Of a stretch of DNA of 64,000 nt, positions 1 through 64,000 are shown piece after piece (positions within the stretch are counted from its first letter, which is position 1; every line of letters begins with the position of its first letter). Both the position numbers and the translations under genes were made by a program. The stretch is from Blastocladiella emersonii ATCC 22665 (taxonomy: Eukaryota; Fungi; Blastocladiomycota), in contig JANHCV010000009.1 of assembly GCA_025594325.1 (NCBI GenBank), forward strand, positions 558,001 to 622,000, read 5' to 3'. The notes under the pieces were generated by a model, which did not search any database, was not told the origin of the DNA, and saw only the letters and a program-made list of their open reading frames with translations.

Positions 1-51
1 TTCATTCGCTCTCTGGACGGGAGGTAGTGGTGTAAGGCCGGGCGCGGGACA

Positions 52-273
52 GCGCGAGACAGTTTGAGACGCGTCGCGATATCATGTGAGCGGCTTGCGG
101 CGTGGCTGTGCGCCCTCTACCGTGAGCGACGCCGCCATGTGCAAAGTTGTTTGGGCGGATCGGCGTGAAATCGGGCGCGAGACAGTTTGAGACGCGTCGC
201 GATATCATGTGAGCGTCTCGTGGCGTGGCTGAGCGCCGTTCGCCCGCTCTCACGCTTCCTCGAGCGACGCCGC
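52..273. repeat. Degenerate direct repeat (2 copies, 123-nt offset) upstream of LRR gene 1
   Basis: gcgcgagacagtttgagacgcgtcgcgatatcatgtgagcg is identical at 52-92 and 175-215, followed by looser similarity. Related cassettes occur at ~2167-2192 and 62080-62105. Confidence 0.85.
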
Positions 274-334
274 TCTGCACCAGGTGCCCTCCTCCCTGGA
301 AAAGTCAACCCACCGCTATCGCAACGTAAACTCC

Positions 335-2082
335 ATGCAATGTCGTTCAAAGCTGTTCATGTACGAGGTCATTGAGCGGATCTTGTGCTACGCGGTCGAG
401 TTGCACGACGACCCGGACGACGTCCCCGGCATGCTTCAGTACGCGCGCGTCGCACGTCAACACTTGATTCCGCGAGTTCAGCATCACATCATCTTGCGCT
501 CTCCAAGCCTGTCGCTCGCGTCAGCAACCAAGCGAGGCAACGTTGCTCTCCTCGAAAAGTGGCGCTCGCTCGGCCTTCCCTTGGCTTGCGACTTGGAAGC
601 GCTGGGCGAAGCAGTCGATGCCGAGTATTTGACGTGCCTGGAATGGTGGCGCGACTCTGGAGTCCTCGTTCACCAGAAGCTCTCTAAATGGCTCGCGCGA
701 CGTGGCCGCTCGAATTGGTCCATTGTTTACCTGGCGCTATGTGCTCGCAGACCCGCGCATGTCTCTCCTTCCACTAGCGAGTCAAGCGACCTCGACGACA
801 GCGATACAAAATCATTCCTACCGGTTGTGGATGCGGAAATCAACAAGCTGTGCCCCGGCATCGCGTCAGGCGACATCAGTGTAATCATGTTGCATCGCCA
901 ACCGCTCTCGCAGGCTGGTGTTCGCGCCCTCAACCAAGCGATGGCGAGTCCGTCGCAGTGGCTTCAATCGGTCATGATTCATAGTTGCACCCTCGATTTG
1001 CCGCGGCTACATGCGATTCGGTTCTCTCACTCTGTCTCGTCTATCGAATTACAGCGGATCTGGCTGAAAAAAACTATTCGGCCGCGGATGCCGCCCTGGC
1101 CGTTGCCTGGCCTCCAGGCCTCACAACGCTGGCAATCACGGATTCGGACATTTCGGCCGAACTTGTGCCCTGCTTGCTCTCTCAGATTCCTGTGAGCTTG
1201 GAAGAATTTACTGTCGGGCTTAACAAGCTCGACATTCCAACCACCGAAGCTTTTCTAAACGCTCCTCCGCCCAACCTCAAGTCGTTGAGCTTCCATCAAC
1301 ACACTATTGACAGTTCCAGTCTTGCGCGCATCGGACGCCATTTGCCGCCAACTCTCAAGTCTTTCGTAATTGCGAATTACCCACTTGCGAATTTCAACGG
1401 CAGCCAACAGACTTGGCGGTTTCCCGCTTCTCTCACCAACTTGTTGTTCGCTAGCAGCCAATTAGACCTCGACGGGACAAGGGCGCTCGCGCCGGCACTT
1501 TCATCGGGCGCAATCAAGTTCCTTAGCCTGAGCGGAATAGGATTGTCGACCCGTGCCTGGGAGCTGCTTCTTGCCTCCCTGCCCGACACACTCACGTCCC
1601 TCAACATTGCCGAAGAGGATCTCAGCAATGAGTCGGCCGTCGCTAAGATCACGGGTCATCTTCCAGCTCAGCTCAACAGCCTTGAAATCAATTGTGTCAC
1701 GCTCTCGCCTGTTGGCGTCGCTCGTATCTTCTCAAGCCTTCCTCCCTCGCTCCGCACGTTTACGTTTGCGGGCTGACGCCATGCCTCGTCATATATGCAT
1801 GTTCTCGCTCAGCACATTCCGGCTTCGCTCAACAGTCTCTCTCTTACCATCACGCCGCTGACCGATGCGGCAATCAGCTGTCTCGCCACCAGCCTACCCG
1901 CGGCGCTGGAGTGGCTGGTATTGTATGACGACGCGATTTCAAGCGCAGCGGCCATCCAGCTAGCAAAGCAGCTACCCGCAGGCCTCAAGTATCTCAACTT
2001 GGCCCAAAACCCAATTGACGACCCAGGAATCGCGGCGATTGAAGAGATCTTGTCCAAGGCTCGCACTGAAGTCGCATTTTGA
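335..2082 (+). pseudogene. Ankyrin-like N-terminus + RNI-like LRR protein, disrupted (1 frameshift, 1 in-frame TGA)
   Basis: ORF 284-1195 (ERILCYAVELH...LEWWRDSG) changes frame at the A7 run 1067-1073 into ORF 985-1776 (LPxxLxxLxL repeats). In-frame TGA at 1774-1776 is followed by same-frame LRRs to 2082. Colinear with the adjacent paralogue. Start could be 335 or 359. Confidence 0.8.
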
Positions 2083-2341
2083 GCTGATAGTTTTCATCAT
2101 TTTGTCTTCAATAAATGTATCATCTGCGACTCGTTTAGCGTATGGAGGACGCGCTTGCACGCCAGTGCGAGACGCGTTTTGAAATCACGTGGAAATCAGG
2201 CCCATCACGGGGGAGGAAGTTCGAGTGGCGCACGCTTCGCTGGTTGTCCCGGCCGCCATCTTGAGGAGCGGCGGGCGCACGCTCTCCCGTTTCCCCTCGC
2301 TCATCACCTCGCCCATGATTGCAACGTAAATTTCATGCAAA

Positions 2342-4127
2342 ATGACCGTCGTGCTCGACATACCTCAGATCCTTGAACGCATTTTTTATGTCGTGCGGTG
2401 TGGCTGCACCCCAAAAAGTGCCGCTTTGACGACGACATCCCCGGACTCATGCAATACGCCCGTGTGATGCGCCAGGAGCTGATTCCGGGCATTCATCTCG
2501 CCATCATGAAGCGAGTTCCGGACTTTTCACTTGACGCGGCAACCTGGACTGGAAACGTCGCGCTTCTCCGCAAGTGGGCGTCGTATCAAGTTCCTCTCAC
2601 AATTTCAGTCAATGACCTAAAGGGTGCCTATGCGCACCGCTTCCTCTCAGCTCTCGAATGGTGGCGCGACTCGGGTGCCCTTGACATGGACGAGCTTCAC
2701 GAGTCCCTCATACGAAGTCACTATCTTACCAGCCAAAGCTTCTTTGTCGCCCTTGGGATCGCACCGATAGATCCACCCGGGTACTACGATGACTACTGCG
2801 ACGCCCCCCCCCCCCCCAAATCAAACCGATCCCCGCCGATCAATTTGTGTCGACCATGTGCCCGGATATTGCCTCGGGCAAAATTCGCGAGCTTCAGATC
2901 ACCAAGCAGCTTGTGACGAATGCGGGAATCGCTGCGCTGAATGCTGCCATGGCGAGCCCCACGCAGGCGCTTCGAACCTTGATTCTGATGTCCAGCACCA
3001 TCGACCTCACACGACTGCTTGCGATGCAGCTTCCCGACACTCTGGAGAAGGTCGTCCTCCTCGATCTGTGGTTTGGTGATTCGCCGCCTTCTGATCTGGC
3101 CCGCTCAATCGAGTGGCCTTCAAGCCTCCGCGTGCTTCATTTATCGTACGACTTGGCTCTGTCCGCCGAGGCAGCAGCTTGTCTTTTTGCTCGCCTTCCT
3201 CCCATGTTGGACGACTTGACGATCTCCGTTAGGCAGCTCGAGGGCGACGATGCCCTCACGCTTGTCCGCGCGCTTCCAGTCACGCTCATCTCACTGACCT
3301 TGGAGACGGATAAAGTTACTGGTTCTGAGCTCGCTGCATTCGGACCCGAGCTTCCGGAATCACTTATTCGGCTCCGTTTAGTCTCGCGTGGGCTCTCCCA
3401 GGTGGACGAGAACACGATTTGGCGTTTTCCTAAGCAACTTTCGAGCCTCTCTCTTGCTCTGCCGTATGGATCGCTCGGCGAGCGCGCAACGCGCGTCCCT
3501 GCAAAATCCCTGCCGCTTACCACCCTTGACAAGCTTCAGCTCGATGAAGCCTCGTTGGAGCCGCAGGAAGCTGCTCAAGTATACCGCTCGCTTCCCGCGA
3601 CGCTCACTTCGCTCAGCGTGAACGGCACGAGAATCAATAATTCCGATGCGGACGCATTCGTCCTCGCGCTTCGAGATGGACTGAACTCTCTTGACTTGGC
3701 GCGGACGGAACTCTCGCAAGAATTTAAGATAACGCTTCTTCAACATCTGCCTCGGACGCTCAGCCACCTTTCGCTCGCGGGATCTCCATTTACGAGCGAA
3801 TGCGCCCAGCTCCTGGCCTTCAACATGCCACCAGAGCTTCACATGCTTGACCTCGAACGGACGGCCCTCGACGATGACGCTCTCATCTGTCTTGCACCGG
3901 GGCTTCCCGCCTCGCTCAAGCATCTGAACCTTGCCTACAACTTTTTTACCGAAAAGGGCACCCTCGTTCTCGCCGCCCATCTTCCTCCCAACCTGGAGTG
4001 CTTGGACATGCGCTGGTGCAAATCGGTCACCTACAAGGCCACCCAGGTGTTCTCGGAGGTGATCCCTTTAACCTATGACAAAAAGGTGTTCTACGCTTTC
4101 AAGTCGAAGCCAAAGCAGCCCTCGTAG
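2342..4127 (+). pseudogene. Ankyrin-like N-terminus + RNI-like LRR protein, paralogue 2 (two homopolymer frameshifts; possibly intact)
   Basis: ATG 2342 (MTVVLDIPQILERI) shifts at T6 (2382-2387) into ORF 2398, then shifts at C14 (2804-2817) into ORF 2847-4127 with about 12 LRRs (e.g. SLKHLNLAYNFF). The upstream motif gcaacgtaaa lies at 321 and 2321, indicating a tandem duplication. Confidence 0.8.
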
Positions 4128-5422
4128 CTGACCAAGCGTGCTTGGTCTTTTTTTGCCCAGCTCAAGCCGCGCGCCGAGCAGTTCTGACGGTCCGCCGCTC
4201 AAATTCGAAGCTGTTCTCATTTGATCGTTGTAAGTTAAGTTTTTTTTTTTCTCATTTGTTGTTAATGTATTCAAGTTGCTCCATGACCTCGGTGGCCGTA
4301 AGTGAGCAAGCTTCAAGTCTCACGTCAAGTGCAAGCAATCGTTGCCTCGCCCGCCCTGATCCACCAGTCAGCGCCCCTCAGGCATGAGCTCTCCGACTAT
4401 CGACCCGAATAAAGCTGTGATATTGTGTAGTAGCGAGCCTCCGCCCCAGAAAGATTCGACAAGACCGGCCCGCGGCGCTTCCTCGCGCGAACGACAAGAA
4501 CTGGTGCAAGTTGAAACCGTACGCGAGTCCCGTTCCTTTGATCCGTTGCCTGGTTGACGCGGGCAAGGTGATCGTCTCGCGGCCGGCGCGGGTGCCTGGG
4601 CGGGGCCTGTAAGCTGAGCCCAGCTTCGCGGCGGAGTCGACGATGATCAGCACGACGATCAAAGCGAGAGAAGAGGAAACAGTACGCACGTCAACCGTGC
4701 GAGCCGCGACTCACGCTGCCCGCCTCAGCCAGGGTTCGAGTCGTGGGTAAGCGGTTTGCGAGATTTTAAGTAGCGCGTCGGCGACTTGCGCTGAGCCAGC
4801 TTGCCGCGAGTGTCACGAGCGCCGCGATATCCAGATGGATAAGTCGTGCTTTGGTGAGCGCTTCAGCGACAGAGCCGTGTGCCTCCTGCATGATGAGGAC
4901 CTTGCGCGCTGAGTGCAGCTCATCAACCAAGTCGCAGAGGCCGCAGGGCGACCCGAAATGGACCGCATATATGCAGTGTCCACAATCGAGTGCGACGAGG
5001 CAGCGAACATCATGCAGGCAAACAGTGTGCGGTCCTCGTCACGTTTTCATTGTTCTTGCTCGGTACCACAGCGGTTGGAGCAAAGGAGATCGTTGCGAGG
5101 AGCCGCGAGTAGGCGACTGCCGACCACGGGCCGCGGCACGTCATGAAGCGGGCGGTAGCGAGTCAAATGCGCCAAGTGGCGAGATGCATGGTTCAGGGAT
5201 AGCAATACATGAGCGAGCGGGTTGGGGAGAAGCGGTGGGAGCTGGGGGCTGAGCGAAGAAACCACGCGTGCATTATGTCGCGTTGACATCACCTGACGCG
5301 GACCGGATCGGCGCAAGCCATCTTCGTTGCCCCTGAGGCGTGCCCCGCCTGCCCGCCGCCCATCATCGTCCCTCCTCTCTCCCTCGGCAGTCCGCCTTCA
5401 TCATCATCAGCACCACCCAACC

Positions 5423-7231
5423 ATGGATAGCTCGGCCGACGGACCTGCTGCAACCCCGACCACGACCTCAGCCGCCTCCGTCGCCGCGGCTGCGGCCGCC
5501 GCCGCCGAAGCCATCGGCGCCGCGCTCGCCGGCGGCAGCAGCCCGACCACCACCGGCACCGGCACCGGCACCGGCACCACCGCGACGCCAGCCCCGACGC
5601 AGTACACGCGGTGGAGCCGCCCGCTGGACCAACAGCTGCTCCAAATCGTGGCGCGCCTGCGCCCGCACACGGCGCCGCACCGGACCAAGGCGACGACGTG
5701 GGAGTCGGTCGCCGACAACCTGTCTGCGGCGATCCGCGACTCGGGGTGCGGCGGGGCGAGCCGCCCGTCGACGCGCGCGGTCCGCCGCCGCGTCGACGGG
5801 TACGTGGACCGGTACCGCGCCGCCGCCGCCATGGTCCCGGGCTACGTGCCGGGGACGACGCCGGCGCCGGGCGTGGTGCTGGTCGACCCGATGCTCGACG
5901 CGTTCCTCGCCGCGATCGTCGCGGATATCGACGGGTCCAGGCGCATCATGCGCAAGCGGCGCCGCGACGCCAAGGCCGCGGGGGTGCCGTCGCCGGCGCT
6001 GACGCCCGCCCCCGCGCCGCGGCCGGACGCGGTTGCGTGTACCTGCGCGACGTCGCCCGCGGGACCCGCCGGGTGCTACCTGCACTACGTCCAGCACCAC
6101 CAGGCGGCCGCGGCTGCCGCGGCTGCTGCTGCTGCTGCGGCCGCCGCGTCGTCGCAGCCGCTGTTCGCGCCGGACCCGTCGCGTATCCAGCCCGCGGTGC
6201 CCGCGCCCGTCGCGGCGGGCAACTACTACGACTCGTCGTCCTCGTCCTCCTCATCGGGCTCCGAGTCCGAGTCCGAGTCGGAATCTGAGTCCGAGTCGGA
6301 CGCCGAGATGCCGCACCAGCAGCACCCGCAGCAGGTCGACGAGCTCGGCGGCGACGACGACGACGAGGTCCAGGTCCTCGCGCGGCCCGCCGGCACCGGC
6401 GTCGCCGACCACGCGGCGGCCGACCGCCTGTACGCGCAGATCGAGGCCGCGTTCGGTGTGCCAACTAGCACGCCGGCGACCGCTCCGAGCGCGCTCGTGG
6501 CCGCCCTGTCCGCAACGACGAGCGGTGCACCCGCAAGCGCTGCTGCTGCTGCTGCTGCTGCCGCGGCTGCGGCCGCGTCCCGGTTCACGGCACCCATGGC
6601 GCCCATCGTCCCGCCGCCCCTGATCCCGGCGTCGGCGCCGACGCCGCTCACCGCGATCCTGACGGGCGGGGCGCCGGCGCCGGCGCTCACGACCATGACC
6701 AGCGCGTCGGCCGCCGCTGCCGCTGCCGCTGCTGCGGCGGCGAGCAAGAAGCGCCGCCGCACGTCGCTCGACTCGACGGCCACCATGACCGCGACCGCGA
6801 AACGCGCCGCGCGCGCGCTCTCCCGCCCTCCTCACCCTTCCGACGACGCCGCGGGCGCCCTGACCGTCCTCGCGCGCGCGCTCGCGAAACAAACCGAGCT
6901 CGCGTCGGCGCTCGCGGTCCGCCAAGAAGAGCGCGAGACCCGCCTGATCACGCTGTTCGCGGACCTCGAAGCGCGGCGCGCGGACCGCGAGGCGCGCGTG
7001 ATGCAAATGCAGGCGGAGCGCGAGTTCCACCTGGTGCAGGCGCAGGCGCGGCACCACGAGATGGCGGTGCGCGAGCGCGAGCTCGTGGTGCGCGAGCGCG
7101 AGGTCGCGAATGCTGAGCGCGAGTTGGTGGCGCGGGGTGGGGTTGTGCTGCGGGGTTCTGGTGGTGGGAGTGGCGGGTATGGTGGGGAGGGGAATGGCGA
7201 GGGCGGGCCGGCGGTGCCGCCCGCGGTGTAA
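5423..7231 (+). CDS. Myb/SANT-like (trihelix-type) DNA-binding protein with C-terminal coiled coil, 602 aa
   Basis: RWSRPLDQQLLQIV...WESVADNL...RAVRRRVDGYV resembles a Myb/SANT-like helix bundle. It has poly-Ala/Ser/acidic linkers and an E/R-rich coiled coil. ATG in ccATGg context; intronless ORF. Confidence 0.7.
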   Translation: MDSSADGPAATPTTTSAASVAAAAAAAAEAIGAALAGGSSPTTTGTGTGTGTTATPAPTQYTRWSRPLDQQLLQIVARLRPHTAPHRTKATTWESVADNLSAAIRDSGCGGASRPSTRAVRRRVDGYVDRYRAAAAMVPGYVPGTTPAPGVVLVDPMLDAFLAAIVADIDGSRRIMRKRRRDAKAAGVPSPALTPAPAPRPDAVACTCATSPAGPAGCYLHYVQHHQAAAAAAAAAAAAAAASSQPLFAPDPSRIQPAVPAPVAAGNYYDSSSSSSSSGSESESESESESESDAEMPHQQHPQQVDELGGDDDDEVQVLARPAGTGVADHAAADRLYAQIEAAFGVPTSTPATAPSALVAALSATTSGAPASAAAAAAAAAAAAASRFTAPMAPIVPPPLIPASAPTPLTAILTGGAPAPALTTMTSASAAAAAAAAAAASKKRRRTSLDSTATMTATAKRAARALSRPPHPSDDAAGALTVLARALAKQTELASALAVRQEERETRLITLFADLEARRADREARVMQMQAEREFHLVQAQARHHEMAVRERELVVREREVANAERELVARGGVVLRGSGGGSGGYGGEGNGEGGPAVPPAV

Positions 7232-8052
7232 GTTTTGTTTGGGTCGTGAGTGAAGTGTAATGTATCTCTTTTTGTGCATGATGATGGTCTCGCTCGGCCG
7301 GCCGTGCTCGTTCGAGTTGGCGGGATATTGGTGGCGAGCGACGCTGGAGACAAGGCTGGATCGAACGAAACGCGCAGCGTGCGTGGCCACAGTCAGCCCA
7401 TGGCCGCGATGCAGCTCGCCCGCTCAGGAACGCTGGCCGCGACGTACAGCCGCGCAAGGAAGCTGCCCACCGTTCCATAACGCTGGCGAGAACTGAAGTG
7501 ACGCGAGTGAGATGAGCGACAACGGCAACGGCCAAGGCCATGGCCGCCGTCGTCTCGTCGCGCTTCACGGCCATCGTCGCGTCGAGCGTCACTTTGGAAC
7601 GCCCCGCCGGCCGCGACTAAGGACGCCGGCGAGAACATGAGCGCGAAACGAGTGAGGCCGCGCTCAGCGAGCACGTCCATGACTACACACGACTGAAGGA
7701 TGCTTCAAGATCTCGAGAGAAGCGCGAGTGAGACACGCGAGCAACCACGGCCATCATCCATCCTCGCGCTCACTGCTCAGAGACGTCGTCGGAACTCGAA
7801 GGAAGACAAGGCAGGATTAGAGATGTGCGAGCAAAACCATGTGTACTACTGCAGATACAAGCCAAACAACGACAACCAACGACAACTCACTGCGGGTGCG
7901 CGCGCTGCATGAGGCGGCGGTACGTGTCCGTGGTCGGCCACGTCGGCGCGAGCCGCACCGGCGGCGGAAGCCACTGCGGCGGGAGCACGGGCACGGGCGG
8001 GTACGGGGGCCACGACGACCACGCGCCGTAGGCGACCCCCGCGTCACCGCGG

Positions 8053-9258
8053 TTAAAACAGCGACGCGTTGGCGCCCGCCGGCATCGAGTACTGCGGGGG
8101 CAGCCCACGGGCGACGGCGTTGAGCTGCTTCTGCTGCTGCTCGACGAGCTGCATCGTGAGGCGGCGGACCTGGTCTTGGAGGTCGGCGTTGGACGCCTCG
8201 AGGTCGTTGACCTTGGCCTCGAGGAACTCGATCTTGGCCTGCTTGCGGGCGCGCGACTTGCGCGCCGACAGCGTGTTCTTGATGCGCTTGGCCTCCTTGG
8301 GGTCGATGTTCGGGTCGAGGTCGAGCGGCGACGGGCCCTCGTCGTCCTCATCCCCCAAATCGGCCTCGGTCGCCGTGCGCTTGTTGGGCTTGGGCGGCGC
8401 ACCGCGGCGCGGCTGGATGGGCGCGTCGAGGGCGATCAGGTTGGTCGGGTACGCGAGCTCGGCGGGCATCGACCGGCACTTGGACGACGACTTGCGCGTC
8501 GTGGTCGGGATGCGCGCCGTCGCCGAGGTCGACGCCGACGACGCCGTCTCGGACACGACGGGGGCGGGCGCGGGCGCGGCAGCAGCGTCGGGGGCAACGG
8601 GCTCAACCGGAGCGACGGGCTCGGGGGCGACAAACTCGAGCGCGGGCACCTCGACGTGCTCGAGGTCAGGTACGTCGGCGGGGAGGTCGAACGACATGCC
8701 GGCCGACGCGGCAGCGACGGCGGCGGCAGCCTGGAGCGCCGCGGGGCTGACGAGCGCGGGGACCGACGCCGCGGCGGCACCCTGGCCAACGAGGTCGGCG
8801 AGCGACAGGGCGGGCACGGGCGCGTGCGCGTGCGCGTGCGCGGGGGCCGCGTTCGGGTACATGGCGTACGGGTTCATGTACGCGAGGATGGCGGGGTCGT
8901 AGGCGTGGGCGAGGGGCACGGGGGCAAAGGCGAGCGGGTCGAACGCCATGCCGAGGGGCGCGTTGACGGTCGCGCGGGCCGGGTCAAAGGCGGCGGCCGC
9001 GTCGGGCACGGGCAGGTCGCCGCCGGCGCCGCCAACGTCCTTCTTCTCCGACTCCTCGAGCGAGATGGACCACAGCGCCGCGAGCTCGGCCGAGGCCGCC
9101 GAGCCGTCGAACAGCTGCGCGAACGCGTCGGCCGACGGGTCGGCGAACAGCTTGGCGAAGTCGAGTACGGCAAACTCGGACGAGCCGGGCGGCGTCGACT
9201 GCTGCTGGTTGGGCTGGCCGGCACCGGCGGCAGCGAGGTGGTTGTTCCATTCGGCCAT
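8053..9258 (-). CDS. Gcn4/CPC-1-like bZIP transcription factor (paralogue 1), 401 aa
   Basis: Basic region KRIKNTLSARKSRARK plus leucine zipper, upstream LIALDAPIQPRR motif, and acidic/Phe patches in the N-terminus. Confidence 0.85.
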   Translation of the reverse strand: MAEWNNHLAAAGAGQPNQQQSTPPGSSEFAVLDFAKLFADPSADAFAQLFDGSAASAELAALWSISLEESEKKDVGGAGGDLPVPDAAAAFDPARATVNAPLGMAFDPLAFAPVPLAHAYDPAILAYMNPYAMYPNAAPAHAHAHAPVPALSLADLVGQGAAAASVPALVSPAALQAAAAVAAASAGMSFDLPADVPDLEHVEVPALEFVAPEPVAPVEPVAPDAAAAPAPAPVVSETASSASTSATARIPTTTRKSSSKCRSMPAELAYPTNLIALDAPIQPRRGAPPKPNKRTATEADLGDEDDEGPSPLDLDPNIDPKEAKRIKNTLSARKSRARKQAKIEFLEAKVNDLEASNADLQDQVRRLTMQLVEQQQKQLNAVARGLPPQYSMPAGANASLF

Positions 9259-9514
9259 GTTGGCGGTCCACAGCGGGGGCGGGGTGAGGGCGAGGTGAGT
9301 GGTGGTGTTGCGATCGAGCAGGAGCGCTGAGACAGCGGTTGCAGCGAGTGGCGGGGGTGGGGTGGTGGTGTGGTCGACGTCGGGGGAGCGCAGGGCGACA
9401 GACGCGGGGGTCTGGAGAAGCGGCGCAGTGGGGGCAAGGGGGGTGTGGTGGTCGTCGACCCAAATCTCGGGGATGGCGGCAGCAGGCGGAGGTGCGGCTG
9501 CTACCTCACGCGGG

Positions 9515-9685
9515 CTAAATCGGCGACTGGGCGGGCACGCGGGCCGGGGTCGGCGGGCGGGCGGCAGCGAGGGCGGGCGGCGCGGCGAGGTCGAGGTCGG
9601 CCGGGAACAGGCCGCCGAACGGTCGGTGGTTGTGGTGGTGGCGGTGGTCTTGGTGGTGGGTGGAAGAGCGGGCCGCGATGGACAT
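9515..9685 (-). promoter_or_regulatory. Upstream ORF (56 aa) in the leader of bZIP paralogue 1
   Basis: This is the only ATG found on the minus strand between 9259 and ~9950. It is out of frame with the main CDS and ends at TAG 9515-9517. Confidence 0.55.
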
Positions 9686-10156
9686 TCCCGGGGAGCGAGA
9701 GAGAGCGTGTGGAGACGAGATGGAGGCAACGGCGAGCGAGCGCGTGCAGACGTGTGCAGCGGAGGCCGGAGCGGAGCGGGAGGGGAGGGCCCGGACGAGT
9801 GGAGGAGCGCGGGGGACCGCCGCCGTTTTGACTGTTGCACGGGTGAGACAGGGACTCGACCGTCTTCTGGGCGGGACGCCAGAACAGGGACCCGTCAAGC
9901 CGCACCGTCACGCGCGGTTGACTCGATTCGCGCCCGGTGGCTTTCTTTTTTCGGTTTTGCGGTTCGGTCTCGCCGCCGCCACACGCACGCGCCCGTCACC
10001 TGACGCTTGCGATGCGTCTCTGCGCTTCCCTCGCGCCTCGCGCCGCCACGCCGCCGCCGACGCGTCGTTCACCTTCCCCCCCTCCTCTCCCGCGTGTCTC
10101 ACCTCAGCAACGCAGCCACTCTATGCAACCTGTATAAACCACCAGAAACCGCTAAA

Positions 10157-10553
10157 ATGTCGTCCCCCGCCGAGACCCGCCAGCTCAAGATCAAGACGGG
10201 CGTCGTGAAGCGGCTGGCCAAGGAGATCTTCATGTACCAGAAGGAGGCCGAGAAGCAGCAGGCCAAGGTCGCCGCCATGGCCGAGGCCGGCGCCGACGAG
10301 CACGACGTGCGCAAGCAGAAGGAGGTGCTGCAGGAGACGCTCGTCATGATCCCCGACACCCAGCGCCGCCTCGTCGACGCGTTTGCCGATCTCGAGGCCT
10401 ACGCTGTGCGTTACTCTTATGTTATCAGTACTTTGTGTGTGCTCACTCTCGTACCCGCCGTAGTCCGCTGTCGCCAACCTCAAGGAAACCCCCGAGTACG
10501 ACGCCGCCATCTCGGTCCTCGACGAGGCCCGCCCGCAGCTCGCCTCCGCATAA
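10157..10553 (+). CDS. TBCA: Tubulin-specific chaperone A (cofactor A / Rbl2), 112 aa; intron 10406-10463
   Basis: RQLKIKTGVVKRLAKE...KQKEVLQETLVMIPDTQRRL is the cofactor A signature. The gtgcgt...ctcac...tag intron restores the frame. Confidence 0.93.
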
Positions 10554-10606
10554 CCTTGCAACTTGTCCTATATATATTCCACTCTCACCCTGACCACCCA
10601 TCGATC

Positions 10607-13600
10607 TCACTCGCGACGCCCCGGCGGCGGCATCTTGGCCATCGTCGACGTCGCCATGGCGCACGTGCGCGCGAAATGCCCAACCTGCCCGCACGCCGTG
10701 CACTTGATCGGGCACTCGGCACTCGTGTGCCCGCGCGAAAAGCAGTTGGAGCAACGCACGTTGGGCGCGGCACGCGCCTCGTTCGGCGACTTGGTGCCAC
10801 CGGGCGCGCCGTTGCCGTTGCGCGGCCCGTTGCCGTTGCGCGGGTGAGGAGGACCCGCGCCGAGAGCACGGTGCGCGGTGCGGCCGGGGAACCCGCTACC
10901 AGACGGAGGAGGCGCGGTGGCGAAGGAGCTGCCGATGAGCGCCGGGTGCTGTGAGACCGTCGCCGTCGTCACGGCCGGTTGAGCCGAGGCCACGACGTCG
11001 ACAGGCGCGGGCGCAGCGGCGGCGGAGGGCGCCGTGTACCGCTCGTACAGTCGCGGGGGCTGGTACCCCGCGGCCGCTGTTACCGCTGCCGCGGGTGCGA
11101 ACGCCGCCGCGACGCGGGCGTCGTCCGAGACCCCACGCTGCGGCGCCGCCGCGCTCGCACCATTGCTGCCGCGCCACATCGCGAGCTCGCCCGAGACCCG
11201 CGCGAGCTGGCCGCGGAGCTCGCCGACGGCGCGGTCGGCCGTGTCGCGGTCCTGCTGCCGCAGCTGCGCGAGCCGCGTGTGCTCGGCCATGAGCTGCCGC
11301 AGCGCGCCCTCGGTGCGCGCGTGCGCCGCCTGCATCGCCGCCAGGGCGCCGCGCAGCTGCTCGTTCTCGTGCACGAGCTGCGGGACCACCGCCTGCAGCT
11401 GCGCCGGCGGGAGGTGCAGGAGCGAGTCGGCGACCGAGAAGGGCGCGGGGGTTGCGGTTGAAGTTGGCGAGGCAGGGCCGAAGATGCTGCCGGTGCCGGT
11501 CGCGAGGGTGGACGCGGTGGTGGGCGGGGCAACGGTTGTGGCAGCGACGGCAGCGAGCGGCGCCGGCGCGGCGAACCCTAGCGGCGTCGATGCCGCGACC
11601 GACGACGCAGACGACGGCCAGGCGCCGCTGCGCGCGGGGCCCGCGACGGACGTGTACGGCCCGCCGACAATCTCGTCCTCGTGCGGGTTGCGCGGGTCGT
11701 GGACCGCCGTAGGCGAGGTGGTCGTGGTGGTCTCGACAGCGACGGGCGCGGCGACGGGCGCAAGGGCGGCGGCGGGAACTGGGCTCGGCTCGCGGCGGCG
11801 GTTGAGCGACGTCGAGTCCTCGAACGGCGTCGGCAGGATCTCGTCGTCGTCGCTCCACTCGCTGCGGTGGCCCTCGCTCTCGTCCTCCCAGTCGGACGTG
11901 GTCTCGTCGCCGTCCGTCTCAGCGGTAGCGACGGCGTCGGAGGAAACGGGCGGAGCCACGCGAGACGCCGCCGGCCCGGGCGGCGCGGGCTTGGTCATGA
12001 CCGCGGGAGCCGCGCGAGCCACCGACGCGGGCGACGCGGGCTTGGCCGGGACCGCCGCGGGCGGCGCGCGAGGAGCGGGGCTGGCGCGGCGCTCGACGGG
12101 CGTCGGTGCGCGCGGACCGACTGCGGGAACGAGCGGGCGGACCGCCGGTGCGGCAACTGCGGCAGCCGCGGGAGCGCGCGCAGCGGGTGCCTTCTTCGAG
12201 GGCGCTGCCGCGGCGGTCGTGGCCGCGAGCGTCTCGGGCGCGGGGGTGGGGACGAGCGGGACCATCGACACGGGCCACGCGGGGAGCGGCGACGGGGTCT
12301 TGGCCGCCGCGGCAGCGGGCTTGGGCTTCGGTGCAGCGGGCGCCGGCGCGGGCTTCGGCGGCTCGGGAACCGAGTGGGCCGCGGCCATGCGGGACCACGA
12401 CCCGGCCGCGGGCGCGGGCGCGGGGGCGGGGACGACGGGCTTGGGGCCCGCGGGCACGGGTTTCGGGGCCGGAGCCGCAACCGTTACCTTGGGAGCAGCG
12501 GAAGCGGTAGCCTTAGGCTTCGGGCTCGGCGACGGCGCGGGAACGGGCGACGCGGGTGCCGAGGCCGTGGGCGGGGTGGGTGAGCGCGCGCCCGCGAGGC
12601 TCGGGTTGGACGCGGTGCGCTTGACGACGGGCGCGGTCATGGCGGCGAGCACGTCCTTGGGGATCACGCGCTCGACGCCGTCGATGCTGACCGAGTTGTG
12701 GCCGTCGGCGGCGGCCGCGGCGGGGGTCGACGGACGCGAGGCGGAGGGCGACTTGGCGGGAGCGGCGGCGGGCTTCTTGGCATCGGGCTGCTTCTTCTGC
12801 TTCTTGGCGGCCGCCGCAACCGGAGTCGGAGTGACGGGCTCGGGCGCGCCGACCTGCGACGACGGTCCGGGCATCGAAGCAGCGGGCGACGCGGGGCCCG
12901 AGGTGACAACGGCGGGCTTGACGGGCGTCGACGCGGTCGTCGGGCTCGACGGCGCGCTCGGCGCGGGGCTCGCGGTGGTGCTACCCGTGCGCTTGACGGT
13001 CGCCGAGCGCGACGTGAGGACGACGGGGCCGGGCGGTTTCGACGCGCCGGCGGGCAAGACGACGGGGGTCATCTTGGCGGCCTTGGCCGCGGGCGCCGTG
13101 TTGCCGAGCGGCGGGGTGGGGATCGGCGCGATGGCGGGCGACTGCGCGGCGGAGGCACCGGCCGTCTTGCCCTTCCCCTTGGCCTTCTTGCCGGGCGAGG
13201 CGGCGCCGAACAGCTCGGCCTCCTTGGCCTTGGTCCACTCGCCGGCGGCGATGCGGGCCATGTCGTCGAGCAGGACGTTGCGGAGGCTGAGGTCGAGCGT
13301 GCGCATGCCGGCCTCGAGCCCGTCCTCGTACAGGTCCATGACGGACTCGCAGCGCGGGCCGAGCGCGTCGAACTCGGCCTCCATGGCCTCGTTGACGAGC
13401 TTGAGCGCCGCGGCCTCGCGCACCTCGCACTCGTGCAGGAAGCACGACACGACCATGAGCGTCAGGGTGAGCGCGGTGCGGTCGTCGCCGGTCGCGGTGC
13501 GCAGGTGGGCGATGCCCGCGGCGAAGTGCGCGGCGGCCGCGTTCTCGAGGCGGCGGAACGCCTTGCGCGACTCGGCGTTGCCCGCGCGGTCGAGCCGGTG

Positions 13601-15151
13601 GCCGACGTTGGTCGAGTTGGCGGGGACCACGGCCCACGCGGCGCGCAGCGCGTCCACGTCGTCGACGACCGCCTGGTGCTTGGTGTGCGCGTGCGACACG
13701 AGCGTCTTGAGCGACGCCACGGCCGACTGCGCAAACGCCTTGGCCTCGGCGGCGATCTCGGCGCCCATGCGCGACGCGAGCTCTTCCTGCGGCGCGAGCG
13801 CCGCGATCGCCTTGTTGGCCACGTCGACGAGGTCGTAAGCGATATCGAGCAGCTTCTGCCCCGCCTCCGGGATCACCTCGAGGCTCTGCACGCGGTGGAA
13901 CTCGACAAAGTCGTCGAGGAACGCCGTGTACCGGTCGTCAATGGACGCGAGCGCGGCGGGGTCAGTGTGCTTGCGGCGGCTCTTGAACTGGTTGGTGATG
14001 TTGGCCCAGTAGTCGGCGAACTTGGTGCGGGCGTCGGCGGCGGCAGCGAGCTTGGCCTCGGTCTCGGCGAGCACGGCGGCGCGGCGGGTCTCGATGGCGA
14101 GCATGTCGGCGACGACGGCGCGCAGCGGGGCCCACGCCTTGTCGGAGGCGGCGGCGAGCGCAGCCTTGTAGCGGGCCTGGAGGTTGGTCGAGTCGGTCTC
14201 GACGATCTCGCGCTCGCGCTCGACCTCGGCGGGGCGCAGCAGCTCCTCGGGGTCGATGATCTGGATCTCCTCGTCGCGGTGCAGCAGGCGCATGAGGCGG
14301 GCCGACTCGGCGGCGAACTGCGACTTTTTCGCGTCGTAGTTGACAATGTGGAACACGGTCTCGGCGGGCTCGGCGTGGTCGTGCTCGCCGTCCTCGTCGT
14401 CGCAGTGGTCTGAGCACGTGCACTCGACGGCCATGCGCTCGGGCAGCTCGTCCTCGGAGCACGGCTGCAGCGTCTTGTACACCTCGGCGAAGATCGGCGA
14501 GAAGCTGAGCGGCTCGACCTCGAAGATCTCGGCCAGGCCCGTCGGCGACTTGAGGTAGTCGGTGACAAAGGCCGAGAGCAGCGTCATGGGGCTCGCTGCG
14601 GGAGCGGACGCGTCGGAGAACCGCTTGCCGGGCTGCGACTGCGGCTGCGACTGCTTCTTGCCGCCCTTGGCCGAGCCCTTGCCCTTTGCGGAGGATGTCG
14701 ATGACGACGACGACTCGCCGGATTCGCGGGACCGCGCGTCGGCCGCAGCCGCAGCGGCAGCCGAGGCAGCCTCGCGCGCCGAGTTGAGCGCGGCGAGAAT
14801 GCGCTCCTCCCACATCAGGATCACGTCGGGCGGCGGGACCTTGCGTGGCTCAGGGACCTACGCGCGCATGAAAAGGAAGTGTGAGACACGAGTTTGCGTG
14901 ATGGCTAAGTGATCCCGCGCACGACGGCAACGTACAGTGGGATCTATTGAGTCGAACGAAATGACGCTCGCGCTCGAAGCGGTACCCGTCGGGTAGAGGG
15001 CCTTGAAGATGACCTGGGCCCAGTCGGCGTAGATCGGGGTGGTGGTGCGCAGCTCCTTGACGACGGCGTCGCGCGCGACGCGCAGCGCCGGGTACTGGTC
15101 GGCGTACGGCGCAAACGACGCGAGGATCGCCTGCGGGCTGTCGCTGGCCAT
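10607..15151 (-). CDS. Large protein (~1488 aa): helical N-terminus, Pro/Ala-rich middle, coiled coil, two C-terminal CCHC zinc knuckles; intron 14858-14935
   Basis: 1405-aa ORF plus a 72-codon exon 1 joined by a phase-0 gtacgt...tag intron. C-terminal CSNCFSRGHTSAEC and CTACGQVGHFARTC. Confidence 0.75.
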
Positions 15152-15643
15152 GGTGCCGAATTCGGGTTGGTGGTTGGGTACGGTTGTCGGGCGGGCAGTC
15201 GGGGTGCGAGTCGGGTCGGGCGGCCGCTCAGGGCGAGTTCATGCAAGTGCGGTTACGTTGCAGCGAGTCGCGGGCGTCGTCGTCGGCACGGATGTGATCA
15301 ACGCGTAGGGATCTAGGGGTCGCGCACCGACGTGTTTGAACGGATGCCGACGCGTCACCAGCGCGCACGTGACCCGCTGCTGGGGCGATTTCCGCTTTCC
15401 CTTCGCTCGCTTCCCCGACGCACTCCTCCGTTCCCCTGCCTTCACGCTCGCTCGTCCGCGATCATGGTGGTCGACATGGCACAGTCTGCACCTGGAGCGC
15501 GGCCTTCCCTCAGGGCAACCACGGCCGCCGCGCGACCTCGTGGTCGTGGCCGCGGACGCCGCGATCCCTCGCTGCGCCGCGCTCGTCCGCTGCGCGCTGC
15601 GGCGGCACCGTGTCTCTCGCGCCGATCGTGGCAGGTGCGAGTC

Positions 15644-16834
15644 GTGTACACCACCGCAATCGCAACTCACAATTGCACACAAAGATTTGAGTGAACGTAG
15701 CCACAATCACAATTGTCGGCCGGAATTGTGGGGTGAGGGGCGAAGGGCCTAGCAACCGATCACGTGAGACGCATCTTGACCTCGTCGCCCAGCTGCCGCG
15801 GCACTGCCGCTCACCCGAGTTGAGCGCACGCTCGTCGTGGAACCCCGACAACCAACGCCGCTAACTGTCGACTTCGGGCTGCCGCCGCGGCGATGCCCGC
15901 TCGTCCACGCTCGCCATTGGTGCCCGTCGAGCGCACCATCGACGCTCGTCCTCTTCACCATCGCCGCGTGCAGAACACAGCGCCAATGCGCTCCCCGCCG
16001 ACGGGCCTCGCCGTCGTTCTCGGAGCACGGTGGCCGGCAATGCTTTGCGCACGGTGAGTAAGCGCGGCGGCCGGCCCTTGCGCGCCCGCCGGCAGCCTCG
16101 CCGTCTCGTTGCGACGCTGGCGCCCCCGCCAGTCGCGACCGCGGCTATATCGCTGATTGAGGACGAGATGTGCGGCATTGAGACCGACAGCGACACCGAG
16201 ATGGAGGACGCGGGCGAGGACACGGGCAACGACATTGGGGAGGTCGGGCCGTCCAAGGCCAACGTGTACCACCAGCTCGCCGACTTCGGCCTCGTCTCGG
16301 GCAACACGGTCAAGGACGACTTCTCGACCCTGTCGGACGCCGAGCAGGCGCAGATCATCGAGGCGGGCTCTAAGCCCATCGCCCTCCTGGTACTCGAGGC
16401 GCCCATCGTCAGCCTCGCGCACCCGGCCCTCGCAAACCGCGTCATCACCAACATCTCCTCGATCGCTTCGACGTCGGTCAACCACGGCCTTCGATCTGGC
16501 CGCCCTCCCCATCTCGCTTGACGAGATGCCTCATCCTGACACCTTCATGGCGGCCAGTTGCGAGGACCAGATGGAGCTTGACATCGATGAGCTCGCCGAT
16601 ATTGTTAACGTGTGATGAATGAGTACACACCTTCTTTTCTGTGGCATCCCTCCGTCAGTCTCTCGTGTGCCGATTCTGCCTGTCACTCGCGTCAAGTCGT
16701 CCTTAAGCACTCACATGACTGCACGTGAGCGCGTTCCTCGCGTCGCCTCCAGGTTTTCCACAAACCGCAATCACAATCGCATGTCGAATTGTGGGTCCGC
16801 ATTCACAATTTTCGGGAATTGTGGTGGTGTACAC
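15644..16834. mobile_element. Candidate non-autonomous TIR element (1191 bp)
   Basis: 17-bp inverted repeats with 16/17 match (gtgtacaccaccgcaat 15644-15660; attgtggtggtgtacac 16818-16834). Clustered subterminal CACAAT/ATTGTG motifs at both ends. Flanking 12-mers are 10/12 identical direct repeats. Confidence 0.45.
16168..16615 (+). pseudogene. Small acidic protein-like ORF with an apparent frameshift near 16475-16480
   Basis: Coding-like codon usage in ORF 16030-16521 continues in the +1 frame (TTAFDLAALPISLDEMPHPDTF...IVNV*). The start is uncertain. Confidence 0.4.
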
Positions 16835-17194
16835 TAGGTGCGAGACATCCTGCATCTCGCTGCATGAAATGATCGCCCGGTGAGAGACGGGTGCGGCGCT
16901 GGTTGGTGCCGCGGTCACGACGCCGTCGCGCCCGGATTGGCCTTTGAAACGGCGCCTGCAAGAACACTCGCTTAGCCACCCAACGTCACACACCGCAGGG
17001 CGCTCGAGCGATAGCAACGCCATGGCCACGTTCCACGTTCCCGGCGCCATCGCCGCGCCGCTGGCCATCGCCCCACGGCGGCCCTTAAATACGCCATCGA
17101 GCTCGGTTCTCGGCTCTCGCTCTCTTGACGAAGCGCGCCATCATCAGCTAGACCGTGCTAGATAGACCGACCGATCCGATCCACCACCACCACG

Positions 17195-18904
17195 ATGCGC
17201 ACCTCGTCCGCCTCTGCCCTCGCCCTCGCGGCGATCGCCGCCGCCCTTGTCGACTCGGCGTCGGCCCACTTCACGCTGCAGTCGCCCGTCGCCTCGCGCG
17301 AGAAGCAGGAGTGGCCCATCGACAACCGCCGGTTCTGGCCGACGAGCGCGCCCGGCGGCTCGCTCCGCCCCGTCGCCGACTGCCTCGCCCTGCCCCGCCG
17401 CCAGGTCGCCGCGCTGCGCGGTGGCGCGCCGGCCACGTTCGGGTTCGGTACGATCGCTTCCTTCACAACTGCCCTCATCGCCAGCAGCGCAGTCGCGATG
17501 GCGAGCGCGATCCCTGAGGAGGACGCTGTGGCGACACGGCGATGGCGGCTGCGCCACCGTTTGGCGCACCTTCCCGGCACGGGAAATGAAACCACCGCAC
17601 ACTTGCCCTGCTCTGGCCCACGCGCGCGCGAACGCCCATGCTGACCATCGTCATCGTCGTCTCCGTTCGTAGAGATCGCCGCCGGCGCGTCGCACGTCGG
17701 CATGTGCACGGCCCAGCTCGTCAACATCGACACGGGCGCCGTGACGCCGCTGCCCAGCCAGCTCAACTGCGTCTCGCGCGGCCAGGCCTACACGGCCCCC
17801 ATGCCCAACGTCAACTGCCGCAACTGCGTGGTAAAGGTCAGCGTCGTCGCCGTGCACCTCGGTCCCGAGGTGCCCGAGTACTACGGTACGGCTGTTCGCG
17901 TCGCCGATTCCCCCCAAACTTGAATCTGACGTGCTCCTCCTCTGCATCCAGACTCGTGTGTCGACGTCAGCATCACGGCTGCCGGTGGTCGCGGTGACGA
18001 CGGCGATCCGCCTGTACCCGTGCCTGAGCCGACGACGACTACCACCTCGACTCGCACGCGCTCCACGACGGTCGCTCCCGTCCCGACCACGCCCACCGTT
18101 GCGCCTGTCCCCGAGCCTACCTCGTCCTCGACCACGGCCGCTCGCACCACCGCCTCGTCGTCGTCCTCGACGAGCACGCGCGGCCGCCGCACCACCACCA
18201 CGACCGAGGAGCCCGCTCCGACTGCGACGACGACCGACGACGATGAGCCCGCTCCCATCACCACCACCTCGTCCTCGTCGACGACCACGTCTGCTCGCAC
18301 GACCACCACCACCACCACCACCACCACCACCACCACCTCGACCACCGAGACACCCATCGTCACCCGTCCCCCTCGCCGCTCGTCGACCACTACCTCCTCC
18401 ACCACCACCACTACCTCCGAGACCCCCGCCCCGACCTCGTCGTCGTCCGCTGCCACGACCACCACGTCGGAGCCCGCTCCCGAGGTCCCGATCCCTACCG
18501 TGACGGCTCGCCCGACCCCGCACCGTCCCCGCGTCGAGGAGCCCATCACCACCACCACCTCGACCTCGACCTCCACCGCCACCCCTACCCCCACCACGAC
18601 CTCGACCTCGACGCGCGCCCGCGTCACGTCGACCGTCGCTCCCTCGCCGTCGCCCGTTCCGGCGCCGGCTCCCGCCCCGGTGATCGTCCCTGCCCCCGAG
18701 CCCGTCCCCGCGCCCGCCCCGATCACGGACGCCAAGGTCGAGATCATCGACGGCCCGTGCGACGCCGGTGCCATGCGCTGCTCGCCCGACGGCCGCCTCA
18801 TCAAGTACTGCATGGGCAACAAGTGGTACGGCGAGCGCGTTGCTGACAACCACAAGTGCACGGTCCCCGAGGGCAAGTCGTACCCGATCGTCGTCAAGGC
18901 GTAA
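17195..18904 (+). CDS. Secreted LPMO-like (AA11-like) copper protein with Thr/Pro linker and C-terminal 4-Cys module, 472 aa; introns 17448-17672, 17886-17951
   Basis: A 24-aa signal peptide is followed by His1 (HFTLQSPVASR), a second His in GASHVGMC, and an EYYDSCVDV motif. The linker is mucin-like, and the C-terminus reads GPCDAGAMRC...YCMGNKW...KC. Spliced length is 1419 nt, in frame. Confidence 0.75.
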
Positions 18905-21662
18905 GTGGATCGCTTCGTCCCGTGCCGCCGATGCCGACACTGCGCCGCGCTGCGCTGCGTACTCGCGCGCGCTGCACCCCATTGTCACCGGCACTCCCGT
19001 CAAGGCCAAGCGCGGCATGTCGCCGGCTGGTCTTGAGGTCCCCGTCTCGCGGTTTGAGCGGGGCCATTTGCGCACTCTGACTCATGCGATCTGTTTTGAG
19101 ATCGAGTCTGCATCAGCGCTGGGAGTCTTCCTTGTTGTTCACCCGTTAAATACATATCAGTGTCACTTGCAGTACTTCTCGTGTATTGAATTGGGCGCGG
19201 TTGATCGCGTCGTTCATCGTCGCATGACCACCGCGTCACTCGGCTCGTAATGATCCGCGTTGTAAATAGCTAGCCAGCAACCGCACTCGGGCTCTGATGA
19301 GCGATGCGAGGCCCGCTCCACTCATGGCAACGAACAGCGTTCACGGAACATGAGCGAGCGGTCGACCCGCCTGCCGATCTCTGGGTCGCCCTCGCCGCCG
19401 ACGTGAACGAGTCGGCTTTGGCCGCGGCCATCGCGGCGCGGATCAAGGCCGTGACCGACATTACCGTGAACGGCACCATCTCGCGCGAGATGCTGCGCTC
19501 GGGCGTCGGCAGCCCCGCCCGCGCCGGCTCTCACACGAACCCGCGTGTGATCGCGTAAACGGTGGGTGCGGGCGAGACGACGGACCCCCGCGCACACCCG
19601 TCTCGCTCTCCGTGGTCAACGAGGCCGAGTTTTACCTGAACAGCGGGTCCTTGCAGTTCGACCAGCACGCGTCAAGTCGTCCAGCGGTCGCCGAGGTGCA
19701 GCTCGAGTCGCCGGCTGAAGAGTCTCGTGGACGTGACGCTCACGCGCTGCGTGTCGCGGATGTGGGCGGCTTATTCAATCAGCTCAAGTTTGAGTGGATC
19801 TTTTTGGCCAACGGGTTGGAATTTGTTTCGTGGCCCCTTACGTTTTGCCGATTGTGCTCCCGACTGTGCTCAGACGGCAACCCGGCTTCGCCTGCGCGGT
19901 CAGTCGCTCGGTGCAAGACGCGTCCCGAAATAACGTGACCGTGGAGACGCGTCTTTTTCTCCGCCTCTCAAGCCCGCTTGTGAGGCAAGCTGTCAGCGAC
20001 CTCCCCCTCCGACTCCCTGCAAACGAGCTTGACTCGGAAAAGCAACTCGGCGATGTGCCTTCATTGCGGTGCGAGAACCAAGGCATTGCGGCGCGCGACG
20101 TTCATGAGCATTGCGGTCCTCGGCCGTGCGCGCGCCGCAATCGCTGGCGACCGATCACTTTCCTATTCGGGGCCAGATTTGCGTGCGTACGGCCCGCCAG
20201 GTCGGATGCGGGCACGTTGAAGCGAAGTTGGCCGACATTCTGGCCGACATTCGCGTGGGACGAAGGTGTTGATACGACGCGGGGGGTTTACGAAGCCGCA
20301 GTCGACTTCGAAAACGATGACCTCGACGCTCTCTCACTCTCAAGATGTCCGCTTCCTCCAGAGGAACCCCGATTTGGGCGTGGGACCGCCGATCAGACTC
20401 TCGGTCGGTGCACGGGCCGTAGAACCGGGGTTCGGCATGAAGGGTTTCTCGATGAAGTTTAGGTGGTTTCTCTTGCCTACGTCCTGGGAACGCGGCAGAA
20501 GCTACCGCCGCTGGTCTCCACTCGTCGGTACTCGCGGCGCAACGCGTTGTCCACCACACCCAACTCGTGAGTGCCCCGAACGTGTGGAACGACAGGGTAA
20601 TATGTAACGCGGCTACCTCGCTCGAGTCCTCTCGGGGCTCGAGCAACAGCACCGCCGGCCGGCCGCCTCCCGTACTCCCGCATTCCGGACACGCGGCGAT
20701 GTGGCGCAACGCGACCTTCGTTGCCGACACGCGGTGTGATTTCTGTCGCGGAACAGCTTCTCGCGCGGACAGAACAACGTCAACTGATCCATCATCTATT
20801 CCGTAGCGGCGAGAACACACGCCCACATCGGTGAACCCGAACAACGTCGCCGCCGCAAAGCACTTTGACGGCACCTGTCGCGTCCCCGCGGCTGATCCGC
20901 AACCAGGCGACTCATCGGGGACAAAACCTGCCGCAACATACGCGCGCTGACTCGAGATGTGTGCGTCGGGGGATGTCCTTGTCCATGTGGAGCAAGGTCG
21001 CCTTGTCTTTGAGTCGGCGACCGCAATGAACGTCGCGTCGCCGCGCCGCAATGTATGCTGGCCCTTGACCGCAATCAACGCTGCTGCTCGCCCTCATCAA
21101 CCCCCGTCAAGGCTTGTGATTACCGCTGGCAGGAGTCGCGTGCACGATCTGCAGTTGCGTGTGCAGACGGCCATAGCGGTCGAGCGCCGCGCGGCCGCGG
21201 CGCGAGGGGAGTGCGTCCTTGAGCAGGGATCTCGTCCTGGATCTCGTCCACGTCGAGATCGAAGAGAGCCGTAAGAGAGGTCATTCTGTATCCGTAATTC
21301 TAGATCGGCAAAGGTCGCGTCCATGAGAGGGCCGACCATCGAAGTCGAGCGCGTGCGGGGGCGGAAGCGATGCGATCGCGGGCCGGGTCGCTGCGACGCC
21401 ACGGTGCCTGCGCCACTTCGCGTGCGCCGACCGCCGCCGCCCACCAAGGCGCACTCGCTGCCCTGCCCCTGACCCAGCCTGCCCTGCCTGTGCCGCAATC
21501 GCCGCGGTCCACGCACGCCTTGTTTGCGGCACGATCGCCCTCTCTCTCCCCCATAAATCTACGCTCTCCCCTCGCCCACCGACGCCAGATCACCAGTTCT
21601 TCCTTTGCCCACTCGCTCCGTCGCACAGCCACTCGGCCCTCCATCGCCGCGCCACCATCTCC

Positions 21663-23772
21663 ATGCCGCGCTCCTCGCCATCACTCTCCTCATCCAACTC
21701 ATCGGGCACGGGCACCGTCACGCGCTCTCGCTCTCGCCGCAACGGCACCAGCAGCTCCGGCCGCGCTCGCCGTCCCGCCTCGGCGCAGCTGCAGCACGAG
21801 GTCCAGGAGCTCGAGGGCCTTGCCAGCTCGCCGCCACCGTCGTCCCGCTCGCCTCGCGCCACGCCTTCCCCGTCCCCGGACGACGGTGCCGCGGCCGTGC
21901 GCTCGCCGCTGGCCCCGACGAGCTTCCCGCCGGGCACATTCACGAACGAGTTCTTACCGGCGAACCTGCCGGCCGAGGTGCGCGCGCGGTGCGACGCCTT
22001 CGTCGCGAACCCGGTCGTGCAGCGTGTCGACGACGGCAACGGCACATCGGGCTGCCTGTGTCCCGTCTGCGGCCAGCTGTTCCGCGACAACTGGATCCCG
22101 CGCCGTGTCGGCGGTGGCCTGTACGTTGTGATCCTCCTCATCTCGCACCCCTTCGGAACGTTCATCGCCAAGCGTTGCTTGAGGGCAGCCGGTCGCGATG
22201 CAAGGACCGTGTCGGCGGTGGCCGACCCACCGGTTTGACCGCTCGCCGCGCTCCTTGTTCTCGACCGAGCCGCTCGTTTCACGCATCCGCCTTCGTCGCG
22301 ATCCCCTCCACTCCTCTTCTCCGACTCGAGTGCGACCGTCCGACGCATGTCACTCACACTCGCCGTCGCCCGCGTCCTTCAGACGCCGCCAGGTCCGCAC
22401 CGAGTCGCTCAAGGAGCACCTCGGCATGCGCCACAACCTGCTCCGCAAGATCGTGTGCCCCGTCAAGGCCGTGACGCGCTGCGCGTGCCGCGGCTACATC
22501 AAAGGGTACGCTCCACCTCATTCTCGGGTCGCTGGTCGCGCGCGGATGGCCCAGGTCGTTGCCGTACCGCCGCCCGCTGCATCTGGCGTGCATGCATCGT
22601 TACCCTGAACATGACTGACACGAGCGCCGTGGCTCCTCGCTCTCCCGCTCCTCTCCACCTTTAGCCATCGCCTCATCAACCACCTCAGCGAGAACTGCCG
22701 GTGCCTCGCGGCCGCCGCCGTGCGGCTGACCGAGAACAACGTCGTCTCGGCCATCGAGTGGGGGCTCGGGTCCGACTGGCTCGCCGTCGCCGCCGCCGAC
22801 CCGCCGACTACGTCGCTCCCCGCGCTCCTCTGGAGCCGCATCGTGCGCGTGTGGAAGCTGCCGTCGCTCGTCGCCCTCACGCCCGAGTTCATCGAGGCCA
22901 AACTCGGCTCGTTCCTCGACGAGATGGGCATCGGCGGACCTGTGGCCGCGACGCCCGCGAACTTGGACACGCCCGTCGCCGTCGCGGCGCCCGCGGCGGA
23001 ACCCGCCCTCGCCGTGCCGCAGCCCGAACCTACGCTCCTGTCGCCCGAGCCGTGGGTCGACGCGTTGCACGCGGCCATGGCCATGGTCGCCGCAGCCGAC
23101 GCGCAGGCCGCTGTTGCTGCATTTAACGGGCACGTCGCGACGCCGGAAGTCGCTGTTCACGCGCCACTCGGCGGCCACTTCAACCACTCGCCGTCGCCGC
23201 TGCACGTCGAGTACGCGTCGTCGCTCGACTCGCCCATGGCCGCCATGCTGCCGTTCGGCCACGCGTCGAGTCCGCTCACCTCGTCGCCCATGGTCACACT
23301 TTCGCACAATTCGGTGGCGGTGGAGCTGTGGCCCCTCACCCCCGAGTCCATGGCGTCGTGGAACGCGTTCGCCGATGCGAGGACGTCATGGCCCGCGTCG
23401 GTACCCGCGGCCGTCTCGACCGCCTCATCCTTTTCGACACTCCCTGCATTTCCGTTCTCGCCAGCGTCGCACGTCGACCAACAGCTGTCGAGTTCCTGGC
23501 CGTCGACGTCCGTGCTGCAGTTTGACCCCTCGCCGTTCCACTCGGCGCCGCTGATCTCGAACATGCTCGCAACGCCTACCACGTCGACGCTCGGCATGGA
23601 CGCAGCCACGTCGCTCCCCGCCGACCTGAGCGAGATCTACGCCGAGCTGATGCAGGACATTGACGCGTCGTTCATCCTGGGCGCATCGGATCGAACAACA
23701 TCATCAACAAGTGCAACTGGCGTGACGTCGCCGCTCCAAGACGGCGCGATATTCCCCTTTGATCAACTGTGA
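21663..23772 (+). CDS. Atypical zinc-finger (C2H2/C2HC-like) putative transcription factor, 562 aa; introns 22121-22382, 22506-22664
   Basis: CPVC...HLGMRH and CPVKAVTRC...HLSENC, followed by a long Ser/Pro/acidic C-terminus. Spliced length is 1689 nt, in frame. Confidence 0.65.
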
Positions 23773-24798
23773 TCGCTGTACTTGCGCTCCTTGCTCTCTT
23801 GTGAACTGAATATATCCATCTCGTGTGTGACTGACTGTTCCTTGGACTCTACGTCAAGCTCACTGCGCTTCAGTGCGCAATCGCCTTGTATTGAGCTTCA
23901 GTTATCCACCTCATAGTGTGACTCGTTCTCGCTCGCGTGCCCTTAATCGTGGCCGCGGGAACGTGTTTGCGCTTTCAAATCTGCGCTCGAGTTGTTGCGC
24001 AAGGCAGTGACTTGTGGCTGATCGGACGCGTGATGCCCGCTACTGGACTTGCCAATGTGAAGGAGCGAAGGCAGGGACCTTCCCTGACCTGGGTAAGGTT
24101 TTTGGAGCTAAGCTCCACCGGCGGACCGCCTGCGCCACAACCGCAAGGGCGGTGACCGTTGACCGGCGACCGCACCGCGCTGCGCCACCGGTGCAGACGC
24201 GTTTCGCGATTTCGGAGGCCGCGCTTTGCTCGCTTCCCTTTGAATCCTGAACTTGAACCACACGGGCGAACCCGCAGAAGAGCTGTCCCGCATTGTGCAA
24301 CGCAGAGCCGCAAGCGTGAGGGCGTCTTGAAGCATCCGTTAGCGCGGCTCGTGTGCCTACTGACCGTACGCGTAATGGTCAGTGCACGAGTAGCGGTAGG
24401 ATTGTCTCTGACAGTGGACCAGCGAGTTTCCTGTCGACAGCGACAGCAGCAGTGGATCTTTGCCGGCCATGGCGCACCGCAGGGTGATGGGCGCAAGTGG
24501 GCCAGCTGGCTGCCGCCACCGCCCACTTCTGCCACCGGTGAGATCTGTCAGCAAACGCCCTGCTGCCGCCACCCACGGCCGTCACTCCGCCACCGGTACG
24601 GGCTGATGTCGCGTCTTGAGCGTCTTGGCACTTGGTTCTTGCAGTCGTGCTGGGATTTGCCAGCGGCCCATCCCCCAATTTCTACACACTCTGTCAACGT
24701 CCTTGTCAGCGCCCGCTTCACCTGACCCAACCAAGAACGATACGATACACCAAGCTGATATACAGCGTCCCAACTCCACTATGTAATACAAAATCACG

Positions 24799-27700
24799 TC
24801 ACGGCTTCGTCACAAACCTGCGCATCCCACCCGCGCTCGCGCCCGCCGCGCTGGTCCCTGCAAACGCGCTTGCGCCCACGGCCGCGCGCTTGGCGGCGGG
24901 CGCGCTTGAGGTGGCGGCAGCGGCAGCGAGGCGCTTGGACTGGCGGACGAGCGGCTTGGTCTCGACGATCTCAAGCTCGGTCGGCAGGTGCTCGCGCTTG
25001 ACCTTGGCCGCGGCCGCGGTAGCGGGCTCCTTTTTCACAGTTGCGAGTTTCGCCGCGGGCTCCGCCTTGACCGCGGGCTCCTTCTTGACCGCGACCTTCT
25101 TGGCAGCGGGCGCCTTCTTGGCCTCCTGCTTGACGAGCGTGGGCGGCGCAGGTGCAAACGGGAGCGTGCGCTGGCCGCGGACAGGCGCGGCGACGGGCGG
25201 CTTGGGCCTCGGGATGGACGAGCTGCGGTACAGCGAGCCCGCGGACTGGAACCCGCCGCCGCTCCCGCCACTGCTGCCGCCGCTGCCACTGGACTGGCTG
25301 CTGCTGAGCGCGGCGAACCGGTTGCCGTACTGCGTGCCGCTGAACTGCGCGCCGTACGCCGACCCGCCATAGCGCTGCTGCTCCTCGGCAGCGCGCTTGG
25401 CGGCGAGCACGTCCTGCTCGCGCTTGGCCGCGTCGGCGGTGGCGAGGATCTCGACGGCCATTTCGGGCGTCACGGACGACGGGCTACACACGAGCGAGCG
25501 GGCGCAATGACGTGAGCAGACACTTGCACACGCGGTAGCGAACCCGCGCGAAAACGTACCGCGCCTCGCGCAGCTTAGCAAAGTACTTGAGCGTGGCCTC
25601 GTCGATCCCGGGGAACCTGTTGACGACGAGCGGCGCGCCGTTGAACCGGACAGACGAGTCCGAGTTTTCCTTCTGGAACAGGCACGCGAGGTAGGGCGAC
25701 CAGCAGCACGCGCGCGGGTTGCCGCCCCACGCGGTGCGTTTCGTGGGCGACGTGAGGTACAGGATCCGCTGGGCGCGGGTCATGCCGACGTACAGGAGCC
25801 GGCGCTCCTCGGCGCGCTCGGCGTCCGTCTTGGAGAGCGGGTGTGGCATCATGTCGGTACCGCAGACGAAGACGACGGGCCACTCGAGCCCCTTGGACGC
25901 GTGCAGCGTCGAGATGACCACCTTGGACTGCTGCTGCTCGCCGTCGGCCGCGTCGGTCGGGTTCGACAGCGAGACCATGTGCAGGTAGTTGGACAGGAGC
26001 GAGTCGGGTTCCGGCGCGTCCTCGCCCTCCATCTCGACCTCGACGGGGGCCACGGGCGCGGTGGTCGGCGAGAAACTCTGCGCGTTGTTGATCAGCTCCT
26101 CGACGTTCTCCCACCGCGACGTCATGTTCTTGGCGTCGATGGCGAGCAGGTGGTCCTTGAACTTGGTCAGCTCGACGAGCTTGTTGAGCAGGTCCGCGAT
26201 CGAGTACGTCTCCTGCTGCGTCATGCGGTGCAGCGCCTCAATGATGCTGACGAAGGACTTGAGCGCGTCGACCCGCACCCGCGTCACGCCCGTGATCCGC
26301 TTGCCCGCCTCAAGCCGCCGCGCGATCTCGAAGCACGTCACCTACACGGGCCCGGTTAGCAGCGATCCCACGTCGTGTAGCGAATGCGCGGGGCAGATCC
26401 GTACGTTGTCGCGCGTCGCGGCCTCCATCATCTTGAACACGGACCCCTCGCCAATGCCACGGGCGGGGACCTGGATCGCGCGCTCGAACGAGGCCTGGTC
26501 GCCCGGGTTATCGACGACGCGGAGGTACGCGAGCAGGTCACGGATCTCGGCGCGCTCGAAGAAGCGGAGCCCGCCGACCTAAACACACCACGCGCGCGTT
26601 AGCACCCACGCATCCGACAGCCGCCGCAACGAAACCGTACGATGATGTGCGGAACGCGGTTCTGGACAAACGCCTCCTCGACCGCGCGCGTGAGCGCGCC
26701 GGTGCGGCACAGGACCGCAAAGTCGCAGTAGTCGACGGTCCCGCCCGACTTGCCGACGAGCGTCTGGATCTGGTTGGCGAGGTAGGCGGCCTCGGCGGAG
26801 GGGTCGTGGTGCTCGTTCACCAGGATGGGCAGGCCGCCCGTAATCTTGGTGAACAGCTTCTTCTGGACGCGCATCTTGTCCTGCGAGATAACGAGGCTCG
26901 CGGCGTGCAGGATGGTCGGCGTCGAGCGGTAGTTCTCCTCGAGGTAGATCGACTTGGCGTGCGGGAATTTCTCCTCGAGCTTGGTCAGGTTCGACGCGTC
27001 GGCCGAGCGCCAGCCGTAGATGCTACGCGGGAGCGGGAGGTGGGTGAGTGGGCCGTTTCGCGACGTGTGAGAGCGGGAACGAACCTCTGGTCCGGGTCGC
27101 CGACGATGGTGAGCCGCTTGTGCTTGGCGACGAGCTGGAGCGTGAGCTGCAGCTGGATCATGTTGGTGTCCTGGAACTCGTCGACGAGGACGTGCTGCAT
27201 GGTGGCGGCGACGGCGGGGACCGCCTTGATGACCTTGAGCCCGTACACGAGCAGGTCGTCGAAATCCATGGCGTTGTTCTCGCGCAGCAGCCGGTCATAC
27301 TCGCTACACGATGGCGGGCGACGACGACGGGTCAGCACGAGGGTCGGGGGCGCCGCGACCTTTTTGAGGGCCGCCGCGCGTCCGGTGTGTACGGTAGGCA
27401 CCGCGCACTGCGCGGGAGGCATACCGGAACACGGCGAGGTAGTTGAGATTATCATTGAGCTCGCCCTGGGACATCTTAGTCTTGCTGCGCTTGTCCCACG
27501 CGGCCTGCTCGTCGGCGTACGTCATGTTGCGGGCCTTGGCGCGGGAGATCTTGTTGCGGAAGTCGAACGGTTTGCCCGCGGCCGAGCCCTCGAAGATGTT
27601 GGACTTGAGGATGCGCTTGATGTACTGCTCGCTATGGGAAGGTGTACGGTCGGCGGTCAGCGACGGGAGCGCGTGGGAATCGCGCGCGAGCGGAAGGCGT

Positions 27701-28390
27701 ACGTGTCGCTGCTGTCGAGGATGATAAAGTTGGCCGGCAACCCGATGCGCGGCGCGTACGCGCGCAGGAACGACGAGCACACCGAATGGAAGGTGCCTAC
27801 ACATTCCTCAACGCGCGCGTGAGTCGGGAGTACGGAAGGCCGCGGCGGCACGGGGCGCGTGCGAGCGTGAGACAGCGGGAAGCCGCACCGATGACGAGGC
27901 GCGAGACACGCTGGTAGCCGAGCACGCTGTGGATGCGCTCCTTCATCTCGTTGGCGGCCTTGTTGGTGAAGGTCATGACGGCGACGTGCGCCGGGTCGAC
28001 GCGCCGGTTCACGATGAGGTCGATGACGCGCGCCGTGAGCGTCCGCGTCTTGCCTGGTACATGCGGCAGGCGGGCGGCCGGGCGGCAAGTGAGTACGGGA
28101 TGCACGAACGAGTGCGGGGTGGGGGTGTACGGTCGCCAGCGAGCGAGCGACCATGCTCCCCCGTCGTGCATAAGGGAGGTTTTACTTACCCGAGCCTACA
28201 CGATAGACCATGGTCAGCTTCCCACGTTCCAACCTTACGTGCGGTCGTGCGCGGCGTGCGTACCGGGCCCGGCGAGAATCAGCAGGACGTTGTCTTGCGC
28301 GGTCGCGGCAGCATACTGCACGTCGTTGAGCGAGTCGATGTAGGCGTTGGCGCGCACACGCTCGTCATCCTCGTTGCCCGGAGTGTTCAT
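24799..28390 (-). CDS. UvrD/PcrA/Srs2-like SF1 DNA helicase, 10 exons
   Basis: Motifs AGPGSGKT, TFTNKAANEM, VDEFQD, GDPDQSIYGWR, LEENYRST, STLHASKGLEW and EERRLLYVGMTRA. Introns: 28196-28263, 28054-28189, 27797-27888, 27632-27702, 27304-27424, 27023-27084, 26579-26640, 26342-26404, 25484-25559. Confidence 0.92.
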
Positions 28391-28572
28391 GGTGGCCGTC
28401 GCCGTGGGTGTTTGGGTCGAGAGGGACGAGGTGAAGCGGTCGGGTCAACCGAGCGAGCGAGGCTGCGTGCGGGGGTCGCGGACGAAAGTGTGACTCGCTC
28501 GTTCACCTCTCAACTCGGAGACTCGACGGGGAGGGACAGTTGAATAATTTATTACGACTCCGGCCGGCACCC

Positions 28573-30120
28573 TCATGGGTTCGCCTGCTGCTGCTGCGGC
28601 TGGCCCGTGCCGCCGTCGCCCTGCTGCTGCGCCTGCTGTTGGTGGTACTCGACGTGCTGCTGCTGGTGCATGACCTGGGCCGCGCCCGCGCGCTGCTGTG
28701 CGTCGAGCGCCATGGCGGCGACATCGGGCGTGACGGTGGTGGTGCCGACGAGGTGCGGGTGGTGGTGGTGGACCATGGGGCTCGCGGCGGCGCCGGCGGC
28801 GGCGGCCTGCGACGACGCCATGCTGTTGGTGTCCATGAAGTGCGCGTACGTCGCCGCTGCGGCTGCTGCTGCCGCGGCATCCGCGTCGGCGGGTTGCTGC
28901 TGTTGTTGCTGAGATGGGTCGTGGTGGACCTGCTGGAACGGCCGCTGCTGCTGCTGGGACGGGTCCGCGTGCTGGAACGGCTGCTGGTCGGGGTGGTCGT
29001 GACCCTGCTGCGGGTGCATGGCCGGGTGGTGGTGGGCGTGCGGGTGCGGGAGCTGCGGCGGGGGCGGCAATGGCGGCTGCTGCTGCTGCTGCGCGCCCAT
29101 CGGGACCATGTGCTGCTGCTGTTGCTGTCCTGGTGGATGATGGTGCTGCTGCTGGGCCATGAGGTTCGGGTCGTAGGCCTGCATCTGCATCGCGTACTGC
29201 TGCTGCTGCTGCTGCTGGTCGGGGTGGTGGTACATCTGCTGCTGCTGAGGCTGCGGCTGCTGCTGCGGGCTCATGAAGAACCCCGCCTGCTGCTGCTGCT
29301 GCTGCTGCTGCGGGTGCGGGTGGTGCTGGGCGGGGATCGCGGCGGTGACGAGGTTGCCGTTGGCGTCGACGTACTGGGTCTGGACCATGCCGGCGGCGGC
29401 AGCGGCGGCAAAGTCGGGCATGCCGTGCGGGTGGTGGTGGTGCTGGTGCTGCTGGTGCTGGTGGTGCATCTGGGCCGCCGCGACCGCCGCCGCGCTGGTC
29501 TTCCCGCCCGCCGCCGCCCCGCCGGCAGCCGCGGCGCGGTAGTTCGCGGCGGGGTCCTCGCGCGGGACGATATCGATGAGAAAGTCGTACTGGTCCGACT
29601 TGGTGACGGCGGTCGAGATATCGCTGCGCTGGAGCGTGCGGCGCTTGTTCTCCTCGGCGATCATCCACGCGCGCAGGGTGAGCTCGGAGATGAAGATCTC
29701 GCACGCCTTCGAGAAGATGAGCGGGGCCTCGGACGCGACCATCTGGGCCACGTCCGGGTCGCTCTTCATCACCTTCTTGATGCGGGCGAGCGGCAGCGGG
29801 TGGTTCTTGAAGTCAATGTCGGCCTGCTCGAGCTGCTGCAGCTGCGTCTGCCAGAACTGCTGCACGATCGCCGTCAGCGGGTCCGCCGGCTCGCCCGAAG
29901 TCGTCGTCTCCATGAGCACGCCCGAGGGGGGAGGCGGCGGCGGCGGCATGGACGACGATGAGCCGGGCGTCTGCTGCTGCTGCGGCTGCTGCGCGGACGG
30001 CGCGGGGGTGCCGGCCATGCCGACGGCGGGCGACGGCGCGTCGACGGCCATGCCCTCGCCGGGCGCCGAGCCAGCGGCGCTCGCGGGCGGGTTCTCGGGT
30101 TGCGGTGGTGGCTGCTGCAT
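28573..30120 (-). CDS. HAP5: CCAAT-binding factor subunit C (NF-YC/Hap5) with poly-Q/His tail
   Basis: Histone-fold sequence LPLARIKKVMKSDPDV...SEAPLIFSKACEIFISELTLRAW...RRTLQRSDI...DFLIDIVPRE. Alternative ATG at 30132. Confidence 0.93.
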   Translation of the reverse strand: MQQPPPQPENPPASAAGSAPGEGMAVDAPSPAVGMAGTPAPSAQQPQQQQTPGSSSSMPPPPPPPSGVLMETTTSGEPADPLTAIVQQFWQTQLQQLEQADIDFKNHPLPLARIKKVMKSDPDVAQMVASEAPLIFSKACEIFISELTLRAWMIAEENKRRTLQRSDISTAVTKSDQYDFLIDIVPREDPAANYRAAAAGGAAAGGKTSAAAVAAAQMHHQHQQHQHHHHPHGMPDFAAAAAAGMVQTQYVDANGNLVTAAIPAQHHPHPQQQQQQQQAGFFMSPQQQPQPQQQQMYHHPDQQQQQQQYAMQMQAYDPNLMAQQQHHHPPGQQQQQHMVPMGAQQQQQPPLPPPPQLPHPHAHHHPAMHPQQGHDHPDQQPFQHADPSQQQQRPFQQVHHDPSQQQQQQPADADAAAAAAAAATYAHFMDTNSMASSQAAAAGAAASPMVHHHHPHLVGTTTVTPDVAAMALDAQQRAGAAQVMHQQQHVEYHQQQAQQQGDGGTGQPQQQQANP

Positions 30121-30320
30121 GGTAGATCGCATGGAGGGTCAGAGAGCGTCGATGGATGGTGGCGCGCCTCGGAAGTCAGCGGCCCTGCCCGAAATAGACA
30201 CCGACGGGGGTGGCAGGCCGCTCGCGTGCGCTTGTTCCCGCGTCCTTGATCCACGCGAGAGCGCATCGCGTCGCCTTCACCGCGCCGCCGATCGCCTCTC
30301 TCTCCCCCTCTAGACTTTGC

Positions 30321-31867
30321 ATGAAACAAAAGATGGCGACGCGCGTCCGCTTCGCCCCGAGCCCGACGGGCGCCCTGCACCTGGGCGGCCTGCGCACGGC
30401 GCTGTACAACTACCTGCTGGCGCGGTCGGCGCCGGGCGGCACGGGCAAGTTCCTGCTGCGCATCGAGGACACGGACCGGTCGCGGTTCGTCCCCGGCGCC
30501 ACCGAGGCGCTGATCGAGGGCCTGCAGTGGGCGGGTCTGCAGTTCGACGAGGGTCCGGGGAAACCCTCCGCCAAGTACGGGCCCTTCGTGCAGTCGCAGC
30601 GGCTCGACCGGTACCGCGCGGCCGCCGACGACCTGGTGCGCACGGGGCACGCGTACCGGTGCTACTGCACGCCCGAGCGGCTCGCGGCGTCGAACGCGGC
30701 GGCGGTGGCCGCCGGGAAACCGCCGGGCTACGACAGCCACTGCCGCCACCTGCCGGACGCGGCGCACGACGGCGCGCGGCGCGGCGAGTCGTACGTCGTG
30801 CGGTTCAAGTCGGCGACGGCCGGGACCACCGTGTTCCACGACACGGCGTTCAAGCGCGTGGCGGTCGAGAACGCGACGCTCGACGATTTCGTGCTGCTCA
30901 AGTCGGACGGCTGGCCGACGTATCACCTGGCGTCGGTCGTCGACGACCACCACATGGACATCTCGCACGTCATGCGCGGCCACGAGTGGCTGCCGTCGAC
31001 CCCCAAACACGTGCAGCTGTACGCGGCGTTCGGGTGGACGCCGCCCGTCTGGGTGCACCTGCCGCTGCTGCTCAACACGGAGCGCAAGAAGCTGAGCAAG
31101 CGCGACGGCAACGACGGCATGGGCAGTTTTGTCGACCGGTTCCGCGCCGACGGGTACCATCCCGAGGCCCTGCTCAACTTTGTGGGCCTGCTCGGGTGGT
31201 CGCCGCGCACGAGCAAGGAGATCTTCACGCTCGACGAGATGACGGGCGAGTTCGACCTCAAGCGCCTCCACGTCTCCCCCGCCGTCGTCCACTTTGACCG
31301 CCTCGACTGGCTCCAGAAGGCCCACTTCGCCCAGCTCGTCAAGAAGCACGACCCCGCCCTCGTCGCCGACCTCCGCACCCGGATCCCCGAGCCTGTTGCC
31401 AAGGGCGTGTCCGACGCGTACCTCCAGGACGTTCTCGGGCTCATCTCGGTGCGCTTCACTGACTGCACTCGTGTTCGACCACGCTCTGACCCGACCGTCC
31501 GCGATAGACCCGCCTACACCGCGTCCCCGAAATTGTGAGCAAGTCGCCGTACTTTTGGTCCGACCCAGACTTTTCGGTGCCCGGCACCGAGTCGTCGGAC
31601 CTGCTCGCGTCGATCCCGCACCTCGCCAAGCTCGCGCGCGCCACGCTCGACGCCGTTTCCACTAGTTACCCGACGACGGCCGATGCGTGGACCGGCGTGA
31701 TCGCGGACCTCGCCAAGGCTGTCGGCGTGTCCAAGAACGTGGCCATGCTCGCGCTCCGGTGCATGGCGACGGGGACGCGCGTCGGCGCCGGGCTCCCCGA
31801 CACGCTGGTTCTGCTCGGCAAGGAGACGGTGGTGCGGCGCGTGGCCAAGCATGTGGATGGGGTCTGA
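30321..31867 (+). CDS. MSE1: Glutamate-tRNA ligase, bacterial/mitochondrial type; intron 31449-31507
   Basis: RVRFAPSPTGALHLGGLRTALYNYL (HIGH), LRIEDTD, PTYHLASVVDDH, RGHEW and KLSKR (KMSKS-like) motifs. The N-terminus is uncertain. Confidence 0.9.
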
Positions 31868-31896
31868 GTGTACACACACGCGCATATATTCGATGT

Positions 31897-34433
31897 CTAC
31901 GTGGTGCTCATCCGGCTCATCTTGCGCGAGCTCGCCGGCATCCCGTTCCGCCTCGGCCCTTCCCCTCCACCCGCCGCCCTCGCGCCGCCATTCGCCGCCG
32001 CGGCTTCGAACCCGGCAAACACGCTATCAAGCATGAGCCGGAACACCTCGCGCGCGACCGCGTCTAGGGCGTCGAGACACTGCGGGTAATTGGCATCGCG
32101 CACCGCCAGCACGTACCGCATGCGCGCCTCGGAGCTGATGTTGAGCTCGCGCGGCGACCCCTGCTTGATGTACCGCCCGAGAAAGTACTTGAGCCGCACG
32201 TGCACCGGGTCCCCCGGGTGCACGTCGGGCACGTCCGCGTCCGCGGGAGGTGGGGGGCCGGCGAACTCGGTCGGGTCGAAGAACGGGATCGTCACGGCGG
32301 CCGCTGCTCCGCCGCTCGCGGAGGAGGACGTCGGGAGCATGTCCTCCATGGTCGTCGAATCGGCGCCCGTGCACCCGCGGCTCGTGTGGCCCGCGGACAG
32401 GAGAGATGACGCGTTGCCCGACGTGTTGGCGAGCGCGGCAACGAGCGCCGCGGGACCCGCCGCGGGACCCGTCGCGGGCGGCCGTCGCGAAAGTGTACCC
32501 GGCGAGCTCCCGCCCGCGCCCGCCGCCGAAGGCACGACCGTCGTGGTCGACGTGGACCGGTTCCCGCCGACGCCCAGCGTCGCCATCCCGAGCCCCGCCG
32601 CCGGCGGCTGCAGCGGCGTGTCATCCGTCGGCGACGTGGGCGCGGTCGGCGCGGCGGTTGACGCGGACAGCGACCCGACGGTCAGGATCCGGTGCAGGAG
32701 GGGCTCCCAGAACGCGCCGGTGCTGTGCCGCGGGACTTGCGTCGTCGAGCCGCCGTTCGTGAATGAGGGCGATGGCGAGAGGCCCGTGCTCGACGGCGAT
32801 GTCGTAAGGCCGCCCGTGTTCCGCCGGCTGCTGCTCCCGCCAGTGGGATCCGGGACGGGACCGCTGCCGCTGTGCGACGACGACGAGTTGGTCCCGACGG
32901 CCGGGTCGTGGCGGACCGACGGCGTCGGCGGCGGCGCGCCCGTGTTGCTACCACGATGACCCGCGCGGTTTCCGGTCCCAGCGCCCGCCGACCCGCGGTG
33001 CGTCCCGAGCGGTGTCGTCCCGCCGCTGCGGTTGAGAAACGACGTCCGCCGATCGCGGTGCGCCATGGTCCCCGCGCTACTCGCCGCGCCGCCACCGCCG
33101 CCCGACTTGCCCGCGCGCTCGATGAGGTGAATGTAGTCGCGGTAGAAGAGGGCGAGTTCGGGGCAAAAGTGTTTCGCGCAATGCTCGACGAGCGCCTGGA
33201 GCTGCCCCGCGTCGTGGAGGACGCGGCGCAGCTTGGCCTCGGGCGTGTGCATGGCGCGCAGGCGGTCGCGGCGGTGCGACCGCCACACCGAGTAGACGGG
33301 TTCCCAGCACCGCAGCGTGCCCGCGAAGATCTCGTAGACGAGCGCCCACAGCCACGGCCCGCACCGTCCCGCGATCCCCGCGAGGGAGGCGATCGGGATG
33401 CCCGTCAGCAGGAACAGCGGCATCGCGGCGAAGGCGACGCACAGCGACCACGCGAGCTTGGTCCGGAACGCGTTCATCTCGGTCGTGTACCCGCGGCGCG
33501 GCGCGCCCACGATCGAGAAGATGATCGCCGAGACCGTGGCGTGTAGCCCGACGAGCGCGGAGAGCGGCAGGTACAGGGGCAGCTCGCACATGAGCTCGTC
33601 GGCCTGCGGCAGGATGTCGGGCCCGTCGATCAGCGCGTGTACGCCCATGCTGAGCAGGAACACGGCGACGACGAGGGCGGTGCCGACGGCGAAGGCGCGC
33701 CACCGGACGGCCTGCGCGACGGTCAGGACCGGGAACGTGTTGGACATGCCCGTCGGGCGCAGGATGCGCGTCGAGGTGCTGAGCGCGACGCCGTCGACGT
33801 GGTACATGGCGAGGGCGACGCTGAGCAGCAGCGTCTCACGGCGCGACAGCTTGAGGTGGTGCGCGGGCACGCCAACTTCCTTGTACTCGAGCGGCTGCTT
33901 GCTGCTGCCCACGTTGCTGGAGAGCGACGAGGCGCCGCCGCCGCCGCCCGACGACGCGTGAACGGCGTGGCCCGACTGGAAGTAGTCGAGGCGCAGCAGC
34001 ATCCAGATGTGCAGCAGGTTGAAGATCTCGAGCACGGTGCCCGACGCGTACGCGAGGTTCACCACGATGAAGAACTGCCGGCAGCTCACGAACATGGTCG
34101 GGATCCGCGCGCCGAACAGCGGGTGCCACACGGGCATCGCGTGGACCTACAGAGTCGCCCCTGCATCTGATGAGTCGCGGGTAGGCGTTCGAGAGGGTAG
34201 CAGCGTACGATGAACAAGCTGAGCGCCGTGGCGACGACCGACCGGATGAGCAGGACGGGCAGGTGGTGCCGCTGGATGTAGACGTGGCGCGACCAGCGGA
34301 CGATCGGGACGAGCGGCGCGAGCTGCCACACGAGGCTGATGCTCTGGATCGCCGCGTACGCCGCCGTGAGCATGTTGAGCCGGTCCGCGGTCGCGGCCGG
34401 GTACGGGAACGTGATGGTGTGCGGGTCATTCAT
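31897..34433 (-). CDS. 7TM-RGS fusion protein (GprK/RGS1-like), 824 aa; intron 34147-34208
   Basis: About 7 hydrophobic segments, then an RGS-like first half (LRRVLHD...HCAKHFCPELALFYRDY) and second half (YIKQGSPRELNIS...EVFRLMLDSVF) separated by a low-complexity insert. Confidence 0.78.
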
Positions 34434-35036
34434 GTTGTTGGTGGCGGGACCCGTCGTGGTGGCGGTTGCGGTTCATGGAGTCGTTTCATTCATGCGCGAG
34501 CGAGAGGGGGATCGCGGTGCACGATCTAGAAAGCGGGGCGCCGTGGGGCGTAGCGCAGAACATGCGCTGAGCTTTGGCCCTCCCCTGCACCTTGCGACAC
34601 ATGCAATTTGCGCGCACCTCCAAGAGTGTCTCGCGATGCGCCGCGCGCGATCCGACGCTGCGACGGACGTGCTTCCGGCTGCCCGGGCGTGGTGGCGGTG
34701 CGAGACATCCGCGCGGCGCGACGCGTCTCACGGCGCGAGACATTGGTCACGCGAGCGCGTGCGGCTATTTCCGGCGAGAACGCGCCGCGTTTGATTGGCC
34801 GGCGGAAACGTGGTCGGCTGAGCGTATTTCGCGCGCGGCCAATGAGACGCGAGGGCACGTGAGGCGTGACACGCTCGCCGACCGCGTCGCCGTGAAAGCC
34901 GCTCGTCCAAGTCGACGATCGACCCGGACAGGCCCGGCCTTGAGAGTGTTATCGGGCGATACAAATAGCGAGCGGACCTCGGGAGGCGTCCCCGCTCTCT
35001 CTTGACCAACCACCTTGCTACGCATCAACGGCCACC

Positions 35037-36767
35037 ATGGCGCACATCCCCAACCGGCAGCACGGATCCGACGCCGACGACGGCGAGCTCGCGCACGCGG
35101 CGGCCAAGGAGCACCTGTACATCTTCGACTCGACGCTGCGCGACGGCGAGCAGAGTCCCGGGGTCACGCTGCACGTCACCGAGAAGGTGGAGATTGCGCG
35201 GCAGCTGTCCAAGCTGGGCGTCGACATCTGCGAGGCCGGGTTCCCGATCGCGTCCGACGGCGACTTTGAGGCCGTGGCCCGCATCGCGCGCGAGGTCGGC
35301 CCGCTCATGGTCAACCGCGAGCGCATCGGCCGCCCCATGCGCATCTGCGGCCTGGCCCGCGCGACGCGCGGCGACATCCAGCGCGCCTACGACGCCGTCC
35401 ACCACGCGCCGCTGCACCGGATCCACACGTTTCTGGCGACGAGCGACATCCACCTCGAGCACAAGCTGCGCATCTCGCGCGACGAGTGCGTGCGCCGCGC
35501 CACCGAGGCCGTCGCCTTCGCGCGCTCGCTCGTCGACGACGTCGAGTTCTCGCCCGAGGACGCGGGCCGGTCCGACCCCGACTTTCTGTGCCGCGTGCTC
35601 GGCGCCGTGATCGACGCGGGCGCCACGGTCCTCAACATCCCCGACACGGTCGGGTACAACACGCCCGAGGACTACGGCCGGCTCATCGCGTACCTGATCG
35701 CGCACACGCCCGGCGCCGGCAAGGTGATCTGGTCGACGCACTGCCACAACGACCTCGGGCTCGCCACCGCCAACACGCTCGCGGGCGTGCGCGCCGGCGC
35801 GCGCCAGGTCGAGGTCACCATCAACGGGATCGGCGAGCGCGCGGGCAACACGTCCGCCGAGGAGGTGGTCATGGCGCTGTGCACGCACCCGAAGTCGTTC
35901 CCCGTGACCACGCTCATCGACACCAAGCAGATCTTCCGCACGTCGCAGCTCGTGTCGCAGCGCACGGGCATGGTCGTGCAGCCCAACAAGGCGATTGTCG
36001 GCGCCAACGCCTTCGCGCACGAGTCGGGTATCCACCAGGACGGCGTTCTCAAGCACGCCGCCACGTACGAGATCATTGACCCGGCGACCGTCGGCGTCCC
36101 CTCCAACGCCCTCGTCCTCGGCAAGCACTCGGGCCGCAACGCCTTCCGCACCCGCATCCAGCAGCTCGGGTACTCGCTGACCGAGGACGAGTTTCAGCGC
36201 TCGTTCGCCCGGTTCAAGCGCACCGCCGACGCCAAGAAGGCCGTGACCGACTCGGACATTGTCGCCATCGTCGAGGACGAGCTCGGCGTCCTGCAGCAGC
36301 CCGCCATCGAGCTGCGCAGCGTCCAGGTCTCGTCGGGCACCGGCGTCATCGCCACCGCGACCGTCGAGCTCGTCGTGTACCGCGCCGAGGGCGAGACCGT
36401 CCTCGTCGACGCGGCCATCTCGCGCAACGGTCCCATCCACGCCATCTTCAAGGCCGTCGAGCGACTTGTCGAGGTCTCTATCAACCTCCTCCACTACGAG
36501 GTCCGCGCTGTCTCCGCCGGCGGCGACGGTGACGCGCTCGGCCAGGTCGCTGTCAAGCTCGCCAACGAGGCCGCGCCACACGTACACTACAACGGCACCG
36601 CGACCGACACGGACGTGGTCATGGCCAGCGCCCGCGCGTTCGTGGCGGCGCTCAACCGTATGCTCCTCCAGGCGCCCCACGCGGCCAAGACGCCGCGCGA
36701 GGCGATGCCCGTGTCTCCGACGGCGGCTGAGCACGCGCCGCCCGCGTCGCGTAAGGTTGATATCTAG
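35037..36767 (+). CDS. leuA: 2-isopropylmalate synthase (E. coli/plant LeuA type), 576 aa, intronless
   Basis: IFDSTLRDGEQSPG, FSPEDAGR, HCHNDLGLA, NGIGERAGN, AFAHESGIHQDG, LGKHSGR motifs and a C-terminal regulatory domain. Confidence 0.95.
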   Translation: MAHIPNRQHGSDADDGELAHAAAKEHLYIFDSTLRDGEQSPGVTLHVTEKVEIARQLSKLGVDICEAGFPIASDGDFEAVARIAREVGPLMVNRERIGRPMRICGLARATRGDIQRAYDAVHHAPLHRIHTFLATSDIHLEHKLRISRDECVRRATEAVAFARSLVDDVEFSPEDAGRSDPDFLCRVLGAVIDAGATVLNIPDTVGYNTPEDYGRLIAYLIAHTPGAGKVIWSTHCHNDLGLATANTLAGVRAGARQVEVTINGIGERAGNTSAEEVVMALCTHPKSFPVTTLIDTKQIFRTSQLVSQRTGMVVQPNKAIVGANAFAHESGIHQDGVLKHAATYEIIDPATVGVPSNALVLGKHSGRNAFRTRIQQLGYSLTEDEFQRSFARFKRTADAKKAVTDSDIVAIVEDELGVLQQPAIELRSVQVSSGTGVIATATVELVVYRAEGETVLVDAAISRNGPIHAIFKAVERLVEVSINLLHYEVRAVSAGGDGDALGQVAVKLANEAAPHVHYNGTATDTDVVMASARAFVAALNRMLLQAPHAAKTPREAMPVSPTAAEHAPPASRKVDI

Positions 36768-36970
36768 GAGTGGTAGGACGGGGTTTTTGAATACACATCT
36801 GCATAATTTCACTCTCGCTACCGCTCCGTCAACTCCAACATCAACTGAAGTGAGCCACGTCGACGAGGCGCGCGCAGGGGCAAGCAGGCGAGGAGACGCG
36901 CGAGGTGACGCGGGAGGCGGGCCTCGGCGTGTGTCGTGCGCCGCCGGCTCGGCCGCATCGAGACCACGGA

Positions 36971-37522
36971 CCGACGCGAAAAACTGATGTAGCGACCAGG
37001 CGCGGACACGAATTGGTGGATACAGAGGTGTCGGGCGGGCGAGGAGACTAGAGAGCTCGTTTCAAACTCGCAGGCGACGGTGGCCAGGGTCAGACAGCTC
37101 GCGATCCGCGCGACGATACGATGGCCATGGTCGGCGCGCGTTCAGCTCGGTCCGCAGCGAGGTGCGCGACGCAATCTAGTCGAGGAAGCAACGTGCTCAT
37201 GAGCAACCCCAAGGTGCGCGCAAGGGTTGAGTACCAACGGACGCTGCAGGTTTGATGGGCCAGACTCAGACTGAGCGAAGACGAGTGAGGAGCCGCGCTA
37301 CAGCGCGAGCTTGACTTTGGCGACAAGCGGCTCCTCAGAGACGGTGCTCCACAGCGCACTGGCGACTCGTCTGGATCGGGACTTTGGACTGACGCAAAGA
37401 GCGAACGTAGCGACCGGGCGCGGACACGAAGCGGTGGATTGAAAGAAGCCTTGGACAAGCTTGGAGACTCGAGAGCTCGTTTAAAACTCACAGGCGACGG
37501 TGGCCAGGGTCAGCTCGCGATC
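36971..37522. repeat. Degenerate ~135-bp direct repeat (copies ~36971-37106 and ~37389-37522)
   Basis: Shared blocks gtagcgacc.ggcgcggacacgaa and gagagctcgttt.aaactc.caggcgacggtggccagggtcag at an offset of 418-420. Confidence 0.8.
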
Positions 37523-37978
37523 AGTGCTACCTTGGCCTTGGCCAGCGCGCGCGACACCTTGAAGGCGGCGAGGCGCGCAACTCAAGCAGAAGCTCAGCAG
37601 CGCAAACTTGCCGAAAAGCAACTTGCTCATGACTTCTCAGCTGAAGGCTAGCGCGGGGCACAGCAGGTGCTCTCGCGCGGCGAAGGTCAAGGTCAAGGGC
37701 GCGACTCAGAACGCGACTTATCATAGTATGGTCAATTTCCAGCGACGCGGTCGCGAATCGCGAACGATCAACCGCTCCGTCATCCTTGATCAGATCACAC
37801 ACGAGAGAGAACGATGATGGAGAAAGCTCAACCGCAGCTTTATTACCGACAAGCGGCGATAGGCGACAGGAGCGAGGGGGAGAAGGCGAGAGAACAACGA
37901 GGAGGGAGGGAGAACCGACAAAGGGAGGAGAGCAGGAAGAAGAGCAAAGAGGGGGGAGGCCAGACGGTCGCGAGGGGC

Positions 37979-38848
37979 TTAGTGGCAGCCGTCGCCGTAG
38001 TAGCCCGAGTCGTACGAGCCGTACGAGTCGTCGCCGTAGTACCCGGAGTCGTAGCCCTTCGAGTCGTCGCCGTAGTAGCCCGAGTCGTAGCCCTTCGAGT
38101 CGTCGCCGTAGTAGCCCGAGTCGTAGCCCTTGGAGTCGTCGCCGTAGTAGCCCGAGTCGTAGCCCTTGGAGTCATCGCCATAGTAGCCGGAATCGTAGCC
38201 GTACGAGTCGTCGCCGTAGTAGCCCGAGTCGTAGCCGTACGAGTCGTCGCCGTAGTAGCCCGAGTCGTAGCCCTTCGAGTCGTCGCCGTAGTAGCCCGAG
38301 TCGTAGCCCTTCGAGTCGTCGCCGTAGTAGCCCGAGTCGTAGCCCTTCGAGTCGTCGCCGTAGTACCCGGAGTCGTAGCCCTTCGAGTCGTCGCCGTAGT
38401 AGCCCGAGTCGTAGCCCTTCGAGTCGTCGCCGTAGTAGCCCGAGTCGTAGCCCTTCGAGTCGTCGCCGTAGTAGCCCGAGTCGTAGCCCTTGGAGTCGTC
38501 GCCGTAGTAGCCCGAGTCGTAGCCCTTGGAGTCATCGCCATAGTAGCCGGAATCGTAGCCGTACGAGTCGTCGCCGTAGTAGCCCGAGTCGTAGCCGTAC
38601 GAGTCGTCGCCGTAGTAGCCCGAGTCGTAGCCCTTCGAGTCGTCGCCGTAGTAGCCCGAGTCGTAGCCCTTCGAGTCGTCGCCGTAGTACCCGGAGTCGT
38701 AGCCCTTCGAGTCGTCGCCGTAGTAGCCCGAGTCGTAGCCCTTCGAGTCGTCGCCGTAGTAGCCCGAGTCGTAGCCCTTCGAGTCGTCGCCGTAGTAGCC
38801 CGAGTCGTAGCTGCCGTACGAGTCGTCGCCGTAGCCGTAGCCAGTCAT
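37979..38848 (-). CDS. Gly/Tyr/Asp/Ser tandem-repeat protein (GYDSGYYGDDSK/Y)n, 289 aa, no signal peptide
   Basis: ATG in ttcaccATG context with an AT-rich TATA-like element near 39000. There are 21 12-aa units plus 2 terminal 13-aa units. Nucleotide variation among units is synonymous in this frame apart from the K/Y switch. Confidence 0.85.
   Translation of the reverse strand: MTGYGYGDDSYGSYDSGYYGDDSKGYDSGYYGDDSKGYDSGYYGDDSKGYDSGYYGDDSKGYDSGYYGDDSKGYDSGYYGDDSYGYDSGYYGDDSYGYDSGYYGDDSKGYDSGYYGDDSKGYDSGYYGDDSKGYDSGYYGDDSKGYDSGYYGDDSKGYDSGYYGDDSKGYDSGYYGDDSKGYDSGYYGDDSKGYDSGYYGDDSYGYDSGYYGDDSYGYDSGYYGDDSKGYDSGYYGDDSKGYDSGYYGDDSKGYDSGYYGDDSKGYDSGYYGDDSYGSYDSGYYGDGCH
37990..38830. repeat. 36-bp coding tandem array with a 360-bp higher-order duplication
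   Basis: Variant units recur at exactly 360-nt offset; for example 38101-38280 is identical to 38461-38640. Confidence 0.95.
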
Positions 38849-39892
38849 GGTGAAGGAGGGGGTGGGTGGTGGGGAGAGGAGGGGAGGCTGTGCGACCGAA
38901 GGCGCAGGCGGAGGTGTGCAAGGGTGCAAGGGAGGGGAGAGAGGACTGGGAGGTGCTCGCTGTCGAATCGAGAGGGAGGGATGCGGGGCGGCGGCCGGTA
39001 TTTATCGGCGGGCCGGGTCGAGGGCGGGGACGGCGAGGGCGGAGGCGGCGAGCAGCGAGTGGCGGCAGTCGGCGACGCGCTCGGGTCGGGATCCAGCGAG
39101 GAAGGCGGCGAGAAGGACGCGGAGCACGACGCGAAGCTAGCGCGTAGATCCACTTCCGCAGCCACGGTGAGCGGCCGCGGTGCGCAGCTTGCCTCCTTTG
39201 CCGATCGATGGCGGATCCCGTCGGCGTCGTGACGGTGGAAGGGACGCGCCGCGAATGGATCTAGCCTTCAGCTCCAGTTCCGGTGCGGCGGCGGCGGGAT
39301 CCCGATCGCGGCCACGCGCGCACCTTGGCTCCCTCGCTGGTCGGCGCGGCGCCTAGCTCCATACGCCAGCTGGCGCACGGAGCTAGACGCCACCTTCCTG
39401 AAGCGTCGGCAGGGGCACTCGGCGCGATCTCGACGCCAGCGCTAGCCACTGCGCTAGATCCAGTCGCTCGAGCCGCGAGGCGTCGGGACGCCGACATGAG
39501 GGCAGGCTCCACTTTCGCGGAGCTATGCGTGGCGGCTGCGGCGCGCTGCGCGTTGCATCCAGTTGCTTTCCATTTGCTTGCATCCGCGTCGGCAGGGACC
39601 CGTGGGAAGGGGAGGCGGGTGCGCAAAGTGGCCGGGATGGAAAGTTGTCTCTCGGCTCGCGTTTCATCCGCGAGCGCCGGTCACGCCTTTTCGCGACGCG
39701 TCCTCGCACGCGCGAGGGGGAGCCGAGAGACACGAGCGACTTCCCAATCGCGGAGAGCGGCCAAGAGGTTCAAGTTGAAAGCAAAGCTAATTATATAGTA
39801 CACTAGGTTCGAACGATACAAATACATACACAACCGACACCCACTCGACTCGGAGCGCGTACACGCGCTCCCTCCATTCCTCCCTCCCTCCA

Positions 39893-41302
39893 TCAGATCA
39901 GCGCCGCCACGGCCACGAACACGGCGTCGGGTGCGGGCGCGATCAGAGGCATCTCGATGTGGCCAAAGAACTCGACCGCCTTGGCCACGTTCTTGGCATA
40001 CGACCCGTCGACGGTCGACACCTCGGCCGTGCACAGCGTCGCCAGCACGGGCGCGACGAGCGGCACCATGCGGGGCGTGCAGTTGGCCGACGTCGCGGCC
40101 ATCATCTTGTTCTCCATGAGCATCTTGATGCCCTTGGTCTTGTCGCACACGTTGTTGAGCGCCAGGATGCGCTTGAGCGCGCGGCGCTCGTGCGGCGCCA
40201 TCTTGAACGCCTTGTCGGCGTCGATGAACTCGAGCGCGAGGCTGATCGCGTTGAGCGTCGAAAAATCCGAGTTCGACCGGAGGCAGTGCTGGTATCGCGC
40301 GCGTGTTGAGTGTGTGAGTGGGCGGGCTCTCGATGCGGGCGACTTGAGGCGAGAGCGAAGTACCTCGGCCACCCTGATCCACTTCTGGACGACCGCATCG
40401 TCCAGCGACGCGGCGCTCTTGACCGACATCTTGACAAAGTTGTAAATCCCGTTGTGTACCGTGGTCTTGTTGTTTTCCCCGAGGGCCTTGGCCACGGCGG
40501 ACCCGAGCACCTTGGGGTCAGCCGACCCGACGCCGCGGGCGGCCGCGCGGACGTTATCGACGGTCTTGACGAGCTCGGGCACGGCGAGCGCGGTCAGCGC
40601 CTTGGCGAGGTCGCGCGACGGGACCTCGAGCACGACGCGGGCGGCCTGGGCGCCCGCCGACGCGTCGCCCTGGTCGAGACCGTCGGCGCGCGTGACGATG
40701 CCCGCGACCTTGTTGAAGGCGAAGCGAGCGGCGCGACGCAGCTTCGAGTCCTTGGGCGTCTTGAACGGCTTGGCCGGCTTGACGGCCGAGGCCGAGGTGA
40801 TGGAGGTCGAGATCTTGACAGCGGCGGTGTCGATCTCGAGGTGCAGCTGCTGCTCGGGGACCGTGAGCGGAGCGACGGGGGTCTGGGCGATGCGAGAGGA
40901 GGGTGCGTGAGCATGGCGGGTCATGAGAAAAACCATTGAGTCGAGAGAACGTACCCCAGACAGGCTGAGCAGCGACGCCCAGGCGCGGAGGCACTTGAAG
41001 GGCACCGCGAGCGCGTCGACGACCTGGCCGGCGAACTTGTTGAAGAACGACGACAGCGGCTTGGAGGTCGAGGTGGCGGCCGCCGCGCTAGCGGTGACGG
41101 TCGTGGCCAGACCCGGTGGCGCCTTCATGCGGGCGAGCGCCGAGGCGGCAGTCGTGGCGGACGAGGCGAGCGGGTCAAGCTCGGCGATGTGGAGGGTCTG
41201 CTCGGCGAGCAAGTCGCGCTTGACCGACGGCGTGGCGCTGGATTGGGCAAGCTGGCGATCACCGCGGCGCCGGACGTCGGGTAGGCGGGAGCGTCCAGAC
41301 AT
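39893..41302 (-). CDS. Divergent RasGEF (CDC25-like) domain protein; introns 40883-40954 and 40289-40363
   Basis: After splicing, NGIYNFVKMSV...VQKWIRVAEHCLRSNSDFSTLNAISLAL and MVPLVAPVLATL resemble conserved CDC25 regions. Alternative ATG at 41128. Confidence 0.55.
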   Translation of the reverse strand: MSGRSRLPDVRRRGDRQLAQSSATPSVKRDLLAEQTLHIAELDPLASSATTAASALARMKAPPGLATTVTASAAAATSTSKPLSSFFNKFAGQVVDALAVPFKCLRAWASLLSLSGVRSLDSMVFLMTRHAHAPSSRIAQTPVAPLTVPEQQLHLEIDTAAVKISTSITSASAVKPAKPFKTPKDSKLRRAARFAFNKVAGIVTRADGLDQGDASAGAQAARVVLEVPSRDLAKALTALAVPELVKTVDNVRAAARGVGSADPKVLGSAVAKALGENNKTTVHNGIYNFVKMSVKSAASLDDAVVQKWIRVAEVLRSRLKSPASRARPLTHSTRARYQHCLRSNSDFSTLNAISLALEFIDADKAFKMAPHERRALKRILALNNVCDKTKGIKMLMENKMMAATSANCTPRMVPLVAPVLATLCTAEVSTVDGSYAKNVAKAVEFFGHIEMPLIAPAPDAVFVAVAALI

Positions 41303-41697
41303 GCTCGACCGTGCCCGGATTCGATTGCATGGAGACGTTCATTCGTTCAAGGGAAATGCCAACGTTGCAAGGGGAGACCAGTCGCCGGCAGGGGGTGCTT
41401 TCGCCGGCCGAGAAGGCGCGCGTCGCACGTTTCAAGCCTCCCGCGTGCCAGTCACGCCATTTCGCGACGCGTCTCCTGTCTCGCGCTGGCCGCCGTAGGG
41501 TCAGTCGGCTTTCCAAAGCAAGCTGGCGGGTGCCTCCACGTTTTAGCGAGGTGGCCCTCGCGGGCCCAGCACGAGCCGGTCAGCAGGTGCAGATCCGGCT
41601 CGCGTGCACGCGCACCGTTCTCCACGCGCGCGAGGGGAACGCGGCAGCGCCCACATGGGTTTTCGCTAGCGCTCCGCTTCGAGCGACCTCGGCAGAG

Positions 41698-41704
41698 TAT
41701 AAAA
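41698..41704 (+). promoter_or_regulatory. TATA box of lectin paralogue A
   Basis: TATAAAA 90 nt upstream of the ATG, conserved in paralogue B. Confidence 0.65.
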
Positions 41705-41787
41705 CGGGCGACGGAGTCGCAGAAAGTCGCCTCTCCTCAGTCAAAGCACACCTTTTTGCAACGAATCATCACGCATCACGATCGACC

Positions 41788-43141
41788 ATGACCAAGGGCC
41801 TGCTCTTCATCGTGCTGGCCACCCTCGCCGTCGGCGTCCAGCTCGCCGACGCTGCCTGGCGCGAGGTCCAGTAAGTGTCGAGTCGCTTCCCTCGCCGCTG
41901 TTCATTCAAACGTGCCTGATCCTCGGCTGTCGCTCGTCAATCATAGGACCGCTGTCACCGTGACGGGGCTGAACAAGTGGACCCATTCCTCATTCCGCAC
42001 TTCTGGCCCGTGCCTCGACTTCTCGGAGGCCACGGCGAGTATGTTTCACTGACATTCTGCGGACAAGACGAGTCGAGACGGGGCTGAAGGCTGACACGAA
42101 TTTGTCGTAACGTCCAGACGGCGAGTCGGCCGATGCGCAGCTGTGGGATTGCTCGAATCGCTGGGATGGGAAGCGGTCGCCGCACGACCACACGGTCGGC
42201 TACGAGGACACGTCGGGCTGGGCCTGGTGCGCATCATCTCGAAGCAAAAGCTGTCGAAACACTGGAACTCACGCTTGGTTTGCTGTGCCTAACAGGATCC
42301 GTCACCGCCACAACAATGTCGACTACTGCCTCGATGTCACTGACGGCGACGGCACCGAGCGCAAGCTCATTCGATGGTGGAAGTGGTACGCTCGTCATTG
42401 TCCTCGGGTCGCCTCCCGTTGCGATCGCTCACCTGATGTATCCCGAAACCTGCCTATATAGCAACGGTTCGCGGGCCCAGGCATGGTACATTCCGACTGG
42501 CGGCAAGACTGGTGTGATCCGGACGGACCTCGACTACTCGCTTTGTATTGACACGTATGAAGGTGCGGGTTCCGTCCCCCATTATATCAATGGGAGCCCT
42601 ACTAACCAGTGGAGACGTCGCAGACTACCTCAGGATGCATTGGAACCGTGTCAGTCTTCGGCTCGCGCCCTGCGTCGACGTGAGTGATTATCAACTGTTC
42701 GGTTTGGCCATGGGCAAGGGGTACTCGGACGGCTGGGTGCACATGCGCAACGACTGCGAGTACGCTTTGGGCACAGACCCAGAGTGCACCTTCAGCTGCA
42801 AGACCAACGAGAAGTGGAAGCAGTACTGGTACGACGGCGTCACGTACTCGTGCCGGCGCCGCCCCTCGACTGGTATGGACGAGTGCATCTCGAGCCTCAA
42901 CCCGGCGCAGTACCCGCACGACTGGGGCCCCGGGGCCCCGTGCCAGTGTACGTGCGCTGCCGCTCGTTCCGCCGAAGCAGGCGGCAAGGGCACGGAGGGC
43001 GCGAGTTCCGTCATCATCCTGCGCCTGGGCGAGAATGGTCGGTTCGTCGCTCCCAACGCCACCAAGACAGCCACCAAGACGGCTGCTCCTCGCCGGCAGT
43101 CAACGGCTGCGCCGACCCTGGAGGTCCGCAGCCGTCACTGA
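41788..43141 (+). CDS. Secreted ricin-B (beta-trefoil) lectin-like protein + 8-Cys C-terminal domain, paralogue A, 330 aa, 6 exons
   Basis: Signal peptide MTKGLLFIVLATLAVGVQLADA and CLD...QLWDC / YCLDV...WWKCNGSRAQAW repeats. Introns 41871-41946, 42039-42117, 42227-42295, 42386-42461, 42563-42623. Spliced length is 993 nt, in frame. Confidence 0.8.
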
Positions 43142-43329
43142 CCGCTCGTCTTTCGTTTGTGCGGCTATGGTCTCCTCGATCTTGCGTTTCTCCTCATCAA
43201 AGGACATAGAATCTTACAGTTCACTGAATCTCTTTTCGCCGCGTGCGTGCCGCAAGTTATTTACCCAAGTCAGGGAGAGCGAGGACACGTCGCGTCCCAC
43301 GATCGTGGCGCCTGTTGGCTCCGCCCGCT

Positions 43330-43700
43330 TCAGCAGGCTTGGTCGTCGCGCATGGCCGACCAGAACCGCGACATGAACTGCGGCCCGCGGTCCGACATGA
43401 TGTCGTTGAGCAGCCCATGCGGTCGCACCGCGTACTCGAGGAACGCGTCGGCGGTCGTGACTGGGTTTGGAAGCACAGCAAGCAGGATGAAGCGCGTCAT
43501 CATAAAGGATCAGTCGACGATGACCATAATATACGTGCTGCCGGTGCTCCGCGACAGGCCCGTGCTGATTTCCATGGAGATTAACGACCAAGGCCGCCGT
43601 GGCGAACGGTAAGGTGGAGCAGCGTGGGCGGCTTGAGAGTCCGGAGTTTTATATGTGAGTTTGGCGACAAGAGCAGGGTGTGCACGGATACGGTGAATGT
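43330..43700 (-). mobile_element. Degenerate Ty3/Gypsy LTR-retrotransposon integrase fragment
   Basis: The minus frame (absent from the ORF track) reads RPWSLISMEISTGLSRSTGSTYIMVIVD*SFMMTRF...AFLEYAVRPHGLLNDIMSDRGPQFMSRFW. This matches the rve core (RPW..ISMDFITGLP / VVVD / HGLP..IVSDRG..FTS.FW). It carries an internal stop, and the first catalytic Asp reads as Glu. Confidence 0.85.
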
Positions 43701-46700
43701 ATGCGGTACTCTGTCGTCCGGTGGTTGCCGAGAGCAGGCCGAAGCGGCAAGAGTTCGAGACCTTGGTCAGCGACGCGAGTGACTAACACGGGACGTCTCG
43801 CAGCAACGTCTCACGCAGTCCACCCCGCCGTGGAGGTGTCGCGTCCGAGTCCAAAACGTGTCTCTAGGTCCACGCGCGAGGCGGCGGTGGACTGCTGAAG
43901 CCCATGCGCCAGACCGACACAGCGACGCGGACGAGCAGGGCCTCGGCTCGCACGCGCACGCAAGCGCAGGAAGACGACCGCGAAGGCGATCCAGACCTCA
44001 AACCGTGGCGCGCGGATGCGCGAGAGCCTGTCAGCACGGTGCGTGTAACGATTGACGCCACGGAGCTCAGGCGGGGCACGGTGCGGCCGCGCGACACGCT
44101 CAGTGCTGCCAGTGCCGGATCCAGCCGGTCCACGGCGGCCAGGGCATGGAGGACACTCGGGAGACATAATGCAGCAAGTGATTGTAGATTTCCATTCGAT
44201 GCGTTCGCGGCAGAGCGGCATCAGGGGGAGAGCGGGGACCGCCGGCTTGACGTGGCGGCGTTCATGGCGGGCCCGGGCTCACCGACGTCCCACCGTGAGC
44301 GTCGCGGGCAGCACTTCAGCCCAGGCTTCAGCCAAGCAACGCTCAAGCATGGTCGGCGAGTGCATCAAAAAGTCGAGACGCGAGGATCGCGTGAGGCGAC
44401 GCGGAGACGACGCGTGTTTGCGAAGGCAAGGGCGGGCGTGCGTGTTGCGTCGGAACGCGTCCTCGGACGTCAGGAAGCAGTTGCAGCGCTTGCCGATCCA
44501 AACTCACCTCAATCTCCTCGATCTCATGGAGCAAAATGGAAGACGGCCGCCATCGAGCCCAGCGGCGACGCGATGGAGCCGTTAGGCAAGTGGCCCGCTG
44601 CAGGCCGGGACGGACGTGTTGCCGCGACACGGCTCGGGCCGCCGGACTCGTTCGTGAGCGCCATGAAGACCATGGGGATGCTATGTGGATGCCGGCGAGT
44701 CTGCGGTGCGAGTGCTGGAGGCGGAAACGATGGGGCGCATCGGCAGGTCGGAGCAGGTCCGGGACGTCGGTCGTCCCTGAGCCGGATCCTCGCTCGCATG
44801 ACTGCCCCAGCGCGTCGTGGACAATGTCTCTCAAGCTCACGGGTGCCGGTCGAGGCCGCTGTGCCCGCAACACCGGCAATGCGGGTCCCGAACGCGCAGA
44901 GGGCGGTAGCCTGTCGGGGCGGCCGCGGGAGCGCCGTTGCGGGCAGTCGCGCAGGTTCGATGCGGTCCATGATACCGCGGGACGCCTGTGAACGCGCCGG
45001 CGAGGCGGAGAGCTGGAGGCGGGACGGCCGCCGTGGTGAGCGTGCGTGAGAAGCGGGGTGACGCCATGGCGCGTGCCGTGCGGCTGTGGCGCAACGCGCT
45101 CGCGCTGAGACGCGGCCTTGGACCCTTTCGCGGCACCATCGAGTGCTTGCGATTGGCGCAAGTACCGACGCAAAGGACTTGGTGGATACTTGTTCAGTTG
45201 CTCTTCACGTCGATGCGAGGCGAAAAACTCCTCGCTTCACGGTCACAGGGAGTCAGGTGCGCGCGCAAAATTGTCTCGCAGCCACCGAAGACGCGTCGCA
45301 CACGCTTGTATCCAGAAACGCGTCGCGCCGACGCGTCGAGCAAGCTTCCTCTCTCATCACACTTATTGATTCCCCGCGATGCCATCGAATCTCCCCCTTC
45401 CGCACGCGCACCGCTGCAACGCTGCCCGCAACTACTCGACGCACACGCCGCCCGTACCGAGGTGCGCGCGTGTCGACGCGCGCGAGCAGGCCGCTCGATC
45501 AACGCGGTCGGTCACCGTCCAGAGCTCCGCGTACCACTATTGCTCGTCGCACGGGACACATGGGGTGGCGGCACTCTCTTCGCAACGCCGTGCGGCGCCA
45601 TCCGCTCCGATCAAGCCCGGTACGCAGACGGTCGAGTCCATGGGTCGCCGTCGATGCCGACCCACGCATCTACCCGTGTATATCGACCCAGCGTCGCCAC
45701 GCGCCCTCCGCATCCCACTCTTCGCCTCCGCGGGTCCTCAGGCATGCTCGGCAGCTTTGCTACTTCCGGTACGCCAAGGACAGGCTACGCGACATCTGCT
45801 GACGCGACGCACGTCGTTTCTGGCAGGGATCCGCACTCCTCATCAAAATCGGCTGGTACGTGCTCCGACTCGTGGCGCACTCCCCGGATACGCGTCGCCG
45901 TCCGGGATCGATGCGTCAAGATGCAGGTCAAGCTCGGCGCGGATCGCGTGGATCCAGATTGCGGCGGCAGCGGCTCGGTGATGGTACGCGCGTTTTCACA
46001 ACACCCATCGTTCGGCTTGTCACTGACCTGGGTCGGCGGCTTCCGCGTAGCAGCGACGACTTCAAGATCGCGCTCGGCTGTGCTGGCCGCGGCTGCGTCG
46101 ACGGGCTGTTCCGCGACCATCAACTGCTCCTCGTGTTTCTCGCCCAGTTCTCGCGGCAGCAAGACCGCTTCCTTTCGACGTTTGCCTCAAGCACAACGGC
46201 AGTACGTGTCCATGGCCTGTTCGTGGCCGCCATGCACCCGTCGCTTACCCACGTCCGATCCCGTAGTAACCGTTGCGCGGCTGCCCGCGGCGGGGGTTGT
46301 GCGCGCAAGTTCGAGTGACCGAGTCGCTCGACTACTACGGCAACACGCTGCGACGACGCCTCAAGTCGGCCGCGCTCAACGCTCAACGCTCACGTTCCAC
46401 GTAAGGCATGACGCTCGACGGCTCGACTGACCGCGCAGCAGCGCGGCGCGAGTCCAGGACGGCGGGCGGCGTACATTGCCCTGCATGGATGGTACGTGTC
46501 GTCGCATTGTCATTGGTCGTCCACGAAAAGTATCGCTGATGATCACTCGCATCCTGCTGTTGCTGCTTTTCTACAGATCCTCGCCGTGACTCTCGATTCC
46601 GGCGACTCGTGCTCACCGGCAACACACGACGACCTGAGAACCAGTACGCGCGCGTTCAAGGGCAGCAGCATCGGGCATGGGACGGCTCGCGTTCATCAAG

Positions 46701-49700
46701 AAGCTCGCGCTCATCGAGAAGCTCGACACGCACACACTGGTTCGAGGACTCGCTCGTTGGTCGAGATCGAGCGCGCGGCCACGGCCATGGCCATGGTCGT
46801 GACCATCATGACTCGCTCGGTTCGCGGATCGTCCAGCAAGGAGCAGCAGCAGCAGTCCAAGCTGGCCATCGTCGTCGTCCATCCCCAAGACCACGCACGG
46901 CAAGTGCGCAACTCGAACAAGCGGTAGCGTATATGGTACGCGAAGAGTCGGTCGCCATCAACAGAATCGTAACTGACGCGTCGCCCGGAGCTAGGGCGAG
47001 CACAACACACGACTTCTCGGCCGACCAAGACTACGCACGCCGCCGGGTCGGGTCGGGCCGGGGTGAGCCTCACGTACTCGCCGCCGTCGTGGTCGAAGCT
47101 CAACAACTTCCGCTGCTTCGACTACTTCAAGCGGCAGGTCGCCTCGACGTCGCGCGCTCGTTCTAGAATAACAACGGCCGCCTCCATCTCGATCCTCGAC
47201 ACATCGACAGCAGTCCTCGGCCCAGCTCATGCTCAACACGGTGCTGTGCTCTCAACGACGACGACGACTCGACTTCCGCGACAATATCACGCGCGCGTCG
47301 AACACCAAGCTCCGGCCAGCCACGACACGCCGCGCCTCGCCGCGACGCGAACGGCCAGCTCAAGTCGGCGGCGAGCGTCACGCGGCGGGGTCGAAGGTCA
47401 CCATCAGCCTGGGACGTGTCATCGCTTCAGGTCGCAAACCGCGTGAGCACGACCAATCACTCACAACTTGCTCGCTCGTTGCTCCGGCCTAGAAACCCAT
47501 CGTGTGTGACTCGAACAAGTACTCGCGCGACAGTCCGACCACTCTCTCGCAAACGCTTCCATTTGCCGCCGCGTCCATGGCCCATTGCGTGCGTCTACGA
47601 AATGATCCCCCCGCCTCGCGCCAGCGCATCAAGTCGATCCAGGTCAATATCCTCACGCCGCTGACGTTGCCTTGTTCCGCCGCCGCGCCAACTTGGCGGG
47701 AGTACTACTCCAAAAGCACGCTACCGATCTCTTGTCGCCGCGTCGTCACGGGAAACTGACGCGTCGTTCGAGTCTAGAGGGCGGAAATCCCCCGAACGGA
47801 GCGTGGCCGGGGCTCTGTCAGCGCGCGACGGCACCAGCAGCTACTACTCCGACGATTACTACGACACGCACTCGAGTGCGCATCTCGGCCGCATCTCCGC
47901 CGCGAGATCAAGGGCTACGGCTCGGTGATCATCGGCAACCTCGGCCTCGCGCAGCGGCGACGACCACGGCTACGAACTACACGATTGAGATGAACGGCGG
48001 GATGATCGACTGCGAGCTCATCACGATCCACGAGAGTCGACGAGACGACCTACGGCATCAACGAGTCGACCAACAACACTCAGCAGCACTCGAGCAGCAG
48101 ACCTGGAACGTGGCGCCTTCATCTTACAATCACACCTGTGCGCGAGTCCGTGATCGCTGACATCTATTCTCCGCGACCAGCAGTAAATGGAATCCGCGCT
48201 ACTTCTCCTCGCTCGCATCGATCCGACTCATGTTCGCGCGCCGTGCCGCGTAACGACGAGCTACCGCGTCGTTGCTCGCCCGTCCGCGGCCAGCTGTTTG
48301 TTCGCCTCGTACTCGTACACGTACACGGACGGCCTCGGCGGCTGCATCTCCACCACCGCTCCGAGTCATGTACGCGTCGACCGAGACGAGATCAAGCTCA
48401 ACGAGAACCGCGGCCGCGGGCGGATCACACAGCAACTCGGTGATATCGGTACGCGTGGCCGAGTCGAGACGGATCATCCGCACGGCGGCTCATATTGACC
48501 GAGCCGCGCGACTGCATACGCCGTGTAGCCAACTCGACCGGCTTTGAGCCCTGTTTCCTCCGCGCGCCTGTACTCGCCTCCATCCTTGACGCCGCCGCCG
48601 CGACCAGCGATGCTGCACGACGACAATGACTTGTTTCCGCGATGGTACGCTCCACCTCTTCCGCGTGTAGTGGTTACTGCGAATACGGCGGGCTGACGCG
48701 CGCGAACTTGGTTCCTCCGAGTAGGCGCGACGAGTTCAAACGGCATGAACAACTGTCGATCGTGCTGGTACCATCGCTTCTTCTCGAGCACGTCCTGATC
48801 ATTATCCTCCTCCTCGTCGCTCTCACCCATCTACTCCGGCAATCTCGCTCGCTTCGCGTCGTCGTGGCCACCGCCCTGCTCGATGCGTGTCCGCGGTCTC
48901 CCCGTGGTCGCGGCCGTGGCCGCGGATGGCACTGAATGCTCATCACCCGAGCGCCATGCCCCTCAACATTGACGCAACCCGATCAAACCGACTTCGTTCG
49001 CCTCACCAAGACGTGCACGCGCGCGCTGCCCACATGACCGACGCGCCGCGCGTGCAGCTCCAGGCTCGGAGTGCGTGACGTGACCCGGCCCTCACACTCG
49101 GCCACGCGCGCGCGCGCGCTCGAGTCCAAGTCGGCGTCGGCGTCGTGGTCGTGTCGGCGTCGGTGGCGCAGGGCAATGTCCAGCATGGAACGTGTTTTCC
49201 TGGTCGCCGCAACCCCCGCTCATTAGCCGATGATCGATCACTCACGCCTCGCTTGCTCGCTGCGCTGCACTAGTAAAGCTGGCGCCTGGTCCACCGTGCT
49301 CCGAGTCAAAACGGCGACAATCCGACGACGACCATCCGCTTCTTGAGCATCGACGCCGTGATCAACAAGAATGCGACGCGCGCGTCAAGCGCTTCTTCCT
49401 CCGCGTCAACCCGGCTCTGCTTCTCGCCGCCAGCAAGCTTGCCGCGCAGCACGGCGACCAAGACTCGGGTGGATGGCGGGCGAAACTACGATGGGTACGC
49501 AACATCCCGCTCGCTCGTTCGATTACCGGCCACGGATGCTGACGGTTCGCCCGAGTCTAGTGGGATTCGACAACACAAGCAACCCGTGGCGTGGGACATA
49601 CGAAGACCGGCCGACGCGCTTCTTTCGCGGGCGCGAGCGATATACCAGGGAAGTTCAGGGCGCCCAGTTGTAGCATAGCTAGCGAAGTATAGAGTTCCCT

Positions 49701-50231
49701 TCTGCCGTTGATGAAGACGAGGGAACAAGCCGTCTCGACGATGCAGCGATGCCGTTAGGGACGGAATCAGCACGTTCGTGGCGGCTCAGATCCGTGAACC
49801 TTCACGGTCTGAACGCAGTGGCCGAGCGGCTCACACCATGCTCGTGGGCCGATTGCACTTAGTCATGGTCACATTCATTCGCTAGCGTATGCGTAGACAT
49901 CTGCGCTGAGGAGGAGCCGCCGTCGCGAGTTGCGGCTCGAGCAGCTTTGCCTCGCAAGTCCGCGTTTCAAGCCTCCCGCGTGCCGGTCACGCCTTTTTGC
50001 GACGCGTCTCATGTCCCGCACTGGCTCGCCCAAGGTCGGTTGACCTTCCAAAACGGGCCACAGGGCAACGCAAAAGTCCTGCAAGGTGGCCCGCGAGGGC
50101 CCAGTAACGCGCGCGTGCACGCACGCCGGCCGCTTCGCCACACCTTCGTGCGCGTGCGCGCGAGCGAGATGGTGGCGGCAGCGCCCACATGGGTTTCCAC
50201 TGCCGACCCGCCCCAAGCGACCTCGGCAGAG

Positions 50232-50238
50232 TATAAAA
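50232..50238 (+). promoter_or_regulatory. TATA box of lectin paralogue B
   Basis: TATAAAA 89 nt upstream of the ATG in the same flanking context as paralogue A. Confidence 0.65.
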
Positions 50239-50320
50239 CGGGCGGCGGGGTCGCAGAAGGTCGCCGCTCTCCAGTTCACGCCCACTTTCTGCAACGAATC
50301 ATCACGCATCGCGATCGACC

Positions 50321-51647
50321 ATGGCCAAGGGCCTGCTCCTCATCGTGCTGGCCACCCTCGCCGTCGGCGTCCAGCTCGCCGACGCTGCCTGGCGTGAGGT
50401 TTTGTAAGTTTCGAGTTTCTTCCGCCGCCTCGTGTGCGTTTGAACACGTTCTCACTTGTGGATGCTTGGCTCTCGCCACTCGTAGGACCGCTATCACCGC
50501 TCCTCAGTTGGACGACCCTCGTTTTGATAGCTCGGTCCGCGCAACTGGCCCGTGCCTCGAGTTTTTCGAGGGCACAGCAAGTACGCTCTCCGCCATACAC
50601 GATGAGCAACACGTTCTCGGAACTGATCACAACCACTGTCACGGCTAGACGGCCAATCGGCAACTGCGCGACTGTGGGACTGCTCAAACCGCTGGGATGG
50701 AAAGCTGACGCAGACGGACCACACCGTCGGTTACGAGGACACGACGGGCTGGGCCTGGTACGCGTCATCTCACAGAATAGGGAGTAGTATCACCATAACT
50801 CACGCTGGACTCGCCCATCGTGCCAGGATCCGCCACCGCCACAACAACGTCGACTACTGCCTCGACGTCGCGGAGGGCAAGGCCTTTGACGGCGCGGCCG
50901 TCCGCTGGTGGAAGTGGTACGGGTCAAGACGTGCTATTGTCGCCTGTGCGCGGTGTATCTCACGCCGTGCGTGCGCGCGAAATCGCTTTTAGCAACGGGA
51001 GCCGCGCGCAGGCCTGGTACCTTCCGACTGGAAAGGACAAGGGTCAAGTGCGATCCGACCTCAACTTCGATCTGTGCCTCCAAGGGGCAGTTTGTACGTT
51101 ATTCTCTGCGCATCGAATCGATCCGTCAATCTCAGGCGCTGCTCTAACCAGCACGATCGTAGACGATCCCTGGGTCGGCTCAAGTTCTGCACTCCTCCAA
51201 CTCAGCACGTGCGAGAAGATCGAACCAGGGCAACGCCCCGACGACCGCCAGCAGTTTGACGTGCGCATGGGCAAGGGGTTCTCGAACGGAGCGTCCCGCA
51301 TGAACTTTGACTGCAACTACAAGAAGTCCCTCACGCCCGGCCTTTACTGCTCGTTCACATGCAAGCCGAACTGGCTGTGGAAGCACTACTTGTACGAGGG
51401 TGTCACGTACTCGTGCCGGCGCGCCCCGCAAGAGTGGGAGGAGTGCATGTCAAGCCTCGATCCTGCCGAGTACAGGCATGACTCGAGCCCCGGAATCTCG
51501 TGCGAGTGCAAGTGCCAGCCGTGGCTCTCGCGTGACAAGAGTATTGGCGGGTCCCCGGTCCCGGGGCTCGAGCGTGTGGGCGGCAAGCCTCGGGCTGTTG
51601 CTCCAGTGGCCGCCGCGCCGACGCTGGCCGTGGGCGGCGCGCACTAG
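50321..51647 (+). CDS. Secreted ricin-B lectin-like protein + 8-Cys C-terminal domain, paralogue B, 6 exons
   Basis: Same signal peptide and intron phases as paralogue A. Introns 50404-50485, 50581-50648, 50758-50826, 50917-50992, 51094-51162. Confidence 0.8.
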
Positions 51648-51956
51648 TCGGTGGTCGCCCAGGTGCGGCCACGGCCGCCTCATCCTCCTTGTGTGTCTCT
51701 TCATTAAACAACATAGAATTTTCAGTTCTCTGATCCTCTTCGCCTCGCGTGTGCTCCATGCTACCAGTGATTTTGCTCGGGTCGGAGAGAGCGAGGACGC
51801 GACGCGTTTGTGGCGCCTGCATCATCGCGTGATGTCTCCGCCGGCCGCCAACGTCTCCGCTTCCGCCGCGCTCCTGCCCCCCTCCCCGCCACCGCCCATG
51901 CATCACTCTCTCGCGATCGCAACTCGCCGCAACGCACTCTGAACCAACGACACACC

Positions 51957-54900
51957 ATGGACGCGGCGGTCGACGCCGTCCTCGGGCTCATCGCCACCTT
52001 CTCGGGCGGCACCACCGCGCCCGTCGCGGACCTCCCGCCCGCCTCGGATGCCGCCATCCGCACCTTCCTCGACCGCGGCACCGGCCGCCTGGTGCTCGCC
52101 TGGTCCATGCACACTACCGCGGGGACCGGCTCCCCGCTGCGCGCCGTGCACCTCGCCGCGCCCGCGAGCGTGTCCGCCGACTCGGCCGTTGCCGCCGTGT
52201 TCCCCGCCTCGGCTGCTGCGACGCACGCGCTCACGCTCGAGCCTATCGGCGCGCTAAATCTCGCGCGCCCGCTGTTCCCGCAGCTGCGCGTGAACTTTCT
52301 CCCGCTCGCACCACCACCACCCGCCGCCGCACCACCGACGCAGCGGCAGCATCCGCACGCGCTCCGCCGCGCGGCCCTCCGCCGCAACACGCAGCGCGCG
52401 TGGCACCAGTTCGCTCTCGGCGCGGCCGCATACCGCACCGAGCTCGCTGACAGTGTTGTTGTGGGGACCGCCGTCACGCCCGCGGTCGACGGGCTCGTCC
52501 GCGTCGCCCGCGCGCTCGGCGCGCCGCACTCGCTGGTCCCCGAGCCGCACCCCGGCTGTGACTCGTTCGACGCCGAGGTTGACAGCGAGGAGGAGGCGGT
52601 TGAGGCCGAGTCGGAGCCCATGGACGGCATCGTGGGCGACGACGAGGGTGACGGTGAACCGGCGGGCCCGCTCGAGACGACCGGCATGGCGCTCTTCTTC
52701 GACAAGCTGGCCGAGCTCGAGAAGCGCGCGCAGGCCGCTGCCGGCGACGACGAGGAGGACGAGGAGGAAGCGTACTCGCTCGACGACCTGCTCAACGGCG
52801 TCGGGCTCGACCCCATGGAGCTCGACTCGTCTTCCTTCGAAACCGACGACGAGGCCGAGGCCGAGTCCGAGTCCGCCGGGCCACCCGCCCCCGCCGCTCC
52901 CGCCTACACGCGCGCGCAGGGCCAGGCCGCGCTCGACGAGTACGTCGTGTACCGGCGCGTGACGTGGCAGGAGACGGAGCGCCCACGCATCGTCGCGTCG
53001 CGCGCCTCGCTCGTCCGCGCCAACCGCGCGCGCCGCGTGCGCCTGCAGGACGAGCTCGACGATATCAACCAGACGGCGCTCCCGCGGCTCCAGGCCAAGA
53101 TCCTCGACAACACCACGTCGCTCGCCGCCGTCCTCGCCGCCCAGTCTGCACTCGACTACTACGTCGACACGGCGTGTCTCAACGCGGCCATCCTCGAGTT
53201 TCTCGACGCGCCGCCCGAGGTGGTGGAGGCGGGCGAGAAGGAGGGGATGGACGTGGATGCGCCGTCGTCGTTGTGGGTCGTGGCGGAAGAGGAAGAGGAC
53301 GGGGCCGAGGGTGAGGATGACGGCGATGACGTGGACATGGACGACGCGTCCTCGACCTTCTCTGCGTCGGACTCGGATACCGCCGAGCCGTACGACGCCG
53401 ACTTCATCGATGACACCGACGCGCACCTCGACTCGTCGGCGCGCGTGCTCACGTCGGCCGAGTCGCGCCGCGCCATGGAGGCCGCGCAGAACAAGCTGCT
53501 CGCCGACGTGCAGTCGCTGCTCGAGCGGTACACGCCCGAGCAGTCGCTCCTCGAGGAGGTGCTCAAGTTCGCCGCCGAGACCGCCATGGGCCGCCGCTCG
53601 TGCTCGTCGGGTGCCGCGCTTTGGTTCCTCAAGGCCCACCACGACGCCGTGTGCGGCGAGATCGCGCGCAGCGGCGAGGGACCGCTCCCGCTCCAAAAGT
53701 CGTGGGAGCGCGCCGTCAAGGACCTCCATTCCAAGCTCGCTGCCCTCGAGCGCGCCAAGGCCGAGCGCGAGGCCGCCGAGCGCAGAAAGGAGGCCGAGCG
53801 GCTGCGCCGCGCCCACATGGAGCGGATTTTGGCGGTCGAGCCGCTCACCGTGCAGCATGCGATCCCCGACCGGCTGTCCGAGGCCGCGTTCGCCGAGCTG
53901 TTCGAGCCGAGCAACGTACGTCATCTCTTGGTCCCTGTGGTGCTCCCGCATCGATTGCTGACGCTGCGAACCAGGTCAACGTCGCCTCGCGCGGACCGCC
54001 AGTGTACATTCCCAAGTTCCTCGAGTCGCGGCTGCAGAACCACCAGGTACGCTCCCACCCCCACCTTCGCACGCGAGACACCAGCGCTCACGTCCCACCA
54101 CCGTGTAGATCCAGGGCGTCAAGTTCATGTGGCGCCGCGTGGTCGACGAGCGGAGCGGCGCGATCCTGGCGCACGCCATGGGGCTCGGCAAGTCGCTGCA
54201 GATCGTGACCTTCATGTCGACGATCCTGGTCGCGCTGCACCAGCAGCCCTGCGCGCTCCCCGACCACCTGCGGTCGCGCCGGTTCATTGTCGCGTGCCCG
54301 AAAACCGTGTCGCCCAACTGGAAGGCCGAGGTCGAGAAGTGGGTCGACAAGCCGCGCCGCGACGCGCTCGGCCTCGACGTGTACGCGCTCGACACGGCCA
54401 CCATCGAGCACCGCGCCGACGTCGTCCGCAAGTGGCACAAGCGCGGCGGCGTCCTCGTCGTGTCGTATTTCCGGCTCAAGGCCATCGTCATGCCCGCGAA
54501 CCGCGGCGGCGCGGACGCGGCGACGTTGGCGGCGAACGGGCGGCCCGAGCCCGTCGTCGACCCGCTGGTCCTCGAGATGCGGCAGAAGCTCCTGGGCGAC
54601 GCGTCGCTGCTGGTCATGGACGAGGCGCACATTGCCAAGAACATCGAAGCGCAGGTGACGCGCATGTTCGTCGAGCACCTGAGCGGGCGCGCCGGCCGCA
54701 TCGCGCTGACGGGCACGCCGCTGCAGAACAACCTGAGCGAGTACTACACGCTGTCGAACCTGGTGGCGCCCGGGTCGCTCGGGTCCGAGTCGCAGTTCGA
54801 CTCGATCAAGCGGCCGATCATGGCGGGCCAGAACCCCGAGTGCTCGGGCGTCCAGAAGCGCGCCGCCGAGTACGCCCTGGTCCTGCTGTCGTCGACGCTC

Positions 54901-57900
54901 GACGAGTTCGTGTGCCGCGTCGACAACTCCATCCTCAAGGTCCAGCTCCCCGCGCTCCACGAGGTCGTCCTGTTCCTCGATCTCACCCAGCTCCAGCGCG
55001 ACGTGATCCGCCTCCTGTTCCGCACCGTGTCCGGCGACGAGCAGACCACCATGAAGCTCGGGCACAGCCTCTTGCGCATCTTCGCCCACCCCGTCATCCA
55101 GTGCTCCAAGATCCGCGAAAAGGCCGAGCAGAAGCACCAGCTGCTCCAGTCGGCGACCGCCGCGGCTGCTGAGGTCGTCGCCGCGCCGGTGCCCGTGCCC
55201 ACGGGCACCAACACGCTCGTCTCCGAGGTGGTCCAGCCCAACGGCCGCATCGTGATTGACGTCGACGCCGAGATCGAGGCCGAGCAGGGGCTCGCGTCGG
55301 TCGAGGAGTGTACGCCTTTTGCTTGGGTTCGCTCCGATTGGCGCACTAACTCACCTTCACCGTACCATGTAGCCGATCCCACGCCGCAGTCCGGCAGCCT
55401 CAGCCTCGAGGACATGCAGTTCGTGCGCGACGTCGAGTCGAAGCCCGGGTTCCAGTCGCTCGAGCACTCGTACAAGCTGAGCGTGGCGATCGCCATCGTC
55501 AAGCAGGCGCGCGCCGGCGGTGAAAAGTCGCTCATCTTCTCGCACTACACGACGACGCTCGATTTCGTCGCCAAGACGCTCGAGGACAACGGGATCGGGC
55601 ACGCCGTGATCAAGGGCACCATGTCGCCCGACGCGCGCGAGAAGGGCATCAAGCGGTTCTCGACCGACCCCGCGTGCTCCGTGTTCCTCATCTCCACCAC
55701 GGCTGGCGCTACGGGGATCAACCTCATTGCGGCGAGCCGCGTGATTATCCTCGACAGCTCGTGGAATCCGGGTATGCTGCGCGCGATTGCAAGAGAGCGG
55801 GACGATCGTGACTGACTTGCGGGCGACCGTGTGCAGTTCACGAGGAGCAGGCCATCGGACGCGCGTACCGGCTCGGGCAGCGGCGCGAGGTGTTCATCTA
55901 CCGCCTCTTCATCGACGACACGTACGACTCGGCGCTGTTCGCGGACCAGGTGCGCAAGAGCACGCTCGCGCGGCAGGCGCTCGACAAGGAGAAGCTCCAG
56001 TCGCTGCAGGCGCGCGGCAAGATCACGGCCTTCTTCAACCGCGACAAGGTCGTCGCCCGCCTCGCCAAGGTCCTGCCGCTGCAGCCGCCGCAGCCCGCGA
56101 TCCTCGAGCGCGACGCGGTCCTCAACCACCTCATCGCCAGCACGCCGAGGTGCGGGATCGTCCGTGTCGAGCCCATGTCCGAGTTCTTTGCCGAGCAGAG
56201 CATCCCCGAGCTCAACGCACGGCTCAACAACCACGCGAAATCGCTCGCGTCCAAGATCCGCGCGGATATCCGGAACGGCAAGTCCGCCATCTTCTCGCTC
56301 CCGCAGGACAACGAGCTCGTCGAGACCGACGCCGCCATGCTCGCTGCGCGGAACGCGGCTGTTGAGGCCGCCGTATTCACCGAGGCCAACTTCACGAACG
56401 GCGTGGGGCCGGGACGCGACCGCATCGGCCCGCCCAGCTCCACGTCGTCGTCCGCGGCTGCATCGCCCGCCATGACGTCCGCGGCGTCGTCGCGCCCGTC
56501 GTCGCGCCCGCCCTCGACTACGCCGCCCGTCAACGGACCAAGGCCGGGATCCGCGCAGCCGCCAACGCGCCAGCAGCATCCGCACCCGCATCCCCCGCGA
56601 CAACCCGCGCACCAGCAGCAGCAGCAGCAACGGGCGCCGCATCCCGCGACGCATCTGCAGCAACAGGCCCCGCCCCGCCAGCGCGTACCCTCGCTCACGG
56701 CCCCGATCGCCGTGCTCTACACCAAACCCGCCGCAACGGGTTCCACGCAGCAGCAACCACCAGCGGCGGCGGCCGCGCCACCGCGCGTGCGCAAACAGTC
56801 GCTCATCGAGCCCGTCATCTTCAAGGGCGGCGACGCGAGCGGCAGCCGCCCGCGGCGCAACTCGACGCCCACGGGGCTCTCGAACCCGCCGCCCCCGGCG
56901 CAGCAGCAACACCTCCAGAACCTGCAGAAGGTGCTCGACTCGAGCGCGGTGACGGGCGCTGTCGGTAAGCCCGTGGCGCCGCCGGTCGCTTCGCCGCGCC
57001 CGCGGAATGTCGTCGCGGCGGCGGTGCCGAGTCCCGCGCCGGGAGCAGCGGCAGCGGCAGCGGTAGCGAGTGCTGCGTCGGTATCACAACCGCCACCAGC
57101 ACCTGTACCACGGCCCGCACCGGCTGCTGCTGCTGCTGCGCCTGCCGCTCCCGCGCCGGCTCCAGCATCTCGACCACCGGCACCAGCACCCGCGCCCGCG
57201 TCACGGCCTGCATCCGCTACGGCTGTGCCAGCACCCACGTCTCGGCCGACGAGTGCACCCGCTTCAGCACCAGCAGCGCCCGCACAAGCACCACATGCGC
57301 CGACACCCGCTCCCGCCTCCGCTCCCGCCCCCGCTCCTGCGCCAGCGCCTGTCCCGCGCGTCGTCGTCCCGCGCACCGTCAACGTGTCGGACCCCAAACC
57401 CGCCGCTTCCACCAACGGCGGCACCTCGAACGGCAGCAGCACCGGTCCCGCTCCGCCCATCCCCGTGCGCCTGATCTCAATGCCGAGCTCCGCGTTCGCG
57501 CGCCCTCCTCCTTCGCGCATCTCGACCACCACGACGGGTGCGGCCGAGTCGCGCCGGTCCACGTCGCCGCCCAACCCGAACCCACCAACGGGCTCGGGCG
57601 CGTCCGCGTCGCGGTCACCCGCGCGTGCATCGGTCTCGCCGCCGGTACCGCCGCCGCGGATCATCACGAAAGCGGCGTCGAGCGGTAGCAGGGTCACGGA
57701 GACGATTGACTTGACGGGGCTCTCGCCGACGTCGCCCGAGCCGAAGAAGCCGCTACCACCAAGGCCGGCAGCAGCGGCAGCGGCGCCGTCCCAGGTCGTG
57801 TACATTCTTGGGTCGGACGACGATGACGACGAGATCTCGGCCGAGCCATCGTCGTCCAGCGCGGGTCCAAGTAGCGCCGCGGTGGCTGCGCCGTCTACCT

Positions 57901-58148
57901 CGTCCCCGGCCGTCACGGCAGCGGGCGGGCCGCAGCAACAGCAGCAGCAGCGCGAGGGGCGGCCGCCCAAGCAGCAGAAGCGGCGCGGGCGCAGCCACGA
58001 GCGGCCAGCTGGATCGGCAGGGCCGGGTCCCGCGGCGAAGCGGCAGCGCAAGCACTCGGTCGACAAGCAGCAGCAGCGCAAGGCGAAGAAGAAGGGCAAG
58101 AACAAGGGCAACGGCGGCGGCAATGCGAAGCCGAACGCCAAGCAGTAG
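51957..58148 (+). CDS. SNF2-family ATPase, ATRX/ARIP4-like, ~1980 aa, 5 exons
   Basis: AHAMGLGKSLQ, MDEAH, LTGTPLQNNLSEYY, KSLIFSHY, FLISTTAGATGINL and EQAIGRAYRLGQ motifs. Introns 53916-53974, 54047-54108, 55310-55372, 55772-55836. Confidence 0.88.
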
Positions 58149-58214
58149 TTGTACACCACCAGCAGCAGCAGCAGATGTGAGTTATAAACCCTACCTATAT
58201 TCCTTTTTGTACAG

Positions 58215-58843
58215 TTACAGCAGGTCGTCGTTCAAGATATCCGCGACCGTGTCCTCGAGGTCGTGCACGGGTTCCCGCCGGCGCGACGCGGCCGACGAGG
58301 TGCCGTAGTCGTCCTCGTCCTCGTCGTCGTAGTCGCGGTACCCGCCCGACGACCGGTTGTTCGCCGCTGTGGGGCGGCCGTACCCGTCGTCCTCGTCGTC
58401 GTACTCGTCGGCGTGCCCCGCGCCGCCCGCACGGCCGGCGGAGTCGCTGCCGCGGTAGGTCGCCTCCTCCTCGTGCTGCGTCTGCGCGGCCTCGCACGCG
58501 TCGATCCAGTCCGAGTACACGTCGACGGGCGCCGAGAGGGCTAGTTTGGGGAGATGTAAGCGAAGGCGCGGGTGAGACCAAGGCCAGTGGGGAGGTACCG
58601 TTGATGTTGGTCTGCCACGTCTCGTGGCACACGCGGCACTTGACGGTGCCGATGCGGTTGGGCTTGTCGCTACGGGCACGACGAAGGGCGTCAGAGGTCG
58701 AGCGCGAACGCAAGCAGCCGAGAGCGCACGGACAGCTTAACCTCAATCGACTTTTCGTGGTTGCAGTAGGGGCAGTTGAAGACGGTCGGCAGGCGCGTCT
58801 TGACCTTGGCGACGGGCTTGCGGGACGATTTGCGTTTGCCCAT
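58215..58843 (-). CDS. ELF1: Transcription elongation factor Elf1/ELOF1 with acidic tail; introns 58670-58733, 58541-58598
   Basis: MGKRKSSRKP...LPTVFNCPYCNHEKS...CRVC...LSAPVDVYSDWIDAC. Confidence 0.95.
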
Positions 58844-59369
58844 GGTAGGTTCGTTGATTCGTAGAGTTACGTTGCAGTAGCGTGTCTCGGGCGAGGCGAG
58901 CGAGGGGAGAGCGGAAGGGACGAACGCGACGAGCGAGCGAGCGCACGGGCAGGGGGAGGAAATGGCGTCAGGTGCTTCTGGCAGACGTGGCAGGCCGTGG
59001 CGCAATGCACGACAGCCCGCGCGGGTTCCCATTTTAGGGATCTGACTCAACCGCGCGCGTCGGATTCCGGGGACCGTCCCGAACGACGCGACGCGGTCGA
59101 CCACTTCACGTCGAGGACGAGGACGATGTCCACGAAGGCGGCGGCCACGGAGACAAGGCGACCGCAGCGCGGCCATGAGCCTGAGCGTGAGCCTCTCACG
59201 TTCATGGTCGCGATGGGCGTGTGCGTGCCGCTGCACGACGGCTGCGGCACCCGATGGGCGAGGGAAGAGAGCGCGCGGCAACGTGAGACGGGCTTGCGGC
59301 GGGGTGGGTGGGCGAAAATTGACGGCTTGGGCGCGCGGCGTGGCTCCAGCCGGTCTCAGCGGCCGGCCG

Positions 59370-59376
59370 TATAAAA
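59370..59376 (+). promoter_or_regulatory. Candidate TATA box for bZIP paralogue 2 (implies a ~0.9 kb leader)
   Basis: TATAAAA followed by a pyrimidine-rich tract. Confidence 0.5.
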
Positions 59377-59553
59377 TGCGGGCACCCCCCGCCCTCCCCA
59401 CTCTCGCTCCCCGTTGTTGCTGCCGTCGATCCAACCCCACAAGACACGAACGCCCCCTTCGTGTTTTCCGACCCGACCACCTTCAACCGTTGATTCACTT
59501 TTCGTCGAGCCTGCCGCCGCCCCCGCCCAGTCGCGCGCGCATCCTCCTCGAAA

Positions 59554-60304
59554 ATGAGTCCCATTCGCAGACGCCCTCGATCCCTGTAAGGACCATGAAG
59601 ATGATGATCTCGTCGTCGGCCTAGGCCCCGCCCTGCCCGGCGCCGCGCCGCGAGCCGCACCTGCTCCTCGCCGTCTCCTCGCGCGCCGCGACCGACCTCC
59701 GACACCACCACGCTGTCGCTCGCTCGCTCGCTCGCGCGCCACGACTCGGCTCCGCGACTCGCCCGCTGCACCGCGCAGTGCCGCCTCTCGGCCTTCACAC
59801 CTCTCTCTCCTCGTTCTTCACCCTTACTCTCGGATCTCTCCCCCCCTCTGCACACTGGAACTCTCTATCAATCAACGGCTCTCGAACCCCCTGGTCTCCC
59901 TCGGAAAACACATTTCGTGTCTCCTACGACGGCAATCCCCACTCTTGTCGGTCAGTCACCACCATGCTCACCACCCCGCCCCTCAAATCGATGATGCACA
60001 ACCACTCCCTTCTCACCCAAACAACCTCGACGACCTCATGACGACTTGCCGCCGCACCCTACGGCGTCGCACCTCTCACCCTCCCTACCTCACTCTCCCC
60101 CTCTCTCCCCTCCCCCTCGACGCTCGCGTGTGGCCCCGCACGTCACGCTCATGGGCCCGTCGACTCGTCCCCGCGATCGGCGTGGTCTGGCGGGTTTTAC
60201 AGGAGTTTCTGGCGTTTTGCCGTTCCGCTAGCTGGCGCGACCTCGTGTCCCTTCCCGCTCCCGCGACGTGCCCCCGGAACCCCCACCCCCAACCAACCCA
60301 ATGA
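59554..60304 (+). promoter_or_regulatory. Cluster of five uORFs (59554-59589, 59595-59624, 59964-60041, 60038-60304, 60151-60231)
   Basis: ATG-initiated short ORFs lie between the TATA box and the main ATG at 60301, with two AUGA overlaps. Confidence 0.6.
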
Positions 60305-61941
60305 ACTACAACAACTACGCGAACAACACCTCCGGCTTTTCTACTGCTACCCCCGTCTCGGACTGCGATCTCTTCGGCTTCCCGTCTCCCGCTTACCACC
60401 TCCCTACCGCCCTCCCCGCCGTCCCGGCCTCGGTCTCGGCCCTCGCCGTGTCCACGGCCTCGGCTGCTTCGGCTGCGGTCGCGCCGCTCCTCGCGCCGCT
60501 CGAGCCGTACCTGCCCGCCTCGTGGATCGCCTACGCCTCGGCCGCCAACCACGCCCTGGCCAACGGCGCGCTCTTCTCCTCCCCCTCTCCTTCCCCCTCC
60601 ACCAACAACAGCAACACCACCGCCATCCCGGCGCTGCCCGCGACCGTTCCGTCGCTCGCCGCTCCAGCTCCCTCCACCACCACCACCACCTCGACCGTCC
60701 CGCTCGCGTCGACCACCGACACGACGTCGCTGGCGCTCCTCGGCGTCGACGCGACCTCGTTCGACCTCGATGCCGCCAGCGCCGCGCTCGCCTCGGTGCT
60801 CGACGACCAGAAGTGGGACGCGCTCTCGGCCGCCGACTATTTTGACCCGACAGGCGCATCCCTGCTCCTCCCCGCGCCCATGGCTCTCGCGCCGCTCCCG
60901 CTCCCCGCGGCGACGGCGGCACCCGCTCCTTCGTTCGACTTTGGCGGCTTCGACTTCTCGTCGGCCTCCGCCGCGCCGGCTCCTAGCGGCGGCGCGTGGT
61001 CGACGACTGACGATTTCGATCTCGGCGGCGCCCTGTTCCCGATGCCGCCGCTCGACCCGTTCCCGTTCGATCTCGGTTTCCCGGCCGCTACCGCTGCGCC
61101 CCTCGCAACGGTGGCGCTCCCGCCCTCGTCGCCCGTCCCCTCGCTCGAGCACTTCTCGGTTTCCCGTACCGCGTCGCCCGACGCCACGGTCGTCGTGTCG
61201 CCCGTCCTCGAGTCGGCCGCCGCCCCTCGCGCCGACTCGGTCGCCGACCTCGACAAGCTCTTTGCCGACGCGACCGCCAACGTGCTCAACTGCGCCGACC
61301 TCGACGCCATCTTCGCGTCGGTCCCGCTCGACTGGCTGCTCGCGCCCGCTCCGAGCGCCAGTTCGTCGTCGTCGACCGTGCCCGCCCTCGAGCCTCAGCA
61401 CCCTGCTCCTGTTCCTCCTCCCGCTGCCCCCGCGACCTCGACTGCCCCCGTCAGCGGCCCCACCAAGCCCGCGAAACGGCCGCGCCGGCGCCCCGCCGGC
61501 GAGCTCCCGCCCATCGCCGTCGCCACGCCCGCGTCGTCGACCGACGCGCCCGTCCTCGTGATCCCGACCAAGACCAAGAAGTCGTCGTCCACGGTCGCCT
61601 CGATCCCCGCCGTCCTGACCTACCCCAAGTCCATGATCGCCCACGACGCGCCCATCCAGCGCCGCGGCGGCGTGCCCAAGCGGACCTACGACGAGATGAC
61701 GGCGGCTGACGAGGCGGCGGAGGTCGTCCCCGACCCCGCCACCGTCGAGGACGAGGCCGAGGCCAAGCGCATCAAGAACGCCCTCTCGGCGCGCCGGTCC
61801 CGCGCCCGCAAGCTCGCCAAGCTCGAGTTTCTCGAGGCCAAGGTCAACGACCTCGAGTCCGAGCGCGCCGCGCTCCTCGCGAAGGTCGCGGCGCTCACGG
61901 CGCAGCTCGAGGCGGGTGCCGCTGGCGCGCAAGCAGAGTGA
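60301..61941 (+). CDS. Gcn4/CPC-1-like bZIP transcription factor (paralogue 2), 546 aa
   Basis: KRIKNALSARRSRARK plus zipper, a YPKSMIAHDAPIQRR motif shared with paralogue 1, and acidic/Phe-rich activation-like patches. Confidence 0.87.
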   Translation: MNYNNYANNTSGFSTATPVSDCDLFGFPSPAYHLPTALPAVPASVSALAVSTASAASAAVAPLLAPLEPYLPASWIAYASAANHALANGALFSSPSPSPSTNNSNTTAIPALPATVPSLAAPAPSTTTTTSTVPLASTTDTTSLALLGVDATSFDLDAASAALASVLDDQKWDALSAADYFDPTGASLLLPAPMALAPLPLPAATAAPAPSFDFGGFDFSSASAAPAPSGGAWSTTDDFDLGGALFPMPPLDPFPFDLGFPAATAAPLATVALPPSSPVPSLEHFSVSRTASPDATVVVSPVLESAAAPRADSVADLDKLFADATANVLNCADLDAIFASVPLDWLLAPAPSASSSSSTVPALEPQHPAPVPPPAAPATSTAPVSGPTKPAKRPRRRPAGELPPIAVATPASSTDAPVLVIPTKTKKSSSTVASIPAVLTYPKSMIAHDAPIQRRGGVPKRTYDEMTAADEAAEVVPDPATVEDEAEAKRIKNALSARRSRARKLAKLEFLEAKVNDLESERAALLAKVAALTAQLEAGAAGAQAE

Positions 61942-63045
61942 GTGGTGGATTCTCAACCTTTCTCGTAAAACTCATAAACATACAAAAATATTCTGTGGAT
62001 CTGATGCTCGTCTCGTGCTGCTGGTTCGTGAAGGTTGTGAGGCGAGGAGTTTCTGAGGCGGAAGGGTGAGACGCGATGCGAGACGCGTCGCAAGATCATG
62101 TGGCGGCCACGCGCGGGAGTGCGCCGCGCTCGAAACGGAAGCCCGCCGGAGCGCACGCGGCCGTCGCGGTGACAGGCAGAAGTGGTGCGACGCCGTGAGC
62201 GCCATCGAATGCTTCCCCGTGAGTGATTCCTCGCGAATCGGAGCATGCTCGTCCGCCATCACAGCCCGATCATGATCCTCGCACACTGGCTGCAGCTGGT
62301 TCACGGCCATGAATCGAACGGCATGGCCACGGTCAAGGCCATCACCGACAAGGTCAGGGCCATCGCCAACAAGGTTAAGGCCATCGTCTAGTACCATTTG
62401 TTGGCACCCGACCGCCATTCCCGCCTGACCCCCGCCCGTATCAACGGGAAGTCGTCATCGCGAACACGAAACTCCTCCGCAGGTGTTGATTGATCAGATC
62501 GTTCGCAGACGAGGCTGCGAGTTCGTTGACAAAGTAGGCCTCGTGCTCTGGCTGGATCATGTCGGTCAAAACATTCCGGCAAACAGGTAAGAGTTTGAGC
62601 GGATGACAAGTGCGCTGGGCGATGCTGTCCTCGACTCGCTGGTCGAGAAGTTCCGCGACGGTTTGATCGACGCGGGACTCGCTGCTTCGGGATGCGCATC
62701 GCCGAGTTTGGCACCAAGGCGCTCGTCGCGGCTGTGGTCGCAACGTCGAGTGCTGTACCATCACGCTCGAGCCGCTACGCTACGCGCGCGTGACTTGTCC
62801 GACCCAATTGAAACGTTCACATTCATCATCAACTGAACGAGCGAGGGCGCCGCCGAGCTCGAGTACAAGCAGGACGATTCGCTGCCAAACCTTGATCAGA
62901 TCGCGAGGGAACGCCTCGCACGGATCAGCGCGAGACGCGCCAAACAATCATGTGAAACTCACGTTTTGTCTATCGAAAGCTCCCTCTTCCAGCGCCTCGT
63001 AGCTTCTCCCTTCATACTTGAAATTATACAGACGAGCGATGCATC

Positions 63046-63393
63046 ATGGAGACCGCACTCCCGGCGCTACCTGACGCGGTCATCGACCGCATTCTTTGCT
63101 TCGCCGCTCTGATGCACGACGCCAAGGACCTCGCGGGCATGCTTCAGTACAGCCATGTGCTGCTTCGCGAAAACGTACCGTGCGCGCATCGCACGGCCAA
63201 AGTCGAGTGCATGACGAGCATGTCCATGGACGGGGCCAGCGCCGCGGGCCGTCTCGACGTGTTTGACGCCTGGCGAGACTCTGGAAAGCCGCTCAAGTAC
63301 ACGAAACGCGCCATCACCTCAGCTGGAGGGTCGTACGTGACGCTTGACTGGTGGCGGCGGTCTGGGCTTCCACTTCCTAAGTGCGCGCAGTAA
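63046..63393 (+). pseudogene. Truncated member of the ankyrin-like/LRR family (N-terminal part only)
   Basis: IDRILCFAALMH..DLAGMLQY...MDGASAAGRLDVFDAWRDSG..LKY...LDWWRRSGL is homologous to the N-termini of the genes at 335 and 2342. No LRR continuation was seen. Confidence 0.6.
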
Positions 63394-64000
63394 ACCGGTA
63401 TATTATACGCCAACCTTTAGGTCGGGCGGCACCGGCCGCGAGTAAGTCCGAGCCATCTCGTTGATTATAACTGTTCAGGATTACGAAGCGCAGAACCACG
63501 AATGAAGCAAGAGCTGGCCGCGTCGTGGGGGCGTCAAAACGGCCCGGACTACTGCTCCACCGAGCTGTCGAGAGCGGATCATCGGACGAGATACACGAGC
63601 GACCAAAGGGCAATGCGCTGACGGTCCTGCCGAGTCGTCGGGTTTCTTGGCGGGCGCAAGCTGCGGCACCAAGGCACGTCGAGCACGCTGCAGCGGCCTC
63701 ACCACGCAAAACAAGAACTCTCAGCTCGGCCATATATCAGCAGCAAGATGATCGTCCATGTGAAGCTGTCCATTAGATTATCATGATACGCGGCGTGGTC
63801 CGAGGAGAGCAGAAACCGCTTGCGGCGCGTCCCGGCGTTCAAGTCCGCGGACGGCAAGCTGTTTTGCCGCACCGCGTCGGTCGCCGCCGCAATCGCGCTC
63901 CTCTTCTCCCCCTCCCCTCTCGAATTCCACTACGCGGCTCTGCACAACTTGGTGCAACCCGCCCGCCACATGCATCGCAACGCACCGAGCCTCTAAAAAG

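Follow-up and report, generated by a model that had tools for sequence, protein, structure and literature searches.

A fifteen-locus family of leaderless, tyrosine- and glycine-rich tandem-repeat genes in the fungus Blastocladiella emersonii

The window analysed here is a 64,000-nucleotide stretch of the Blastocladiella emersonii ATCC 22665 genome (558001-622000 of contig 21), and the genome searches covered 32.65 Mb in 21 contigs. The published genome is a PacBio HiFi assembly of 21 contigs with an N50 of 2.02 Mb (PMC9730499). On the minus strand of the window, the list of open reading frames (ORFs) and a codon-by-codon reading place an intronless coding sequence at 37979-38848, which begins with an ATG at 38848, runs for 289 codons and ends with a TAA stop at 37979-37981. 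The encoded protein of 289 amino acids (hereafter, the window protein) consists of a head, MTGYGYGDDS(Y), 23 cores of the form GYDSGYYGDDS[K/Y], and a tail, GDGCH, the last in agreement with the GCH C-terminal end described in the original prediction. Read codon by codon, the 23 cores comprise 21 contiguous twelve-residue units and two thirteen-residue variants.

Tandem Repeats Finder reported a 36-bp array at 37990-38834 (minus strand; 23.3 copies, score 1433, 93% matches, 0% indels), in keeping with the 23 near-perfect units first counted. The 360-bp higher-order duplication that had been proposed was recovered as an exact self-match of 284 nt between a first arm at 38046-38329 and a second arm at 38406-38689 (both minus strand), at a lag of 360 bp, or ten units. 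The claim that substitutions between units are synonymous held for third positions; in the 21 contiguous canonical units, every point difference outside position 12 was a synonymous third-position change (TCG/TCC, GGC/GGG, GAC/GAT, TAC/TAT). It did not hold at position 12 itself, which alternates between Lys (AAG, 17/23 units) and Tyr (TAC, 6/23 units). Across the family of related genes described below, the synonymous variants were array-specific, with GGG dominating one array and GGT common in another, which shows homogenisation within each array. The array-specific variants and the 360-bp block fit the unequal crossing-over that had been suggested.

Tyr makes up 27% of the window protein, slightly more than the approximately 25% given originally, with Gly at 25%, Asp at 24%, Ser at 17% and Lys at 6%. 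The net charge is approximately −53 at pH 7 and the GRAVY score is −1.66. There is no Arg, no Gln and no KR dibasic site, and Met1 is the sole L/I/V/M/F/W residue among the 289 amino acids. No N-terminal signal peptide was identified, the first 30 residues being free of any hydrophobic residue after Met1. The GC3 of the gene is 0.97, compared with 0.95 for the neighbouring isopropylmalate synthase (IPMS) gene.

The coding sequence is flanked by elements oriented for the minus strand. A TATA-like box, GATAAATA, lies at 38999-39006 (minus strand), approximately 155 nt upstream of the ATG; it is present in all of the aligned paralogues and is kept even in the divergent members L009, L038 and L039. 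The predicted 5' UTR (38849-38975, minus strand), the 5' boundary of which is placed from the position of the TATA box, is C/T-rich, contains no upstream ATG and shows 87-100% identity across 12 loci. The CACC-ATG start context is conserved among the paralogues. Approximately 135 nt past the stop codon is an AATAAA polyadenylation-type signal (37839-37844, minus strand); the hexamer is AATAAA in L011, and AATATA at that position in L008 and L012. By sequence, the TATA box, leader, start context and AATAAA look like those of a compact eukaryotic transcription unit. The indels that separate the leaders of the paralogues are not multiples of three, which indicates a non-coding stretch ahead of the ATG and makes a hidden exon for a signal peptide or leader unlikely. 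The original description of the protein as lacking a hydrophobic leader is borne out both by this non-coding stretch and by Met1 being the only L/I/V/M/F/W residue.

A protein search of the genome identified the window gene and paralogues on contigs 1, 11, 16, 18 and 21. Searching the genome at the DNA level for the 167-nt promoter and leader returned 12 loci, plus a weaker match that led to a subfamily with a nine-residue repeat, and a search of the genome with the N-terminal codon pattern yielded no further loci. The family comprises 15 loci, of which 12 are intact (101 to 509 amino acids) and three are damaged: codon 10 of L013 is a premature TAG, and the tails of L010 and L014 are frameshifted. 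The coding pattern for GYYGD occurred 210 times in the genome, as against once for the reversed control; among the matches listed, all were at family loci except for two singletons.

The intact members fall into four groups. The first, which includes the window gene, is made up of long Lys-type genes ending in GCH, and the second of short genes with 13-residue units that end in GCC and are almost Lys-free. The third is the Ala-rich L009, ending in GCA. The fourth is the nine-residue-repeat pair on contig 11, L038 (289 amino acids) and L039 (257 amino acids), with the repeat GGDSY[N/G]SGY, no Lys, Arg or His, and tails reading GDGCCN, hence the end GCCN; this pair shares the TATA box, the start of the leader and the N-terminus with the rest of the family. 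Common to all groups are regularly spaced Tyr residues with Gly/Ser and Asp, and all copies have a near-identical core promoter and 5' UTR. The family N-terminus is MTGY.YG, with MATIGYG in L009 and MSGYGYG in the broken L013, and a Cys lies one or two residues from the C-terminus in all members (ends GCH, GCC, GCCN, GCA or GCS). No prenylation signal was found in the family, these ends forming no CaaX box and the proteins having no Rab domain. The number of Tyr/Gly/Asp/Ser units ranges from 7 to 41, and the core-to-core spacing from 12 to 16 residues. The proteins are extreme in composition: Tyr accounts for 23-29% and Asp for 12-24% of the residues, with almost no basic or aliphatic residues; the net charge ranges from −20 to −89, and basic residues number only 0-3 in five of the members. 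Six of the intact members (L008, L009, L011, L012, L038 and L039) have little or no Lys.

To address selection on the Tyr frame, 156 units from eight intact family members were scanned at the DNA level, regardless of translation. Synonymous single-base states were seen at 17 of the 21 possible, and nonsynonymous states at 14 of 78 (Fisher p = 1.4 × 10−7). Of the six frames, moreover, only the Tyr frame lacks stops in every one of the nine intact genes tested. In L009, which is Ala-rich and has 57% identity, the spacer is wholly changed and the core Y[D/E]SGYYGD is kept. The proposal that the peptide frame is under selection is supported by the synonymous excess and by the frame being open throughout these nine members.

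The Tyr frame could be incidental, as a minisatellite that happens to hold an ORF, a locus whose product is read in another frame (for example, an antisense Ser/Arg-rich ORF), or an assembly artefact. Two antisense frames are indeed open in the window copy, and no copy of the family is annotated in the public proteome. However, stop codons interrupt the antisense frames in L009 and L011, the promoter and poly(A) signal point along the minus strand, and 12 loci with unique flanks conserve the start and the stop. The original prediction would have been undone by an array created during assembly, and this is unlikely given a HiFi assembly (PMC9730499), whose reads are assumed to be far longer than the 870-bp array, and 15 uniquely flanked loci. 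Set beside the clear synonymous excess in the Tyr frame, a non-functional locus is very improbable. The window ORF is very probably real, that is, a genuine, intronless and leaderless protein-coding gene.

Further upstream, an element with the core GACGCGTCGCGAAAAGGCGTGAC lies at 39671-39702 (minus strand), 823-854 nt upstream of the ATG, and was found at −630 to −854 in 12 of the 13 paralogues examined. The genome holds 61 sites with no more than one mismatch to this element, compared with a single control site; the sequences flanking the genomic sites bear no relation to one another. No coherent regulon emerged from the 13 non-family sites when the nearby ORFs were analysed with Pfam. A flagellar SPEF2 domain was found in one of these ORFs and a choline-transporter-like domain in another; the remainder had no Pfam match, and several appear to be in the wrong frame. 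An ORF of 469 amino acids at 39893-41302 (minus strand) has been duplicated along with the repeat gene and has copies at other family loci. Copies or fragments of it were located approximately 1 kb upstream of nine family members, in the same orientation, and Pfam gave no match to it even at an E-value of 10. As several of the copies are truncated or contain stop codons, the association looks like a trace left by segmental duplication, and not like a functional pairing.

As originally stated, no family could be recognised for the window protein. Pfam-A contained no family matching it at an E-value of 0.01 or better, and word-index protein searches with the window protein and L038 returned nothing at 0.001 or better. 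When 1.84 billion representatives were searched exhaustively with phmmer, 127 matches were obtained, all of them to unrelated periodic low-complexity proteins and none with the core motif, and a search of the ESM Atlas gave no usable match. A metagenome scan for the codons of YDSGYYGDD produced four isolated chance matches and no arrays. A full-text literature search for the peptide strings found no paper, and the B. emersonii EST paper offered no lead on the repeat family. We class the window protein, from its sequence, as a Tyr/Gly low-complexity repeat protein that appears to be a member of no described family, and the family is so far known only from the B. emersonii genome sequence.

An exact look-up in a collection of 15 billion proteins showed that the window protein, eight paralogues and two alternative-frame ORFs were all absent, whereas the neighbouring IPMS protein was present under NCBI nr. 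The published annotation of this model early-diverging fungus thus misses the whole 15-gene family, probably as a result of tandem-repeat masking. Since the family is unannotated here, failing to see it in the predicted proteomes of related fungi does not prove that it is missing from their genomes.

Single-sequence AlphaFold2 analysis of the window protein gave one model with a mean pLDDT of 80.8, a solenoid with 12 residues per turn, and four models with values of 27-34. All five models of the paralogue L009 had a pLDDT of 37 or below, as did nine of the ten models over the two family members. Single-sequence AlphaFold is known to predict solenoids when given perfect repeats. The solenoid was rejected as a firm result, as the prediction was not reproducible (one of five models confident for the window protein and none of five for L009); the model is treated as a lead arising from perfect periodicity, and a disordered, largely unfolded chain was taken as the working assumption.

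A folded beta-solenoid with approximately 12 residues per turn, possibly Ca2+-dependent in the manner of RTX proteins or antifreeze beta-helices and displaying ladders of surface Tyr, would accord with the one confident model and its strict 12-residue strand pattern. A structural search with that model matched generic beta-solenoids, including the Tenebrio antifreeze protein 1ezg (Z 6.2, rmsd 2.5 Å, 82 of 82 residues), the Ca2+-dependent antifreeze protein 3p4g (Z 10.4) and curli CsgA (Z 10.6). The 1ezg beta-helix and RTX-type beta-rolls have a period of 12 and a Gly/Asp-rich repeat in common with the window protein; however, the window protein has no disulfide ladder and no GGxGxD consensus, and the spacing varies from core to core across the family. 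With the low values of the remaining window models and of all the L009 models, and with Foldseek returning nothing at an E-value of 0.001 or better for the predicted model, a folded solenoid is considered improbable.

The original prediction also raised a multi-core precursor, cut at the single Lys or by another protease into 12-residue Tyr peptides that would resemble RiPPs or pheromones. A single Lys does end 17 of the 23 units, and the dikaritin precursors of fungi (UstA, AprA) likewise bear tandem, short, Tyr-containing core peptides. These precursors must have a signal peptide and KR Kex2 sites flanking every core, and they require a UstYa oxidase. The window protein, in contrast, has neither a signal peptide nor KR Kex2 sites, and UstYa (DUF3328, PF11807) was unmatched in the genome, although the control genomes were likewise unmatched. 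Fifteen dispersed copies would also be unusual for a RiPP precursor. The proposal is weakened by the six intact members that are Lys-poor or Lys-free, and we regard such processing as scarcely probable at all.

The likeness to the low-complexity domains of FUS, EWS and TAF15 lies in a leaderless, presumably intracellular chain with regularly spaced Tyr in a Gly/Ser context and almost no aliphatic residues. The [G/S]Y[G/S] analogy drawn originally proved to be a loose one. Only 8 of the 77 Tyr residues (10%) of the window protein are in the strict triplet, with 4-27% in the other members with 12- or 13-residue units and 50% in L038/L039. Unlike the FUS-type domains, the window protein has 24% Asp, a net charge of −53 and no Gln, and is an exact tandem array over its whole length, with no RNA-binding or other domain. 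Sequence homology to FUS-type domains was not found by phmmer.

Like the family, trematode eggshell proteins consist of short Gly/Tyr/Asp/Lys tandem repeats and come from multicopy genes, and tyrosinase genes are abundant in B. emersonii, with 17 tyrosinase-domain matches at roughly a dozen places in the genome. The eggshell (vitelline) proteins have signal peptides, are secreted from vitelline droplets and are tanned by tyrosinase; the window protein differs in being leaderless and far more acidic. Among zoosporic microbes, the oospore-wall families of oomycetes, such as M96 of Phytophthora infestans and PoStr of Pythium oligandrum, are Tyr-rich, vary in family size and evolve in concert (PMC5999078), and the Phytophthora protein PiLLP is a leaderless Gly-rich protein needed for oospore wall formation (PMC5298957). 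The similarity is that of lineage-specific Tyr/Gly/Ser-rich families. Secretion and a His-rich N-terminal third set the M96 proteins apart from the window protein; none of M96, PoStr and PiLLP is Asp-rich or built of an exact 12-residue repeat, and they belong to a different kingdom with no sequence relationship. Neither exhaustive phmmer nor the word index detected homology of the window protein to the eggshell, M96 or PoStr proteins.

By analogy with these systems, the family could encode an extracellular wall, cyst or adhesive polymer that would be exported unconventionally and tanned by a secreted tyrosinase or peroxidase. Gly/Tyr tandem repeats from a multigene family are what such a polymer might be made of, at least two of the tyrosinases carry signal peptides, and PiLLP offers a precedent for a leaderless Gly-rich protein tied to the oospore wall (PMC5298957). 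However, the window gene encodes no signal peptide and leaves no space for a leader exon, the known analogues (M96 and the eggshell proteins) are classically secreted, and no secretion-related gene was seen adjoining the family. A wall or adhesive role is therefore considered unlikely.

The reading that we prefer is that the family encodes a bulk, self-associating polyanionic Tyr polymer inside the cell, to which we assign a probability of roughly 35% from the sequence evidence. We infer from the many near-identical promoters, the optimal codons and the variable repeat number a pattern of material proteins, one typical of bulk material or protective proteins rather than of regulators. In the proposed mechanism, the product would stay in the cytoplasm as a largely unfolded polyanion whose sticky residues are essentially all Tyr, and would be synthesised in bulk at one developmental stage, the candidates being zoospore formation, encystment and the resistant sporangium. 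Repulsion between charged Asp residues would hold the chains in solution until they were neutralised by acidification or by multivalent cations (Ca2+, polyamines or basic proteins). Tyr-Tyr contacts could then gel or solidify the material, and oxidation of Tyr and the terminal Cys could fix or tether it. Several features count against the proposal. An Asp content of 24% would be expected to work against self-association, and few of the Tyr residues (10%) lie in FUS-type [G/S]Y[G/S] triplets. Both of the tyrosinases that were read and are clearly full-length carry signal peptides, which would place them in a different compartment from a cytoplasmic repeat protein, and no tyrosinase gene adjoins any member of the family. 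Nor did the shared upstream element point to a coherent group of co-regulated genes.

The same facts are fitted nearly as well by a polyanion that remains soluble. Such a protein might act as a high-capacity, low-affinity buffer of Ca2+ or other cations, as a shield during dormancy or stress, or as a Tyr depot, degraded later on to supply melanin formation or wall tanning in the resistant sporangium. The net charges of −20 to −89, the members with 0-3 basic residues, the GRAVY score of the window protein and the disordered models are consistent with this, as is the expanded tyrosinase family. Tyr has low solubility in free form and is stored by insects in conjugates or Tyr-rich proteins, which we take as favouring a depot; the link is also prompted by older literature on polyphenol oxidase and melanin in the resistant sporangium of Blastocladiella. 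It is not obvious, however, why a depot or buffer should have an invariant Y[D/E]SGYYGD core and a conserved N-terminus and near-terminal Cys, and no regular Ca2+-binding motif was recognised by Pfam. We consider a soluble role possible, if on balance doubtful.

A more specific form of the self-associating polymer that we prefer is put forward only tentatively, and is itself rather unlikely. The family may represent an undescribed class of material protein in fungi: polyanionic, Lys-poor Tyr polymers of the cytoplasm that would pass from a soluble state to a gel or solid as Asp is neutralised by Ca2+, polyamines or pH. They could act at zoospore encystment or in the dormancy of the resistant sporangium, and would be tethered or cross-linked through the near-terminal Cys and oxidised Tyr.

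As the family is missing from the published annotation, its products are invisible to proteomics and expression studies that rely on that annotation. Annotating the family permits a direct search for the diagnostic tryptic peptide GYDSGYYGDDSK (1325.50 Da, monoisotopic). If the proteins are expressed in bulk, they would provide a natural test of aromatic stickers in a strongly charged chain, and they might account for some material property of the zoospores, cysts or resistant sporangia of Blastocladiella.

A discrete, roughly 24-nt element with the core GACGCGTCGCGAAAWGGCGTGAC recurs across the genome assembly (G000) and is present in the window at positions 39671-39702, 41442-41473 and 49977-50008. 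At no more than one mismatch in the 15-nt core, 61 genomic sites were found, whereas the reversed control yielded one. Sequences flanking these sites showed no relatedness to one another. Twelve members of the Tyr-rich repeat-protein family carry the element 630-854 nt upstream, and the upstream regions of both lectin genes of the window also contain it. The genes near the 13 other, non-family sites were mixed, and included one with a flagellar SPEF2 domain and one that was choline-transporter-like; the remainder gave no Pfam match.

The family genes L002 and L003 (G000:C1:1350856-1356528) are divergently oriented, encode identical proteins and are separated by approximately 4.1 kb. As the spacer carries inverted fragments of the ORF that is duplicated upstream of the repeat genes, this region is a large, recent palindromic duplication. 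In the window, this upstream ORF occupies 39893-41302 on the minus strand and encodes 469 amino acids, for which Pfam returned no match even at an E-value of 10. About ten copies or fragments were present in the genome, many of them truncated or stop-containing. Two other minus-strand ORFs of the window were noted: a 519-aa frame (28573-30132) with a histone-fold CBF/NF-Y domain, and a 1405-aa frame (10607-14824) with one C-terminal CCHC zinc knuckle and otherwise no recognisable features.

Two intact genes, L038 (L038:1608-2477; G000:C11:2459107-2459973) and L039 (L039:1352-2125; G000:C11:2201651 onward), constitute a subfamily with the nine-residue repeat GGDSY[N/G]SGY. Their products lack Lys, Arg and His and end in GDGCCN. 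Both share the family's TATA box, leader start and N-terminus, and neither was recovered by the first protein search of the genome. A long open frame of SAFGAP-type Phe-Gly repeats (L040, G000:C1:4267534-4268625), which surfaced solely as a weak low-complexity match, encodes a product resembling an FG nucleoporin.

G000 has an expanded tyrosinase-domain family: 17 matches exceed the Pfam cut-off, spread over about a dozen locations (such as C11:1913907, C6:571201 and C15:898111). Signal peptides are clearly present in at least two of its members. None of the 17 matches, genome-wide, adjoined a Tyr-repeat gene.

Opposite the window's Tyr-repeat gene, two long ORFs are open on the plus strand (37786-39232), one encoding a Ser/Arg-rich 12-residue repeat and the other a Val/Ala/Arg repeat. 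Both are by-products of the repeat, because in the paralogues L009 (a divergent, Ala-rich member) and L011 these frames are interrupted by stops. Such frames could still misguide gene finders.
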